From an uncultured Clostridia bacterium (GTDB taxonomy: Bacteria > Bacillota > Clostridia > Lachnospirales > Lachnospiraceae): a stretch of 64,000 nt of DNA. The translations under genes and the position numbers were made by a program. Numbering within the stretch: the first letter of the stretch is position 1; each line of letters starts with the position of its first letter. The stretch covers positions 792 through 64,791 of the forward strand of contig CAMVIN010000001.1 in assembly GCA_947167565.1 (NCBI GenBank), written 5' to 3'. A model generated the notes under the pieces. That model was not told the DNA's origin, ran no database searches, and saw nothing but the letters and a program-made list of their open reading frames with translations. Positions 1 to 64,000 of the stretch are shown here, piece by piece.

Positions 1-44
1 TGGGACCTGGTATTAAGGTAAATCCTCAGAAGGTAACAGAGTAA
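1..44 (+). CDS. rplA: 50S ribosomal protein L1, 3' end (partial)
   Basis: Frame 3 reads GPGIKVNPQKVTE then TAA at 42-44, a typical L1 C-terminus. It lies directly upstream of rplJ-rplL, as in the conserved rplKAJL cluster. Confidence 0.65.
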   Translation, partial: GPGIKVNPQKVTE

Positions 45-59
45 ATTTTCTGATTGACA

Positions 60-213
60 AGATGTGTAATTTGTGTTACACTGACAAAAGTTTATAACTG
101 CCGTAGACAGCAGGTGTCGGTTTGACGACGTAAGCATTGCGCCTGCCGAGGAAGATTGTGAAACATGATTTGATGATTCCCTGTCTGCGTGCGCGCAGGC
201 AGGTTTTTTATTT
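60..213 (+). promoter_or_regulatory. Ribosomal protein L10 leader-like attenuator upstream of rplJ
   Basis: There is a ~240 nt untranslated gap between rplA and rplJ. A 10-bp GC-rich hairpin CCTGTCTGCG/CGCAGGCAGG (180-203) is followed by T6 (204-209). An upstream GCCTGCC (141-147) could pair alternatively with GGCAGG. The position matches the L10(L12)4 autoregulatory leader known in Firmicutes. No covariance model was run. Confidence 0.5.
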
Positions 214-287
214 CAATCTCCTTTCGAGGCATGATTATGATTGTGCCCGGTATGTTATATAGAATTTTTTAAGGAGGTAAATATCTC

Positions 288-851
288 ATGGCTAAGGTCG
301 AATTGAAAGCACCGGTCATTGACGAGATCAAAGGCTATGCGTCAGATGCCAAATCAGCAGTTCTGGTTGATTACCGTGGACTTACGGTAGAGCAGGACAC
401 GAAACTTCGTAAAGAGTTGAGAGAGGCTGGCGTTGTATACAAAGTATACAAGAACACGATGATGCATCTCGCTTTTGAGGGTACGGACTATGCTCAGCTT
501 GACAAGCATTTGGAGGGACCAACAGCGATTGCGTTCGGTATTGAAGATGAGACTGCTCCGGCAAGAATCTTGAATGATTTTGCAAAGCAGGCAGATGCGC
601 TTCAGTTTAAAGCTGCTGTTGTGGATGGAACTTATTATGATGAGGCAGGAGTTAAAGTTCTTGCTACAATCCCATCAAAGGATGTTCTTATTTCCAAATT
701 GCTCGGAAGTTTGCAGTCACCGATTACCAATCTCGCTCGTGTGCTTAAGCAGATTGCCGAGAAAGATGGCGAGGCTGTAGAGGCTCCAGCAGAGGAAGCA
801 GCTGCTGAGACTCCGGCAGAAGAGGCAGCACCGGCAGAGGCAGCAGAGTAA
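288..851 (+). CDS. rplJ: 50S ribosomal protein L10
   Basis: The 187-aa ORF is preceded by AAGGAGG. The N-terminus is L10-like (KAPVIDEIKGY...VLVDYRGLTVEQDTKLRKELREAG) and an Ala/Glu/Pro-rich tail follows. It is syntenic with rplL. Confidence 0.95.
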   Translation: MAKVELKAPVIDEIKGYASDAKSAVLVDYRGLTVEQDTKLRKELREAGVVYKVYKNTMMHLAFEGTDYAQLDKHLEGPTAIAFGIEDETAPARILNDFAKQADALQFKAAVVDGTYYDEAGVKVLATIPSKDVLISKLLGSLQSPITNLARVLKQIAEKDGEAVEAPAEEAAAETPAEEAAPAEAAE

Positions 852-899
852 TTAGTTTTTTTGAAAAGTAAGATTTAAAATTAAATGGAGGAAATTAAA

Positions 900-1268
900 A
901 TGACGACACAGGAATTTATCGACGCTATCAAAGAGATGAGCGTAATGGAATTGAATGATTTAGTAAAAGCATGTGAAGAAGAGTTCGGCGTTTCTGCAGC
1001 AGCAGGTGTTGTAGTTGCAGCAGCAGGCGGTGACGGAGCAGGCGCAGCTGAGGAGAAAGACGAATTTGACGTAGAGTTGACCGAAGTTGGCAGCGCTAAA
1101 GTTAAGGTTATCAAGGTTGTCCGCGAAGTGACAGGTCTTGGCCTCAAGGAAGCTAAGGAAGTTGTTGACGGAGCTCCTAAAATTGTTAAAGAGGGTGCCA
1201 GCAAAGAAGAAGCTAACGAGATCAAAGAGAAACTCGAGGCTGAGGGTGCTAAGGTTACTCTTAAATAA
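900..1268 (+). CDS. rplL: 50S ribosomal protein L7/L12
   Basis: The sequence [31 protein letters not shown]...[26 protein letters not shown] is canonical L7/L12. The ATG at 900 sits 8 nt after GGAGG, so it is preferred over the ORF-track start at 885. Confidence 0.95.
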
Positions 1269-1300
1269 TCATAGGCATTTTTTCTGTGAGCATGATAAAA

Positions 1301-1334
1301 GGGCATTTGCTGTGAAGGCAGGTGCTCTTTTTTT
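1301..1334 (+). terminator. Intrinsic terminator after rplL
   Basis: A 10-bp stem (GGGCATTTGC/GCAGGTGCTC, three G-U pairs) with a 7-nt loop is followed by T7 (1328-1334). Confidence 0.6.
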
Positions 1335-1440
1335 ATATTTGCAAAGGAATCTTAAGATTATTTTAAGGTTATCGTGATATACTCCGAATGTAGCGATGGC
1401 AAAAGGCTCTGTAGCTTTTTTTGAGAAGGAGGTATCTTAC

Positions 1441-4221
1441 ATGAAGTACAGAATCGTGGCGGCGGTGACAGCGACGGCACTGGCAGTAGGATTTACGCCG
1501 ATTGCAGGAAATGTCAATCAGGCAGAGGCAAAGACTGTCAGTAAGAAAGGCTATACGCTGTCAAAAAGCGCGGGAACATATTCCAAAACGATTAAAGTCA
1601 AACTAAAGGTGAAAAAAGGATATAAAGTATATTATTCGACAAATGGAAAATTCAAATTAAAAAAAGTGGTAAAGAGTAAAAAGAGCAAGATATTTACTAT
1701 TAAGAAGACGAAAACACTTTATGTTTATGTTGTTAAGAAGAATAAAAAAGTGACAGCAAAACTTTTAAAGAAAAGTGCAACAAAGAAAAAAGCGGCAAAG
1801 TATAAATACACAATAAAGCAGACAACATCGACGTCGGACAGCAGCTCTGCAACAACTGCGACGGCTACGCCGGCATCAACAGATGGGACTTCTGACGGTA
1901 ATTCCGCAAATAACAATTCTTCAAATCAGAGTACGACTAATGTGCAGATGAGCGAGTCGGCGAAAGAAGTTCAGAACTCGATTGATTCTATGACCGGCAG
2001 TGTAGAAAAAGTGACTGCTGCAGAGAAAGTCAATGCGGTTACGGCACAGGAGATTGAGGCGGCAGGTACAAATACTTTGGAATCCGGAACAACAGATGAA
2101 CCTACAGCGGTTGAGATTAAGAGTGCGGGAACTTATGTATATACCGGTGGAACAGAGAGTGAACCTCTTAAAAACGTGCAGTTTACTATTACCAAAAAGG
2201 CTGTTGGAGATGTGAATCTCGTTTTTGATAATCTCTATATTGATAACAGCGAACTCAACAATGATACTTCGGTTGTTACAGTAAAGAGTCATATGGATGA
2301 AGTCACAACAACAGGAAGTGATGGAGCAGAGCAGACGGAAGAAGTATATAATGCAGAAAAAGCAGCTAATGTTATTGTGACGATAAAGGGTAATTCTACT
2401 TTAGTGGGCAATGGCTCATTCACTAAGGCAAGTAAAGTTGCTGCTGTTGTCTCGGCAAAATCAGCAGTGAATCTTGCGTTTGTAGCATATGATAGCTCAT
2501 CCAGTCTGAATATAAAAGATGGAATGCTTGATAATTCCTCTCTCGATTTTGGAGATGAAGATCCGGCTGATGGAATTGCAGCAAAAGGAAGTGTGTCTTT
2601 CCAGAGTGGAACTTATACGATTCGTGCGAATGGTGATAGCATTAAGGGAACCGGCGAGTACACGTTGGATAGCGATGGCGATCGTGTTGCAGATAAAGAA
2701 GGCGGGGACGGCGTATTGATTAGTGGCGGAACGTTTGATCTGAATTCTGCAATGGCCTCAGCGTTGAAGTCTAAGAGTGGTAATGTTGCTATTTATGGCG
2801 GAACGGTTAAAATCAACGGGACAGGAGAAGACGGAATAAAATCCTCGAATTATGGTGTAAACATCGGCGGCGGAACAATTACGATTGACAAATGTTACGG
2901 GGATGGTATTCAGGGCGAGACAGTCTACATCTCGGAGGATATAGCAAAAACAAAGCTTTCAATCAAAACCTATTATGCAAATGCATCGGCTAAAAATCCG
3001 GCAGGAAAGAGTAAGACAGAGACACAGACCGGAAGTGTAACAACAGTAAAAAATGATACTGGTAGCCAGAAGGGCATTAAGGCAGGGACAAAAGCCTGCA
3101 CATATACTTATCAAACAGTTGAGGATGGTTCAGATAATGTGGCCAATCAGAAGTATTCACAGGAGGCGTCCGGTGGCCTTGTTATCACGGGTGGAACGAT
3201 TGATGTAGACACTACAAACACCGGAATTAAATATAACGGTGGCTCGAGTGGCGGAATGGGAGGAGGTTCCCAGACAGAATATGGTTCTCCGTCTGAGGCA
3301 ATTAAGAGTAATAACACGACATTGATCAGCGGCGGAACAATAACTATTAACTCATCTGGAAATGGTATTGAGAGTGCCAATGAGATTGCGATTATTGATA
3401 AGGCAGATATTTCAATCGAGCAGGCGTATGAGGGAATTGAGTCAGAGCTGATTGAGGTAGGAAAAACTTCCAATTCTACATCAGAACCAGTAATATATGC
3501 GTACACGAATGACGATGGGTTCAACGCTTCAGGGGGTACAGTTGATTATGTCTATACAGATGAGACGGAACTTGCTTATACGAAGACGAAGACATCGACG
3601 GCAAACAGCGCACTTTATGTGACGGCGGGGAAAGTAACTGTGGAAATTGCAGACGAAATTACACATACCTACAGTCTTGCAAATGTAAATTATAGTGCCG
3701 GCGGTGATGGCTTGGATAGCAATGGAAGTCTGTATCTTCTGGGAGGAACGATTGTGGTGATTGGACCTTCGAGCGGCGGTAACGGAGTGTTTGATAAAGG
3801 TGATGGAAATTATACCTTTGAGATAGGCGCTGGAGCAACAGTTTTAGGTTGTGGAACAAGTGATATGCCGGAAAATCCAACGATTCTGGGGCAGTCACTG
3901 GTAACTTATAGTGTCTCCAATCTTACAGCAGGTAACTCGTTTGCAATCAAGGATGGCAGCAGTGTTATGGCAGCGCTTCCGGCAACGAAAAAAATCAGTT
4001 ATATTTTGTATTCTTCGCCAAAACTGGTAAATGGAACCAGTTACAGTTTGTATACCGGCGGTTCGGTTAGCGGAACGGCAGTGAACAAATTGTACAGTGC
4101 TTACACCGGAGGAACATCAGCGATGACAGCAACTGCAAGTGCAACGGTGACGAATTCAGCACAGCAAGGGCCTGGCGGCCAGCAGGGACCCGGCGGTCAA
4201 GGTGGTTTTGGAGGCTTCTGA
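1441..4221 (+). CDS. Large secreted protein: signal peptide, Lys-rich Ig/Fn3-associated-like domain, Cthe_2159-type beta-helix-like repeats, Gly/Gln-rich tail
   Basis: The ATG at 1441 follows GGAGG. The N-terminus MKYRIVAAVTATALAVGFTPIAGNVNQAEA looks like a signal peptide. KGYKVYYSTNGK sits in a Lys-rich block. Repeated motifs GGT(I/F/V)xI...GDGI/DGIKS/NGIES/EGIES resemble the carbohydrate-binding Cthe_2159 family (recalled from memory, not searched). The protein ends QQGPGGQQGPGGQGGFGGF. Confidence 0.6.
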   Translation: MKYRIVAAVTATALAVGFTPIAGNVNQAEAKTVSKKGYTLSKSAGTYSKTIKVKLKVKKGYKVYYSTNGKFKLKKVVKSKKSKIFTIKKTKTLYVYVVKKNKKVTAKLLKKSATKKKAAKYKYTIKQTTSTSDSSSATTATATPASTDGTSDGNSANNNSSNQSTTNVQMSESAKEVQNSIDSMTGSVEKVTAAEKVNAVTAQEIEAAGTNTLESGTTDEPTAVEIKSAGTYVYTGGTESEPLKNVQFTITKKAVGDVNLVFDNLYIDNSELNNDTSVVTVKSHMDEVTTTGSDGAEQTEEVYNAEKAANVIVTIKGNSTLVGNGSFTKASKVAAVVSAKSAVNLAFVAYDSSSSLNIKDGMLDNSSLDFGDEDPADGIAAKGSVSFQSGTYTIRANGDSIKGTGEYTLDSDGDRVADKEGGDGVLISGGTFDLNSAMASALKSKSGNVAIYGGTVKINGTGEDGIKSSNYGVNIGGGTITIDKCYGDGIQGETVYISEDIAKTKLSIKTYYANASAKNPAGKSKTETQTGSVTTVKNDTGSQKGIKAGTKACTYTYQTVEDGSDNVANQKYSQEASGGLVITGGTIDVDTTNTGIKYNGGSSGGMGGGSQTEYGSPSEAIKSNNTTLISGGTITINSSGNGIESANEIAIIDKADISIEQAYEGIESELIEVGKTSNSTSEPVIYAYTNDDGFNASGGTVDYVYTDETELAYTKTKTSTANSALYVTAGKVTVEIADEITHTYSLANVNYSAGGDGLDSNGSLYLLGGTIVVIGPSSGGNGVFDKGDGNYTFEIGAGATVLGCGTSDMPENPTILGQSLVTYSVSNLTAGNSFAIKDGSSVMAALPATKKISYILYSSPKLVNGTSYSLYTGGSVSGTAVNKLYSAYTGGTSAMTATASATVTNSAQQGPGGQQGPGGQGGFGGF

Positions 4222-4287
4222 CAATTAATTATAGGCAAAACTTTATTTCATATATAACATTCCCCTAATAGATTTTATCTAGTAAAA

Positions 4288-4331
4288 AGACAGAACTACA
4301 ACGGATAGAAGTTGTGGTTCTGTCTTTTTTT
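4288..4331 (+). terminator. Intrinsic terminator after the secreted-protein gene
   Basis: A 15-bp stem AGACAGAACTACAAC/GTTGTGGTTCTGTCT with an 8-nt loop is followed by T6. Confidence 0.8.
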
Positions 4332-4408
4332 GCGATTGGGAGGCTTCGCAGATTGTTTATGGAACAAAAAGTAAAAAGAAAATTTTTCTAAAATAATAAA
4401 ATTTATTG

Positions 4409-4437
4409 TTGACATACCTTGAAAAATTTGGTAGACT
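4409..4437 (+). promoter_or_regulatory. Putative sigma-A promoter for rpoBC
   Basis: TTGACA (4409-4414), a 17-nt spacer, then TAGACT (4432-4437), about 95 nt upstream of the rpoB start. Confidence 0.45.
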
Positions 4438-4531
4438 GGAAAATGCACTATTGTGGTATGGTAGGCGCAGTGGCTCTACACCTATAAAGAATATCACAAT
4501 TTTGTAGAAAAGACAAGGAGTGAAATCATCA

Positions 4532-7500
4532 ATGGAGAAAAACAGAATACGTCCTGTCCGTGTCGGAAAAGGCGTCAGAATGAGTTACTCAAAACAGAGA
4601 GAAGTATTGGAGATGCCGAACCTGATTGAGGTTCAGACAGATTCATACAAATGGTTTCTCGAAGAGGGCTTGAATGAAGTTCTTCGCGATATTTCGCCTA
4701 TCGCGGATTATAATGGTAATTTAAGTCTGGAATTTGTCAGTTTTGAATTGTGCAAAGACGATGTGAAGTATTCCATCGAGGAGTGCAAGGAGAGAGACGC
4801 AACATATGCTGCTCCTCTCAAGGTAAAAGTAAGGCTCCACAACAACGAAACAGAAGAGATTAGTGAGCATGACATTTTTATGGGGGATTTACCGCTTATG
4901 ACAGCTACAGGTACCTTTGTCATCAATGGTGCTGAGCGAGTGATTGTCAGCCAGTTGGTGCGCTCTCCGGGTATTTACTATGGAATTGCTCACGATAAAA
5001 TAGGTAAAGAATTGTATTCTGCTACTGTCATACCTAACCGAGGTGCGTGGTTAGAGTATGAGACTGACTCCAATGATATTTTTTACGTTCGTGTAGATAG
5101 AAATAGAAAAGTTCCGATTACTGTGTTGATTCGTGCCCTGGGTGTGGGTACCAATCAGGAAATTTTGGACATGTTTGGTGAGGAACCGAAGATTTTGGCA
5201 AGTTTTGCAAAAGATCCTTCGGACAATTATCAGGATGGACTTTTGGAACTGTACAAGAAACTCCGTCCGGGCGAGCCTTTGGCTGTGGACAGTGCGGAGA
5301 ATTTGATTAACAGCATGTTCTTTGATGTGAGACGTTACGATTTGGCGAAGGTCGGACGTTACAAATTCAATAAAAAGCTTGCGTTCCGCAATCGTATTGC
5401 TGGGTTTACTCTGGCAGAGGATGTTATCAATACCGAGACAGGTGAGGTTGTCGCTGAGGCGGGAACCGTGTTGACAGAAGAGAAGGCAACAGAGATTCAG
5501 AATACGGCTGCTCCTTTTGTGTTACTGGAGACAGAAGAAGGTCGCGTAGAGAAAGTTCTTTCTAACCTGATGGTTGATTTGAATGCGTTTTTACCGAATG
5601 CGGATAAGAAAGAACTCGGAATTACCGAAGAAGTTTACTATCCTGTTTTGAAGCAGTTGATGGAAGAAAATGAAAATGAGGAGGAACTTTACGAAGCGAT
5701 TCGCCGAAATGTTGCCCTCTTAATTCCAAAGCACATTACGAAGGAAGATATTTTTGCTTCTATTAACTATAATATGCATTTAGAGTACGGTATCGGAAAT
5801 GATGACGACATTGATCATTTGGGTAACCGTCGTATTCGTGCTGTTGGAGAACTCCTCCAGAATCAGTATCGTATCGGTCTTTCGCGTATGGAACGTGTTG
5901 TTCGTGAGAGAATGACTACTCAGGATATTGAGGGGATTTCTGCACAGTCATTGATTAATATTAAGCCGGTGACGGCAGCAGTCAAGGAATTCTTTGGAAG
6001 TTCTCAGCTGTCGCAGTTTATGGATCAGAATAATCCGCTCAGTGAGTTGACGCATAAGAGACGTCTTTCCGCTCTTGGTCCGGGTGGTTTGTCTCGAGAT
6101 CGTGCAGGATTTGAGGTGCGAGACGTACACTATTCCCACTACGGAAGAATGTGTCCGATTGAAACCCCTGAGGGACCGAATATCGGTTTGATTAACTCGC
6201 TGGCTTCCTATGCTCGGATTAACGAATATGGATTTGTGGAGGCACCTTACCGAAAGGTGGATAAAACAGATCCGAAGAATCCGCGGGTTACGGATGAGGT
6301 TGTCTACATGACGGCAGATGAGGAAGACCGTTATCATGTGGCGCAGGCGAATGAGCAGTTGGATGAAAACGGCTACTTTGTGCGAAAAGTAATTTCCGGT
6401 CGTTTCCGCGAGGAGACCTCGGAATTTGAGAAAAATAAAATTGACTATATGGATGTGTCACCGAAGATGGTATTTTCTGTGGCAACAGCCATGATTCCTT
6501 TCCTTGAAAATGATGATGCGAACCGTGCTCTCATGGGCTCGAACATGCAGCGTCAGGCAGTGCCGCTCCTTATGACAGAAGCTCCGGTTGTGGGAACAGG
6601 TATCGAGATGAAAGCGGCTGTCGATTCCGGCAACTGTGTCGTTGCTAAGGAAGGAGGCGTTGTTGAGCGCACCGAATCCAATCGTGTGACGATTCGTAAA
6701 GACGATGGAAATCTTGATGAATATAAGCTTTTGAAATTTGTTCGAAGCAATCAGGGAACTTGTATGAACCAGAGACCTGTTGTGTCAAAGGGCGAAAGAG
6801 TTGAGGCCGGACAGGTGATTGCAGACGGACCTTCTACATCAGGTGGTGAGATTGCGCTCGGAAAGAACCCGTTGATAGGATTCATGACCTGGGAAGGTTA
6901 TAATTACGAGGATGCCGTTCTCCTGAGTGAGAGACTGGTACAGGAAGACGTGTATACATCTGTTCATATCAATGAATATGAGATTGATGCCCGCGATACC
7001 AAACTTGGACCGGAAGAGATTACAAGAGACGTCCCGGGTGTCGGTGATGATGCGCTTAAGGACTTGAATGAGCAAGGGGTTATCCGCATTGGTGCTGAGG
7101 TTCGTGCCGGTGATATTCTGGTCGGTAAAGTTACGCCAAAGGGTGAGACAGAGCTGACAGCAGAAGAGAGATTGCTTCGCGCGATTTTCGGCGAAAAGGC
7201 GAGAGAAGTTCGAGACACATCTCTCCGTGTTCCTCATGGTGAGTTTGGTATTGTAGTAGATGCTAAGGTATTTACCCGTGAAAATGGCGATGAATTGTCT
7301 CCGGGTGTCAATCAGACAGTGCGCATATATATTGCGCAGAAGAGAAAGATTCAGGTCGGTGATAAGATGGCCGGTCGTCATGGTAACAAGGGTGTCGTTT
7401 CCCGTGTGCTTCCGGTAGAGGATATGCCGTTCCTGCCGAATGGACGTCCGCTTGATATCGTGCTGAATCCGCTCGGTGTGCCGTCTCGTATGAATATCGG

Positions 7501-8329
7501 TCAGGTGTTGGAGATTCACCTCAGTCTGGCATCTAAGGTGCTCGGCTTCAATGTGGCGACACCTGTCTTTGATGGAGCCAATGAGATTGACATTATGGAC
7601 ACTCTGAAACTGGCAAATGATTATGTCAACACTCCACTTGAGGAGTTTGAAGAAAAATACAAAGATGTACTTGATCCGGAAGTGATGGAATATCTTCTGA
7701 CCAATCAGGAATACCGCAAAGAGTGGGCGGGAGTGCCGATTAAGGAAGACGGAAAAGTTCAGCTCCGTGACGGTCGTACCGGAGAATTCTTTGACGGAGA
7801 AGTTACAATCGGTTTCATGCATTATTTGAAACTCCACCACTTGGTAGATGATAAGATCCATGCGCGTTCTACCGGTCCTTACTCACTCGTTACTCAGCAG
7901 CCTCTCGGTGGTAAAGCACAGTTTGGTGGTCAGCGTTTTGGTGAGATGGAGGTTTGGGCACTGGAGGCTTATGGTGCTGCCTATACTCTGCAGGAGATTT
8001 TGACCGTGAAGTCGGATGATGTTGTCGGACGTGTTAAGACGTATGAGGCAATTATCAAAGGGGATAACATTTCAGAGCCGGGTATTCCGGAGTCGTTCCG
8101 CGTTATGCTGAAAGAACTTCAGGCATTGGCTCTGGACGTTACGGTTCTTGATGAGGACGGCGAAGAAGTTCCAATGAATGAGACAATGGATGAGGCACCT
8201 TCTGAAAATGTTGCTGAGCTGATTAATGACAAGAACTTTGAACTTCAGCAGGAATCATTTGAAGAGGCAGGATACCGCGAGACAACGGTAGAAGGCTTGG
8301 ATGATGACAGCAGCATTAGCGCAGATTGA
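4532..8329 (+). CDS. rpoB: DNA-directed RNA polymerase subunit beta
   Basis: A ~1265-aa ORF with canonical RpoB blocks ([49 protein letters not shown]). The ATG at 4532 lies 11 nt after AAGGAG. The ORF track starts at GTG 4520. Confidence 0.97.
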
Positions 8330-8350
8330 TAGAAAGGACGGTTACAATAT

Positions 8351-11300
8351 ATGCCACAGTTTGGTAATGATGTAGAAAAAGTATTCAACTATGATAAAAT
8401 TCAGATTCGTCTGGCATCACCGGAGCGCATTCGTGAGTGGTCTCGCGGTGAGGTAAAGAAGCCGGAGACGATTAATTACCGTACCTTGAAACCGGAGAAA
8501 GATGGTCTCTACTGCGAGCGCATTTTCGGACCGAGTAAGGACTGGGAATGTCACTGCGGTAAGTACAAAAAGGTGCGTTATAAAGGCGTTGTCTGTGATC
8601 GATGTGGAGTTGAGGTTACAAAGGCGAGCGTTCGTCGTGAGCGTATGGGCCATATTGAACTGGCTGCGCCGGTGTCACATATTTGGTACTTCAAGGGAAT
8701 TCCGAGCCGTATGGGATTGATTCTTGATATTTCGCCAAAAGTACTGGAAAAAGTACTGTATTTTGCTTCCTACATTGTTTTGGAATCTGACACACCGGAG
8801 ATTCAGGTAAAACAGGTTCTTACAGAGCAGGAGTATCAGAAAGCACGAGAGACATTCGGAGATAGTTTTCGTGTTGGAATGGGTGCGGAATCCATTCAGG
8901 AACTTTTGCAGCGCATTGATTTAGAAGAAGAGGCAAAGACTCTGAAAGTAGAATTGAAGGAGTCCAGTGGACAGAAGCGTGCGCGCATTATTAAGAGACT
9001 TGAGGTAGTAGAAGCATTCCGTGAGTCAGGTAATCATCCGGACTGGATGGTGTTAACTGTGATTCCGGTTATTCCACCGGATTTACGTCCGATGGTTCAG
9101 TTAGATGGTGGACGTTTTGCCACCTCCGACTTGAATGATTTATATCGTCGTATTATTAACCGTAACAACCGTTTGAAAAGACTGCTGGAACTCGGTGCGC
9201 CGGATATTATCGTGCGCAACGAGAAGCGTATGCTTCAAGAGGCAGTGGACGCTCTGATTGACAACGGCCGCCGTGGTCGTCCGGTAACAGGACCGGGTAA
9301 CCGTGCGCTGAAATCCCTCTCTGACTTGCTCAAAGGTAAGCAGGGACGTTTCCGTCAGAACCTTCTTGGTAAGCGTGTTGACTATTCCGGACGTTCGGTT
9401 ATTGTCGTTGGACCGGAACTCAAAATTTATCAGTGCGGTCTGCCGAAAGAAATGGCAATCGAGTTGTTTAAACCGTTTGTTATGAAGGAATTGGCGGCAA
9501 ATGGAACAGCTCACAATATAAAAAACGCGAAGAAAATGGTAGAGAGATTAGAGCCGGTTGTATGGGATATTCTCGAAGAAGTAATTCGTGAGCATCCGGT
9601 TATGCTGAACCGTGCCCCTACTCTTCACCGTCTCGGTATTCAGGCATTTGAACCGATTCTGGTAGAGGGTAAGGCAATTAAGCTCCATCCACTTGTATGT
9701 ACTGCGTTCAATGCCGATTTCGACGGTGACCAGATGGCGGTTCATCTTCCGCTTTCTGTGGAGGCACAGGCTGAGTGTCGTTTCCTGTTGCTCTCGCCGA
9801 ACAACCTTTTGAAACCTTCCGATGGTGGTGCTGTGGCAGTGCCTTCGCAGGATATGGTTCTCGGTATTTATTATCTCACACAGGAGAGACCGGGGGCAAA
9901 GGGTGAAGGAAAAGCATTTAAAGATATGAATGAGGCAATTACTGCCTATGAAAACCACGAGATTACTCTGCACGCCAAGGTGAAGATTCGCCGATATGGC
10001 GTGAATGATAAGGGTGAGACGGAATCTCGTGTGATAGAGTCTACTCTGGGACGTTTTATCTTTAATGAAATTATTGGTCAGGATCTCGGTTTCGTAGACC
10101 GCAGTAATCCGGATAATTTCCTTAAACTGGAAGTGGATTTCCATGTTGGAAAGAAGCAGCTCAAACAGATTTTGGAGAAATGTATCAATAACGAAGGAGC
10201 AATTAAGACGGCAGAGACATTAGATGCCATCAAGGCTCTCGGTTATAAATATTCGACGCGTGCAGCTATGACAGTTTCCATTTCTGATATGGTTGTACCG
10301 GAGACGAAGAAAACAATTATCAGCGATGCGGAGGACACCGTAGAGTTGATTGCGCAGAAATATCGCCGTGGTCTGTTGACGGAGGAAGAGCGTTATAAGT
10401 CTGTTGTTGAGACATGGTATGCGGCAGATAATAAATTGACTAATGCGTTGATGGATGGTCTTGACCGCTATAACAACATTTTCATGATGGCAGATTCCGG
10501 AGCCCGTGGTTCACAGGCACAGATTAAACAGCTTGCCGGTATGCGTGGTCTGATGGCAGATACATCGGGACGTACTATTGAATTGCCGATTAAGTCCAAT
10601 TTCCGAGAGGGTCTGGACGTATTGGAGTACTTCATTTCGGCTCACGGTGCACGTAAAGGTTTGTCAGATACGGCTCTTCGTACGGCCGATTCCGGATATT
10701 TGACCAGACGACTTGTTGATGTATCGCAGGATTTGGTTATCCGCGAGCGTGATTGTTGGGCAGACAATGCGAAAAAGGGTGACATTCCGGGCATGTATAT
10801 CTCAGCATTCATGGATGGGCGCGAGGTCATTGAAACATTAGAAGAGCGTATTACAGGACGATATTCCTGCGATACGATTTATGATGATGACGGTGAGATT
10901 ATTGTAAAGGCAAATCACATGATTACGCCGAAGCGTGCTGCCCGCATTGTAAATACAAAAGCAATTATAGATGCCGGTGATAAGGCACAGGTGAAGATTC
11001 GTACCATTTTGACTTGTCAGTCTCATATCGGTATCTGTGCAAAATGTTATGGCTCGAACATGGCTACCAAAGAGCCGGTACAGGTTGGTGAAGCAGTTGG
11101 TATTATTGCTGCTCAGTCCATCGGTGAGCCGGGTACACAGCTTACCATGCGTACATTCCATACTGGTGGTGTTGCCGGTGATGCTATTACGCAGGGTCTT
11201 CCTCGTGTCGAGGAGTTGTTCGAGGCGAGAAAGCCAAAAGGACTTGCAATCATTTCTGAGTTTGCAGGAAAAGTACAGCTGCGCAATACAAAGAAAAAAC

Positions 11301-12067
11301 GTGAAGTTGTAGTGACGGATAACGAGACAGGACAGAGCAAGGCATATCTGATTCCGTATGGCTCTCGTATTAAAGTGTTGGATGGACAGGAACTTGAGGC
11401 TGGCGATGAGCTGACCGAGGGTAGTGTTAATCCGCATGATATTTTGAAAATTAAAGGTGTTCGTGCCGTGCAGGATTATATGTTGCGTGAAGTACAGCGT
11501 GTATACCGCCTGCAGGGTGTAGAAATCAATGACAAGCATATTGAGGTTATTGTGCGCCAGATGTTGAAGAAGATTCGTATTGAATTTAATGGTGATTCGG
11601 ATTTCCTTCCGGGTGTTCTTGTGGATTCGCTGGAATATCAGGATGTTGTAGAACGGTTGACAGAAGAAGGAAAAGAGCCACCAGAAGGAAAGCAGATTAT
11701 CCTCGGTATTACCAAGGCTTCTCTTGCAACAAATTCGTTCCTGTCGGCTGCGTCCTTCCAGGAGACGACCAAAGTATTGACAGATGCTGCGATTAAAGGA
11801 AAAGTAGATCCGTTAGTTGGTTTGAAGGAAAATGTTATTATCGGTAAGCTTATTCCGGCAGGTACCGGTATGAAGCGTTACCGTAACATTGGAATTCACA
11901 GTGACTTAGTAGATAGCCTTGAACCACCGGTACCTGTAGTCGAGGAGGAAAAAACTGAGGATAATGAAGCAGAAGCAAGTGAAGATCAGGTAATAGATGA
12001 CATTGAAGAAGTAACAGAAATTGAAGAAGATGTAAGCGAGGAAGAACTTGTTTTTGAGGAAGAATAA
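8351..12067 (+). CDS. rpoC: DNA-directed RNA polymerase subunit beta'
   Basis: A 1238-aa ORF with the zinc-finger [23 protein letters not shown] and the catalytic NADFDGD motif. It follows rpoB immediately and has an acidic C-terminal tail. Confidence 0.97.
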
Positions 12068-12075
12068 TTTCTGAC

Positions 12076-12105
12076 TTGACATTTCATGGTATCCCGTGAT
12101 AAAAT
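12076..12105 (+). promoter_or_regulatory. Putative sigma-A promoter of the T-box/aspS-gatCAB operon
   Basis: TTGACA (12076-12081), an 18-nt spacer, then TGaTAAAAT with an extended -10 (12097-12105). Confidence 0.45.
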
Positions 12106-12111
12106 ACCCTC

Positions 12112-12386
12112 AAATGGCGATGAAGGAAACGAATGCACGTCTATGCGTCAGAACGACAGGGAGAGTTGTCACAGACTGAGAGCAGCTCGCGGGGGCAGCA
12201 GGCAGGAGAACATTCCGGAGTCGGTAGACTGAATTTAGTAGGTCTACCCGGTGAACACCGTTATATGTGTAATGAGAGGGGATACGACGGGGTATCTCAA
12301 CGCGGGTGGTACCGCGGGTTTATTTTGATACTGAATTTTCCCGTCCCAGAATCAGCAGATATGCTGTTCTGGGACTTTTTCTTTTT
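12112..12386 (+). promoter_or_regulatory. T-box riboswitch leader
   Basis: The conserved T-box sequence GGGTGGTACCGCG lies at 12304-12316. A terminator hairpin GTCCCAGAA...TTCTGGGAC (12343-12375) is followed by TTTTTCTTTTT. GA-motif-like GATGA and AGAGA-type elements occur in the 5' part. A perfect stem CGGTAGAC/GTCTACCG lies at about 12220-12250. The leader sits directly upstream of an aaRS gene. Confidence 0.85.
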
Positions 12387-12439
12387 GGGGAAGAATGCAT
12401 TGATCTGCTGAACAATTATTTAAAGGAGATGAGTGCAGT

Positions 12440-13771
12440 ATGGAATATGTAACAGGGAAAACAGAGAAAGAGACGGTCACGGTGGAGCAGATTCTGTCAG
12501 GTGACTATGAGGGAAAAGAAGTTTGCGTTAATGGAGCCGTGCACACGATTCGGGACATGGGAGAAGTTGCATTTGTTGTTCTTCGCAGATACGATGGATT
12601 AGTTCAGACTGTTTATGAAGAGGGAACGGTAAATGTGCCATTAAAGGAATTACACGAGGAGGATGCGCTGGAGGTTCGAGGCGTAGTAGCACGGGAAGAA
12701 CGTGCGCCGCAAGGGTTTGAAATCCGGCTGCGGGAAATTAAAATTCTATCCGAGCCGGAGGAGACTATGCCGATTGCCATCAATAAATGGAAGATGAGTG
12801 CTTCTCTGGAGACGCGATTAGATTTGCGTCCGCTCTCCCTTAGAAATGTTCGGGAACGTGCGAAATTCCGTATTCAGGAAGGCCTTGTGAGAGGATTTCG
12901 TGATTTTCTTTACAGACAGGATTTTACAGAGATTCATTCTCCGAAGATTGGTGCGAGAGGAGCAGAAGGCGGTGCAAACCTGTTTCGACTGGAATATTTT
13001 CATAAGCACGCAGTGCTGGCGCAAAGTCCCCAGTTCTACAAGCAGATGATGGTAGGCGTGTTTGATCGTGTATTTGAAGTGGCACCGGTTTTTCGTGCAG
13101 AGAAACATAACACCAAGCGACATCTGAATGAGTACACTTCAATGGATTTTGAAATGGGGTACATTGACAGTTTTCAAGACATTATGGAGATGGAGACAGG
13201 ATTTCTTCAATACGCGATGGAGCTGCTGCAAAGAGAATATGAGAGAGAATTGTCGATTTTGAAGGTCGAACTTCCGAGGACAGATGAAATTCCGCAAGTA
13301 AGGTTTGACAGGGCAAAGGAACTTGTGGCAGAGAAATATCACCGGAAAATTCGCAACCCGTACGATTTGGAACCCGAAGAAGAGATGCTGATTGGAAAAT
13401 ACTTCAAAGAAGAGTGCGGTGCTGACTTTGTGTTTGTTACTCATTATCCATCCAAAAAGAGACCATTCTACGCGATGGATGATCCGGTGGATGAAAAATT
13501 CACATTAAGTTTTGATCTCTTATTTCATGGACTGGAAATTACGACAGGAGGTCAGCGCATACACGAGTATAAAGTGTTGGAGAAAAAACTTGCAGACCGC
13601 GGCATGTCTGATGAGGGAATGGAACAGTATATGTTGATTTTTAAACATGGAATGCCTCCGCATGGCGGGCTTGGAATTGGTCTGGAGCGCCTGACAATGC
13701 AGCTTCTGGGCGAAGAAAATGTAAGAGAGACGACTCTGTTTCCGAGGGATTTGAGCCGTCTGGAACCATAA
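12440..13771 (+). CDS. aspS: Aspartate--tRNA ligase, archaeal/type-2, probably non-discriminating (aspartate--tRNA(Asp/Asn) ligase)
   Basis: A 443-aa class IIb aaRS. The motif FRAEKHNTKRHLNEYTSMDFEM resembles archaeal-type AspRS (FRAEEHNTxRHLNE) rather than AsnRS. The C-terminus has GMPPHGGLGIGLERL. The gene is followed by gatCAB. Confidence 0.8.
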   Translation: MEYVTGKTEKETVTVEQILSGDYEGKEVCVNGAVHTIRDMGEVAFVVLRRYDGLVQTVYEEGTVNVPLKELHEEDALEVRGVVAREERAPQGFEIRLREIKILSEPEETMPIAINKWKMSASLETRLDLRPLSLRNVRERAKFRIQEGLVRGFRDFLYRQDFTEIHSPKIGARGAEGGANLFRLEYFHKHAVLAQSPQFYKQMMVGVFDRVFEVAPVFRAEKHNTKRHLNEYTSMDFEMGYIDSFQDIMEMETGFLQYAMELLQREYERELSILKVELPRTDEIPQVRFDRAKELVAEKYHRKIRNPYDLEPEEEMLIGKYFKEECGADFVFVTHYPSKKRPFYAMDDPVDEKFTLSFDLLFHGLEITTGGQRIHEYKVLEKKLADRGMSDEGMEQYMLIFKHGMPPHGGLGIGLERLTMQLLGEENVRETTLFPRDLSRLEP

Positions 13772-13801
13772 AAAGATTTAGAACAGAAAGGACAGAGTAC
13801 C

Positions 13802-14095
13802 ATGGCAAATGTAATATCTGATGAGACGATTGAATATGTGGGGATTCTGGCAAAACTGGAACTCACAGAGGAGGAGAAGGAGCAGGCCAAAAAGGATATG
13901 GGGCGTATGCTGGATTATGTGGATAAATTAAATGAATTGGATACCGATGGTGTGGAGCCGATGTCTCATCTTTTTCCAATCAACAATGTGTTTCGGGAAG
14001 ATGAGGTGGTAAATGGAGATGACCACGAAAATATGCTGTTAAATGCGCCGGAGAAGAAAGAAAACACCTATATGGTGCCGAAGACGTTTGCGTAG
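13802..14095 (+). CDS. gatC: Asp-tRNA(Asn)/Glu-tRNA(Gln) amidotransferase subunit C
   Basis: A 97-aa ORF with the GatC-like sequence ISDETIEYVGILAKLELTEEEKEQAKKDMGRMLDYVDKLNELDTDGVEPM, located upstream of gatA and gatB. Confidence 0.9.
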   Translation: MANVISDETIEYVGILAKLELTEEEKEQAKKDMGRMLDYVDKLNELDTDGVEPMSHLFPINNVFREDEVVNGDDHENMLLNAPEKKENTYMVPKTFA

Positions 14096-14110
14096 GAAAG
14101 GAGAAAACAG

Positions 14111-15562
14111 ATGAGTGTGATGGATTTGACGGCAGTACAACTGGGTGAAAAAATAAAAAAAGGCGAGCTGACAGCAATGGATGCGGTAAAAGCGGCCTGC
14201 GACAGAATACAGGAAAAAGAAGAGATGATTCACAGTTTTGTGACGGTGTTGCCGGAAGAAGAAATTATGGAACGGGCGAGAGCCGTTCAGCGACGAATTG
14301 AGAAAGGGGAGTTTGCCGGACCGCTGGCGGGAGTGCCTGTAGCAATCAAAGACAATATGTGTACGGAGGGAATACTCACGACCTGCAGTTCCAAAATTCT
14401 TGAGAATTTTAAGCCGACCTACTCCGCGGAGGCTGTGCGGAATCTCGAACAGGCGGGGGCTATTATTGTCGGAAAGACTAACATGGACGAATTTGCGATG
14501 GGGAGCACAACGGAGACATCGGCGTTTGGTATCACGAGAAATCCGCATAACACGGATTATGTACCGGGTGGCTCCTCAGGCGGCTCCTGTGCAGCAGTGG
14601 CAGCAGGGGAGGTGCCATTTGCGCTTGGCTCAGATACGGGCGGCTCCATTCGGCAGCCGAGTTCTTTTTGTGGTGTGACCGGGATTAAACCAACTTATGG
14701 TACAGTATCCCGTTATGGACTGATTGCGTATGGTTCCTCACTTGACCAGATTGGGCCGGTTGCAAAGGATGTCACGGATTGTGCGACGATATTGGAGATT
14801 ATTTCTTCTTATGACAAAAAGGACAGCACAAGTATGAAACGGGATGATATGGATGTTACCTCTGCGCTGATTCCTGATGTAAGGGGGATGAAAATCGGTA
14901 TTCCAAGAGATTATTTTGGCGAGGGACTGGATGGTCAGGTGAGAAAATCTGTCGAGGATGCCATTCATGTTCTGGAAAAAGAGGGCGCAGAGATTGAGGA
15001 GTTTGATTTGAGTCTTGTGGAATACGCAATTCCCGCATATTATGTCATTGCCTGCGCAGAGGCAAGTTCTAATCTGTCCCGGTTTGACGGCGTGAAATAC
15101 GGGTATCGGACGGAAAATTATGAGGGACTTCATAACATGTACAAAAAGACTCGGTCCGAAGGATTTGGGGCAGAGGTTAAGAGACGTATTATGCTTGGTT
15201 CGTTTGTTCTCAGCAGTGGCTATTATGACGCGTATTATCTGAAAGCTCTTCGAACCAAAGCGTTGATTAAACAGGCATTTGACCGGGCGTTTGAAAAATA
15301 TGATGTCATCCTATCGCCGGCGGCGCCGACAACAGCTCCGAAAATTGGTGAGAGTCTCAGTGACCCGCTGAAGATGTATCTCGGAGATATTTATACAATT
15401 TCGGTGAACCTTGCCGGACTCCCCGGAATTGTCGTGCCGTGCGGCAGTGATGAGAAAGGACTTCCGATAGGGCTGCAGTTAATTGGAGATTGTTTTCAGG
15501 AGAAAAAAATTATTCGGGCAGCTTATACATTTGAACAGGTAGTGAAAGGGGGAAGAATGTGA
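14111..15562 (+). CDS. gatA: Asp-tRNA(Asn)/Glu-tRNA(Gln) amidotransferase subunit A
   Basis: A 483-aa protein with the amidase signature (GGSSGGSCAAVAAGEVPFALGSDTGGSIRQP). It lies between gatC and gatB. Confidence 0.93.
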   Translation: MSVMDLTAVQLGEKIKKGELTAMDAVKAACDRIQEKEEMIHSFVTVLPEEEIMERARAVQRRIEKGEFAGPLAGVPVAIKDNMCTEGILTTCSSKILENFKPTYSAEAVRNLEQAGAIIVGKTNMDEFAMGSTTETSAFGITRNPHNTDYVPGGSSGGSCAAVAAGEVPFALGSDTGGSIRQPSSFCGVTGIKPTYGTVSRYGLIAYGSSLDQIGPVAKDVTDCATILEIISSYDKKDSTSMKRDDMDVTSALIPDVRGMKIGIPRDYFGEGLDGQVRKSVEDAIHVLEKEGAEIEEFDLSLVEYAIPAYYVIACAEASSNLSRFDGVKYGYRTENYEGLHNMYKKTRSEGFGAEVKRRIMLGSFVLSSGYYDAYYLKALRTKALIKQAFDRAFEKYDVILSPAAPTTAPKIGESLSDPLKMYLGDIYTISVNLAGLPGIVVPCGSDEKGLPIGLQLIGDCFQEKKIIRAAYTFEQVVKGGRM

Positions 15563-16998
15563 TGGCAAAGCAATATGAGACGGTAATAGGACTGGAAGTG
15601 CATGTTGAACTGGCAACAAAGACAAAAATATTTTGTGGCTGCTCCACAGAGTTTGGAGGTGCGCCTAACACGCATACCTGCCCCGTTTGTACCGGTATGC
15701 CCGGTTCACTCCCGGTGCTGAATAGACAGGTAGTAGAATATGCCATGGCGGTGGGACTTGCGCTAAACTGTGATATTAACCGATATTGTAAATTTGACCG
15801 CAAGAATTATTTTTATCCGGACAACCCGCAGAACTACCAGATTTCCCAATTGTATCTGCCAATTTGCATCAATGGAAGCGTAGAGATTGAGACCGGTGCC
15901 GGCAAAAAACAAGTCGGCATTCATGAGATTCATATGGAGGAGGATGCCGGAAAATTGGTACACGATGACTGGGCAGATTGTTCTCTTGTAGATTATAACC
16001 GTTCAGGAGTGCCGCTGATTGAGATTGTGTCGGAACCGGATATGCGGAGCGCAGAGGAGGTCATCGCTTATCTGGAAAAACTCCGCACCACAATTCAGTA
16101 CCTCGGCGCATCGGACTGTAAATTGAACGAGGGCTCTATGCGTGCGGATGTCAACCTCTCTGTGCGCGAGGTGGGGGCGAGCGAATATGGTACCCGCACC
16201 GAGATGAAGAATTTGAATTCATTTAAGGCGATTGCAAGAGCGATTGAGGGTGAATATAATCGACAGGTCGAACTTATAGAAGACGGTGGAAGAGTGGTGC
16301 AGGAGACGCGCCGGTGGGATGACAACAAAGAATATTCCTATGCTATGCGCTCAAAAGAGGATGCACAGGACTACCGGTATTTTCCGGATCCGGATCTGCC
16401 GCCGGTTGTCATCAGTGAAGAGTGGATGGAGCGGGTAAGAGAGTCGGCACCGGAATTTCAAGAGGAAAAAGCGAAGCGGTATAAAGAGGAGTTCGATATA
16501 CCGGATTATGACATTTCTATCATAACAGCGAATAAGAAATTGGCGGATATCTTCGAGGAGACAACGGCACTCTGCCATAATCCGAAAAAAGTGTCGAACT
16601 GGCTGATGGGAGAGACGATGCGCTTGCTGAAAGAAAAAGAAATGGAACCGGAAGATATTACTTTTTCTCCGGATAATCTTGCGAAATTAATCGAGCTGAC
16701 AGAAGACGGGACTCTCAACTCTACTGTCGCCAAAGAAGTTTTTTTGAAAATTTTTCAAGAAAATATTGACGTGGAGAGATTTGTGAAGGATAATAGTCTT
16801 GGGACAGTCAGTGATGAAGGTGCCCTGTGGGAGACAGTCAACAGAATTATTGACGAGAATCCACAGTCTGTGGCGGATTATCGAGCAGGCAAAAAGAAAG
16901 CGATTGGATTCTTGGTCGGGCAGACAATGAAGGCGATGCAGGGTAAGGCGAATCCGGGGATGGTAAACCGGATTTTGCAGGAGATTCTGGAAGAATGA
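15562..16998 (+). CDS. gatB: Asp-tRNA(Asn)/Glu-tRNA(Gln) amidotransferase subunit B
   Basis: A ~478-aa protein with the GatB N-terminus YETVIGLEVHVELATKTKIFCGC and a YqeY-like C-terminal domain. Its start overlaps the gatA stop (ATGTGATGG); either GTG 15559 or ATG 15562 is possible. Confidence 0.93.
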   Translation: MAKQYETVIGLEVHVELATKTKIFCGCSTEFGGAPNTHTCPVCTGMPGSLPVLNRQVVEYAMAVGLALNCDINRYCKFDRKNYFYPDNPQNYQISQLYLPICINGSVEIETGAGKKQVGIHEIHMEEDAGKLVHDDWADCSLVDYNRSGVPLIEIVSEPDMRSAEEVIAYLEKLRTTIQYLGASDCKLNEGSMRADVNLSVREVGASEYGTRTEMKNLNSFKAIARAIEGEYNRQVELIEDGGRVVQETRRWDDNKEYSYAMRSKEDAQDYRYFPDPDLPPVVISEEWMERVRESAPEFQEEKAKRYKEEFDIPDYDISIITANKKLADIFEETTALCHNPKKVSNWLMGETMRLLKEKEMEPEDITFSPDNLAKLIELTEDGTLNSTVAKEVFLKIFQENIDVERFVKDNSLGTVSDEGALWETVNRIIDENPQSVADYRAGKKKAIGFLVGQTMKAMQGKANPGMVNRILQEILEE

Positions 16999-17033
16999 TA
17001 TGAGGTCCCATATGAAAAGAAAGGGGTTTCGTT

Positions 17034-17381
17034 ATGGTTGAAATGAGAAGAGAAAAGCGTTGGCCGGTAGAACTTCATCTGGAGATTACCTCGCTTTTTA
17101 AACAGGACAATGTTAGAGTTGAGAATATTAATGCGCCGATTGAGGTGACGGATGTATCCAAAGCGGGTATCGGTTTTAAGACAGAGAGTCTTTTGCCGGT
17201 GGATTATTATTTTAATGCGCGCCTGGTGCTTGCGAAGAAGGATGCGTTGAACTGTGTTGTCCGCATTATTCGTCAGCAGAAGCTGGAGAATGAGCCGGGA
17301 TATTTGTATGGATGCGAGATTGTTGGTGCGGCATCTATTATGGACTATGTGATAAACGATTATGCAGCAACATTGCAGTAA
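17034..17381 (+). CDS. Single-domain PilZ protein (putative c-di-GMP receptor)
   Basis: A 115-aa ORF. RREKR fits the PilZ RxxxR motif and DVSKAGIGF fits D/NxSxxG, with the expected spacing between them. Confidence 0.65.
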   Translation: MVEMRREKRWPVELHLEITSLFKQDNVRVENINAPIEVTDVSKAGIGFKTESLLPVDYYFNARLVLAKKDALNCVVRIIRQQKLENEPGYLYGCEIVGAASIMDYVINDYAATLQ

Positions 17382-17396
17382 TATAGAATAATATGA

Positions 17397-17425
17397 CAAT
17401 CCTGCCCGGATAGGACAGGATTGTT
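17397..17425 (+). terminator. Hairpin after the PilZ gene (weak terminator)
   Basis: A 9-bp stem ACAATCCTG/CAGGATTGT followed by TGTGTTG, which is a poor U-tract. Confidence 0.4.
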
Positions 17426-17459
17426 GTGTTGCGTTACCATTTGATTAGGAGGTATCTTT

Positions 17460-17984
17460 GTGAAAAAATTAGAAGAGTACGTGAGGAGTATTCCGGGCTT
17501 TCCGGAGGAGGGAATTATTTTCCGCGATGTGACAACCGTTTTGCAGGATGCAGATGGTCTGAAACTGGCAATTGACTCGCTCCTTGAATTATTGAAGGGA
17601 ATAGAATTTGATGTCATCGTTGGAACCGAGTCCCGTGGCTTTATTTTTGGAGTGCCAATCGCTTATGCGCTGGGAAAGCCATTTGTGCCATGCCGCAAAG
17701 CCGGTAAACTTCCTTGTGAGACAGTATCGAAGGAATACGATTTGGAATACGGAACAGCGACGATTGAATTGCATAAAGATTCGATTCAGAAGGGGCAGAA
17801 AGTGGTACTGGTTGATGATTTGATTGCGACTGGCGGCACGATTGAGGCCTGTGCTGAACTGGTAGAAGAACTCGGTGGTGAAGTCGTAAAGATTGTCTTT
17901 TTGATGGAACTGGCAGGTTTAAAAGGACGAGAGCGTCTTTCACGCTATGACGTGGAGTCAGTCATCACCTATGATGGAAAGTAG
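17460..17984 (+). CDS. apt: Adenine phosphoribosyltransferase
   Basis: A 174-aa ORF with a GTG start 7 nt after AGGAGG. The Apt N-terminus IPGFPEEGIIFRDVTTVL and the PRPP-binding motif VVLVDDLIATGGT are present. Confidence 0.93.
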   Translation: MKKLEEYVRSIPGFPEEGIIFRDVTTVLQDADGLKLAIDSLLELLKGIEFDVIVGTESRGFIFGVPIAYALGKPFVPCRKAGKLPCETVSKEYDLEYGTATIELHKDSIQKGQKVVLVDDLIATGGTIEACAELVEELGGEVVKIVFLMELAGLKGRERLSRYDVESVITYDGK

Positions 17985-17997
17985 TATTTTGGGAAGT

Positions 17998-18022
17998 GCG
18001 CGGCTGTCAGCCGCGCTTTTTT
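17998..18022. terminator. Terminator hairpin shared by the convergent apt and FliK-like genes
   Basis: A stem GCGCGGC/GCCGCGC with a 5-nt loop is followed by T6 on the + strand. It overlaps the stop codon of the minus-strand gene. Confidence 0.7.
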
Positions 18023-19793
18023 AAGCTCTCAAGTCAAAATTATACCGGGTAATATTCCCAACCGGGGCGTCGGCACCAATAAAATCGTTCACGACATCTA
18101 CATCTTTTTCTTTCAGTGCTAATTCAGAGGAAAAGGCATATCCCTGTTCGTTAATGGCATCACTGAGTAATTCAATATTTTTCTCGAGTAGATTTTTTGT
18201 CTGGTCTGAAGATACAAAGAAATTTGCGGAAACTGCTGTATTTTCTTTGCTTATTTGGATGTCCAGTGTGCCGAGATGATCCATATCCAGATGGAGCAAA
18301 ACTTTTAATTTGTTTGGATCTTTTTTTAATGCTTCCTTCCGTGTCATGACGTAAAGGTCTCCGTGAGCATTTTGATTTTGCAGTTTTAACGGGAGCTGAA
18401 TGTACTGAAATGTTTCATTCATCATTTTCATAAAATCAAGATTGCTATTCATATCAGCCGCATTTCCGGACACCTGAGAAAATACATCTTTTCCGAGAAC
18501 ACGCTCACTGAAAGTGGAAATTTGTTCCAATTGCTGAGACATTTTTTGATAAAGTTCTTCCATAGAACCTTTTTCCTTTAATTGTTCAGGAGAAATCGTC
18601 CAGTTGTTGACGAACTGATTTTTTATAAGAGACTGAAATTCTTTATTTGTCAGTAAGTGGCTCACTTCATCGTTTTCCATTCCCGGAAAATAGGAGCGAA
18701 GCTCTGTTAGAACATCACGAATTGTAGCTGTCCCATCTAAAATTCCCTTTTTTAACTCATCGGAAATCGGATAGTCTGCGAGAAGCCGGGATAAATTCTC
18801 TCTGCCCTCTTCACTTAATGAAAACCCAATTTGCTCATGAATAAAAAAGGTTTCCTCGCTGATTACGGCTGCCTCACCGCTCAAAGAGCTGCTCACGCTT
18901 TCTGAGATATTAGAAAAGAGTTGTCGCATTCTGGATAGAGGGGAGGAAGCCTCGCCTGTACCGGTTAGCTGCTCTTCTGCTTCTGTGGCTGCATTTGCCA
19001 TATTTTCTGTCTCTTCAGCGGAGATGACTTCTCCCGTTTCATCCGTAAACTCTTCGTTGACAATATCCGGGGAGAGTGCAGTCAGTTTCTGCTCGGCTGG
19101 TGAAAGCGCACTGTCCAGAGCAAGATTTATCAGTTCGTTTGCAACATTTTTGGCAAGACGGGGAACCTGGTGCCCAATGGAATTCATCATATCATTGAGA
19201 GAATCTGTAAGAGATTCCATCTTATAGAGGAGTTGGTGTGTCTGGTTTTGGTAGTTACTGAATTGTTTCACCGTTTCCTGTGTCATAGGAAGATTCAGAG
19301 GTTTCATCGTAATGACGGAATCGACATCAGCATCTGCGTACTGGGCACATAGACGGATGTTTGCCATAATATTTTCACGGCTGATAGACTGCTGGTTTTT
19401 TAAAAGACTGCGTACAACATCAATATTGCGGTCGGACTTTGGAAGCCCGGCCTCTTCCAATGCCTGATCAACCGTGTCCTCCATATCCAGAAGATAAGCT
19501 CCGGAAATCGCTTTCATATAAATGGTATTGTTATCGAGGCTGGTAATTTGAAATGCTGCCTTTTGTCCAATAGAATACTGGTTGGCGTCTGGAAGTTTTC
19601 CGGTAAATGACGCACCATCTTCCATGGATAAAGTAATCTGATTGCCGTGTACATCGCTGACTACTCCTTTGAGTGTCTGCCCTTCCTGCAACTGGATAGC
19701 AGAACTGCCGGAGCGAAATGTGCGGGTGCGGGATACAGGTGTCTGCCCGCTGTTGTTCGTATTATTTTGAATAGAATTACTGATGATAGCCAT
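18021..19793 (-). CDS. Hypothetical protein with a FliK-like (flagellar hook-length-control type) C-terminal region; tentative
   Basis: A ~590-aa ORF starting at the internal ATG (MAIISNSIQNN...). The protein is Gln/Asn/Ser/Glu-rich and has no signal peptide or TM segment. The C-terminal block LPLKLQNQNAHGDLYVMT...LLHLDMDHLGTLDIQISKENTAVSANFFVSSDQTKNLLEKNIELLSDAINEQGY resembles the Flg_hook domain pattern. No flagellar genes are nearby. Confidence 0.4.
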   Translation of the reverse strand: MAIISNSIQNNTNNSGQTPVSRTRTFRSGSSAIQLQEGQTLKGVVSDVHGNQITLSMEDGASFTGKLPDANQYSIGQKAAFQITSLDNNTIYMKAISGAYLLDMEDTVDQALEEAGLPKSDRNIDVVRSLLKNQQSISRENIMANIRLCAQYADADVDSVITMKPLNLPMTQETVKQFSNYQNQTHQLLYKMESLTDSLNDMMNSIGHQVPRLAKNVANELINLALDSALSPAEQKLTALSPDIVNEEFTDETGEVISAEETENMANAATEAEEQLTGTGEASSPLSRMRQLFSNISESVSSSLSGEAAVISEETFFIHEQIGFSLSEEGRENLSRLLADYPISDELKKGILDGTATIRDVLTELRSYFPGMENDEVSHLLTNKEFQSLIKNQFVNNWTISPEQLKEKGSMEELYQKMSQQLEQISTFSERVLGKDVFSQVSGNAADMNSNLDFMKMMNETFQYIQLPLKLQNQNAHGDLYVMTRKEALKKDPNKLKVLLHLDMDHLGTLDIQISKENTAVSANFFVSSDQTKNLLEKNIELLSDAINEQGYAFSSELALKEKDVDVVNDFIGADAPVGNITRYNFDLRA

Positions 19794-20009
19794 ATCAGCC
19801 CTCTTTTCTGTGAAAAAATATATAAACACGTTGTAACTTCGCTCATTATATGATAAAATCAAGTCGAAGGCAAGCGCATTTCGGTTTGCTATCTATAATA
19901 TCGACAAAGGAACGATTTCATTTTAATATCACTTGAATAGTTTGAAAAAAAAGTGTATACTAAAAATAATGAGAATATAAACAGATAATAAAGTCAGGGG
20001 GAATGAACA

Positions 20010-21074
20010 TTGAAAAAGAAATTGGTTGCGGGGATTTTGGCATTTGCCATGACGGTCCCGCTGTTTGGAGGTCCGGTAGGTGTAAAGAGTGCAAAGGCAG
20101 AGACGCAGGAGACCATTGCGCTCATGAATTATGTATATAAGAACACGACGGACGCTGTTTCCTCTTCAGAATCTACATTGAATAAAACAAAATACGGTTC
20201 TGCAAAAGGTGGATATAAGTTTACAACCGGAAGTGCTACACTGTATGCGTCTACTGATGGCACGTCTAAAAGAAAATTAGAGTGGTCCAAGGCCGATGAC
20301 GGCTCAGGCAGTTCAGAAAAGTATTATACAGATTCCTTCGCGGCGGGCAATTCCGTTCGTCAACCGGTTATGACTGCGGGGAAAAAGCATCAGTGGGGGA
20401 AGAATCCGTATTTTGAAATTCAACTCTCCACAAATGGTTATAAGGACATTAACTTTTCGGCCTATATTGGTGCTTCTAAGAAAGGACCGAGAGATTACCG
20501 GATAACCTATGCGACAGGTAGCAGCAGTAAGTTTTCGTCTGTCACAGGTTCTACACTTCAATTAACTGAGAATAAGGTCATGAAGAAAATTTCAGGGATT
20601 ATTCCGGCAGATAATCAGAAAACGGTTAAGATTCGAATTGAAATCACATCATCTACTTCGGTCAGCGGTGGGAACTTGTTAGATACAACTACACTTGACA
20701 AAGATAAGAAATCTCCGAGTATGAAAGGTGAAGTTGCAATTAACCATATTTCGATTACAGGCGTTAAAACTGTGGCAGCAAGCAGTTCAACTTCCACAGC
20801 TTCTTACAAAGTTAAGAAGGTTAAATTAAATAAGAAGAAGATGGTTATAAAGAAAAACAAGAGTAAGAAGTTAAAGGTAACCGTTAAGGTGAGTCCAAAC
20901 ACGAAGGCGAATAGAAAGGCCGCAAAGAAGAAATTAAAATGGCGTAGTTCGAACAAAAAGGTTGCTACTGTGACAGGAAGCGGAAAAATCAAGGCTAAGA
21001 AAAAAGGTAAGGCGGTTATTACAGTCCGCTATTCCAAGAAGAAAAAGGCAACATGTAAAGTTATTGTAAAATAA
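20010..21074 (+). CDS. Secreted protein with an unassigned N-terminal domain and a Lys-rich C-terminal Big_2 (bacterial Ig-like) domain
   Basis: A TTG start follows AGGGGGA. The signal peptide is MKKKLVAGILAFAMTVPLFGGPVGVKSAKA. The C-terminus KVKKVKLNKKKMVIKKNKSKKLKVTVKVSP...KWRSSNKKVATVTGSGKIKAKKKGKAVITVRYSKKKKATCKVIV fits the Big_2 pattern. Confidence 0.6.
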   Translation: MKKKLVAGILAFAMTVPLFGGPVGVKSAKAETQETIALMNYVYKNTTDAVSSSESTLNKTKYGSAKGGYKFTTGSATLYASTDGTSKRKLEWSKADDGSGSSEKYYTDSFAAGNSVRQPVMTAGKKHQWGKNPYFEIQLSTNGYKDINFSAYIGASKKGPRDYRITYATGSSSKFSSVTGSTLQLTENKVMKKISGIIPADNQKTVKIRIEITSSTSVSGGNLLDTTTLDKDKKSPSMKGEVAINHISITGVKTVAASSSTSTASYKVKKVKLNKKKMVIKKNKSKKLKVTVKVSPNTKANRKAAKKKLKWRSSNKKVATVTGSGKIKAKKKGKAVITVRYSKKKKATCKVIVK

Positions 21075-21155
21075 GTGGCATAAGCCGCTTTTGAGTAAGT
21101 AATATACGGGTGGAGAACGGCAGCGGAAAAGAATGTACATAAAAAGGAGAACGAT

Positions 21156-24100
21156 ATGTTAGCGATTCAATGTAAGTTATGTGGAGGAGATATTGAGATT
21201 ACTCCGGGCGAGGCGATAGGAACCTGTGCATATTGCGGCAGTGCCAACACCTATCCAAAGACAGAAGATGAATCAAGAATTCTGGCATTTAATGATGCCA
21301 ACAATTTGAGAAGAGCGGGAGAATTTGACAAAGCACTTGCTATTTATGAAAAGATGCTTGCAGATGATCCAAATGATGCAGAATTACACTGGTGCTGTGC
21401 ACTTTCCCGGTTTGGTATTGTCTATGAGGAGGACATGAGCACATTCACCTGGGTTCCAACTTGTCATAGAACCAGTTTGGAAATTTTCACAGAAGATGTG
21501 GACTATCTGGCTGCTATTCAGAACTTTGGTGGTATTGAACAGAGACGATGCCAGCAGGATGCAGAGAAGATAGCAGATGTGGAGAGACAGATTCGTCAAG
21601 AGGCACAGGATGTCGAGCCATATGATGTATTTATCACCTGTAAGGCAGAGGATAATTCGGGCAATCGCACCGAAGAGGGAAGAGTAGCAGAAAGTCTTTA
21701 TGAGCAGTTGACAGAGAAGGGGTTGCGGGTGTTCTTTGCTCCGGAGAGTTTGAGTGGACAGAATTCGACCAAGAATCAAGCTGTGATTTATGCTGCGATG
21801 AATTCTGCAAAAGTAATGTTGCTTATCGGAACGAAGGAAGAGAATCTGGAGTCTGCATGGGTTAAGAATGATTGGTCACGTTTCCTCAGAGCAGGAAAAA
21901 GAAGAGGAGCTCAAATTATCCTTTGTACCCGCGGTATTTCTTCTTTGGCAGTGCCAAAAGCATTGTCTGCAATGCCGACCTGTGATATGGGAAAAGAGTC
22001 ATTTGCAGATGATTTGATGGAAGAGTTAAGTCAGATTTTTCCGAACAATATAAACAATGAACCGGAACCGATGCCAGAACCGGAACCAGAACCAGAACCG
22101 GAACCGGAACCGACACCTGTTTCTGCACCGGTATCAACACCGGAGGTGGAACCGGAACCTGTACCAGCACCGGCACCTACGCTTTCCAGACAGGAAAGAA
22201 AAGAGCTTGAGAAAAAAGAAAAGAAAGAGCGTGAAAAACGTGAAAAGCAAATAAGAAAAGGAAGAAGAAAAAATCAGATTATTGAAGAAGAGGTAGAGGT
22301 TCCTGAGTTTACGATGGGAGGGTTATCCTCAACTGCAGCTTCTGCAACTTCTGCGGCCGCTTCTTCCGTGGCAGATTCTGTTTCTGCTGATGTGGCAGCA
22401 ACTTCTGCAACACCGTCGGTTCAGGCAGATAGTATGCCTGAATTGATGCCGGAAATAGAGCCGCAGACAGCTTCAAGGACTGTGCAGGACTCTATGCCTG
22501 AGTTGGAACCACAGTTCGTTTCACAGACGATACCGGAACCGGTGCCGATACCGGAACCGGAACCAGAGCCGGAAGTTTCAATTGAAGAGTTATTAGATGA
22601 AGGATATCGTCATCTTTCTACAAGTATGTGGGAGATGGCGGATGAATGTTTTAAACAGGTACTTGAACGTGAGCCGAAGAACGGTCGTGCATATTTTGGT
22701 CAGTACTTGAAAGAGAATAGATATATTAGCGACGAGCATATGGCAGCTAAAATACAGCAGAATATGGATATTATATCAGGTGATCCTATTCCATTCAAAG
22801 GGGATACCGCAGAACTTGTTCAGGAACTTGTAAGGAAATATTCTCTCCCAAATTATCTGGAGCAGGATGTTATTGCTGAGAAAGTAAGATTTTCTGATGA
22901 GTATATATCTTGTGTGAAGAAGCAGAACGAGTACTATGAAGAAGTAAAGACTTCTATCGAAAACAATCAACTCCTTGCGCGTGCCTGCAGTGATACTGAG
23001 GACGGATTCGGCGATAAGCTGAATGATTTTCTGAGAAATATGATGAATGAACTTCTTCAGAGCGTGAAAAAATCTGAGCAGAAGGATGAGGCCAGCCTTG
23101 TAAAAATTCAGAAACGATACGAAGATCATATAGCGAAAGCACGAGAGGAGATTGCATCTCTTCATATTAAGGCGCTGGAACAGCAGGAGTATGATTACAT
23201 GGAAGCCTGCAGTCAGATGTCTGAGGCCGGGAATGTTGAAGAGTTTGAGAAACTTTCGGTTGTATTTGGAAAACTTGCCGGATATAAGAATGCAGATCAG
23301 TTTAAAGAGCACTGTGACAAAAAGGTAATGCATGCTGCTATGAAAGGTCAAAAAGTTAAAAAGAAAAATGGTCTGATTGTTGCAGGGTGCTCGGTTATAA
23401 TTGTTGGTGTGATTGCGGCGCTGACGCTTCCAAATTATTTGAAATATAACGGAGCGAACAGTGATTTTCAAGCTGGTAATTATGATAAAGCCATTGAGGC
23501 ATATTCCGACCTCGGCTCGTATTTGTCATCTGAGGATAAATTAAAAGAGAGTATTCAGAAGTATTCGGAGGAACTTCAGAGCAAAGGTGCTTATGATCAG
23601 GCAGAGCAACTCATTACGGGTAACTTTACGGGATTTGAACAGGAGCAGATGTTACAACAGTTGTACATTTCTGAGGCATCTACAATGGAAGCTGATACAA
23701 CAACCAATGTATCCAGACTTCGTGGCTTGTTAGAGTTATTGAAAGATGATAAAGATAAGGAAGTTGTACAGGATAAACTGGATACCTATTTCTATGAAAA
23801 AGGAAATATAGCAGCCGGAGAAGGAAACTTCAATACAGCAATCGATTGCTATAAGATGGTAGAAAAAATCCATAAAGATGAGGCACAGAAGATGTTGGAT
23901 GTGCTCGAGGGGACAATGTCCAATATTCTTTATGGTTATATCAAAGGTGTTACATGGAAACTTGACAGTTGTACCTACGGTGGAAAGTCTCGCAATGAAG
24001 ACGTGACCAAGTTTGCCGGTGTTCATGTACGGATTGAAAAAGAAAAAGCAGTTTTCTATGTAACATTTGAGGATAAAGATGTAGATTTGAAGAATTATAA

Positions 24101-24224
24101 TTCAATTTCTAATATTAATGTAAAAGTTGGTGGTTCTCACTATACTTTACGCTTTGGTGGAAATACCTTGACCATTACCGGAAAGACCGGTGGAAAGAAA
24201 GTAGTTTCCAAATTGAGTTACTAA
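21156..24224 (+). CDS. Single-pass membrane protein: N-terminal zinc ribbon, TPR-like helices, TIR-like domain, long low-complexity linker, TM helix, extracytoplasmic C-terminal domain
   Basis: A zinc ribbon CKLCGG...CAYCGS spans aa 6-28. A TIR-like block spans aa ~156-290 (YDVFITCKAEDNSG...GLRVFFAPESL...AKVMLLIGT...SAWVKNDWSRFL). PE-dipeptide, Lys/Glu and Ser/Ala tracts span aa ~300-480. The single hydrophobic span GLIVAGCSVIIVGVIAALTLP (aa 739-759, nt 23370-23432) is preceded by KGQKVKKKN. TPR-like GNYDKAIEAYSDLG lies after the TM segment. Confidence 0.6.
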   Translation: MLAIQCKLCGGDIEITPGEAIGTCAYCGSANTYPKTEDESRILAFNDANNLRRAGEFDKALAIYEKMLADDPNDAELHWCCALSRFGIVYEEDMSTFTWVPTCHRTSLEIFTEDVDYLAAIQNFGGIEQRRCQQDAEKIADVERQIRQEAQDVEPYDVFITCKAEDNSGNRTEEGRVAESLYEQLTEKGLRVFFAPESLSGQNSTKNQAVIYAAMNSAKVMLLIGTKEENLESAWVKNDWSRFLRAGKRRGAQIILCTRGISSLAVPKALSAMPTCDMGKESFADDLMEELSQIFPNNINNEPEPMPEPEPEPEPEPEPTPVSAPVSTPEVEPEPVPAPAPTLSRQERKELEKKEKKEREKREKQIRKGRRKNQIIEEEVEVPEFTMGGLSSTAASATSAAASSVADSVSADVAATSATPSVQADSMPELMPEIEPQTASRTVQDSMPELEPQFVSQTIPEPVPIPEPEPEPEVSIEELLDEGYRHLSTSMWEMADECFKQVLEREPKNGRAYFGQYLKENRYISDEHMAAKIQQNMDIISGDPIPFKGDTAELVQELVRKYSLPNYLEQDVIAEKVRFSDEYISCVKKQNEYYEEVKTSIENNQLLARACSDTEDGFGDKLNDFLRNMMNELLQSVKKSEQKDEASLVKIQKRYEDHIAKAREEIASLHIKALEQQEYDYMEACSQMSEAGNVEEFEKLSVVFGKLAGYKNADQFKEHCDKKVMHAAMKGQKVKKKNGLIVAGCSVIIVGVIAALTLPNYLKYNGANSDFQAGNYDKAIEAYSDLGSYLSSEDKLKESIQKYSEELQSKGAYDQAEQLITGNFTGFEQEQMLQQLYISEASTMEADTTTNVSRLRGLLELLKDDKDKEVVQDKLDTYFYEKGNIAAGEGNFNTAIDCYKMVEKIHKDEAQKMLDVLEGTMSNILYGYIKGVTWKLDSCTYGGKSRNEDVTKFAGVHVRIEKEKAVFYVTFEDKDVDLKNYNSISNINVKVGGSHYTLRFGGNTLTITGKTGGKKVVSKLSY
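22059..22112 (+). repeat. GAACC(R) hexanucleotide tandem tract encoding a (Pro-Glu)n linker inside the TIR gene
   Basis: About nine consecutive GAA-CCN codon pairs (EPEPMPEPEPEPEPEPEP). A shorter second tract lies near 22536-22580. Confidence 0.8.
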
Positions 24225-24281
24225 ATAGTAAAGTTCCACCTGTGACGCATTTTTGATACATCATAGATGGAACTTTTTTTC

Positions 24282-24310
24282 GAGGGGTTGGTAGATCGGC
24301 CCCTCTTTTT
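24282..24310 (+). terminator. Intrinsic terminator after the TIR gene
   Basis: A stem GAGGGG/CCCCTC is followed by T5. It is preceded by a second, looser hairpin AGTTCCA...TGGAACT with T7 (24232-24280). Confidence 0.6.
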
Positions 24311-24344
24311 ATTGTAAATTTTTTTTGTTTTTCAAAATTAACTA

Positions 24345-24373
24345 TTGACATTATGGTAGCAAGGTGGTATCTT
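24345..24373 (+). promoter_or_regulatory. Putative sigma-A promoter of the hrcA operon
   Basis: TTGACA (24345-24350), a 17-nt spacer, then TATCTT (24368-24373), immediately upstream of CIRCE. Confidence 0.55.
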
Positions 24374-24388
24374 AATTGTAGTCAGTGA

Positions 24389-24415
24389 TTAGCACTCGGC
24401 TCCAATGAGTGCTAA
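24389..24415 (+). promoter_or_regulatory. CIRCE operator (HrcA binding site)
   Basis: A perfect match to the consensus TTAGCACTC-N9-GAGTGCTAA, located between the promoter and hrcA. Confidence 0.95.
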
Positions 24416-24493
24416 TAAGCGGTGACGAGGTATACCACAAGTGATTATCATATTTAACAAAGGAAGAGCAACAGCGAGAGGGGAAGTGTATGG

Positions 24494-25531
24494 ATGGAGT
24501 TGAGTGAACGCAAGCAGAAGATTCTTGAAGCCATCATTAGGACTTACATGGAGACCGGCGAGCCGGTTGGTTCCCGGACAGTGTCTAAGTATACGGATTT
24601 GAACCTTAGTTCCGCTACGATTCGGAACGAGATGGCGGACTTAGAAGAGATGGGATATATTCTTCAGCCGCACACATCGGCAGGTCGCATTCCGTCCGAT
24701 ATGGCGTATCGACTCTATGTGGACACAATCTTGCAGCGCAAGGACGCTGAGATGGCGCAGATGAAAGATCTTATGGTGGAAAAAGCAGATAAGATTGACT
24801 TGCTGCTTAAGCAGGTGGCGAAACTTTTGGCGCAGAATACCAATTATACTTCCATGGTGACAAAGCCGAAGTACGACCATAAGAAGATAAAATTTATTCA
24901 ATTAAACAAGATATCCGAATTACAATTACTTGTCTTGGTGATTTTGGATAACAACCATGTCAGCAATAAGTTGATTGAACTGTCAGAAGAAGTCGAAGAC
25001 AGTGTGGTTGCTCAGATGAATTTTTTGATTAATACTGCGTTGAATGGACTTGATTTTACTGAAATCAATATGGCTATTATGCAAAAGATCAAGGATCAAG
25101 CAGGAGAATATGGTGACTTGGCTTCCAGTGTATTGGATTGTATTTCTGAAGTGATGACCGAGGAAGATGACTCCGAGATTTTTACTTCCGGAGCCACGAA
25201 CATTTTAAAATATCCGGAATTGTCAGATAAGGAGAATATGACGGAATTGCTGTCTACATTTGAGGAGAAACAGATGTTGGCGGCGTGGGCAAATGATCGA
25301 ACATCTGCGGAGGAAGATCAGGAGCATGGGATTCAGGTCTATATCGGCGAGGAATCACCGGTAGAATCTATGAAAGATTGCTCCGTTGTTACAGCGACGT
25401 ACAAAATTAAAGAAGGGGTATATGGTAAGATTGGTATTGTAGGTCCAAAGCGAATGGACTACGAGAAAGTAGTTGGTACACTTGAGAATTGCATGCAGCA
25501 GTTAGATGATATTTTTAAAAAGAAGAGTTAG
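24494..25531 (+). CDS. hrcA: Heat-inducible transcription repressor HrcA
   Basis: A 345-aa ORF with the N-terminus MELSERKQKILEAIIRTYMETGEPVGSRTVSK typical of HrcA. It is the first gene of hrcA-grpE-dnaK-dnaJ. Confidence 0.95.
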   Translation: MELSERKQKILEAIIRTYMETGEPVGSRTVSKYTDLNLSSATIRNEMADLEEMGYILQPHTSAGRIPSDMAYRLYVDTILQRKDAEMAQMKDLMVEKADKIDLLLKQVAKLLAQNTNYTSMVTKPKYDHKKIKFIQLNKISELQLLVLVILDNNHVSNKLIELSEEVEDSVVAQMNFLINTALNGLDFTEINMAIMQKIKDQAGEYGDLASSVLDCISEVMTEEDDSEIFTSGATNILKYPELSDKENMTELLSTFEEKQMLAAWANDRTSAEEDQEHGIQVYIGEESPVESMKDCSVVTATYKIKEGVYGKIGIVGPKRMDYEKVVGTLENCMQQLDDIFKKKS

Positions 25532-25568
25532 ATGACTTTTGTTAAGAAACTAGATACCAAGAGGAAAG

Positions 25569-26234
25569 GTGGTAAGAACATTGTCTGAAGAAAAGGATAT
25601 AGAAAAAAAGCCTGTTGATGAGACTGTGGAAGAACAGACAGTGACACAGACGGACTCTCAGGAGGTTGAAATGCCGGAAGATGAGAGGGCAGATGAGTCG
25701 GCAGACGCTTGTGAAGAAAATGAGTCGCAGGCGGAAGGCGAAAGTAAGGAAGTTAAGCCGGAAAAAGGGAAAAAGAAGAAGAAAGCTCCAAAGAAAGACA
25801 AGAGAGATGAGCAGATTAAAGAACTGAATGATAAGCTCATGAGAAATTTAGCAGAGTTTGAAAATTTCCGTAATCGTTCTGAGAAGGAAAAAAGCGCTAT
25901 GTTCGATATGGGGGCAAAATCAGTTGTTGAGAAGATTCTTCCGGTGGTAGACAATTTGGAAAGAGGATTTGATGGATTGTCTGAGGAAGAAAAAGAGACA
26001 CCTTTTGTGAAAGGGATAGAAGCTGTGTACAAACAGGTTCTCACCGTGTTTGAGGAACTTGGAGTGACGCCGATTGAAGCAGTTGGTCAGGAATTCGATC
26101 CAAACCTTCACAATGCGGTAATGCATGACGAGGATGATTCAGAAGATACCAATAAGGTCATTGAAGAATTTCAAAAAGGTTATTTGTATAAAGACAGCGT
26201 AGTTCGGCATAGTATGGTTAAGGTGCTGAATTGA
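25569..26234 (+). CDS. grpE: Nucleotide exchange factor GrpE
   Basis: An acidic/Lys-rich N-terminus is followed by the GrpE core LMRNLAEFENFRNRSEKEK...FDPNLHNAVMH. The start is uncertain: GTG 25569 (ORF maximum) or TTG 25581, which is better spaced from AAAGGTGG. Confidence 0.9.
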   Translation: MVRTLSEEKDIEKKPVDETVEEQTVTQTDSQEVEMPEDERADESADACEENESQAEGESKEVKPEKGKKKKKAPKKDKRDEQIKELNDKLMRNLAEFENFRNRSEKEKSAMFDMGAKSVVEKILPVVDNLERGFDGLSEEEKETPFVKGIEAVYKQVLTVFEELGVTPIEAVGQEFDPNLHNAVMHDEDDSEDTNKVIEEFQKGYLYKDSVVRHSMVKVLN

Positions 26235-26246
26235 TAAAATAAATAG

Positions 26247-28166
<1,920 letters not shown>

Positions 28167-28298
28167 TGGCATAGAAGAAAAGATTTTTATTCAATCCGCG
28201 GGGTTTCGGACTCCGCGGATTGTGTAGTGCAAACAGGCATAATGTGGTAGCAGTGATGATGTCACAGGCACGGGTTACGTGCGGAAATGAGGAGAAAA

Positions 28299-29411
28299 AT
28301 GGCAGATAAAAGAGATTATTATGAAGTGCTTGGAGTTGACAAGAACGCAGATGATGCTGCACTGAAAAAAGCTTATCGTTCACTCGCTAAAAAGTACCAC
28401 CCGGATACGAACCCGGGCGATAAAGAAGCAGAGGCAAAGTTTAAAGAGGCATCCGAGGCGTATGCTGTTCTGAGTGACCCGGATAAAAGACGTCAGTATG
28501 ATCAGTTTGGGCATGCTGCATTCGATGGTGGAGCAGGTGGTGGCGGCTTTTCTGGGATGGACATGGATGATATTTTTGGAAGTTTCGGAGATATTTTTGG
28601 AGATTTGTTTGGCGGTTTTGGAGGGAGAAGCCGAAGAGCGGATCCGAATGCGCCGCAGCGGGGGGCGAATCTTCGAACACAGGTTAGAATTACCTTTGAA
28701 GAGGCTTGTTTTGGAGTTGAAAAGGAAATTGAAATTCCGTCCAAGGTTACTTGTAAGACTTGTGGTGGAAATGGCTGCAAACCGGGGGCACAGCCAATCA
28801 CGTGTGGGCAGTGTGGAGGAAAAGGCCAAGTTGTTCACACTCAGCAGTCTCTGTTTGGGATGGTTCAGAATGTGTCTGTCTGCCCGGCGTGTGGAGGAAC
28901 CGGTAAAATTATCAAAGACAAATGTCCGGATTGTCATGGAAATGGGTTTACCACTAAAAAAGAAAAACTACAGGTTACGATTCCTGCAGGAATCGATCAT
29001 GGACAGAGTGTTCGTCTGAGAGGAAAGGGCGAGCCGGGTAAGAATGGAGGAGCTCGCGGAGACCTTTTAGTAGAGGTTTATGTAGAACAGCATTCAGAAT
29101 TCCAGCGTCATGACTATGATATTTATTCCACAGTGAAGATTACTTATCCGAGAGCGGCACTTGGAGGAGATATTATTATTCACACCATTGATGGTGATGT
29201 GGCATACAATGTTAAGGCGGGAACGCAGACAGGCACGCGCGTACGTCTGAGAGGAAAGGGCGTTCCTTCTCTTCGCAATAAGAAAATGCGAGGAAACCAT
29301 TATGTTGACCTTGTGGTAGATGTGCCGACTAAACTCAGTCGCGAGCAGAAAAAACTGTTAGAACAGTTAGATGAGTCTTTTGAAAAAAAGGAAAAAAAGT
29401 CAAAAAAGTAA
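28299..29411 (+). CDS. dnaJ: Molecular chaperone DnaJ
   Basis: The J-domain [31 protein letters not shown], a G/F region and four CxxCxGxG zinc motifs are present. The ATG at 28299 follows GAGGAG; the ORF track starts at 28287. Confidence 0.95.
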
Positions 29412-29433
29412 TCGATGAATGGAGGAGGTTTGT

Positions 29434-30132
29434 ATGCTCGGAATTATTGGAGCCATGGAAGAAGAAGTGGCAAGAATAAAAGAACAGATGGAAAACGTTA
29501 CGGTGGTTCAGAAGGCGGCAATGGATTTTTATCGCGGCACATTAAAAGGAAAAGATGTTGTTGTTGTCTGCTGTGGAATTGGTAAAGTCAATGCGGGGCT
29601 TTGTACACAGATTCTGGTGGATTGCTTTGAAGTGTCCGCTGTTATCAATACTGGGATTGCCGGTTCACTCAGGGCGGAAATTGATATTGGAGACATTGTA
29701 TTGTCTACAGATGCGCTGCAGCATGATGTGGAGGCGATAGCATTCGGATATCCGGTTGGACAGATTCCGCGTATGGATACGCTGGCTTTTGAGGCTGATG
29801 AAAAACTTCGCAAAATTGCGAAAGAGGCCTGTGAACGGGTAAATCCGGATATTCATGTCTATGAGGGGCGTGTTGTGAGCGGGGATCAATTTATTTCGGA
29901 CAAAGCAAAGAAAGAATGGCTTGTCAATACATTTCAGGGTTATTGTACCGAGATGGAGGGAGCTGCCATTGCGCAGGCAGCATATTTGAATAAAATTCCA
30001 TTTTTAATTATTCGTGCAATTTCGGACAAAGCAGATGACAGTGCTTCAGAGGACTACCCGACATTTGAGGCGAAGGCAATTACACATTGTGTGAATCTTA
30101 CACTGGCGATTGTGGAACAGGCACTTGCGTAA
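29434..30132 (+). CDS. mtnN: 5'-methylthioadenosine/S-adenosylhomocysteine nucleosidase
   Basis: MLGIIGAMEEEV...GIGKVNA...TEMEGAAIAQ is the MTA/SAH nucleosidase pattern. The ATG at 29434 follows GGAGGAGG. Confidence 0.88.
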   Translation: MLGIIGAMEEEVARIKEQMENVTVVQKAAMDFYRGTLKGKDVVVVCCGIGKVNAGLCTQILVDCFEVSAVINTGIAGSLRAEIDIGDIVLSTDALQHDVEAIAFGYPVGQIPRMDTLAFEADEKLRKIAKEACERVNPDIHVYEGRVVSGDQFISDKAKKEWLVNTFQGYCTEMEGAAIAQAAYLNKIPFLIIRAISDKADDSASEDYPTFEAKAITHCVNLTLAIVEQALA

Positions 30133-30197
30133 ATTGGCATTACATGATACTATATTAATACTATTATGTGCGCAATGACGCAGAAATGAGGATGCTT

Positions 30198-30548
30198 ATG
30201 ACAATTCAAGAGATGTACTCACAAATTGAATCAGATTATGATAAAGTGCTTGGCAGATTGATGAAGGACACATTGATTATTCGGCTCGTGCGCAAGTATT
30301 TAGATGATACGAATGCTCAGAAACTTGAGGAAAGCATTGCGCAAAAGAATTACGAGGATGCTTTTACTGCGGCACACACGTTGAAAGGAATTACGGCCAA
30401 TCTCGGGTTTGATAAGTTGGCGGATTCCTCGACAGCCATTACGGAAGCCCTGCGGGCGGGGGAATATGACAATCTTGAAGAGATGCTCGCCAAAGTAAAG
30501 GCAGATCAGGCTGAAGTGGTTGCTGCGATTCAGGCGGTAGAAGGCTGA
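30198..30548 (+). CDS. Hpt (histidine phosphotransfer) domain protein, stand-alone
   Basis: A ~116-aa helical protein with AAHTLKGITANLGF, which fits the HxLKG Hpt phospho-His motif. The start is uncertain (30168, 30186 or 30198); 30198 follows GAGGA. Confidence 0.6.
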   Translation: MTIQEMYSQIESDYDKVLGRLMKDTLIIRLVRKYLDDTNAQKLEESIAQKNYEDAFTAAHTLKGITANLGFDKLADSSTAITEALRAGEYDNLEEMLAKVKADQAEVVAAIQAVEG

Positions 30549-31042
30549 GTTTCATAAGCGAACGGTTTTCCGTCCAGTTCTACGTGTACCAGTGTATCTG
30601 TTTCGTACACAAGTTTTAAACTGAAGAATTCACGTTCTTCAGCTAAAAGTTTGAAAAAAATTTTATCGCCCTCCCAGATTGGGAGGGTTTTTACTTTGTC
30701 GATATCCACCCATTCCAAGTTTCCTTCATCGCACTCAATTTGTTCGCCGGTAAAATCATCAGAAGTATACAGGTGCATATATTCGGTGATTTCCTCTCCG
30801 CCGTCTCCACTGTACACAAAGGTTACTATGCCTCGAAAGCGCTGGCTCAGCAAATCGTATCCGGTCTCTTCCTTTACTTCGCGTCGCACGCAGTCTTCCG
30901 GGCTTTCTCCGGCTTCGAAATGACCGCCGACACCAATCCATTTATCGTGGTTGATGTCGTTTTTTTTCTTTACGCGGTGGAGCATCAGATATTTTCCGTC
31001 GCGAATCAAATAACATAAAGTACATAGTACGAGTTCAGTCAT
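30530..31042 (-). CDS. NUDIX hydrolase (MutT-like)
   Basis: The Nudix box is GVGGHFEAGESPEDCVRREVKEETG (GX5EX7REUXEEXGU). The ORF is 170 aa. Confidence 0.85.
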   Translation of the reverse strand: MTELVLCTLCYLIRDGKYLMLHRVKKKNDINHDKWIGVGGHFEAGESPEDCVRREVKEETGYDLLSQRFRGIVTFVYSGDGGEEITEYMHLYTSDDFTGEQIECDEGNLEWVDIDKVKTLPIWEGDKIFFKLLAEEREFFSLKLVYETDTLVHVELDGKPFAYETQPSTA

Positions 31043-31137
31043 AATGATTGTCTCCTTGTTGAATTAAAAAATGATTGATTTCATTGTACCACATTTTCAT
31101 TACAAATAGCAAAACTTTCCCTGTTATAAGAAATTTC

Positions 31138-31166
31138 TTGAATAAATGATAAAAGTTCGCTATAAT
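31138..31166 (+). promoter_or_regulatory. Putative sigma-A promoter of the iorAB-paaK cluster
   Basis: TTGAAT, a 17-nt spacer, then TATAAT, about 85 nt upstream of the iorA start. Confidence 0.5.
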
Positions 31167-31250
31167 TGTAATGATGGTGATTTTTACGTTAATGCCATGA
31201 TACGATAAGAAAAATATGGTAACTGTATGTGTGTGCGAATGGAGGATAAC

Positions 31251-32996
31251 ATGAAAGATTTATTGTTAGGTAATAAGGCGTTTGCCCGTGGATTATACGA
31301 GGCGGGCGTTGAGGTAGTTAGCTCTTATCCGGGAACCCCAAGTACGGAGGTCACGGAAGAGGCAGCAAAATACGATGAGATTTACTGCGAGTGGGCACCG
31401 AATGAGAAAGTTGCTATGGAAGTTGCCTTTGGAGCCAGCCTTGCGGGGAAAAGAAGTTTTTGCGGAATGAAGCACGTGGGACTTAATGTGGCTGCAGACC
31501 CATTGTTTACCGTGTCTTATACGGGGGTGAATGCCGGAATGGTCATCTGTGTGGCGGATGATCCGGGGATGCATTCTTCCCAGAACGAGCAGGATTCCAG
31601 ACATTATGCAAGGGCATCCAAGATTCCGATGCTGGAGCCGTCAGATTCTGCCGAGGCGCTGGAGTTTGCCAAGAAAGCATATGAGATTTCTGAGGAAAAT
31701 GACACCCCGGTTATCATGAAGATGTGTACCCGTGTGGCACATGCGCAGAGTTTGGTAGAACTCAGTGACAGAGTAGTGCCGGAGAAAAAGCCATACGAAA
31801 AAAATATTGCTAAGTATGTAATGATGCCGGGAAATGCTAAAAGACGTCACCCGGTTGTAGAACAGAGAACGCAGAATCTCATTGCTTTTGCAGAGACAAC
31901 GGATTTGAACCGCGTGGAGATGGGGGATACGAAGCTTGGTATCATTACTGCAGGTACAAGTTACCAGTATGCAAAAGAAGTTTATGGTGAAAATGCTTCG
32001 ATTTTAAAACTGGGAATGGTTTATCCTCTTCCGGTTCAGAAAATCAAGGATTTTGCCGCTAAAGTAGATAAATTGATTGTGATAGAAGAACTGGATCCGA
32101 TTATTGAGGAGCACTGCAAAGCACTGGGACTGGAAGTGTCCGGCAAAGATTTGCTTCCGCTGATTGATGAATTTTCGCAGAGTTTGATTGCAGAGAAGCT
32201 CGGTGAGCCTGCCAAAGAGGGATGTAAGGCAATTGATGGACTTCCGGTTCGTCCGCCGGTTATGTGTGCCGGCTGCCCGCATCGAGGCATGTTCTATACG
32301 TTATCGAAAAATAAATGTACGGTACTGGGTGATATCGGATGTTATACACTGGGAGCTGTTGCACCGCTCAGCGCAATTGAGATGACTTTGTGTATGGGAG
32401 CATCGATTAGTTCGATTCATGGATTTAACAAGGCGCTGGGAGAAGAGAGTGAGAATAAGACCGTAGCAGTTATCGGCGATTCGACGTTCATGCACTCAGG
32501 TATGACCGGACTTGCTAATATAGCTTATAACCAGAGCAATTCCACAGTTATTATTCTGGATAATTCCATTACCGGTATGACAGGACACCAGCAAAATCCG
32601 ACAACCGGTTACAATATCAAGGGTGACCCTGCCGGAAAGATTGATTTGGAGGCACTTTGCCGTTCGATGGGCTTTAACCGAGTAAGAGTTGTTGACCCAT
32701 ATAATTTAAAAGAATGCGATGAAGTTGTAAAAGAAGAATTGGCAGCGAATGAGCCGTCTGTTATTATTAGCAGAAGACCTTGTGCGCTCCTCAAATATGT
32801 CAAGGCGAAACCGTCTCTTAATGTCAATCGTGACAAGTGCAAGAGTTGTCATGCTTGTATGAAGATTGGCTGTCCGGCACTTAGTTTTAAAGACGGAAAA
32901 GCTCATGTTGACACGACGTTATGTGTGGGCTGTGGTGTGTGCCAGCAGCTCTGTGCGTTTGACGCACTTGAAGCACCGGAAGGAGGGGACAAATAA
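31251..32996 (+). CDS. iorA: Indolepyruvate:ferredoxin oxidoreductase subunit alpha
   Basis: The N-terminus MKDLLLGNKAFARGLYEAGVEVVSSYPGTPSTEV matches the family. The TPP-binding motif GDSTFMHSG and C-terminal 4Fe-4S motifs (CKSCHACMKIGCP, CVGCGVCQQLC) are present. The ATG at 31251 follows GGAGGA. Confidence 0.88.
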   Translation: MKDLLLGNKAFARGLYEAGVEVVSSYPGTPSTEVTEEAAKYDEIYCEWAPNEKVAMEVAFGASLAGKRSFCGMKHVGLNVAADPLFTVSYTGVNAGMVICVADDPGMHSSQNEQDSRHYARASKIPMLEPSDSAEALEFAKKAYEISEENDTPVIMKMCTRVAHAQSLVELSDRVVPEKKPYEKNIAKYVMMPGNAKRRHPVVEQRTQNLIAFAETTDLNRVEMGDTKLGIITAGTSYQYAKEVYGENASILKLGMVYPLPVQKIKDFAAKVDKLIVIEELDPIIEEHCKALGLEVSGKDLLPLIDEFSQSLIAEKLGEPAKEGCKAIDGLPVRPPVMCAGCPHRGMFYTLSKNKCTVLGDIGCYTLGAVAPLSAIEMTLCMGASISSIHGFNKALGEESENKTVAVIGDSTFMHSGMTGLANIAYNQSNSTVIILDNSITGMTGHQQNPTTGYNIKGDPAGKIDLEALCRSMGFNRVRVVDPYNLKECDEVVKEELAANEPSVIISRRPCALLKYVKAKPSLNVNRDKCKSCHACMKIGCPALSFKDGKAHVDTTLCVGCGVCQQLCAFDALEAPEGGDK

Positions 32997-33583
32997 TGAC
33001 GACGAATGTGATGATTGTAGGAGTGGGTGGACAGGGTTCACTCCTTGCCAGTAAACTTCTTGGACATGTGGTTATGCAAAAAGGCTTTGATGTTAAAGTT
33101 TCAGAGGTTCACGGTATGAGCCAGCGCGGTGGAAGTGTGGTAACATATGTGAGATTTGGAGACAAGGTTTACTCTCCGATTATAGATAAGGGAGAGGCCG
33201 ATTATATTGTTTCTTTCGAGACGCTGGAAGCAGCGAGATATATGGAATATTTGAAGCCGGGTGGCAAGGTAATTGTCAATGCGCAGGAAATTGATCCGAT
33301 GCCGGTTATCACCGGTGCGGCAGAGTATCCGGAAGGGCTGATTGACAAGATGAAAGAGGCCGGTGCGGATGTAGATGCCATGGATGCGCTGGGACTTGCT
33401 GTTGAGGCCGGTTCTTCCAAGGCTACTAATATTGTTCTTATGGGAAGAGTTTCGAAATATTTTGAGGATATGGGAACTCTTGAGATTACAAGAGAAGACT
33501 GGGAGAAGTCATTGGAGGCATGTGTGCCGTCTAAGTTTTTGGAATTAAACAAAAAAGCATTTGAACTTGGACGTGGAGAATAA
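32996..33583 (+). CDS. iorB: Indolepyruvate:ferredoxin oxidoreductase subunit beta
   Basis: A 195-aa ORF with NVMIVGVGGQGSLLASKLLG...SEVHGMSQRGGSV, the gamma-type oxidoreductase subunit pattern. Its start overlaps the iorA stop (TAATG). Confidence 0.85.
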   Translation: MTTNVMIVGVGGQGSLLASKLLGHVVMQKGFDVKVSEVHGMSQRGGSVVTYVRFGDKVYSPIIDKGEADYIVSFETLEAARYMEYLKPGGKVIVNAQEIDPMPVITGAAEYPEGLIDKMKEAGADVDAMDALGLAVEAGSSKATNIVLMGRVSKYFEDMGTLEITREDWEKSLEACVPSKFLELNKKAFELGRGE

Positions 33584-33607
33584 TAAAAAAGACAGGAGGA
33601 TTTTCAG

Positions 33608-34927
33608 GTGGCAAATTATTTTAATGAGGCAGTAGAGACAATGCCGGTGGAAGAAATCAAGAAGCTTCAGGGCGAACGATTGGTTGAACAGGTAAAACAT
33701 GTTTATGAGAATGTGGAATTTTATCGCAATAAGATGGATGAAATGGGAGTCAAGCCGGAAGATATTCATGGTCTGGAGGATTTACATAAGCTTCCGTTTA
33801 TCACGAAGGATGACCTCAGAGACCAGTATCCGTATGGTTTTTTGGGGGTACCTACATCGGATTGTGTGCGAATTCAGTCAACCAGCGGAACAACAGGAAG
33901 AAGGGTTGTCTCTTTCTATACTCAGGAAGATATTGATATTTGGGATGAGTGTTGTGCCAGAGCAATTGTTGCTGCCGGTGGAACAAAAGACGATGTTGTC
34001 CATGTGTGCTATGGGTACGGTTTATTTACCGGTGGTGCCGGCTTGAACGGTGGCTCACACAAGGTTGGCTGTATGACACTCCCTATGTCATCTGGAAATA
34101 CTGACCGTCAGATTCAGTTTATGAAAGATTTGGGATCTACTATTCTTTGCTGTACACCTTCTTATGCGGCTTATCTTGCTGAGTCGATTCACGAGAGAGG
34201 CGGATTAGAGGATATCAAGTTAAAGGCAGGTATTTTTGGCGCAGAGGCGTGGACAGAGGAAATGCGTGCCAATATTGAACAGTCATTGGGAATTAAGGCG
34301 TATGATATCTATGGTTTGACGGAAATTAGTGGTCCGGGTGTTTCCTTTGAGTGCGAAGAGCAAAAGGGGATGCATATCAACGAAGACCACTTTATTGCGG
34401 AGGTTATTAACCCTCAGACCGGTGAAGTGCTTCCGGAGGGCGAAAAGGGTGAGCTTGTATTTACTTGTATTACCAAAAAGGCATTTCCGCTTCTCAGATA
34501 CCGTACAAGGGATATCTGCGTGCTTTCCAGACAGAAATGTTCCTGTGGAAGAACGCATATTCGCATGAGTAAGCCTCTGGGAAGAAGCGATGACATGATG
34601 GTTGTCAAGGGTGTCAATGTATTCCCGTCCCAGATCGAGACTGTTCTCTTGAATGACGGATACGAGGCCAATTATCAGCTCGTTGTTGATCGTGTGAAGA
34701 ATAGTGATACAATTGCCTGTGATGTGGAATGGTCACCAAGCAATCCGCCGGAAGATAAAGTTGAGCGTGAACGCCGTGAGAAAAAATTGGTTGCTCATCT
34801 GAAATCCATGCTGGGTATTTTGGTTGATGTCAATCTGGTGGCACCGAAGTCGATCCCAAGAAGTGAGGGCAAGGCGGTTCGCATTATTGATAACCGCAAC
34901 TTGTATGAAGAGAGTAAGTTAAAATAA
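33608..34927 (+). CDS. paaK: Phenylacetate--CoA ligase family protein
   Basis: A 439-aa ORF with a GTG start after AGGAGG. It carries the PaaK-family N-terminus (ETMPVEEIKKLQGERLVEQVKHVYENVEFYRNKMDE), the AMP-binding motif STSGTTGRRV and a C-terminal ACT-like region. Confidence 0.8.
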   Translation: MANYFNEAVETMPVEEIKKLQGERLVEQVKHVYENVEFYRNKMDEMGVKPEDIHGLEDLHKLPFITKDDLRDQYPYGFLGVPTSDCVRIQSTSGTTGRRVVSFYTQEDIDIWDECCARAIVAAGGTKDDVVHVCYGYGLFTGGAGLNGGSHKVGCMTLPMSSGNTDRQIQFMKDLGSTILCCTPSYAAYLAESIHERGGLEDIKLKAGIFGAEAWTEEMRANIEQSLGIKAYDIYGLTEISGPGVSFECEEQKGMHINEDHFIAEVINPQTGEVLPEGEKGELVFTCITKKAFPLLRYRTRDICVLSRQKCSCGRTHIRMSKPLGRSDDMMVVKGVNVFPSQIETVLLNDGYEANYQLVVDRVKNSDTIACDVEWSPSNPPEDKVERERREKKLVAHLKSMLGILVDVNLVAPKSIPRSEGKAVRIIDNRNLYEESKLK

Positions 34928-34954
34928 TTTAGAGCATAATTTAGGAGCAGAAAA

Positions 34955-36514
34955 ATGTTAATCAAAATCGGACTGCTGATTGTGTCAATTGCTATCTTTG
35001 CCACAGTTGGTTTTATGAATCGCAAATCAAGTGGGAGTGTGACAGGTTACGTGTTGGGTGGAAGAAAGGTTGGTCCGTGGCTGACTGCTTTTGCCTATGG
35101 TACTTCGTATTTTTCGGCGGTTATTTTCGTGGGATATGCCGGACAGTTTGGATGGAGTTTTGGCGTTGCGTCTACGTGGATTGGCCTTGGAAATGCCTTT
35201 ATTGGCTCGCTTCTTGCGTGGGTGATTCTCGGTCGGCGCACCCGTGTGATGACACAGCACCTTGAGGCCAAGACAATGCCGGAATATTTCGGCAAGCGCT
35301 ACGAGTCATCCAGTTTGAAAATTGTGGCTTCGGCCATTACCTTTTTCTTTTTGATTCCGTATACTGCGTCTCTGTTCTACGGGCTTGCCCGTCTGTTTAA
35401 AATGGCGTTTGATGTGGACTATTCTGTCTGTGTAATCGGTATGGCACTCTTGACAGCGGTTTATGTCATTGTCGGCGGCTATATGGCAACGGCAATCAAT
35501 GATTTTATTCAGGGAATCATCATGTTGTTTGGTATCGTGGCAGTAATAGCGGCTGTCCTCTCAAAGAACGGCGGATTTATGGGCTCTCTGAAAGCAATGT
35601 CAGAGGTTCCATCGGATGTCATGAATGGGGCATTTACCTCATTCTTCGGACCGGACCCGTCCTATTTGCTGATTGTTGTTCTTCTTACTTCACTTGGCAC
35701 TTGGGGACTTCCTCAGATGGTTGGAAAATTTTATGCAATTAAGAACGAGCATTCCGTTCGTATTGGAACAATGATTTCTACATTTTTTGCAATTATTGTC
35801 GCAGGAGGCTGCTATTTTCTCGGTGGATTCGGTCGTCTGTTTACAACGCAGGAGGTTGTGGACGCAGAGGGCTTTGACAGTGTTGTGCCGACCATGTTGT
35901 CCGGTTTGTCAGATGTGTTGATTGGTGTTGTGCTGATTCTTGTCTTATCGGCATCCATGTCCACGCTGTCCTCTCTGGTACTTACTTCAAGTTCCACATT
36001 GACGCTGGATTTTATTAATCCGCTTCGCAAGAAGAAAGTGGAAGAAAAACAGAACGTCGTGATGATGAGAATTTTTGTCGCGGTATTTATTATCATTTCA
36101 GCAGTGATTGCGATTGTACAGGCAAAATCAAAAGTGACCTTTATCGCTCAGCTCATGGGTGTTTCGTGGGGCGCACTGTCAGGAGCATTTTTAGCACCGT
36201 TCCTCTATGGGCTATACTGGAAAAAGGCAACAAAGGCAGCATCTGCCGTCAGTTTTGCGTTTGGAACGATTATGATGCTGATTCAGTTGTGTATTTCGCT
36301 TAAATGGTTGACAGTCAGTGGTCCGGTACTCGGATTGATATTTAAAAATTCCCTGTATTCCGGTGTATTCTGCATGCTGACATCACTGATTCTTGTTCCG
36401 GTTGTGAGTCTGCTCACACAGGGCAGCAGACCGAAAGAAGTAGATGCTATGTTCACCTGTTATGATTCAAAGGTAGAGGTTCCGGCAAGGGAAGCACTGG
36501 GAGATGAGGAGTAA
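34955..36514 (+). CDS. Sodium:solute symporter (SSS) family transporter
   Basis: A 519-aa polytopic membrane protein. The N-terminal pattern YVLGGRKVGPWLTAFAYGTSYFSAVIFVGYAGQFGW is typical of the SSS family. The substrate cannot be determined from sequence. Confidence 0.75.
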   Translation: MLIKIGLLIVSIAIFATVGFMNRKSSGSVTGYVLGGRKVGPWLTAFAYGTSYFSAVIFVGYAGQFGWSFGVASTWIGLGNAFIGSLLAWVILGRRTRVMTQHLEAKTMPEYFGKRYESSSLKIVASAITFFFLIPYTASLFYGLARLFKMAFDVDYSVCVIGMALLTAVYVIVGGYMATAINDFIQGIIMLFGIVAVIAAVLSKNGGFMGSLKAMSEVPSDVMNGAFTSFFGPDPSYLLIVVLLTSLGTWGLPQMVGKFYAIKNEHSVRIGTMISTFFAIIVAGGCYFLGGFGRLFTTQEVVDAEGFDSVVPTMLSGLSDVLIGVVLILVLSASMSTLSSLVLTSSSTLTLDFINPLRKKKVEEKQNVVMMRIFVAVFIIISAVIAIVQAKSKVTFIAQLMGVSWGALSGAFLAPFLYGLYWKKATKAASAVSFAFGTIMMLIQLCISLKWLTVSGPVLGLIFKNSLYSGVFCMLTSLILVPVVSLLTQGSRPKEVDAMFTCYDSKVEVPAREALGDEE

Positions 36515-36634
36515 ATGAGTAAGGAGTAGGGATTTTGGTAAGAATAGCCAATGGATTTTTTGTGTTCTCTGTGATATGATAGATACGCTCAATGAGTGGT
36601 GATTGGGTATTAGATTAATTTATGGGGAGCAAAC

Positions 36635-36712
36635 CAGCTCCTGCAGAAATCAGGAAAACCTTTAACGCAGTAGCGTTACCGGGTTTTGAATGATTCCTGC
36701 AGGAGCTGTTTT
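36635..36712 (+). terminator. Long imperfect hairpin plus U-tract (symporter terminator and/or 3' end of a small RNA)
   Basis: The 12-bp perfect stems CAGCTCCTGCAG (36635-36646) and CTGCAGGAGCTG (36697-36708) pair. Further inner pairings are AAAACC/GGTTTT and AACGC/GCGTT. TTTT follows. Confidence 0.55.
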
Positions 36713-36727
36713 GTAAACTTATGTGTA

Positions 36728-36828
36728 AGGAACTGTTCATAAATAACTTTTAACTATCTGCCGCCTGTACCACCATAAACGCAAGTGTTGCAGACGGCAG
36801 ATAGAAAAGTTAATCATTCACAGTTCCT
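36728..36828 (-). terminator. Long imperfect hairpin downstream of proS (putative terminator)
   Basis: The core stem is CTATCTGCCG (36754-36763) with CGGCAGATAG (36795-36804). The outer arms AGGAACTGT...ACAGTTCCT also pair. On the minus strand the stem is followed by TTAAAAGTTATTT. Confidence 0.45.
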
Positions 36829-36841
36829 AAGAGAATTATTA

Positions 36842-38572
36842 TTACTTCTCCATCTCATCAAACAATTTCTGAATTAAATTCTTTACTGTTCCCACAACGT
36901 CATCAATTGCTACCTTATCCTGTACGGACTTATCGCGGGTGGAGAGTTCCACAACAGACTCTTTCATGTTTCTTGGGCTGACAACGAGACGAATCGGTAC
37001 ACCGAGCAGATCAGCGTCAGAGAACATAACACCCGGACGGACAGCTCTGTCATCATAAATTACTTCGATATGCTCTTTCTGTAACTGGTCATACAGAGAA
37101 TCCGCACATGCCTTTGCCTCTGCGTCATCCGCGCGCAGGCAGCAGAGATGAACCTGCCAAGGCGCGATAGATATTGGCCAGATTGGACCGTAATCATCGT
37201 GGTGCGACTCGCAGACAGAAGCGGCGAGACGGCCGACGCCGATACCGTAGCAGCCCATAATCGGATACTGGGCATTGCCCTCTGCGTCAAGATATTGCAT
37301 GTTCATGGATTTTGTATATTTTGTGCCGAGCTGAAAAATGTTTCCGACCTCAATACCTCTTGAAATCTTGATGTGTTTCTGACCGCATTTTGGACAGATT
37401 CCTCCATCAATAATCTTAGCTACATCCACATACTGTGCGTCCGGCACATCGCGTTCCATACACAGCCCCGTGTAATGATATTCCTCATCATTGGCACCAC
37501 AGGAGAGATTGTTTGTTCCCTCCAGAGACTTGTCATAAATTACAGTGTAATCCCCGGTTACAGTGAGACCAACCGGACCGATGAATCCGGCGTTCAGTCC
37601 GCACTCGGCTGTGATGACAGCCGGATGAACATCTTCGCCGAGGTAATTTGTGAGTTTTGTTTCATTGACGTCCAAATCACCGAGGATGAAAATAACTACA
37701 TAGTCATCCGTCATGTTTTTCTGATAGACAACCGCTTTACAGGATTTGTGGAGAGGCGATTTGAGAAAATCGCAGATTTCTTCAATTGTGTGAATGTTCG
37801 GAGTGTGCACTTTGGTCAATGCCTCGTCATCTGCGTCTTTTTCATTTTCAATAATGCTCTCAGCTGCCTCCATATTGGCGCGGTAATCACAACTGTCACA
37901 AATAGCAATGGAATCTTCGCCAATTGGTGTGAGCAGCATGTATTCGTGAGCGAGATTTCCCCCCATCATACCGGAGTCAGAGGCAACTGTCACGACCTGC
38001 GGAATGCCGGTGCGGGCAAAAATACGGTTGTATGCGTCATAGCAGACCTGATAGTACGCCTGTAAATCCTCCTGTGAGGTATGGAAGGAGTATGCGTCTT
38101 TCATAGTAAATTCGCGGACACGAATGAGACCGGCACGCGGTCTTGCCTCGTCGCGGAATTTTGTCTGTATTTGATAAATCATAAACGGATAGTTCTGATA
38201 ACTCTTGGCGTAGTCGCGGACAAGCTGAACAGCAGCCTCTTCGTGTGTCATGCCGAGTACCATCTTTGTTCCGTTGCGGTCCTGAAAGCGGAGGAGTTCG
38301 CTCCCTACACTCTCGTAGCGCCCGGACTCGTCCCACAGTGTAGCAGGAAGCGTAACAGGGAATAAAACTTCCTGTCCGTCAATGGCATCCATTTCTTCGC
38401 GAATGATTTCTTCAATTTTACGACAGATACGCTTTAGCGGCATGTACTGGGAATAAATTCCCTTTGCCACATCCTTCATGTAGCCGCCACGCATCATCAG
38501 AGCATGGCTCTCAATCACACAGTCACTTGGTTTTTCTTTAAAGCGTTCGCCGACTAATTTATCCAGTTTCAT
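36842..38572 (-). CDS. proS: Proline--tRNA ligase (bacterial type with editing domain)
   Basis: A 576-aa ORF with the class II motifs EVLFPVTLPATLWDESGR and FRDEARPRAGLIRVREF, an internal INS-like insertion, and a C-terminal anticodon-binding domain. Confidence 0.93.
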   Translation of the reverse strand: MKLDKLVGERFKEKPSDCVIESHALMMRGGYMKDVAKGIYSQYMPLKRICRKIEEIIREEMDAIDGQEVLFPVTLPATLWDESGRYESVGSELLRFQDRNGTKMVLGMTHEEAAVQLVRDYAKSYQNYPFMIYQIQTKFRDEARPRAGLIRVREFTMKDAYSFHTSQEDLQAYYQVCYDAYNRIFARTGIPQVVTVASDSGMMGGNLAHEYMLLTPIGEDSIAICDSCDYRANMEAAESIIENEKDADDEALTKVHTPNIHTIEEICDFLKSPLHKSCKAVVYQKNMTDDYVVIFILGDLDVNETKLTNYLGEDVHPAVITAECGLNAGFIGPVGLTVTGDYTVIYDKSLEGTNNLSCGANDEEYHYTGLCMERDVPDAQYVDVAKIIDGGICPKCGQKHIKISRGIEVGNIFQLGTKYTKSMNMQYLDAEGNAQYPIMGCYGIGVGRLAASVCESHHDDYGPIWPISIAPWQVHLCCLRADDAEAKACADSLYDQLQKEHIEVIYDDRAVRPGVMFSDADLLGVPIRLVVSPRNMKESVVELSTRDKSVQDKVAIDDVVGTVKNLIQKLFDEMEK

Positions 38573-38605
38573 GAGGTACCTCCAATTGTTTTATAGACGA
38601 AATCT

Positions 38606-38634
38606 ATTGTAACGGAAAACTTAGCATCTTTCAA
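38606..38634 (-). promoter_or_regulatory. Putative sigma-A promoter of proS
   Basis: On the minus strand: TTGAAA, a 17-nt spacer, then TACAAT, about 30 nt upstream of the proS start. The leader is too short for a T-box. Confidence 0.5.
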
Positions 38635-38733
38635 GGGGGTAGAGAAAAAAATACGAATTCTTTAAAAATCCTGGGTATTATGGTATACTTTGTTACGGAA
38701 CTATTATAGCGAAAGTAGTGAAAGGAGGATTTT

Positions 38734-39384
38734 ATGAAGACGCAGGCAATAATTTTTGATTTAGATGGAACACTATTAAATACATTAAAAGATTTGACAA
38801 ATGCAGTAAATGAGGCACTTTGTTCTCAGGGGCTTCCACAGAGGTCGATAGAAGAAGTGCGGAACTTTGTGGGAAACGGAATTGTTAAACTCATGGAGCG
38901 TGCCAGTGGCTGGGAGAGAACAGCGGATACGTTTGATGACATGATGAGGGTTTTTCGCAAATTTTACGGGGAGCACTGTGAGGATAACACCGTGCCTTAC
39001 GCAGGGATTATTGAATTGCTGGAAACGTTAAAAAATAAAAAAATTAAAACTGCTGTGGTTTCAAACAAAGCAGACTTTGCGGTTCGGGAATTGATCCCGG
39101 TTTATTTTGGTGAGATGATTGACGTGGCTCACGGGGAAAATGAGGCGGGGGGAATACACAAGAAACCGTCACCGGATATGGTGCTGCAAACAATTCAAGA
39201 ATTGGATTGTCCATCAGAACAGGTGATTTATGTGGGCGACTCGGATGTTGATGTACAGACGGCGAAAAATGCAGGGATTACCTGTGTGGGAGTTAGTTGG
39301 GGATTCCGGGGCCGGGAGTTTCTTGAAAAAAACGGTGCAGAATACGTGATTGATAATCCGCAGGAAGTTCTCAAATTTTTGTGA
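38734..39384 (+). CDS. HAD-IA family hydrolase (phosphoglycolate phosphatase-like)
   Basis: The HAD motif I is IIFDLDGTLLNT, motif II is VVSNK, and motif IV is YVGDSDVDVQTA. The ORF is 216 aa. Confidence 0.8.
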   Translation: MKTQAIIFDLDGTLLNTLKDLTNAVNEALCSQGLPQRSIEEVRNFVGNGIVKLMERASGWERTADTFDDMMRVFRKFYGEHCEDNTVPYAGIIELLETLKNKKIKTAVVSNKADFAVRELIPVYFGEMIDVAHGENEAGGIHKKPSPDMVLQTIQELDCPSEQVIYVGDSDVDVQTAKNAGITCVGVSWGFRGREFLEKNGAEYVIDNPQEVLKFL

Positions 39385-39571
39385 AAAAACAGGGGGATTG
39401 TGGATTCAGTAATTTTTTTCCATTACTTATTTAATCTCATATTTTCCACAAAATCGGTCACAATAACAAGGGAATTGTTGGTGTGTGTTTCACTGGCAGT
39501 TTCATGTAAATAACCGAGGTAATGCGAAGTGTGCCGAACAATTTCAGCGCAAAATCGCGGAAAGTGAGGAA

Positions 39572-40012
39572 ATGATGAGAAAACTTTTTTTGACAGGTTT
39601 GTTGGCCGGATGTCTTGCGTTTGCGTGTGTTGGCTGTGGAAGCAAGAATAACAGTGCAACCGAACCGACAGCAACGCCGGGAGCGACAGAGTATCCAACG
39701 GATTCTCCGGTGGCAACCAATACGCCGGATGTCGATGATGAGAATGACGACATGACAGATGATGTGGAAAACGGATTAGATGATGCAGCCGAAGGTGTCG
39801 GTGAAGGTGCCGGGGATGCAGTTCGCGGCGCCGGTGAAGGTGTAGAGAATGCAGCCGAAGGTGCCGGTGAAGGTGTAGAGAATGCAGCCGAAGGTGTCGG
39901 TGAAGGCGTGAAAGATGTTGTAGAAGGTGCCGGAGACGCAGTGGAGAATACGGTTGACGGCGTAAAAAATGCCACCGATAAGGTGACAAAAGATGACAAA
40001 AAGACTCGTTAA
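39572..40012 (+). CDS. Small lipoprotein with acidic Gly/Ala/Glu/Val repeats
   Basis: The ATG follows GAGGAA. The N-terminus MMRKLFLTGLLAGCLAFACVGCGS has a lipobox (VGC). The mature part carries repeats AAEG(V/A)GEG(A/V)... with an exact 11-aa duplication. Confidence 0.65.
   Translation: MMRKLFLTGLLAGCLAFACVGCGSKNNSATEPTATPGATEYPTDSPVATNTPDVDDENDDMTDDVENGLDDAAEGVGEGAGDAVRGAGEGVENAAEGAGEGVENAAEGVGEGVKDVVEGAGDAVENTVDGVKNATDKVTKDDKKTR
39830..39895 (+). repeat. Perfect 33-nt tandem duplication inside the lipoprotein gene
   Basis: GCCGGTGAAGGTGTAGAGAATGCAGCCGAAGGT occurs twice back to back (39830-39862 and 39863-39895). Confidence 0.9.
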
Positions 40013-40042
40013 AAGTGTAAGACCGGGGTTAGTGTGGGCTGT

Positions 40043-40909
40043 TTATAAAGCAGTCCTCCCTAATTCCTGTCCTTGTAGAATTTTGGTTTCGCAGTCAATT
40101 TGGGTATTCCTGAGCAAATCGCCTCTCGGTTGGACTGCATTTTTCTCTGTCAGCACGATAATAGTAGAACCTCCGTATTCAAAATAACCTTTTTCCGTGC
40201 CTTTTTTGACAGTAGCAACATTTTCGTGATTCGAAATTTTACCTACCAGAAGAGCACCCACTTCCATTTGGAGTACATCCCGGAATTGAACGGTATGAAT
40301 GATTGTGTACTCTCTTGTGTTTTCAATGTAAATAGGTGAATAATCGTTGGCAACCGGGTTGACCGTGTGAAAAATACCGTGAATTTTATAATTCTTTGTT
40401 TTTTTTCCGGAAGCTGCGTATACATAACGGTGATAGTCAGAGACTGTCAATCGAAGAATATAAGCATAACCGCCCCGGTATTTCTCTGCAAGGCTGGGGC
40501 TACGAAGCAGAGAGGCAATGGTATAGTTCGTATTTTTTATTGTAAAAATAGAATTGTCATTAATTGGATAAACGGTTGCCCTGCAGTCACAAGGACTAAT
40601 CAAAATATTTTTTTCAGTACAGACCGGACGATTTTCCGGCCTGATTTTTCTCGAAAAAAAATCATTAAATGATGTATAGGTGGTGGGAATATATTCATCC
40701 AAATCAATGTTACTATTCTTTAGAAAGGAGGGAATCAGATTCGTTGAGAGTGGCGTGGACAAAAATTTCCCGGCAATAATTGAGACCAAAGGATGCACCA
40801 AAGGCTTTAATAGTAGGCGACCGGGAACAGTAGTGTACAAAAAGGACAAAAGTTTGTCCTGTGCACTGCTTTCTTTTATTTTTCTGCCATCCAAATCAAT
40901 ATAATCCAT
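40043..40909 (-). CDS. psd: Phosphatidylserine decarboxylase proenzyme
   Basis: A 288-aa ORF. The self-cleavage region FEYGGSTIIV carries the G-S-T motif, and the overall Psd pattern includes LSPCD-like ISPCDCR. Confidence 0.85.
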   Translation of the reverse strand: MDYIDLDGRKIKESSAQDKLLSFLYTTVPGRLLLKPLVHPLVSIIAGKFLSTPLSTNLIPSFLKNSNIDLDEYIPTTYTSFNDFFSRKIRPENRPVCTEKNILISPCDCRATVYPINDNSIFTIKNTNYTIASLLRSPSLAEKYRGGYAYILRLTVSDYHRYVYAASGKKTKNYKIHGIFHTVNPVANDYSPIYIENTREYTIIHTVQFRDVLQMEVGALLVGKISNHENVATVKKGTEKGYFEYGGSTIIVLTEKNAVQPRGDLLRNTQIDCETKILQGQELGRTAL

Positions 40910-40930
40910 AACTCCTCCTAAGTTTTCTTA

Positions 40931-41563
40931 TCAAAGTACATGTAAAATGCGAAGCATAATTGTCAAAACAAAGAACATGAGAACAGCGATAACACTGTTG
41001 CTCGGTTTTTTGATTTTGAAATCCAGAATAAACAAAAATGCCACAACAAGAAGCATAACACCGAGTATGGTGGAAAAAACGTGGTTCGGCAATGGACGGA
41101 ACAGGTAAACAACCGGAAAAATAACAGAAATTGATGTGATAGGAAGTCCGTGAAAATATTTTGTTTTTTCTTGCTCACCGTTCTTTTCCGACTCTTCATG
41201 CTTCAATTCTTCTAAAGTATTAAAATAGGCAAGACGAATTACTCCGCACAGCACATATAGGATTTCTACGGCAATTCCCCAAGCTCGGCTCAGACCCATG
41301 TGATAACAGAGAATTGCAGGGGTCACACCAAAGCAAACCATATCACACAGGGAATCGATTTGAGTTCCAAAAATCATCATCTCTTTTGTACGGTTTTTCA
41401 TCGCACGGGCAATTTTGCCGTCAAATGTATCACAGGCACCTGCTAATGCAAGACAAAAAACAGACCACTCGAACAGACCATGGTTTGCCAATGCAATTCC
41501 CAAGAGGGAAAGTGCCACTCCGAGATATGTTACAATAACCGAACGGTTAAAAAATCCAATCAC
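40931..41563 (-). CDS. pssA: CDP-diacylglycerol--serine O-phosphatidyltransferase
   Basis: The CDP-alcohol phosphatidyltransferase motif is DTFDGKIAR...GTQIDSLCD (DGx2ARx8Gx3Dx3D). The 210-aa protein is multi-TM. Confidence 0.85.
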   Translation of the reverse strand: MIGFFNRSVIVTYLGVALSLLGIALANHGLFEWSVFCLALAGACDTFDGKIARAMKNRTKEMMIFGTQIDSLCDMVCFGVTPAILCYHMGLSRAWGIAVEILYVLCGVIRLAYFNTLEELKHEESEKNGEQEKTKYFHGLPITSISVIFPVVYLFRPLPNHVFSTILGVMLLVVAFLFILDFKIKKPSNSVIAVLMFFVLTIMLRILHVL

Positions 41564-42606
41564 GATAACCTTCCTTTCGACTTGTCAAGTGTTGTCAGGT
41601 GCAGTATCAGTGAAAATATTCCGCTGACAATGACAAGTACATAATAACTGAATCCGCGACTTACCAGGAGCGATGTTGTGGTGAGCATAGCACTTCCAAA
41701 AATTGGCGTGAAAATCAAAAGGTATAGATGCTCACTAATGCCAAGTCCTCCCGGAAATGGCAGCATATCAACAGAAATCGAAATGACTGCCTGTAGAATT
41801 AGCATGCGCACAAAACTTTCTCCGTGCAGTCCCAGTCCCCGGTATGCTACATAAGTCAGAGCAAAAAGGACAAGGCGCTGAATAATGGTGATAAGAGTTG
41901 TGTTAAAAATAGCCAGTTTATTGTTTTTTAAGTGGACGGACATAGTTTTGTAACGTTCCATAGACTGCTGCAGGCGCTCTTCGCGGTTGTTTTTTTCTTT
42001 CAGCAAATGAATCCGCTTGAGAAAATGGTATAGTTTTGTAATTAAATAACTTGCAGTGTCCGGAATAAACACCAAAAATGCCATAAGTCCAACAAAAACA
42101 GTGTTGAGTCCAATACCGAGGTAGAGGAAAAACTGTGCCTGCCCCGGCAGACTATGAATCAATGGGTGATCGAAAATGGCAAGTGCCAATCCAATCAGCA
42201 CAAGGACAAATTTGTATTCAATCGTCACGACCATAAGTACTATTGTTGCAGCAGGAATATGAATTCCCTTTTTTTTCATATAAAAAGCTTCCATCGGTTG
42301 ACCGCCTGATGCGGACGGCGTGATACAACTGTAGAAGAAATCTGTACAAGCATAACAAAAGGTATCCCAGAGTGACGAATGTATCTTTACGGTATGAAAC
42401 AAATATTTTATTATAACAGCCTCGCAGAACAAAAAGAGCAAAACCAGCCCAAAACCGGCGAGCAGATAGCCCGGTGGTATTTTTGAGAGCGAGTGAATAA
42501 TAACGCCTAAATCCTGATCTTTAAAAATGGCCCATATGGTAAGGGTAATCAGGGCAATGAGAAAAGTGGCGTTAAAAAAAATTTTTCTTGTTTTTTTACT
42601 CACCAA
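41560..42606 (-). CDS. Flippase-like membrane protein (lysyl-phosphatidylglycerol synthase TM-region / UPF0104 family)
   Basis: A 348-aa polytopic membrane protein with a family-like PFPGGLGISE motif. Its stop overlaps the pssA start by 4 nt. Confidence 0.6.
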   Translation of the reverse strand: MVSKKTRKIFFNATFLIALITLTIWAIFKDQDLGVIIHSLSKIPPGYLLAGFGLVLLFLFCEAVIIKYLFHTVKIHSSLWDTFCYACTDFFYSCITPSASGGQPMEAFYMKKKGIHIPAATIVLMVVTIEYKFVLVLIGLALAIFDHPLIHSLPGQAQFFLYLGIGLNTVFVGLMAFLVFIPDTASYLITKLYHFLKRIHLLKEKNNREERLQQSMERYKTMSVHLKNNKLAIFNTTLITIIQRLVLFALTYVAYRGLGLHGESFVRMLILQAVISISVDMLPFPGGLGISEHLYLLIFTPIFGSAMLTTTSLLVSRGFSYYVLVIVSGIFSLILHLTTLDKSKGRLS

Positions 42607-42753
42607 AAAACTCCTTACAAGTACATTTGTTTAAACACTTATCTTAAAGTGTACTATATTTTGAGGGAATTTGCAACTTATGATTGTGTTAAATCGTATT
42701 TTGTGTTAATATGAGCAATGGAAATGTTATGCAATTTTATTTGGAGGAAAAAA

Positions 42754-43602
42754 ATGGGCGCTTTTGATGTGTTAGTAGCAGTTATTCTTGGAATCGTGGA
42801 GGGAATTACGGAGTGGCTTCCGGTCAGCAGTACCGGGCACATGATTCTGGTCAATCAGTTTTTGCAGTTTTCAGATGAAAAATTTCAGGAGATGTTCCTG
42901 GTTGTTGTCCAGCTCGGTGCGATTATGGCAGTCGTTCTTCTGTTTTGGAACAAAATTTTTCCATTTAACTTTAAATATAAAAAGAGTAATGAGTCCTTTG
43001 TAAAATGGGATATTATGCAGCTCTGGTTTAAAATAATCATATCCTGCGTACCGGCTGTAATTGTGGGATTATTGTTTGATGACATCATAGATGAGATGTT
43101 TTACAACGCAGTTGTTGTGGCCGGTGCATTGATTATATATGGTATTTTGTTTATCATTATCGAAAACTGGAACAAAGGAAGACGACCGGCAGTTCGCCGT
43201 GTATCGGAAATCAGTTACAGCACGGCAGTGATTATCGGTATTTTTCAGGTTTTGGCTGCTATCGTGCCTGGAACCTCGCGTTCAGGAGCGACAATTATTG
43301 GCGCGCTCTTAATTGGCGTCAGCAGAGGTGTGGCAGCAGAATATACATTTTATCTGGCAGTCCCGGTTATGTTTGGAGCCAGCATCCTTAAGATTATCAA
43401 AGGCGGTCTGAGTTTTAGCGCGATGGGCTGGGTAACACTTCTTGTTGGTATGCTGGTAGCGTTTATCGTATCACTGTTTATTATTCGATTCATGATGAGT
43501 TACATACGCAAGCACGATTTCAAAGTGTTTGGATATTACCGAATCGTGCTTGGCGTGATTGTTCTTTTGTACTTTCTCATCAGCGGAGCAGCGGTGATTT
43601 AA
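42754..43602 (+). CDS. uppP: Undecaprenyl-diphosphate phosphatase
   Basis: The sequence GIVEGITEWLPVSSTGHM...PGTSRSGATI is canonical BacA/UppP. The ATG at 42754 follows GGAGGA; the ORF track starts at 42718. Confidence 0.92.
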   Translation: MGAFDVLVAVILGIVEGITEWLPVSSTGHMILVNQFLQFSDEKFQEMFLVVVQLGAIMAVVLLFWNKIFPFNFKYKKSNESFVKWDIMQLWFKIIISCVPAVIVGLLFDDIIDEMFYNAVVVAGALIIYGILFIIIENWNKGRRPAVRRVSEISYSTAVIIGIFQVLAAIVPGTSRSGATIIGALLIGVSRGVAAEYTFYLAVPVMFGASILKIIKGGLSFSAMGWVTLLVGMLVAFIVSLFIIRFMMSYIRKHDFKVFGYYRIVLGVIVLLYFLISGAAVI

Positions 43603-44171
43603 TAGGTTTCCAGACCAAAAAAGTCCAGCAGCCCCGCATAGATGGCATACGCAAATCGGTACTGCTCGGTGGCGAGGAGCATGGCATCTTCATAATTGGT
43701 AATATAAGCGAGTTCAATAAGTACGGCGGGCATTCTGGTCCGCCGTAATACATATAGCGAAGGTCGTGCAAAAGTTCCGTTGTTTTTGGTTCCCATGCGG
43801 CGGACGATTTCGCTCACAATTGTCTCGCCGAGATAAAAGGCCTCGGAACCGCTTTGGTAGACATAGCTTTCCGTTCCGTTGATGGCTGGATTTTCATTGG
43901 CATTGACGTGGATGCTGAGAAAATAATCGGCGTCCCAGCTATTTGCCATGTCCACACGTTGCTGTAGACTGGAGGCATTGCTGTAGCCGAGAATTTCATC
44001 CGGAGTTTTTCTTGAAGTCATGGCTTCAAAGCGTGAATCTGCATTTAGAATATCTGCTAAATACACGCCGACAAGATAAGTGATATCCTGTTCGCGAAGC
44101 CCGAACCCTTCCGCTCCGGCGTTGAACCCATAGGGATTGTGCCCCTGGTCAATAAAGATTCGGATTGGCAT
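43599..44171 (-). CDS. N-acetylmuramoyl-L-alanine amidase (Amidase_3 family)
   Basis: The pattern is IFIDQGHN...FLSIHVNA...ESYVY...LRRTRMPAVLIELAYITN. The ORF is 190 aa and has no signal peptide. Confidence 0.8.
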   Translation of the reverse strand: MPIRIFIDQGHNPYGFNAGAEGFGLREQDITYLVGVYLADILNADSRFEAMTSRKTPDEILGYSNASSLQQRVDMANSWDADYFLSIHVNANENPAINGTESYVYQSGSEAFYLGETIVSEIVRRMGTKNNGTFARPSLYVLRRTRMPAVLIELAYITNYEDAMLLATEQYRFAYAIYAGLLDFFGLETY

Positions 44172-44221
44172 ATAGAACTCCTTGTTTCAGTTAATAGTTT
44201 AGATATATTTTATGCAGAGGA

Positions 44222-44926
44222 ATGATGAGTGTGATGAGGTTGGATAAATATCTGGCGACATATGCCGGGCTGAGCCGTAAGGAGGCAAAAGCGGCAGTGA
44301 AGAGCGGACGGGTGCAGGTGGATGGACGGACGGCAGAAAAATTTGATGAGAAGATTCAGAAAAATGCTGTTGTGTATCTGAATCAGAAATTGATTGTGGT
44401 GGAGGAACACATTTATCTTATGTTAAATAAACCGGCCGGTGTCGTGTCCGCGACAAGAGACGACAGAGAGCGGACGGTTGTTGATTTGGTTGACTGCGCC
44501 GGGAGAGAACTTTTTCCTGTGGGAAGACTTGACAAAGATGCGGAGGGGCTTCTGCTTCTGACCGATGACGGGGCACTTGCCCACCGTCTCCTCTCGCCGA
44601 AATATCATGTCAAAAAGTGTTATTATGTGAGGTATGAGGGCGTATTGTCGGAAGATGCAGCAGAATTGTTCCGGCAGGGAGTGGATATCGGAGAGAAAAA
44701 AAACACACTGCCCGCCGAATTGGAAGTATTAGGTGATGGACAGGCAAAACTGACAATATCTGAGGGGAAATTTCACCAGGTAAAGAGAATGATTGCGAAG
44801 GTGGGGGGCAGAGTTACTGCGTTGAAGAGACTGACAATGGGGAACCTTGTTTTGGACGATAATCTTGCACCGGGGGAATATCGGAGATTGACAAAAGCGG
44901 AGATTGATGATTTGGCCGGACAGTAA
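44222..44926 (+). CDS. rsuA: 16S rRNA pseudouridine synthase (RsuA family)
   Basis: An S4 domain (MRLDKYLATYAGLSRKEAKAAVKSGRVQVDG) is followed by the catalytic motif GRLDKDAEGLLLLTDDG. The start could also be ATG 44234. Confidence 0.85.
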   Translation: MMSVMRLDKYLATYAGLSRKEAKAAVKSGRVQVDGRTAEKFDEKIQKNAVVYLNQKLIVVEEHIYLMLNKPAGVVSATRDDRERTVVDLVDCAGRELFPVGRLDKDAEGLLLLTDDGALAHRLLSPKYHVKKCYYVRYEGVLSEDAAELFRQGVDIGEKKNTLPAELEVLGDGQAKLTISEGKFHQVKRMIAKVGGRVTALKRLTMGNLVLDDNLAPGEYRRLTKAEIDDLAGQ

Positions 44927-44962
44927 AAGTGGTAGAGAAAACTACCAAATGTGGAGGTAACA

Positions 44963-45589
44963 ATGGCGAAGAAAAAATATTATGTAGTAAAAAAAGGAAA
45001 GACTCCGGGAATTTATTTTAGCTGGGATGACTGCAAGGCTCAAGTCGATGGATTTGCGGGAGCAGAATATAAGGGATTTGTGACTCTGAGAGAGGCGGAA
45101 GAATATCTGGGGGGAGAAATGAGCGCCGTGAACGGAGAGAACACAGCTTCTCCTCTTACGGAGTTGGCCGCGGGAGAGGCGGTTGCCTATGTGGATGGCA
45201 GTTATAATGTAAAGACAGGGGAGTACAGTTGTGGAATTGTTTTCTTTTTTGGAGGCGAAGAACTTCATTTGAGCCGGAAAGGGGAGAGCGAGGAACTTGC
45301 TGAGATGCGGAATGTTGCCGGAGAGATTCTGGGCGCTGAGATTGCCATGAAAGAGGCGGTGAAGCGGGGGGCAGAAAAACTAATCATCTACCATGATTAT
45401 CAGGGGATTTCTTCCTGGTGTCTCGGTGAGTGGAAGACAAACAAAGAGGGAACCAAAGCCTATAAAGCATTCTTCGATTCCCTGCAGGGCACACTCGATG
45501 TGTCATTTCGAAAAGTCAAGGGACATTCCGGGGATAAGTGGAATGACCTGGCGGATGAATTGGCAAAGAGTGAGATTTTTAATTCGTAA
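44963..45589 (+). CDS. rnhA: Ribonuclease HI with an N-terminal hybrid-binding (viroplasmin-like) domain
   Basis: The N-terminus KKYYVVKKGKTPGIYFSWDDCKAQVDGFAGAEYKGFVTLREAEEYL is followed by the RNase H acidic residues (YVDGS, AGEILGA, YHDYQG, NDLADELA). The ATG at 44963 follows GGAGG. Confidence 0.8.
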   Translation: MAKKKYYVVKKGKTPGIYFSWDDCKAQVDGFAGAEYKGFVTLREAEEYLGGEMSAVNGENTASPLTELAAGEAVAYVDGSYNVKTGEYSCGIVFFFGGEELHLSRKGESEELAEMRNVAGEILGAEIAMKEAVKRGAEKLIIYHDYQGISSWCLGEWKTNKEGTKAYKAFFDSLQGTLDVSFRKVKGHSGDKWNDLADELAKSEIFNS

Positions 45590-47618
45590 AATACTCACAA
45601 AAATACATCTGTGAATTCAGTGGCTTTTTGCCGCGCTGGTCCACTTTCTCGTAAGTGTTATTCTTGCCGAGAATGTGGGCTTTTTTTGTGTCGGCGAGTT
45701 GGATTTTCAGAATGTGGATAATCTCCTTTTTTAAATCCTCTGCCTCAACCGGAAACAGAATCTCAATTCGCTTGTCGAGATTTCTTGGCATCCAGTCTGC
45801 ACTTCCCATATAAATTTGAGGATTCCCGTTGTTTTCAAAGTAAAAAATGCGAGCGTGCTCCAAAAAGGTGCCGACAATAGAGCGGACATGGATGTTTTCG
45901 CTGAGCCCCGGCACTTCGGCGCGCAGGCAGCAGATGCCGCGGACAATAAGCTCAATCTCTACTCCGGCAGCAGAGGCATCATATAACGCCTCAATAATAC
46001 CCGGATCACAGAGAGAATTCATCTTGGCGATAATTTTTGCAGGGCGGCCTTTGACGGCGTTCTCGCGCTCTCTGTTAATGAAAAAGAGGAATTTGTCACG
46101 AAGCCAGTTCGGAGCCAGAGATAATTTGTTCCAGCCCAGAGGCTCCGAATACCCTGACAGCATGTTGAACACGGCAGTTGCGTCCTCGCCGTAAGGCCGT
46201 TTGCAAGTGAACATGCCCATGTCTGTATAGAGTTTTGCGGTAGAGTCGTTGTAGTTGCCTGTCCCGAGATGGACGTAGCGTCGAATGCCGTCCTCTTCGC
46301 GTCGAACGACCAGTGTAATTTTGCTGTGCGTTTTTAATCCGACAAGGCCATAAATAACGTGGCATCCGGATTTTTCCAGTTTTCTTGCCCATACAATATT
46401 ATTCTCTTCGTCAAAACGCGCTTTTAATTCCACGAGAACTGAGACTTGCTTTCCGTTTTCTGCCGCCTCAGCGAGAGAAGCAATAATGGGAGAATTACTG
46501 CTGACGCGGTACAAGGTCTGCTTGATAGCGAGAACGTTCGGATCTTTCGCTGCTGTGCGGACAAAATTGACAACCGGATCAAAGGACTCATATGGATGGT
46601 ATAATAGAATGTCGCGCTCGCGAATCTGCTCAAACAGTCCACGTTCCGGATCAATCATTTTTGGCTGCTGTGGGGTAAACGGCTTATCTTTGAGCCGTTC
46701 AAAGCCCTCCAAGCCATATACCTTCATAAGAAACGTGAGGTCAAGGGGACCGCTGACACGGTAGATGGCCTCATCCTCTACCGCCAGTTCTTTTTTTAGA
46801 ATTTTGCGAAGACGTTTGTCCATGGAATCTTCAATTTCCAAGCGAATTGCCTCGCCCCACTGGCGTTTCTTGAGCTGTTTTTCAATTTCAATCAAAAGGT
46901 CGGCAGCTTCATCTTCGTCAATATCGAGATCTGCGTTGCGCATGACACGGAACGGTGCGGCACACAGCACTTTGTAGTTCATAAAAAGTTTTTGTATATT
47001 TTTTTCGATAATCTGTTCCAGTAAAAGAATGGTTGTACAGCCATCTTCGTCCGAGGGAATCGTGACAAAGCGAGGCAGCACAGACGGAACTTGAACCGTG
47101 GCAAAATCAATGGTATCTTTCTTTTTTTTGTCAGCCAAAAGCGCAGCAATATTCAGTGTTTTGTTGCGAATCAGCGGAAATGGGCGGGAAGAGTCCACTG
47201 CCATCGGAGTTAATACCGGAAAGACCTCTTGCTGAAAATAAGAGTCCACGTAGTCAGACTGTTCCTGCGTGAGATTCTCGTGAGCGGTAATAATTTTCAG
47301 TCCCTCTTTTTTTAGGGCAGGCAAAAGAGAGCGGTTCAATGTAGAATATTGTGCCAGCATAAAATCATGTGCTTTCTTTTGAATCGCGTCAATCTGTTCA
47401 GACGCTGTCATGCCGGCAATGTCCCGTTTGCTGTAGCCTGCATTTACCTGGTCTTTCAGAGAGGCGACACGAATCATGAAAAACTCATCCAGATTGGATG
47501 CCGTAATACTTAAAAATTTTAGGCGTTCCATCAGAGGGATCGTTTTGTCCCTTGCCTCAGACAGACATCGCCCGTTAAAATCCAGCCAGCTCAATTCTCT
47601 ATTTGTAAATTTTTCCAT
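45579..47618 (-). CDS. ppk1: Polyphosphate kinase 1
   Basis: A ~679-aa ORF with NRELSWLDFNGRCLSEA, the phospho-His region LKTHSKITLVVR, and two PLD-like C-terminal domains. The ATG at 47618 follows AAGGGAGG; the ORF track starts at 47693. Confidence 0.93.
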   Translation of the reverse strand: MEKFTNRELSWLDFNGRCLSEARDKTIPLMERLKFLSITASNLDEFFMIRVASLKDQVNAGYSKRDIAGMTASEQIDAIQKKAHDFMLAQYSTLNRSLLPALKKEGLKIITAHENLTQEQSDYVDSYFQQEVFPVLTPMAVDSSRPFPLIRNKTLNIAALLADKKKKDTIDFATVQVPSVLPRFVTIPSDEDGCTTILLLEQIIEKNIQKLFMNYKVLCAAPFRVMRNADLDIDEDEAADLLIEIEKQLKKRQWGEAIRLEIEDSMDKRLRKILKKELAVEDEAIYRVSGPLDLTFLMKVYGLEGFERLKDKPFTPQQPKMIDPERGLFEQIRERDILLYHPYESFDPVVNFVRTAAKDPNVLAIKQTLYRVSSNSPIIASLAEAAENGKQVSVLVELKARFDEENNIVWARKLEKSGCHVIYGLVGLKTHSKITLVVRREEDGIRRYVHLGTGNYNDSTAKLYTDMGMFTCKRPYGEDATAVFNMLSGYSEPLGWNKLSLAPNWLRDKFLFFINRERENAVKGRPAKIIAKMNSLCDPGIIEALYDASAAGVEIELIVRGICCLRAEVPGLSENIHVRSIVGTFLEHARIFYFENNGNPQIYMGSADWMPRNLDKRIEILFPVEAEDLKKEIIHILKIQLADTKKAHILGKNNTYEKVDQRGKKPLNSQMYFCEYFTN

Positions 47619-47631
47619 TGTGTTACCTCCC

Positions 47632-49146
47632 TTACCTTCCGGTCCGTTTTTGGCGGAGAATTGGACGAATTCCAAATACCTCCTGAAATACATTTGCCTT
47701 GTCGTGGAATAATCCCTTTTCTAACGTGATGTCTGCCATTGTGTCAGCCGTGATTGTGAGAATTCCATCTTCGAGTGCTACTCCGACATTTTTTATCTTT
47801 TGACGATTGCTCTTATCGAGTACATTCGCCGTCTTTAGAATCGCATTTAATTTCACTATTGTGATATAGTCCTCGCGTGTGAATTCATCCGCCAGTTCTG
47901 TGTAGTCAGGAAAAGAATCCTTGTTGTAGCGGACGACATTGGCGATTATTGCGCGCTCTTTGTGGGAGATGCCGATGATTTCCGTAGACATAATGATACG
48001 GTAGGAACATTCCCGGGACTGAAGCTCGTTAATATAAGTGCCGCAACTGTGGAGAATCACGCTAATTTGCAGAAGCAGACGTTCTCTTTTTCCGAGACCG
48101 TGAAGTTTGCGTATTCTGTCAAAAATCTGCAAGGCGAGTGTCTGAACATTTTCGATATGGTTCATGTCTGATTTGTATTTTTGGGCAATATGCTCTGCAC
48201 TTGAAAGGATATCCTGAACGAAATCATGTCCCAGTTTGAATTTGACTTTTTTCTCTGCAAAATCGGCAGACATTCCATCGCTCAAATCAATGCAGGACAT
48301 AGAGAGGTCATCGCAGGACGTCAGACGTGATATTTTTCGACAGATGAGTACTGTCGGCAAGAACAGTGCAGCTTTTTCACTTCCGGAAAAAAGTTCTTTA
48401 GGAAGTTTTTTACGATTCAGTAATTTCTTTGATACATGCCCGTCAAAGTCGGGATTTTGACTTTTTAAATAGTAATAAATATCCGGTATCATTTCGCCGA
48501 TGACAATGATGTGATGGATTTCAATGTTGTTCAGGTATAAGCGTTTGAACAGTACCAGATCTTTTTCAATGTATTCATCGATTAAAGCATTAAAATCATA
48601 GGCCTCTTCCTGTACGACAATAAGAAGTTCGCGGATTCGTGCTGAGCCTAACCGTAAATTCTGTGTGGCAGTGAGTTTGCCTGACTGGAAAATCGACAAC
48701 TGTACACTCCCGGCATCAATATCCACTAAAAGTGTAGTGTCATGAGTCAGTAGATTAAATACATTGGTTTCCAGTGTTAGAGCTTTATAATACAAAAAGC
48801 GTGCTTCGCTGTTGCTGATGACTTTTACTTTGAAGCCGGTCTGTACTTTAATCTGGTCGATTACGACAAAAGAATTCTGTGTTTCGCGAAGTTCACTTGT
48901 GACATACACCTGTTCGGAATCAACATCAAAACCGGCCATAATCCGCTTGAAATCATTGAGTGTGGAACAGATTTCACTGACAGTCTGATATGAGATGAAC
49001 TCTTTGCGGTAAGTCTCCGTGAAGAGGGATAATTTCCGGCGCACATGCGTGAGTTCACGGATTCCATACTGTTTGGAAATCTCATAAATTTTCATCGACA
49101 GGTCATTGGAATTGATGTTGATGGCCGCATAAATTGAATTTGCCAT
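47632..49146 (-). CDS. ppx: Exopolyphosphatase / Ppx-GppA family phosphatase
   Basis: A ~504-aa ORF. It has an ASKHA-fold N-terminus (IYAAININSNDLSMKIYEI) and an HD-like C-terminal half. It lies 13 nt upstream of ppk1 on the same strand. Confidence 0.8.
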   Translation of the reverse strand: MANSIYAAININSNDLSMKIYEISKQYGIRELTHVRRKLSLFTETYRKEFISYQTVSEICSTLNDFKRIMAGFDVDSEQVYVTSELRETQNSFVVIDQIKVQTGFKVKVISNSEARFLYYKALTLETNVFNLLTHDTTLLVDIDAGSVQLSIFQSGKLTATQNLRLGSARIRELLIVVQEEAYDFNALIDEYIEKDLVLFKRLYLNNIEIHHIIVIGEMIPDIYYYLKSQNPDFDGHVSKKLLNRKKLPKELFSGSEKAALFLPTVLICRKISRLTSCDDLSMSCIDLSDGMSADFAEKKVKFKLGHDFVQDILSSAEHIAQKYKSDMNHIENVQTLALQIFDRIRKLHGLGKRERLLLQISVILHSCGTYINELQSRECSYRIIMSTEIIGISHKERAIIANVVRYNKDSFPDYTELADEFTREDYITIVKLNAILKTANVLDKSNRQKIKNVGVALEDGILTITADTMADITLEKGLFHDKANVFQEVFGIRPILRQKRTGR

Positions 49147-49298
49147 AGTCACCCCATTTCTGCGCCCTCTGCCGGCGCCGTTAATTCTAATCTTATTGTA
49201 CACCGTTTTGGAGGAAAAAACCAGTCATTATTGACGATATTTTTAAATAATGGTACACTATATGAAACCGATTGTTTTAAGGAAAGGTGGCATCAGAG

Positions 49299-50399
49299 AT
49301 GAAGAAAAAACTTGGATTTATCGGGTTCGGTTTGATTGGCGGATCGATTGCCAGAGCGTTGAAAAAGAGAAGTGAAGATTTTACTATTATCGTCTACACG
49401 AGAAGGAAAAATCCCAACTTAGACATGGGGGTAAAAGAGGGTATTATCGATGAACTTGTCTATGAGGTGGATGAGTCTTTTTCTGTGTGTGATATTATAT
49501 TTCTCTGTGCACCTGTACTGAAAAATATTGAGTTTCTCAGTGCGTTGAAATCAATAATGAAACCTTCCTGTATCTTGACGGATGTGGGAAGCGTCAAAGG
49601 AAATATATGCAAGGCAGCGAGAGAAGAGGGGCTTGCGTCACGTTTTATCGGAGGGCATCCGATGGCTGGTTCGGAGAAGACCGGTTATGAGAATTCAACA
49701 GATTCTCTTTTGGAAAATGCGTATTATCTCCTTACTCCGAATGAGGAGAACCGCCCGGAGGATGTGAGTACAATGAGAGAACTTGTCGGGCTGACCGGTG
49801 CTAATTGCGTCGTGCTGGACGCATCTGAGCACGACCGGATCACGGCGGCTATCAGCCATGTCCCACATATTATTGCGGTGTCGCTTGTCAATATGGTTCG
49901 AGAAAATGACGGAGAGGAAGAAAATATGAAGTCCTTTGCTGCCGGCGGTTTTAAGGATATTACCAGAATCGCGTCTTCCTCCCCTGCCATGTGGCAGGAT
50001 ATCTGTCTTGCCAACCGAGAGTCGATTCAGGATTTTCTTCTCTATTTTGAGGAGCAGCTGCGGAATTTTCGGCAGATGATGTCCGAGGGGAATGCAGGAG
50101 GGATTTATGAGGAATTTGACCGGGCGGGAGAGTATCGGAATTCCATTCCGAACAAGAAGAGCAGTATCATTGCCCGTTCTTATGAATTGTATATTAATAT
50201 CGACGACCGCACCGGGGCAATTGCAGCGATTGCCACGCTATTGTCAAAAAGTCAGATTAGCATCAAAAATATCGGCATAGTACATAACCGTGAATTTGAA
50301 GATGGTGTTCTGAGGCTTGCTCTTTATACGGAGGAAGATATGCGTGCAGCAGATCGTGTGCTGACCAGAAATCGTTACACGGTCATCCGCCGGGGTTAG
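49299..50399 (+). CDS. tyrA: Prephenate dehydrogenase with a C-terminal ACT domain
   Basis: The Rossmann motif is LGFIGFGLIGGSIA and the catalytic region is GGHPMAGSEKTG. There is an ACT-like C-terminus. The product is ~366 aa. Confidence 0.85.
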   Translation: MKKKLGFIGFGLIGGSIARALKKRSEDFTIIVYTRRKNPNLDMGVKEGIIDELVYEVDESFSVCDIIFLCAPVLKNIEFLSALKSIMKPSCILTDVGSVKGNICKAAREEGLASRFIGGHPMAGSEKTGYENSTDSLLENAYYLLTPNEENRPEDVSTMRELVGLTGANCVVLDASEHDRITAAISHVPHIIAVSLVNMVRENDGEEENMKSFAAGGFKDITRIASSSPAMWQDICLANRESIQDFLLYFEEQLRNFRQMMSEGNAGGIYEEFDRAGEYRNSIPNKKSSIIARSYELYINIDDRTGAIAAIATLLSKSQISIKNIGIVHNREFEDGVLRLALYTEEDMRAADRVLTRNRYTVIRRG

Positions 50400-51319
50400 G
50401 GGACTGAGAAGGTGATTGCCTGCTTGTGATTGGTGATCACCGCTTTTTTATGCGTGCCGCCATTTTCTCCGTCAAGAGTATAGGCGATTTCCGTATCCGC
50501 ATCAATGGTTATTTTTTTTCCTTTCATAACATGAATCTGGGAACTCTCTTCTCCTGTCAGAAAAAAACTGATTGCCAGGTTAAGCTCAATTGGGTTTTTT
50601 GGTTCTTTTACAAAAATGGCATCAAAATATCCGTCATCAAGAAGGATTTTCTTTCGTTTATAGAGATTCATGCCTCCTACGGACTTGGCGTTCGTCACCA
50701 TGCCGAGAATACAGTCGTTGTCCCAGATTTCTCCGTCTGCATCTACCCGGACGTGGGAACTTTTTATCGTGTTTAATTGGAGTGCGCCCTCAAGTATATA
50801 AGCCGGTTTGCCGAGAAGATTTTTTGTTGCCTGGGGAGTTTCGTAGGAGACAGAGGTGAAGGCACCAAAAGCGGCTACATAGGTAAAATAGTGACCGTTC
50901 AAATCCCCGATGTCATAGGCGTGGTGTCTGTCACTTGCCGCTACTTCGGCAGCGTTTAAAATTCGCTTGGGAATTCTGATTCCTGTGGCAAAATCATTTA
51001 CTGTGCCGGTGGGAATATAGCCACAGACCGGCTGTCTGCCTGAGTTGTCTGAAAGAAGACTATTCATCTCACGAAGTCCTTTTAATTCCATCAGACCGTG
51101 AACGACTTCGTGCAGGGTGCCGTCTCCGCCGGAACAGATAATTCTGTCATAATCCGTTCCGCGTTCAAGGACACAGTTGGTCGCATCCTCCGGTTTAAGA
51201 GTTGGATAAACAGTAGTGTCAAAACCTGCGTGGCGAAATATTTCCAGCACATCAGACAAGTGATTTTTTAAAGCACCCTTTCCGGCGTTAGGATTGTAGA
51301 TAAAAAGAACACGTTCCAT
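50396..51319 (-). CDS. Diacylglycerol kinase family lipid kinase (YegS/DagK-like)
   Basis: The motifs IYNPNAGKG and SGGDGTLHEV are present. The ORF is 307 aa. Confidence 0.82.
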   Translation of the reverse strand: MERVLFIYNPNAGKGALKNHLSDVLEIFRHAGFDTTVYPTLKPEDATNCVLERGTDYDRIICSGGDGTLHEVVHGLMELKGLREMNSLLSDNSGRQPVCGYIPTGTVNDFATGIRIPKRILNAAEVAASDRHHAYDIGDLNGHYFTYVAAFGAFTSVSYETPQATKNLLGKPAYILEGALQLNTIKSSHVRVDADGEIWDNDCILGMVTNAKSVGGMNLYKRKKILLDDGYFDAIFVKEPKNPIELNLAISFFLTGEESSQIHVMKGKKITIDADTEIAYTLDGENGGTHKKAVITNHKQAITFSVP

Positions 51320-51330
51320 AGATTCCTCCC

Positions 51331-52362
51331 TTAATCATCTAAAATTATCATAGCATCTCCGAAAGAAAAAAAGCGGTAACGCTCTTTGACGGCGAGTTCA
51401 TAGGCTTCCATCATCTGTTCTTTTCCCGCCAGGGCCGAGACAAGCATGAGGAGTGTGGACTCCGGCAGATGAAAGTTTGTGATGAGAACATCCATGCAGC
51501 GAAAGGAGTAGCCGGGGTAGATAAAAATGTCGGTATCTCCCTCGCCTGCCTGTAGAATACCGTTCTCATCGGCAGCAGACTCAATGGTGCGGCAGCTTGT
51601 TGTTCCGACACAGACGATTCGCCCGCCATTTTTCTTTGCCTGATTGATTTTTTCTGCTTCTTCCGGGGCGATTCTATAAAATTCTGAGTGCATATGGTGA
51701 CTCTCTACATCGTCAACTTTGACCGGACGAAAGGTGCCCAGTCCCACGTGAAGTGTGACATTGGCAATCGTTATCTGTTTTTCTTCTAATTTTTGAAAAA
51801 GTTCTTCTGTAAAGTGAAGTCCGGCTGTCGGTGCCGCTGCGGAACCTTCGTATTTGGCATAAACTGTCTGGTAACGGTTTTTGTCTTTCAATTTGTGGGT
51901 GATGTAGGGGGGAAGAGGCATCTGTCCGAGTTCGTCAAGGATTTCCTCAAAAATTCCCTCGTAGTGAAATTGAATCAGCCGGTTGCCGTCCTCTAACACA
52001 TCGATAATCTCCCCGGTAAGGATACCGTCGCCAAAGGTCAAAGCGGCGCCGGTTCTTGCCTTTTTTCCCGGCTTTACAAGTGTTTCCCAGATGTCGTTTT
52101 CGCGACGTTTAAGTAAGAGAAGTTCTACGGTTGCGCCTGTGTCTTTTCTGATTCCGAACAATCTTGCCGGGATTACCTTTGTGTTGTTTCGGACAAGGCA
52201 GTCTCCGGGGTTCAGATAGTCAACAATATCTCGAAAACTGCGATGCTCGATGCGGTGAGATTTTCTGTGTACGACCATGAGGCGGGAAGCGCTTCGGTCA
52301 GATAGCGGATCCTGTGCAATCAGTTCTTCCGGAAGGTTATAATAAAAATCACTGGTTTTCAA
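51331..52362 (-). CDS. queA: tRNA preQ1(34) S-adenosylmethionine ribosyltransferase-isomerase
   Basis: A TTG start. The sequence [20 protein letters not shown]...TAGLHFT...VGTTSCR is canonical QueA. Confidence 0.93.
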
Positions 52363-52484
52363 AACGATTCACCCACTTCTTTTTTGTTATTTGCACAATA
52401 TCTTATCATTTTTGAAAAATATCGTCAACAGTTGTTGCCGAAAAATGGTGGTTGTGTTATCATATTAGGGGAGGCGATGTCAGG

Positions 52485-52901
52485 ATGTTAAGCGAAGAGA
52501 AGATAAAAAAAATGCTCCGCTTGTCCGAATATGAAACAGGTCAGGGAAGTATTGATCTGCGGCGCGTCCGGTATATGAAAATGGATTATGTCCGGTTAGA
52601 AATCATTAAGACAGTGGCAGCTACTGTCATTGCCTTTGTGCTTGCCGCCGGTTTGCTGGTGTTATATCAGGCGGATTTTATATTTGCAAATGCGCTTTCG
52701 CTGCCGCTTCGGGAGATTTTGATATGGAGTGGCTGTGTTTTTGTGCCGCTATGTACGGTGTGTGTTGTTACTACATGGCGTGTGGCTGCCCGGCTGTACG
52801 AGGAGTCTCATGCGCGGGCGAAGATTTATTATACAACTCTGCAAGAATTGCTTGAGTTGTACGACGAAGAGGAACAGCGACAGGAGGAAACAGACACATG
52901 A
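52485..52901 (+). CDS. Hypothetical small membrane protein (two predicted TM helices, acidic tail)
   Basis: The ATG at 52485 follows GGGGAGG. Hydrophobic spans are VAATVIAFVLAAGLLVLY and ILIWSGCVFVPLCTVCVVTTW. The stop overlaps the next start (ATGATG). No family was recognised. Confidence 0.5.
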   Translation: MLSEEKIKKMLRLSEYETGQGSIDLRRVRYMKMDYVRLEIIKTVAATVIAFVLAAGLLVLYQADFIFANALSLPLREILIWSGCVFVPLCTVCVVTTWRVAARLYEESHARAKIYYTTLQELLELYDEEEQRQEETDT

Positions 52902-53842
52902 TGATTCTCTTACTGCTAAAGAGCAGAATAAAGAATTTTTATGAGGGTCACTACCGGGTTGTCCGGGGGTGCATGAAGGCACTGGTGTCATTTTTTGCAA
53001 TATTTCTTGTGACCCGTCGATTGAATTATAATGACATACTTGGCACATATCCGGCGCTGATTGCCGTAGCCGCTCTGTGTGGAGTGACACCGGATATTAT
53101 AGCTGCACTGGCTGTCGGTGTGGTGATTTGTGTGGAAATTTTTCATGTATCTGCCTTACTCGGTGGTAGTATGGTCGCTATATTCATCATATACTTTTTA
53201 TTGTTTGGGCGATTGGGACACAGGCAGGCATTTGTGATTTTTGCAATTCCGGTTCTGTCAATGCTGCATATTGATTGTACAGTACCGATTGTGTCAGCGC
53301 TTTTTATGTCACCGGGACTGCTTCCATCCATTCTCATGGGAATTCTTCTGCAATATATCCTGCAGGGAATTACAGAGTATTCCGTGTTGGAGCAAACCTC
53401 GACACAGAGTGACATTACATCCTCGCTTCACTATCTGATCGATGGTCTTAGAAGCAATAAGATGATGGCGGTCACCATGGTGGCGTTTTTGTTGACGTTT
53501 CTGTGTGTGTATCTGGTGAGGAAAAGGCAGATCAAGAATGCGCCTCAGATTGCTATTTTAGTTGGGGCGATTGTGATGATGTCAGTGGAGTTGTTGTGCA
53601 ATATTTTGATGGATTTGCAGATCGGAACGGGACTTTTGGCGTTGCAGGTTGTGATTTCGGCTGCGATTGCGTATATTATACAGTTCTTCCATTTGACGCT
53701 GGATTACCATGGAACAAAAAAATTACAGTTTGAAGATGATGAATACTATTATTATGTGACAGCAGTTCCTAAATTTAAAGTGACGGTCGTTGACCGCACC
53801 GTAACAAGAATTTTATCTGAGAGAAAGGAGGGCAAAGAATGA
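52898..53842 (+). CDS. Hypothetical polytopic membrane protein (~7-8 TM)
   Basis: A 314-aa protein, hydrophobic throughout, with a soluble ~50-aa C-terminus (KLQFEDDEYYYYVTAVPKFKVTVVDRTV). It overlaps both the upstream ORF and cdaA by 4 nt. No family was recognised. Confidence 0.55.
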   Translation: MMILLLLKSRIKNFYEGHYRVVRGCMKALVSFFAIFLVTRRLNYNDILGTYPALIAVAALCGVTPDIIAALAVGVVICVEIFHVSALLGGSMVAIFIIYFLLFGRLGHRQAFVIFAIPVLSMLHIDCTVPIVSALFMSPGLLPSILMGILLQYILQGITEYSVLEQTSTQSDITSSLHYLIDGLRSNKMMAVTMVAFLLTFLCVYLVRKRQIKNAPQIAILVGAIVMMSVELLCNILMDLQIGTGLLALQVVISAAIAYIIQFFHLTLDYHGTKKLQFEDDEYYYYVTAVPKFKVTVVDRTVTRILSERKEGKE

Positions 53843-54714
53843 ATACCATTCGCAATTTTATTGATAATTATGTTGTTTGGTTTACGATACCGAAGTTTAC
53901 TGCGATTGACATTATTGAGATTGTCATTATTGCCTATGCCCTCTATCACATTATTGTGTGGATTAAAGATACAAGAGCATGGGTGTTGTTAAAGGGTATG
54001 ATTGTGTTGGGAGCGATTTTTATCGTGGCGCTCCTTTTGGAGATGAATGTAGTTCTCTGGATTTTCAGGAATGCTATGGTTGTCGGTATTATGGCATTGG
54101 TTGTCATTTTTCAGCCTGAACTTCGCAATGCTTTGGAGAAACTCGGAAGACAGAGGATTTTCTCTAATATTACTGTTTTTGAGGGGAAAAATAGTCGAAA
54201 TGAACGTTACTCCGAAAAGAGTATTAAGGAAATTATCAAGGCAGTCTATGACATGGCAAAGGTTAAGACAGGGGCCTTGATTGTTGTGGAAAGAGAAATT
54301 CAATGCCGGGAATATGAGCACACGGGAATTCCGATTAACGCCGAGATCAGTAGTCAGTTGATGGTTAATATTTTTGAACATAATACACCGCTTCATGACG
54401 GTGCCGTTATTTTGAGAGATGACAGGATTATTTCAGCGACCTGCTATCTGCCGTTATCCAACAACCTGGCTGTCAGCAAGGAACTGGGGACGAGGCATCG
54501 TGCCGGCCTCGGAATCAGTGAGGTCTCGGATTCTGTGACGATTATTGTCTCTGAGGAGACAGGTGCAGTATCGTTGGCGATGGATGGAAAACTTTACAGA
54601 AAGGTTGACGCAGATACCTTAGAGATGCGTTTGATTGAGGCATCGAGTCGTCTGCCTGAAGACAGAAAGAAAAAGAAAGGGAGGGCAAAAAGTGGGCGGA
54701 AGAATAAGAAATAA
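53839..54714 (+). CDS. cdaA: Diadenylate cyclase CdaA (membrane-anchored DisA_N domain)
   Basis: Three N-terminal TM helices are followed by TGALIVVERE...PLHDGAVIL...ELGTRHRAGLGISE...IIVSEETG, the DAC-domain motifs. Confidence 0.92.
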   Translation: MNTIRNFIDNYVVWFTIPKFTAIDIIEIVIIAYALYHIIVWIKDTRAWVLLKGMIVLGAIFIVALLLEMNVVLWIFRNAMVVGIMALVVIFQPELRNALEKLGRQRIFSNITVFEGKNSRNERYSEKSIKEIIKAVYDMAKVKTGALIVVEREIQCREYEHTGIPINAEISSQLMVNIFEHNTPLHDGAVILRDDRIISATCYLPLSNNLAVSKELGTRHRAGLGISEVSDSVTIIVSEETGAVSLAMDGKLYRKVDADTLEMRLIEASSRLPEDRKKKKGRAKSGRKNKK

Positions 54715-56044
54715 ACTGACGAATAACTTGATGATAAAGATTTTGTCCCTTATCGTGGCCTTTCTTTTTTGGCTGGTGATTATCAATATTACAGATCCTA
54801 CGACGACAAGGGTGTTCACGGGGATTCCGGTCAAGGTTTTGAATGAAAATGTTATTACATCGGCAAATCGTGTGTATGAGATTGAAGAGGGGGACACGGT
54901 CGATGTCACGGTGAAAGGAAAACGCAGCGTGATTGAGACGTTGAATCGGAGTGATTTTGCCGCGACAGCGGATATGAGTGACCTGTCTTCGGTGAATGCA
55001 GTCAATATTTCGGTTGAAATCCGGTCCGGTATCAATGACGCAGAGTCGATTGATATTGACTGGGGCAATGCTATGCTGAAAGTTAAACTTGAAGACCGTG
55101 AGACTCAGAAATTCCAGGTTAAAGTAGAGCATCAGGGTGAGGTTGCACAGAATTATGTGCTGGGAGACATTGTTGCCAAGCCGAATATTATTGAAGTGTC
55201 CTGTGGCGCCTCGAAGTTCAAGAAGATAGATCATGTAGGCGTACTTGTAACTCTGAATAAAGAAAAGAAAGATTTTACAAGAGAATACCAGCCGGTGTTG
55301 TATGATGCGGATGGAGATATTATAGACAGTTCGAACGTCACTTTTGGCAGTGATACCATCAGTGTATCGATTGAGGTTTTGAAGAAGAAAGAATTGTCCA
55401 TTTATGTCAAGACGAAAGGTAAGCCGGCCGATGGCTATCGCCTGGCTCAAACAGTGTTCCAACCGGAGACAATCTGGGTGTCCGGTAAGTCATCAGCACT
55501 TAAGAAAGAAGAATCCATTACGATTCCGATTGATATATCCGGTGCGACAAAGGATGTTGAGAAAGAAATTGATTTGCTGGAATATCTCTCTGACGGCGTT
55601 TCTATTGTAGGGGATACTACAACACTGTCTGTCAGATGCGAGATTGAAGAGAGCGGAAGTCGAACATTCACACTGACTTCTTCTGATATAGCAATTAAGA
55701 ATCTGCCGGCAAACAGTACCGTTGAATACGAGGATGAATCCATTAAGTATGCTGTTGTGTTGACGGGGCAGGATTCTGTGCTGGAAGATTTATCTCTCAG
55801 TACACTGGGAGCCTATGTGGATTTGGCAGGATGTGGAATTGGAGAGCACACTCTTGAGGTCAAATTTAATCTGCCTTCCGGCGTTAAATTAAAAAAGAAG
55901 GCGAAGGTTGTGCTTATTTTGCGAAGCCAAAACGGTGAGACGATTACACCGACAACGGAGACAGCGACGCCGGAACCAACACCGTCACCGACGCCGGAAT
56001 CGGAAGAGACACCAGAGCCGACAGAGGAAGCCAAAGAAGAGTAA
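54692..56044 (+). CDS. cdaR: CdaA regulatory protein CdaR (YbbR-like domains)
   Basis: The GTG at 54692 follows GGGAGG. There is an N-terminal TM (IKILSLIVAFLFWLVIINI), repeated YbbR-type beta domains, and a Pro/Thr/Glu-rich tail. It overlaps the cdaA 3' end, as is typical for cdaA-cdaR. Confidence 0.85.
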   Translation: MGGRIRNKLTNNLMIKILSLIVAFLFWLVIINITDPTTTRVFTGIPVKVLNENVITSANRVYEIEEGDTVDVTVKGKRSVIETLNRSDFAATADMSDLSSVNAVNISVEIRSGINDAESIDIDWGNAMLKVKLEDRETQKFQVKVEHQGEVAQNYVLGDIVAKPNIIEVSCGASKFKKIDHVGVLVTLNKEKKDFTREYQPVLYDADGDIIDSSNVTFGSDTISVSIEVLKKKELSIYVKTKGKPADGYRLAQTVFQPETIWVSGKSSALKKEESITIPIDISGATKDVEKEIDLLEYLSDGVSIVGDTTTLSVRCEIEESGSRTFTLTSSDIAIKNLPANSTVEYEDESIKYAVVLTGQDSVLEDLSLSTLGAYVDLAGCGIGEHTLEVKFNLPSGVKLKKKAKVVLILRSQNGETITPTTETATPEPTPSPTPESEETPEPTEEAKEE

Positions 56045-56074
56045 AAAATACAAAAAGGGAAACTCAATATATTG

Positions 56075-56120
56075 AAAAGCAGCTGCCGCACCATAGTTTT
56101 ATGGTGCAGCAGCTGCTTTT
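56075..56120. terminator. Bidirectional intrinsic terminator between cdaR and the carboxyltransferase gene
   Basis: A 20-bp stem AAAAGCAGCTGCCGCACCAT/ATGGTGCAGCAGCTGCTTTT (one mismatch) with a 6-nt loop. A/T runs lie on both sides. Confidence 0.85.
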
Positions 56121-56148
56121 ATATAACCATTTTGGCGAGATGCGTTGA

Positions 56149-57657
56149 TTACAACGGGATATTGCCGTGTTTTTTATGAACACCGTCAACCGCTCTTTTG
56201 TCAGATAACATAATAATGTCGCCATAAATGCGTTCTCTGGTTGCTTCCGGCTTGATAATCTCATCGACATAGCCGTGCATAGCTGCAATGCTCGGATTCA
56301 TGAATTTCTCATTGTATTCATCAATCTTTTCCTGGCGGAATGCTGCCTTCTCTTCCGGAGACATGGTCTTCATCTGCTTGCCATATAGAATATCTGCTGC
56401 ACCTTCAGCACCCATAACGGCAATCTCTGCGGTCGGCCATGCGTATACAAAGTCGGCGCGCAGATGCTTGCTGCTCATAGCGATATAGGCACCGCCGTAT
56501 GCCTTCCGGAGAATAATGTTAATCTTGATTGTCGTGGCCTCGGAGTACGCATACAGAAGTTTAGCTCCATGGCGGATAATTCCTTTATATTCCTGGTCTT
56601 TGCCGGGCAGGAATCCGGGTACGTCTGTCAGTGTGACAATTGGGATGTTGAACGCATCACAGTAGCGGATGAATCGTGCTGCCTTGTCTGAGGAATCACA
56701 GTCAAGAACGCCCGCCATGAATTTTGGCTGGTCGGCGATGATACCGATGGCAACACCTTTGACGCGGCCGAATCCGACAACGACATTGGTTGCAAATTCT
56801 TCCTGAACTTCAACGAAAGATTCCTGATCCACAATTCCCTGAATGACATCGTGAATATCATAACTCTGGTTGCTCTGCTCCGGAATGATATGGGCAAGAG
56901 CTTCGTTAAAATGAACATTGCTGCTGTAATTGGTGAGTGCCTTGTTTGTGTGAAGGTAACCTTCCTGAAAGCAAGGCGGGATAATGGAGATGAGTTCTCT
57001 TACCCGCTTAAAGCACTCTTTCTCATCCGGCATATGGAAGTGAGCGACACCGCTCTTGGAGGCGTGTACATTGGCTCCGCCCAGAGCGTCAGCTGTAATA
57101 TCTTCATTCGTCACGCTCTTGATAACTTTAGGTCCGGTAACGAACATCTGGCTGATGTTATCAATCACAAAGATGAAGTCTGTGATACCCGGAGAGTAAA
57201 CGGCACCACCGGCGCAGTTTCCGGCTATAATAGAAATCTGCGGAATATAACCGGAGGCCATTGTATTATAATAGAAGATTTCGCCGTAGCCGGCAAGGGC
57301 ATTGACACCTTCCTGGATACGCGCTCCGCCGGAATCATTGATACCAATGACCGGGCAACGGTTCTCAATCGCCATCTTGATGGCATTTGCAATCTTAAAA
57401 CCGTGCTGTTTGCCCAGTGTACCGCCAATAACAGTGAAGTCCTCTGAGTAAATGACTACTTTTTGTCCGCCAATCGTACCATATCCGGTAATGACACCAT
57501 CGTAAGGGAACTGTCCCTTTTTGATATTGAAGGCATCCTCTAAATTCGTCATGTTGGAACCGATCTCGCGGAAAGAATCTTCATCGAGGAGCATGCAGAT
57601 TCGCTCCAGGGCATGAAGTTTGCCGAGCTTATGTTGTTTTTCTACATTATAAACCAT
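56149..57657 (-). CDS. Acyl-CoA carboxyltransferase (methylmalonyl-CoA/propionyl-CoA carboxylase beta-type subunit)
   Basis: A 502-aa ORF with the carboxyl-transferase pattern DGVITGYGTIGGQKVVIYSEDFTVIGGTLG...INDSGGARIQEG...AGNCAGGAVYSP. Confidence 0.85.
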   Translation of the reverse strand: MVYNVEKQHKLGKLHALERICMLLDEDSFREIGSNMTNLEDAFNIKKGQFPYDGVITGYGTIGGQKVVIYSEDFTVIGGTLGKQHGFKIANAIKMAIENRCPVIGINDSGGARIQEGVNALAGYGEIFYYNTMASGYIPQISIIAGNCAGGAVYSPGITDFIFVIDNISQMFVTGPKVIKSVTNEDITADALGGANVHASKSGVAHFHMPDEKECFKRVRELISIIPPCFQEGYLHTNKALTNYSSNVHFNEALAHIIPEQSNQSYDIHDVIQGIVDQESFVEVQEEFATNVVVGFGRVKGVAIGIIADQPKFMAGVLDCDSSDKAARFIRYCDAFNIPIVTLTDVPGFLPGKDQEYKGIIRHGAKLLYAYSEATTIKINIILRKAYGGAYIAMSSKHLRADFVYAWPTAEIAVMGAEGAADILYGKQMKTMSPEEKAAFRQEKIDEYNEKFMNPSIAAMHGYVDEIIKPEATRERIYGDIIMLSDKRAVDGVHKKHGNIPL

Positions 57658-57780
57658 TGTTCAATCTCCATTCTTTCAAAATATAGTAACAAAACATGTT
57701 AAAAATACATATAATATGATACCATAAGAGTAAAATATGTCAACAATATGTTAAAATCGGCAAAAAATTTCCATGAATAG

Positions 57781-57810
57781 TTGACGAAATATGAGAGATA
57801 ATGATATAAT
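57781..57810 (+). promoter_or_regulatory. Putative sigma-A promoter of the tagG-like cluster
   Basis: TTGACG, an 18-nt spacer, then TATAAT (57805-57810), about 40 nt upstream of the tagG-like start. Confidence 0.4.
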
Positions 57811-57851
57811 CTATTGATTGAATAACAAATTACAAAGGACGGAGTGTAGTC

Positions 57852-58665
57852 ATGAAGCAATTTGTAGACAATTTCCGCAAATATTTTTATTTGCTTGGAC
57901 AACTTGTCAAAAAAAATATAAAATTGAGATATCGTCGCTCTTATCTGGGGATGCTGTGGACGTTGATTGAACCACTGCTCACGATGATTGTATTGACGGT
58001 TGTGTTTGGAAACCTGCTTGGGAGAAATAGTAATGATGCGGCATTTGCCGGCGTTCCGTTTCCTATTTACATCTTGACAGGACGATTGTTGTATTCGTTC
58101 TTCTCATCGGCTACGAATAGTGCCATGAAGTCGATTCGCAGCAACGGTGCCATGATAAAAAAGGTATATGTACCCAAATATATTTATCCGTTGTCAGGAA
58201 TCGTGGCGAATTTCATTATATTCCTGATTTCGTTGGTCGTACTGGTTGGAGTTATGGCTTACTTTATTTCGACGGGCGTTTATCAGGCTCCGATTAACGG
58301 GCTTTTTGTTGGGTTGATTTTTCCGCTTAATCATCTGTTTTTTGTGGGCATGGGGAATTGGTATGATTTTGGCGACGCTGTGTGTTTTTTTTCGCGATAT
58401 CGAGTATTTATGGAGTGTCATGCTGATGCTGATTATGTATTGTAGTGCGATTTTCTATTTTGTGGATCATATGGGAGGCAATACACAGAGACTGATAAAG
58501 TTAAATCCATTGTTTGGCATTATTCATAATTTTCGCCGCACATTTTTTGGACAACCATTTGATATGGTGCTATTGCTATATACGACACTGTTTGCGCTGT
58601 TTACCTTATTGATTGGAATGTTTGTATTTTACCGCAAACAGGATTCCTTTATTCTTCATATTTAA
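57852..58665 (+). pseudogene. tagG: ABC-2 type polysaccharide/teichoic-acid export permease (TagG-like), interrupted by a +1 frameshift
   Basis: The N-terminal 160 aa (LRYRRSYLGMLWTLIEPLL...) are in frame 0. The C-terminal part (GIGMILATLCVFFRDIEYLW...KLNPLFGIIHNFR) is in frame +1 and is open from 58318. The two ORFs overlap. T5 (58318-58322) and T6 (58338-43) runs lie at the junction. Confidence 0.7.
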
Positions 58666-58682
58666 TTAAGGAGGAGAACATC

Positions 58683-59438
58683 GTGGCGAAAAAACCGGTG
58701 GCACTGAGGGTTGATCATGTGAGCATGAAATTCAATCTCAGTTCTGAAAAAGTAGATAATATTAAAGAATATATTATCAAGATGATAAAAAAAGAGTTGA
58801 TGTACCAGGAGTTTTGGGCACTGAGAGACGTGGATTTTACTGACAGAAAAGGTGGCCGGCTTGGTATTATGGGGTTCAATGGCGCAGGAAAAAGTACACT
58901 TCTCAAAATCTGTTCCGGAGTTTTAAAGGCGACAGAGGGGAAGGTTACCACAGTAGGTAAAATCGCACCGCTTTTGGAGTTGGGTGCAGGTTTTGATAAG
59001 CAGTATACAGGAAGAGAAAATATTTTCCTGTATGGTTCTATGCTTGGTTTTAGCAGAGATTTTTTGACAGAGAGGTACGATGAAATTGTAGAATTCTCGG
59101 AATTAGGGGAATTTATTGATGTGCCGGTCAAAAACTATTCTTCCGGTATGAGAGCCCGTCTTGGATTTGCGGTTGCCACGATTGTGGAGCCGGACATTCT
59201 TATTCTGGATGAGGTGCTGAGTGTCGGAGACGCTAAGTTCCGGAAAAAGTGTGAAAAACGTGTCAAGAGCATGTTTGACAAAGGTGTTACAGTGCTTTTT
59301 GTATCACACTCAACCAATCAGGTTTTGCAGATTTGCAACCGGGGAATCCTTCTTGAACAGGGACAACTGATTGCACAGGGGTCGGCAGCCGATGTCGTAA
59401 GTTTTTATGAAGCCAAAATGGCAATGCAGTCAAAGTAA
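58683..59438 (+). CDS. tagH: Polysaccharide/teichoic-acid export ABC transporter ATP-binding protein (TagH-like)
   Basis: A GTG start follows AAGGAGG. Walker A is GFNGAGKST, the signature is YSSGMRARL, and Walker B is ILILDE. Confidence 0.88.
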   Translation: MAKKPVALRVDHVSMKFNLSSEKVDNIKEYIIKMIKKELMYQEFWALRDVDFTDRKGGRLGIMGFNGAGKSTLLKICSGVLKATEGKVTTVGKIAPLLELGAGFDKQYTGRENIFLYGSMLGFSRDFLTERYDEIVEFSELGEFIDVPVKNYSSGMRARLGFAVATIVEPDILILDEVLSVGDAKFRKKCEKRVKSMFDKGVTVLFVSHSTNQVLQICNRGILLEQGQLIAQGSAADVVSFYEAKMAMQSK

Positions 59439-59456
59439 GAAAGTATGGAGGAAATC

Positions 59457-59849
59457 ATGAAGAAAGTAATCACGTATGGTACATTTGATTTATTGCATGT
59501 AGGACACATCAATCTTTTGCGTCGCGCAAAGGCATTGGGCGACTATCTGATTGTTGTAGTGTCCTCAGATGAATTCAATGCCGGCAAGGGAAAGAAGGCA
59601 TATCATTCTTTTGAAGACAGAAAACAGATTCTTGAGGCAATTCGCTATGTTGACGAGGTTCTGCCGGAGTATACCTGGGAACAGAAGGTGGATGATGTGG
59701 TAAAGAATGATGTCGATGTTTTTGTTATGGGAAATGACTGGGAAGGTAAGTTTGATTTCCTGAAAGAGTACTGCGAGGTTGTTTATCTTCCGAGAACAGA
59801 AGGAATTTCCACGACGAAGATTAAAGAAGACTTAAATATGAAGGGATGA
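59457..59849 (+). CDS. tagD: Glycerol-3-phosphate cytidylyltransferase
   Basis: The sequence MKKVITYGTFDLLHVGHINLLRRAK...RTEGISTT matches the TagD/cytidylyltransferase HxGH and RTxGISTT motifs. Confidence 0.92.
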   Translation: MKKVITYGTFDLLHVGHINLLRRAKALGDYLIVVVSSDEFNAGKGKKAYHSFEDRKQILEAIRYVDEVLPEYTWEQKVDDVVKNDVDVFVMGNDWEGKFDFLKEYCEVVYLPRTEGISTTKIKEDLNMKG

Positions 59850-60973
59850 TTCCGGCAACGATGATAAAAAAAGCAGGGTACTATATATTTGCCGTGTTTT
59901 TTACCATATTCCGACTCTTTCCGCTCAAACGAGACAAAGTTTTTTTTGTGGCAACACATGACGATAGTGAAGAGGGGAATGTTGGGATTGTCGCGGAAGC
60001 ACTGAAGAGAACAAAGCCAGAGGTAAAACAGGTTTTTCTCACGAAAAGAGATGGAATCCGAAGGCCATTTTCGTTTTTTGTGGGAAAGGCATATCATCTT
60101 GCTACAGCGGGTACAATATTTATGGATAATGAGTTTATGCCGATGGCGTATATTACGTTTTCGAAGCAGGCGAAGGTTGTACAGCTCTGGCATGGTACCG
60201 GCAGCATTAAGAAATTTGGCCTTGATGTTGAGACGGGTGAAGTTGCGAGGCTTGCAAGAAAGGCAAATCGTCGGATTACGCATTTGATTGTCAATTCCGA
60301 ACTGACCAAAAAGCAGTATGAGGGGGCATTTCAGGTGCCCGAGAGGAATATATATATACTGGGACTTCCGAGAACGGATTTGATATTAGATACGAAAAAG
60401 ATGAAAGAAAAGCAAGAACACTTCTATGTGGAATATCCGGAGTTAAAGGGAAAGCGCTGTGTGCTGTATGCACCGACATTTCGCGATAATGAAACACAGC
60501 ATCCAAGAATTAATCTGGGGTTTTCGCAGCTTCTGAAAGCGATGGATGAGAACGATGTTCTTCTCCTTCGATTGCATCCTCATGTGGCGGCGAATTATTC
60601 AGATGTTAAATTGGGAGCGTATGGGGGACGAATCAGGAATATGTCGTACTACAGTGGTGTTTCCACTCTTTTATCCGTGGCGGACTGCCTGATTACCGAT
60701 TATTCCTCGATTGTTTTTGAATATTGTCTTTTGAAAAAACCGATGATATTCTATGCCTATGATTTGGAAGAGTTTCGTGAGAAGAGCCGTGGTTTTTACC
60801 CTGCGGATTATGAGAGTTATGTGCCGGGGCCGGTTGCTTACTCACAGGCTGATTTAGAAAGAATCTGGAAGGAATGGCGCTTTGATGAGAAAAAACTTTC
60901 AGATTTTAATGCCCAAACATTTCAATATCTTGACCAAAATGCGGTTGGGCGGCTTTTGGAATTGATTTTTTGA
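59846..60973 (+). CDS. CDP-glycerol glycerophosphotransferase family protein (TagB/TagF-like)
   Basis: The motifs VLYAPTFRD, LRLHPHV and ITDYSSIVFEY are typical of the family. The start overlaps the tagD stop (ATGA). Confidence 0.85.
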   Translation: MIPATMIKKAGYYIFAVFFTIFRLFPLKRDKVFFVATHDDSEEGNVGIVAEALKRTKPEVKQVFLTKRDGIRRPFSFFVGKAYHLATAGTIFMDNEFMPMAYITFSKQAKVVQLWHGTGSIKKFGLDVETGEVARLARKANRRITHLIVNSELTKKQYEGAFQVPERNIYILGLPRTDLILDTKKMKEKQEHFYVEYPELKGKRCVLYAPTFRDNETQHPRINLGFSQLLKAMDENDVLLLRLHPHVAANYSDVKLGAYGGRIRNMSYYSGVSTLLSVADCLITDYSSIVFEYCLLKKPMIFYAYDLEEFREKSRGFYPADYESYVPGPVAYSQADLERIWKEWRFDEKKLSDFNAQTFQYLDQNAVGRLLELIF

Positions 60974-61027
60974 CGAGAATGGTATATAATAAGTGACAAG
61001 TTTCTAAGAGAAGAACGGAGGTTTATT

Positions 61028-62554
61028 GTGGAGGTACTTTTACAGAGAAAGCTGAGCTTAGTATTTTTGATTGTTCAGTTCTTGTTGTCGGCAGTTCTTT
61101 GCGGACTGGCAATTTATGTTGGGTTTATTCCAACAAAGTATATTGTGGCATTGATTGCTGTTTGTGTGATTCTTATGATTTATCAGGTGCTGAGTCAGCT
61201 GACAAACAACAGTTATGTGTTTGGAAGAATATTATGTATTTTTTTCTGTGCCTTTTTTGTTGGCGGTGGATATTATATGTATGATGCTTATGCGGCAGTA
61301 GAAGAGGTGACAGAGGCAGATACAAAGGTAGATGTCATTTCCTTTTATGTATTGAAGGCGAATTCTGCACAGACGCTGGAGGATGCCAAAGGGTATAAGT
61401 TTGGTATATTGAGTGAACTTGACCGCGAGAATACAGATGAGTCGATTGCAGATGCTGAGAAAAGGGTCGGGACAACATTGCATACCGTTGAGTTCGATGA
61501 TACTACAACATTAGTAGATGCGCTTTATGCGAAGGACGTGGAGGTTGTTGTATTCAACCAGGCTTATCTTAACACGGTCGAAGATCAGTATAAGACCTTT
61601 GCGGAAGACACTCGTGAATTGTCCCAGAATTCGATTACAACAGTGGTTGAAGTTGAGAACAGATATGAGGATACTGATGTTACTACGAAGCCGTTTAATG
61701 TCTATATCAGCGGTATTGATGTATATGGTGATATCTCTCAGACGAGTCGAAGCGATGTGAATGTCATTGCGACGATCAATCCGGTGACAAAGAAGATTCT
61801 CCTGAGCAGTACTCCGCGAGATTATTATGTGCCGCTCTACAAAAAAGGTGGGCAGTCCTTGTCCGGCGGAATGTGTGATAAGCTGACTCATGCAGGTATT
61901 TACGGTGTGGACTGTTCGATCAATACATTAGAGAAGTTATATGATATTGATATTGACTATTATGTGCGAGTGAATTTTACGAGCGTTAAGGAGATTGTAA
62001 ATCTTCTTGGTGGTGTGAAAGTATATTCGGATTATGATTTTATCTCTGACTGGGGACCGGATGGTGCAGGGACTCATTATTCGTTCAAAAAGGGATACAA
62101 TAAAGTCAACGGCAAGAAGGCATTGGCGTTCTGCCGGGAGAGACACCATTTTGCCAATGGAGATTATCAGCGAGGCAGAGATCATCAGCACATGATCGAG
62201 GCAATTTTGAATAAGGCGATGTCACCTTCTATTTTGCCGAATTTTTCGCAGTTGTTAAAGAAATCAAAGAAGATGTTCCAGACCAATATGTCAACAAAGA
62301 AAATTGCTTCGATTTGTAACATGCAGTTGAGTGATATGGCACAGTGGAAGATTGTGTATGCCAATGCGGATGGAAGTGGAGCAAAAAAGACGACGTATTC
62401 GATTCGTTCCACTGCTCTTTATGTGTGTGAGCCGGATTATGATTCTGTTGCAAAGCTTACAAAGAAGATTAAGAAGGTTATGAAAGAGACCAAAAAAGAC
62501 GATGAGAAAGATGAGGATTCATCAGATGAAGCTCAGGCTACGTTGAAACCATGA
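61028..62554 (+). CDS. LCP (LytR-CpsA-Psr) family wall-polymer ligase
   Basis: N-terminal TM helices are followed by RSDVNVIATINPVTKKILLSSTPRDYYVPL and the FCRERHHFANGDYQRGRDHQ pattern of the LCP domain. The start is GTG. Confidence 0.85.
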   Translation: MEVLLQRKLSLVFLIVQFLLSAVLCGLAIYVGFIPTKYIVALIAVCVILMIYQVLSQLTNNSYVFGRILCIFFCAFFVGGGYYMYDAYAAVEEVTEADTKVDVISFYVLKANSAQTLEDAKGYKFGILSELDRENTDESIADAEKRVGTTLHTVEFDDTTTLVDALYAKDVEVVVFNQAYLNTVEDQYKTFAEDTRELSQNSITTVVEVENRYEDTDVTTKPFNVYISGIDVYGDISQTSRSDVNVIATINPVTKKILLSSTPRDYYVPLYKKGGQSLSGGMCDKLTHAGIYGVDCSINTLEKLYDIDIDYYVRVNFTSVKEIVNLLGGVKVYSDYDFISDWGPDGAGTHYSFKKGYNKVNGKKALAFCRERHHFANGDYQRGRDHQHMIEAILNKAMSPSILPNFSQLLKKSKKMFQTNMSTKKIASICNMQLSDMAQWKIVYANADGSGAKKTTYSIRSTALYVCEPDYDSVAKLTKKIKKVMKETKKDDEKDEDSSDEAQATLKP

Positions 62555-62599
62555 TAAAATGTGCGGCCGCCCTGAATGGGCGGTCGTTTTGGGAGGTAA

Positions 62600-63838
62600 A
62601 TGATGAGCGAGAGACGTAATATTATTTTTTCTCCACCGGATATTACAGAAGAAGAGATTGCAGAAGTAGCAGATGCTCTGCGTTCCGGCTGGATTACAAC
62701 TGGTCCGAAAACCAAAGAACTGGAACGGCGTCTGGCATCGTATTGTCGAACAAAACGGGCGGCATGCCTGAATTCTTCAACAGCATCAATGGAGATGACA
62801 CTGCGGTTGTTTGGTATTGGACCGGGGGACGAGGTTATCACGACAGCTTATACATATACAGCTACAGCCAGCGCAATCTGTCATACCGGTGCTACGCCCG
62901 TTTTAATTGATTTGTCGGAAGATTCTTATGAAATGAATTATGAGGCTGTCGAGAGGGCAATTACGGCAAAGACGAAAGCTATTGTGCCTGTTGATATTGC
63001 AGGTATCATGTGTGACTATGATAGGATAATAGAGATTTCAGAAAAGAAAAGGGAGTTATTTCAGCCTTCGGACAACCGGTATCAGAAATCTCTTGGGCGG
63101 ATTCTTGTCATGGCAGATTCCGCACATGGATTTGGTGCAAAGAGAGATGGGAAAATGAGTGGTCAGATGGCTGATTTTACTACATTTTCCTTCCATGCAG
63201 TAAAAAATCTCACAACAGCCGAAGGGGGAGCCGTCACATGGCGGGAATTACCGGGGATTGATTCAGAGGAGATTTATAAAGAATTCATGCTTTTGTCGCT
63301 TCATGGTCAGTCAAAAGATGCTCTTGCCAAGACAAAATTGGGTGGATGGGAATACGACATCCTGTTCCCGGCATATAAATGCAACATGACAGATGTTTCA
63401 GCGGCGATAGGTCTTGTTCAGCTAGAACGCTATTCCGGAATGCTCAAAAGACGGAGAAAAATAATAGAGCAGTACGAGGAGGGACTGGCTTACATCAATC
63501 GAAATCCTTCCGTTCGATTTCATCTGAGCAGTGTTGAGCACTATAATGACAGGGTAACTTCAAGCGGTCATCTTTTCCTCATGAGACTGCAAGGAGCCTC
63601 GGAGGAAGAGAGAAATCAAGTGATTCAAAAGATGGCCGAACAGGGTGTGCCGACCAATGTGCATTATAAGCCATTACCACTGCTGACAGCATATAAAAAT
63701 CTGGGATTCAATATAAAGGATTTTCCGAATGCTTATCGGATGTATAAGAATGAAATAACACTTCCGTTACATACCAAATTGTCGGATGAAGACATAGCCT
63801 ATATTTTGGACGTTCTGGAAAAGGTACTGGAATATTGA
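62600..63838 (+). CDS. DegT/DnrJ/EryC1/StrS family sugar aminotransferase
   Basis: The N-terminus IFSPPDITEEEIAEVADALRSGWITTGPK matches the family, and the PLP-lysine region is FSFHAVKNLTTAEGG. Confidence 0.88.
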   Translation: MMSERRNIIFSPPDITEEEIAEVADALRSGWITTGPKTKELERRLASYCRTKRAACLNSSTASMEMTLRLFGIGPGDEVITTAYTYTATASAICHTGATPVLIDLSEDSYEMNYEAVERAITAKTKAIVPVDIAGIMCDYDRIIEISEKKRELFQPSDNRYQKSLGRILVMADSAHGFGAKRDGKMSGQMADFTTFSFHAVKNLTTAEGGAVTWRELPGIDSEEIYKEFMLLSLHGQSKDALAKTKLGGWEYDILFPAYKCNMTDVSAAIGLVQLERYSGMLKRRRKIIEQYEEGLAYINRNPSVRFHLSSVEHYNDRVTSSGHLFLMRLQGASEEERNQVIQKMAEQGVPTNVHYKPLPLLTAYKNLGFNIKDFPNAYRMYKNEITLPLHTKLSDEDIAYILDVLEKVLEY

Positions 63839-63867
63839 ACTTAATTTGTTAATGGGAGACCATAAAA

Positions 63868-64000
63868 ATGAGAAAATGGGAACAATTGCCGGAAACTCTG
63901 AGGCGGGATGAGGTGAAACCTTATTATGAACATTTAAGAAAACACAATGTTTCGCTGATCATTAAGCGGCTGATGGATTTTTTTCTGGCACTTATTCTGC
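63868..64000 (+). CDS. Sugar transferase (initiating undecaprenyl-phosphate glycosyl-phosphotransferase type), 5' partial
   Basis: The ATG follows GGGAGA. The N-terminus ...KRLMDFFLALIL is the typical start of the bacterial sugar-transferase domain. The ORF runs off the window. Confidence 0.55.
   Translation, partial: MRKWEQLPETLRRDEVKPYYEHLRKHNVSLIIKRLMDFFLALIL

Follow-up and report, generated by a model that had tools for sequence, protein, structure and literature searches.

The TIR gene and its locus

The TIR gene occupies positions 21156-24224 of the window, the 64-kb stretch of DNA that was analysed, and lies on the plus strand, as do all features given below with coordinates. It starts with ATG and encodes a protein of 1022 amino acids, which the reading frame and its hydropathy describe as a type II single-pass membrane protein. 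The ribosome-binding site AAGGAG, read directly from the sequence, is located 6 nt upstream of the ATG (21144-21149). The reading frame is not a chance product, since other genomes contain six orthologues and no fewer than 130 members of the family. The protein consists, in this order, of a Cys4 zinc ribbon, TPR helices, a TIR fold, a low-complexity linker, a helical stalk, a transmembrane (TM) helix and an ectodomain. The features picked out by a previous sequence-only reading (the 1022-aa frame, the CxxC pairs, the TIR-like block, the linker, the hydrophobic span and the C-terminal part) were all found where it had placed them. The GC content of the gene was 42%, against 44% for the window, and no paralogue was found within the 64 kb.

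In the window, the gene is accompanied by gatAB, a PRTase gene, a FliK-like gene, a Big_2 gene and hrcA-grpE-dnaK-dnaJ. The order gatAB, PRTase, FliK-like gene (minus strand), (LrgAB), Big_2 gene, TIR gene and hrcA-grpE-dnaK was observed in six genomes; the sequence-only reading had asked whether the Big_2 or the FliK-like gene is conserved beside the TIR gene, and both recurred in conserved order at the orthologous loci. The Big_2 gene (20010-21074) encodes a secreted protein of 354 aa with a signal-peptide-like N-terminus and a C-terminal Big_2 domain (Pfam, 5.6e-9), and it was found directly 5' of the TIR gene at all six loci (L001, L003, L085, L086, L087 and the window). A distant Big_2 homologue at L089 has no TIR gene beside it. 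The Big_2 protein is at most a candidate for an obligatory partner, since adjacency at six of six loci is inseparable from plain synteny and the L089 homologue occurs without the TIR gene. The protein P0194 is a 100% identical match to the Big_2 protein of the window. The orthologues of the TIR protein were intact in the five other genomes, with lengths of 898-921 aa, and their identity to the window protein was 75-89% in the N-terminal module and 44-61% in the ectodomain.

Downstream of the gene, an intrinsic terminator with a 10-bp stem and a T run (24282-24305) separates it from the hrcA operon. A link to this heat-shock operon was considered and rejected, because the intervening DNA contains a strong terminator as well as a separate promoter under CIRCE control.

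Domain structure and membrane topology

The zinc ribbon (aa 1-36; 21156-21263) is formed by C6, C9, C24 and C27. These four cysteines were invariant or at least 90% conserved among 115 aligned homologues, so the ribbon proposed earlier is real, and its mean identity was 84% among the five orthologues. It is followed by a segment (aa 37-150; 21264-21605) of TPR-like helices with a beta hairpin and one long helix, recognised by a TPR_2 match at aa 48-74 (39.8 bits; cut-off 27), by invariant columns and by DSSP of the model. This TPR module, with a mean identity of 77% among the orthologues, contains a second conserved Cys/His cluster composed of H78, C80, C81, C103 and H104. The head residues of the family, including the Cys4 ribbon, H78/C80/C81/C103, W235, N238 and R242, were all present in the window protein.

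The TIR-fold domain (aa 151-295; 21606-22040) has diverged from the family consensus. Pfam TIR_2 (PF13676) matched aa 174-285 with an E-value of 5.4e-6 and 27.3 bits, slightly below the gathering cut-off of 28.0, and a PF13676 match was precomputed for nearly all listed homologues. The AlphaFold2 model of aa 1-300 had a pLDDT of 90.9 and a pTM of 0.84, a confidence that is partly borrowed for the window TIR because the input alignment contained mostly sequences of the main Clostridia family described below. With this model, the best 28 Foldseek matches in the PDB were all TIR domains (SARM1, L7, SPARTA TIR-APAZ, SNC1, MyD88), with a probability of 1.00 and TM-scores on the target of up to 0.67. 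In addition, the family TIR profile matched the TIR domains of TLR15, RUN1 and RPV1 among PDB sequences, TLR15 being the best (E 2.3e-4). The TIR fold claimed for aa ~156-290 was thus borne out by the model, the structural matches and the profile. The enzymatic TIRs (RUN1/RPV1, SARM1, SPARTA TIR-APAZ and the ThsB/AbTir type) have the same fold; the window TIR differs from them in that it is fused to the N-terminal zinc-ribbon/TPR module and that a long stalk tethers it to the membrane.

The low-complexity linker (aa 296-475; 22041-22580) contains PE runs as well as Lys/Glu-rich and Ser/Ala-rich stretches and is longer in the window protein than in the orthologues. The PE runs are encoded by DNA repeats, with nine copies of GAACCG and 3.5 copies of CCGGAACCGGAG. 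The cytoplasmic helical stalk (aa 476-738; 22581-23369) is conserved family-wide in the alignment consensus and has the juxtamembrane motif LAGYKNA and a cluster of Lys at its end. From the stalk to the C-terminus (aa 476-1021), the protein was 47% identical to the L087 orthologue.

The TM helix (aa 739-759; 23370-23432) is the only hydrophobic span. Kyte-Doolittle values averaged over 19 residues peak at aa 740 (2.73), and five Lys lie on the N side of the helix against a single K/R on its C side. The predicted N-in/C-out topology is supported by hydropathy together with the positive-inside rule. Both the single helix and this orientation had been proposed earlier, and they agree with the lack of an N-terminal signal sequence and with the family: a TM helix was found in 85 of 135 members, and the N side was richer in K/R in 82 of the 85 single-TM members. 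The description of this layout as opposite in polarity to Toll-like receptors did not hold, because a sensor outside and a TIR inside is the topology of these receptors, and the reversal concerns the order of the chain alone. The protein is a type II instead of a type I chain and functionally no reversal. The likeness, which is one of layout only, consists of a single TM helix, a predicted ligand-binding-type domain outside and a predicted TIR inside. Unlike Toll-like receptors, the window protein runs N-in, has an ectodomain of TPR helices and a beta domain without LRR, and adds the zinc-ribbon/TPR head and a cytoplasmic helical stalk of ~260 aa. The resemblance does not imply that the architecture as a whole descends from a common ancestor.

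The ectodomain model had a pLDDT of 92.3, and DSSP assigned helices followed by nine beta strands. The helical part forms a predicted TPR-like solenoid (aa 760-930; 23433-23945), with a TPR_1 match at aa 879-904 (33.6 bits; cut-off 27.8) and TPR and BamD-like matches in Foldseek. The solenoid starts with the family-wide repeat GxY..A...F..LGxY, which is the sole part of the ectodomain with matches outside the window's clade. The nine-stranded beta domain (aa 931-1022; 23946-24221) gave weak Foldseek matches to the lipocalins Can f 1 and C8gamma (E ~0.017) and had a mean identity of 59% among the five orthologues. This domain is restricted to the clade; in an exhaustive phmmer search, it was covered by two clusters only. 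A word-indexed search with the ectodomain alone returned no match and was replaced by phmmer, as the tool was too insensitive: BLASTP finds P0001, which is 50% identical over the ectodomain. Against viral structures, Foldseek gave generic TPR matches and nothing more.

The main family and the divergence of the TIR domain

The first 300 aa of the window protein were 45-59% identical to 114 homologues (more than 100 listed proteins). Of the family loci, 78 came from genomes of GTDB species, and their record titles were of Clostridia type throughout. The view that similar proteins occur in gut Firmicutes was well placed: many unnamed relatives were found in gut and rumen Clostridia. Members of the main family, such as P0065, P0008, P0120 and the Neglectibacter timonensis SN17 locus (L071), were 45-51% identical to the window protein over the first ~300 aa and shared with it the invariant Cys, His and Trp residues, the stalk and juxtamembrane repeat, and the topology. 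Their ectodomains vary, being RCC1 propellers or DUF6273, and their genes often lie in tandem, with as many as six paralogues in an array. The window's clade differs from the main family in having neither these ectodomains, nor tandem arrays, nor the neighbouring genes C1 and C2.

C1, a same-strand zinc-ribbon/SPFH gene, was found at 50 of 77 main-family loci and was usually followed by a multi-TM gene (C2; 44 of 77). C1 encodes a soluble protein of the SPFH type (Pfam Band_7_1, 1.6e-37), which has N-terminal zinc ribbons, Gly-rich low complexity and C-terminal zinc fingers. A SIR2_2/AbiH-like gene was present at seven main-family loci, and integrases, resolvases, RHH proteins and antitoxin-like genes were often found there. 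No C1 or C2 homologue was detected in the 64-kb window (hmmsearch, E<=10), and both were absent from the five orthologous loci; the rest of the genome may hold them. The claim that the TIR gene has no partner thus stood for the window and failed for the family.

C1 and the multi-TM gene resemble in kind the SPFH protein YdjI of Bacillus subtilis, which goes with the membrane proteins YdjG/YdjH (PMC8581546), with no homology of C2 to YdjH implied. This comparison concerns the partner genes of the main family alone, none of which is in the window. Unlike the YdjI system, no PspA gene was seen beside C1/C2, and C1 has the additional zinc ribbons at its N-terminus.

The TIR domain of the main family is highly conserved and contains the canonical W-x-x-x-E motif, a helix motif common to the enzymatic TIRs. 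The family Glu column was aligned with the catalytic E100 of RUN1, the residue replaced by Ala in the mutant entry 7s2z. Judged from its sequence, the main-family TIR resembles an active NAD+-processing enzyme that depends on oligomerisation. Glu occupied this column in 113 of 115 aligned and 131 of 135 family members. In the window protein the position is held by Asp239 (GAT, 21870-21872), four residues after the conserved W235 in the alphaC helix, as the sequence-only reading had noted. Asp was confined to the window's clade, where three of the six members have it and the other three keep Glu. The retention of Glu in half of the clade counts against a weakened TIR.

The substitution is part of a broader change. 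Of the 55 TIR positions that are at least 95% conserved in 130 main-family members, the window protein keeps 32 and has changed 23, including Y162C and E164A as well as R196P, I197E and E200S after strand B; in the N-terminal module, 29 of 37 such positions were kept. Main-family pairs with 70-80% identity in the N-terminal module had a TIR identity of 77+-5% (minimum 61%, n=1343), whereas clade pairs in the same range had only 37-43%. Within the clade, the TIR divergence was about twice that expected from the N-terminal module, which was 77-84% identical, and the mean TIR identity among the five orthologues was 47%. The L087 orthologue has even lost the invariant Trp (W235K), carries a 7-residue deletion and has no Pfam TIR match on record. 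It had been suggested from Asp239 that the enzymology may differ; the Asp was confirmed, and it is no isolated curiosity but one element of an erosion that affects the TIR domain of this clade in general. This erosion points to attenuated or lost catalysis and not to new chemistry. Since Asp still provides a carboxylate and the window protein has kept W235, N238 and R242, residual or altered catalysis may occur. The faster divergence of the TIR domain could also result from diversifying selection instead of relaxation.

Possible functions of the TIR protein

Bacterial TIR proteins are commonly defence components, and those studied so far mostly sense intracellular events. Thoeris, which had framed the earlier view of this gene, was supported neither by its ThsB-type models nor by the search for an adjacent effector (SIR2/SLOG or Macro/TM). 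PADLOC returned ThsB1 alone for the window protein (E 0.0038, 14.4 bits, far below threshold), NCBIfam ThcB4 scored 23.3 bits against a cut-off of 220, and the gene lies in a conserved housekeeping locus. It differs from ThsB-type proteins also in having no ThsA-type partner. No SIR2, SLOG, nuclease or other effector gene was found near the TIR gene within the window, in line with the sequence-only reading, and the window contained no SIR2_2-like homologue. For the target together with the main-family partner genes, PADLOC and NCBIfam detected no known defence system, the sole match being a weak PDC-S66 for P0065. No relatives came up when the head was run by tblastn against phage and plasmid collections or when IMG/VR was scanned, so a phage- or plasmid-borne origin is unsupported.

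The reading we favour, with a probability of about 0.45, is that of a receptor-like membrane protein that has been domesticated and in which the TIR is either weakened or a non-catalytic adaptor. On this reading, the gene is a vertically inherited, single-copy and chromosomally fixed offshoot of the very large, uncharacterised Clostridia family. We infer both the receptor-like mechanism and the adaptor role. The head, with its zinc ribbon, TPR and TIR, and the long stalk are predicted to lie in the cytoplasm and the clade-specific ectodomain outside, where it may bind something at the cell surface, the candidates being the Big_2 protein and a small or hydrophobic ligand. Binding would alter the association of stalks and heads, and the zinc-ribbon/TPR/TIR head would produce the output mainly by the protein contacts it makes. 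In this scheme, the TIR would serve for self-association or as an adaptor, or would at most be a weak NADase, and would not be a Thoeris-type signal generator. In this clade the TIR is eroding, and conservation persists in the zinc-ribbon/TPR module and in the ectodomain.

The protein could instead be an active TM-anchored TIR enzyme, a bacterial counterpart of Toll-like receptor logic with an enzymatic output, in which a ligand outside clusters the TIR domains and Asp239 supplies the catalytic carboxylate for NAD+ cleavage or for making a cyclic ADPR-type signal. This is a possible but rather unlikely function. It would fit the predicted retention of the TIR fold, the carboxylate and the neighbouring W235, N238 and R242, the Glu kept by three clade members, and a main family with the canonical motif and extreme TIR conservation. 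However, the 23 changed near-invariant positions distinguish the window TIR from the enzymatic TIRs, as does its Asp, the clade has diverged far beyond the range of the main family, the orthologue of closest context (L087) has lost the invariant Trp, and the window holds no receiver or effector gene. An anti-phage or abortive-infection role, as a single-gene TIR defence or in a ThsB-like manner, is improbable: the mobile-element, antitoxin-like and SIR2_2/AbiH-like genes and the arrays at main-family loci are in keeping with the defensive roles of other bacterial TIRs, but the gene itself is a single copy in the window with matching GC, lies in a housekeeping locus conserved in six genomes, has neither an adjacent effector nor phage, plasmid or IMG/VR relatives, and scores far too low with ThsB1 and ThcB4. 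That the whole gene is a decaying remnant on its way to a functionless pseudogene is very improbable. The eroded TIR and the expanded linker might be read in this way, but the frame is intact over 1022 aa with a good ribosome-binding site and its own terminator, and the orthologues of 898-921 aa are intact in five other genomes, with identities to the window protein of 75-89% in the N-terminal module and 44-61% in the ectodomain.

A broader proposal, which we regard as doubtful, is that the main family is an uncharacterised TLR-like system coupling outside sensing to a cytoplasmic TIR enzyme, with the window gene as a domesticated pseudo-enzyme or adaptor copy. Animal TIRs underwent a shift from enzyme to adaptor, which the window copy would echo. 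If the ectodomain controls the TIR, prokaryotic surface sensing would be coupled to a TIR output, and the unexplained SPFH partner would enter the picture. The outer domain is swapped among paralogues in a family abundant in gut and rumen Clostridia. In the lineage of the window's clade, one copy would have been fixed in the core genome, with its partners dropped, its catalytic features decaying and its head and ectodomain kept; this clade may serve as a natural experiment in the possible conversion of a TIR enzyme into a scaffold.

No description of this architecture was found in the literature searched, and the main text of the gut-TIR NADase paper (PMC9092222) contains neither 'transmembrane' nor 'tetratricopeptide'. 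By analogy, the window protein may be compared with Dictyostelium TirC, a TM-tethered TIR NADase acquired from bacteria, in which a single helix keeps the TIR at the membrane (PMC13142454). Removal of the tether unleashed the toxicity of TirC, suggesting that tethering can restrain TIR self-assembly (preprint PMC13142454). Unlike the window protein, TirC has an N-terminal helix only, without an ectodomain, and an active catalytic Glu.

Architecture and predicted structure

The open reading frame at 21156-24224 on the forward strand is a real gene, with a ribosome-binding site (AAGGAG) 6 nt before its start and a strong intrinsic terminator at 24282-24305, and its product has 1022 amino acids. 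The features listed for it by the sequence-only reading, namely the zinc ribbon, TPR helices, TIR block, linker, membrane span and Asp codon, were all present. The putative ligands of the Cys4 zinc ribbon, C6, C9, C24 and C27, were assigned from conservation alone. Pfam placed TPR_2 at aa 48-74 (39.8 bits versus a cut-off of 27) and TPR_1 at aa 879-904 (exceeding its cut-off), and TIR_2 at aa 174-285 scored 27.3 bits versus a cut-off of 28.0 (E 5.4e-6). The low-complexity linker consists of PE, Lys/Glu and Ser/Ala stretches, part of which is encoded by short DNA repeats. The sole hydrophobic span, aa 739-759, reached a 19-residue Kyte-Doolittle maximum of 2.73 and was flanked by five Lys on its N side versus one K/R on its C side. 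The two sides of the membrane share a short motif, F..L.GYKNA before the TM helix (23262-23300) and Y.DLGSYLSS after it (23499-23540); its counterpart in related proteins has several outside copies of the form GDY..A...F..LGDYKD.

The AlphaFold2 model of aa 1-300, the head of the protein, had a mean pLDDT of 90.9 and a pTM of 0.84, although its confidence is partly borrowed because relatives with a better-conserved TIR dominate the input alignment of 115 sequences. In the model, the zinc ribbon, three TPR-like helices, a beta hairpin, a long helix and an alpha/beta domain formed a single compact unit. The best 28 Foldseek matches in the PDB were all TIR domains, with a probability of 1.00 throughout, and included those of SARM1, L7, SPARTA TIR-APAZ, SNC1 and MyD88; TM-scores reached 0.67 on isolated TIR targets, with modest E-values from 1.6e-3. 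A second Cys/His cluster (H78, C80, C81, C103 and H104; aa 78-104, 21387-21467) follows the TPR helices and precedes the beta hairpin; it is invariant or near-invariant family-wide and may form a second metal site. The model of the ectodomain (aa 760-1022), built from five sequences, had a pLDDT of 92.3 and contained ten helices followed by nine strands. In Foldseek the helices resembled TPR and BamD-type solenoids, the beta part had weak lipocalin-like matches alone (E ~0.017 across ~100 columns), and a search against viral structures yielded nothing specific.

The family in Clostridia and its neighbouring genes

Over aa 1 to ~300 the protein was 45-59% identical to each of the best 120 database matches (alignment A1), which belong to a large family of Clostridia zinc-ribbon/TPR/TIR/TM proteins; its members other than the window protein and its close orthologues are here called the main family. 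Invariant residues of the family head include C9, C27, H78, W79, C80, C81, C103, W235, N238 and R242, and the head is followed by a variable linker, a conserved helical stalk, the TM helix, the repeat GDY..A...F..LG.Y.D and an ectodomain. Scanning a single genome for each GTDB species gave 78 family loci, whose record titles were all of Clostridia type (Oscillospiraceae, Ruminococcaceae, Lachnospiraceae, Christensenellales, Acutalibacteraceae) and which came mostly from gut and rumen MAGs, together with the cultured Neglectibacter timonensis SN17. Among the 135 non-redundant family members of these loci, 85 had one clear TM helix, and a head-in, tail-out topology is supported by the excess of K/R on the N side in 82 of these 85. 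The layout had been described earlier as a reversed Toll-like receptor, which is right for the order of the chain and wrong for the topology: the sensor is predicted outside and the TIR inside, as in TLRs, and only the chain order is opposite. The architecture, topology and family relationships of the protein are well supported. Database names of the members were uninformative ("hypothetical" or "TPR repeat protein"), and no description of the zinc-ribbon/TPR/TIR/TM architecture was found in the open-access literature.

The ectodomains of the family varied, being RCC1 propellers, DUF6273 or none. DUF6273 was found in many members (e.g., locus L004, 853-3033, and locus L005) and is associated in the literature with phage receptor-binding proteins that undergo hypermutation by diversity-generating retroelements (PMC10743442).

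Neighbourhoods were counted on ORFs that we called in all fetched loci and then clustered by BLAST. Two neighbours, C1 and C2, stood out. C1 is a protein of ~600 aa that lacks a TM helix and combines an SPFH domain (Pfam Band_7_1, 1.6e-37) and a Gly-rich stretch with several zinc ribbons before them and three more at the C-terminus. C2, of ~235 aa, has no Pfam match; it contains 4-6 hydrophobic segments and a helical tail that is charged. C1 was found at 50 of the 77 non-redundant main-family loci (15/21 among those with at least 5 kb on either side); 48 of these 50 had it within 3 kb of a family gene, and 49 had it on that gene's strand. C2 was present in 44 of the 77, usually after C1. The absence of a partner, as claimed from the sequence, holds for the window but not for the family, whose SPFH and multi-TM neighbours are conserved. 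YdjI requires the membrane proteins YdjG and YdjH (PMC8581546), an arrangement that the C1 and C2 pair may resemble by analogy.

Tandem family genes were frequent, with up to six at one locus. Arrays of four to six paralogues with differing ectodomains were observed in L005 (1416-21246), L080, L047 and L025, interspersed with genes for zinc-ribbon/SPFH, multi-TM, LRR_5 and PhdYeFM-like antitoxin proteins. Other recurrent neighbours were stand-alone RCC1 proteins, an RHH protein (10 loci), integrases, resolvases, a DUF2971 protein (weak Pfam match) and a SIR2_2/AbiH-like protein (7 loci). The last, of 310 aa, adjoins main-family TIR genes in L012 (12747-13679), L025, L027, L042, L056, L076 and L080, a TIR and SIR2 pairing that recalls Thoeris, but these loci showed no SLOG domain. 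Long reverse-strand ORFs without Pfam match (cluster C4, up to 1537 aa) also recurred beside family genes (L011, L052, L084 and others); the longest-ORF rule may have created them as artefacts on the antisense strand of RCC1 genes rich in repeats. No known defence system was matched by PADLOC among the neighbour proteins, and searches of phage, plasmid and IMG/VR collections with the head turned up no relative. The main-family proteins resemble membrane receptors whose TIR is under strong constraint and competent as an enzyme. A role in conflict or defence would fit the variability of their outer domains, their tandem paralogues and the mobile elements that often lie nearby.

Divergence of the TIR domain

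The family profile of the TIR region matched the TLR15 TIR (E 2.3e-4) and the TIRs of plant RPV1 and RUN1. The family motif W-V-K-N-E was aligned to W-C-L-D-E of RUN1, and the Glu column is Ala in entry 7s2z, which we take to be the catalytic E100A mutant of RUN1. Of the 115 aligned proteins, 113 have Glu in this column, as do 131 of the 135 members taken from genome loci. Codon 239 of the window gene is GAT, and Asp at this position was found only in the window, in P0001 (locus L007) and in the orthologue at locus L087.

Within the clade of six syntenic orthologues that includes the window, mean pairwise identity, taken over five orthologues, was 84% in the zinc ribbon and 77% in aa 37-150, versus 47% in the TIR, 50% in the stalk, 51% in the ectodomain helices and 59% in the ectodomain beta domain. 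Clade pairs with 70-80% identity in aa 1-150 were only 37-43% identical in the TIR, compared with 77±5% (minimum 61%) for main-family pairs in the same range (n = 1343 pairs, 130 members). At least 95% of main-family members share the same residue at 55 TIR positions; the window retained 32 of these and the other clade members 23-32, compared with 27-29 of 37 such positions in aa 1-150 of the clade. Changes in the window TIR included those at the end of the first strand (Y162C, E164A) and in the loop after the second strand (R196P, I197E, E200S), with further losses at the Y207-P209-Y210 patch and by E239D. The L087 orthologue, which has no Pfam family on record, additionally carried W235K and a 7-residue deletion. 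These alignments indicate that the TIR of the window gene is diverging about twice as fast as expected and that hallmarks of catalysis are being lost from it, whereas conservation persists in the zinc-ribbon/TPR head and in the ectodomain.

The locus and the function of the window gene

Full-length relatives were only a handful, the database proteins P0001-P0004 and a 921-aa product in loci L087/L088. All six loci shared the gene order (gatAB), phosphoribosyltransferase, FliK-like gene on the other strand, sometimes LrgAB, gene for a secreted Big_2 protein, target gene and hrcA-grpE-dnaK. The GC content of the gene (42%) was similar to that of the window (44%), the 64-kb window contained no paralogue, and HMMs of the C1, C2, SIR2_2-like and DUF2971-like clusters gave no match in it at E<=10. 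When 1.84 billion representatives were searched exhaustively with phmmer, the full ectodomain was covered by two clusters only, the remaining matches being confined to the juxtamembrane repeat. The shared order, window-like GC, lack of paralogue and partners, and near-unique ectodomain therefore mark the gene as a core-genome copy, inherited vertically, whose ectodomain is private to its clade. The gene has left the main-family setting, with no partner genes in view over 64 kb and a fixed housekeeping location.

We favour, with a probability of about 45%, a domesticated receptor-like protein, for which we infer that output would depend on protein contacts of the zinc-ribbon/TPR/TIR head, with the TIR acting either to mediate association or as a weak enzyme. 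The chief alternative takes the Asp as functional: Asp239 would still support catalysis, and the protein would be an active transmembrane TIR enzyme. We regard this explanation as possible but less likely. A classical defence role agrees less well with the evidence and is improbable. The comparison with Thoeris was not borne out, as both ThsB-type models and the check for an adjacent effector gene were negative. Plain decay of the whole gene is also a poorer fit, the head and the ectodomain being conserved, and we consider it very improbable.

Several features of the surrounding genes were also observed. Upstream of the hrcA operon, 24345-24415 contains a promoter-like site (TTGACA...TATCTT) and, just past the terminator of the target gene, a perfect CIRCE inverted repeat, TTAGCACTC-N9-GAGTGCTAA, at 24389-24415. 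The 613-aa gene at 18021-19862 on the reverse strand carries a FliK hook-length-control domain (Flg_hook, 2.9e-13), is isolated from flagellar genes, and is syntenic in 6/6 orthologous loci. Right after gatB, a 115-aa ORF without Pfam match lies at 17034-17381 on the forward strand, and ORFs of 119-129 aa occupy the same place in L001 and L087. The Big_2 protein (20010-21074) is identical to database protein P0194.
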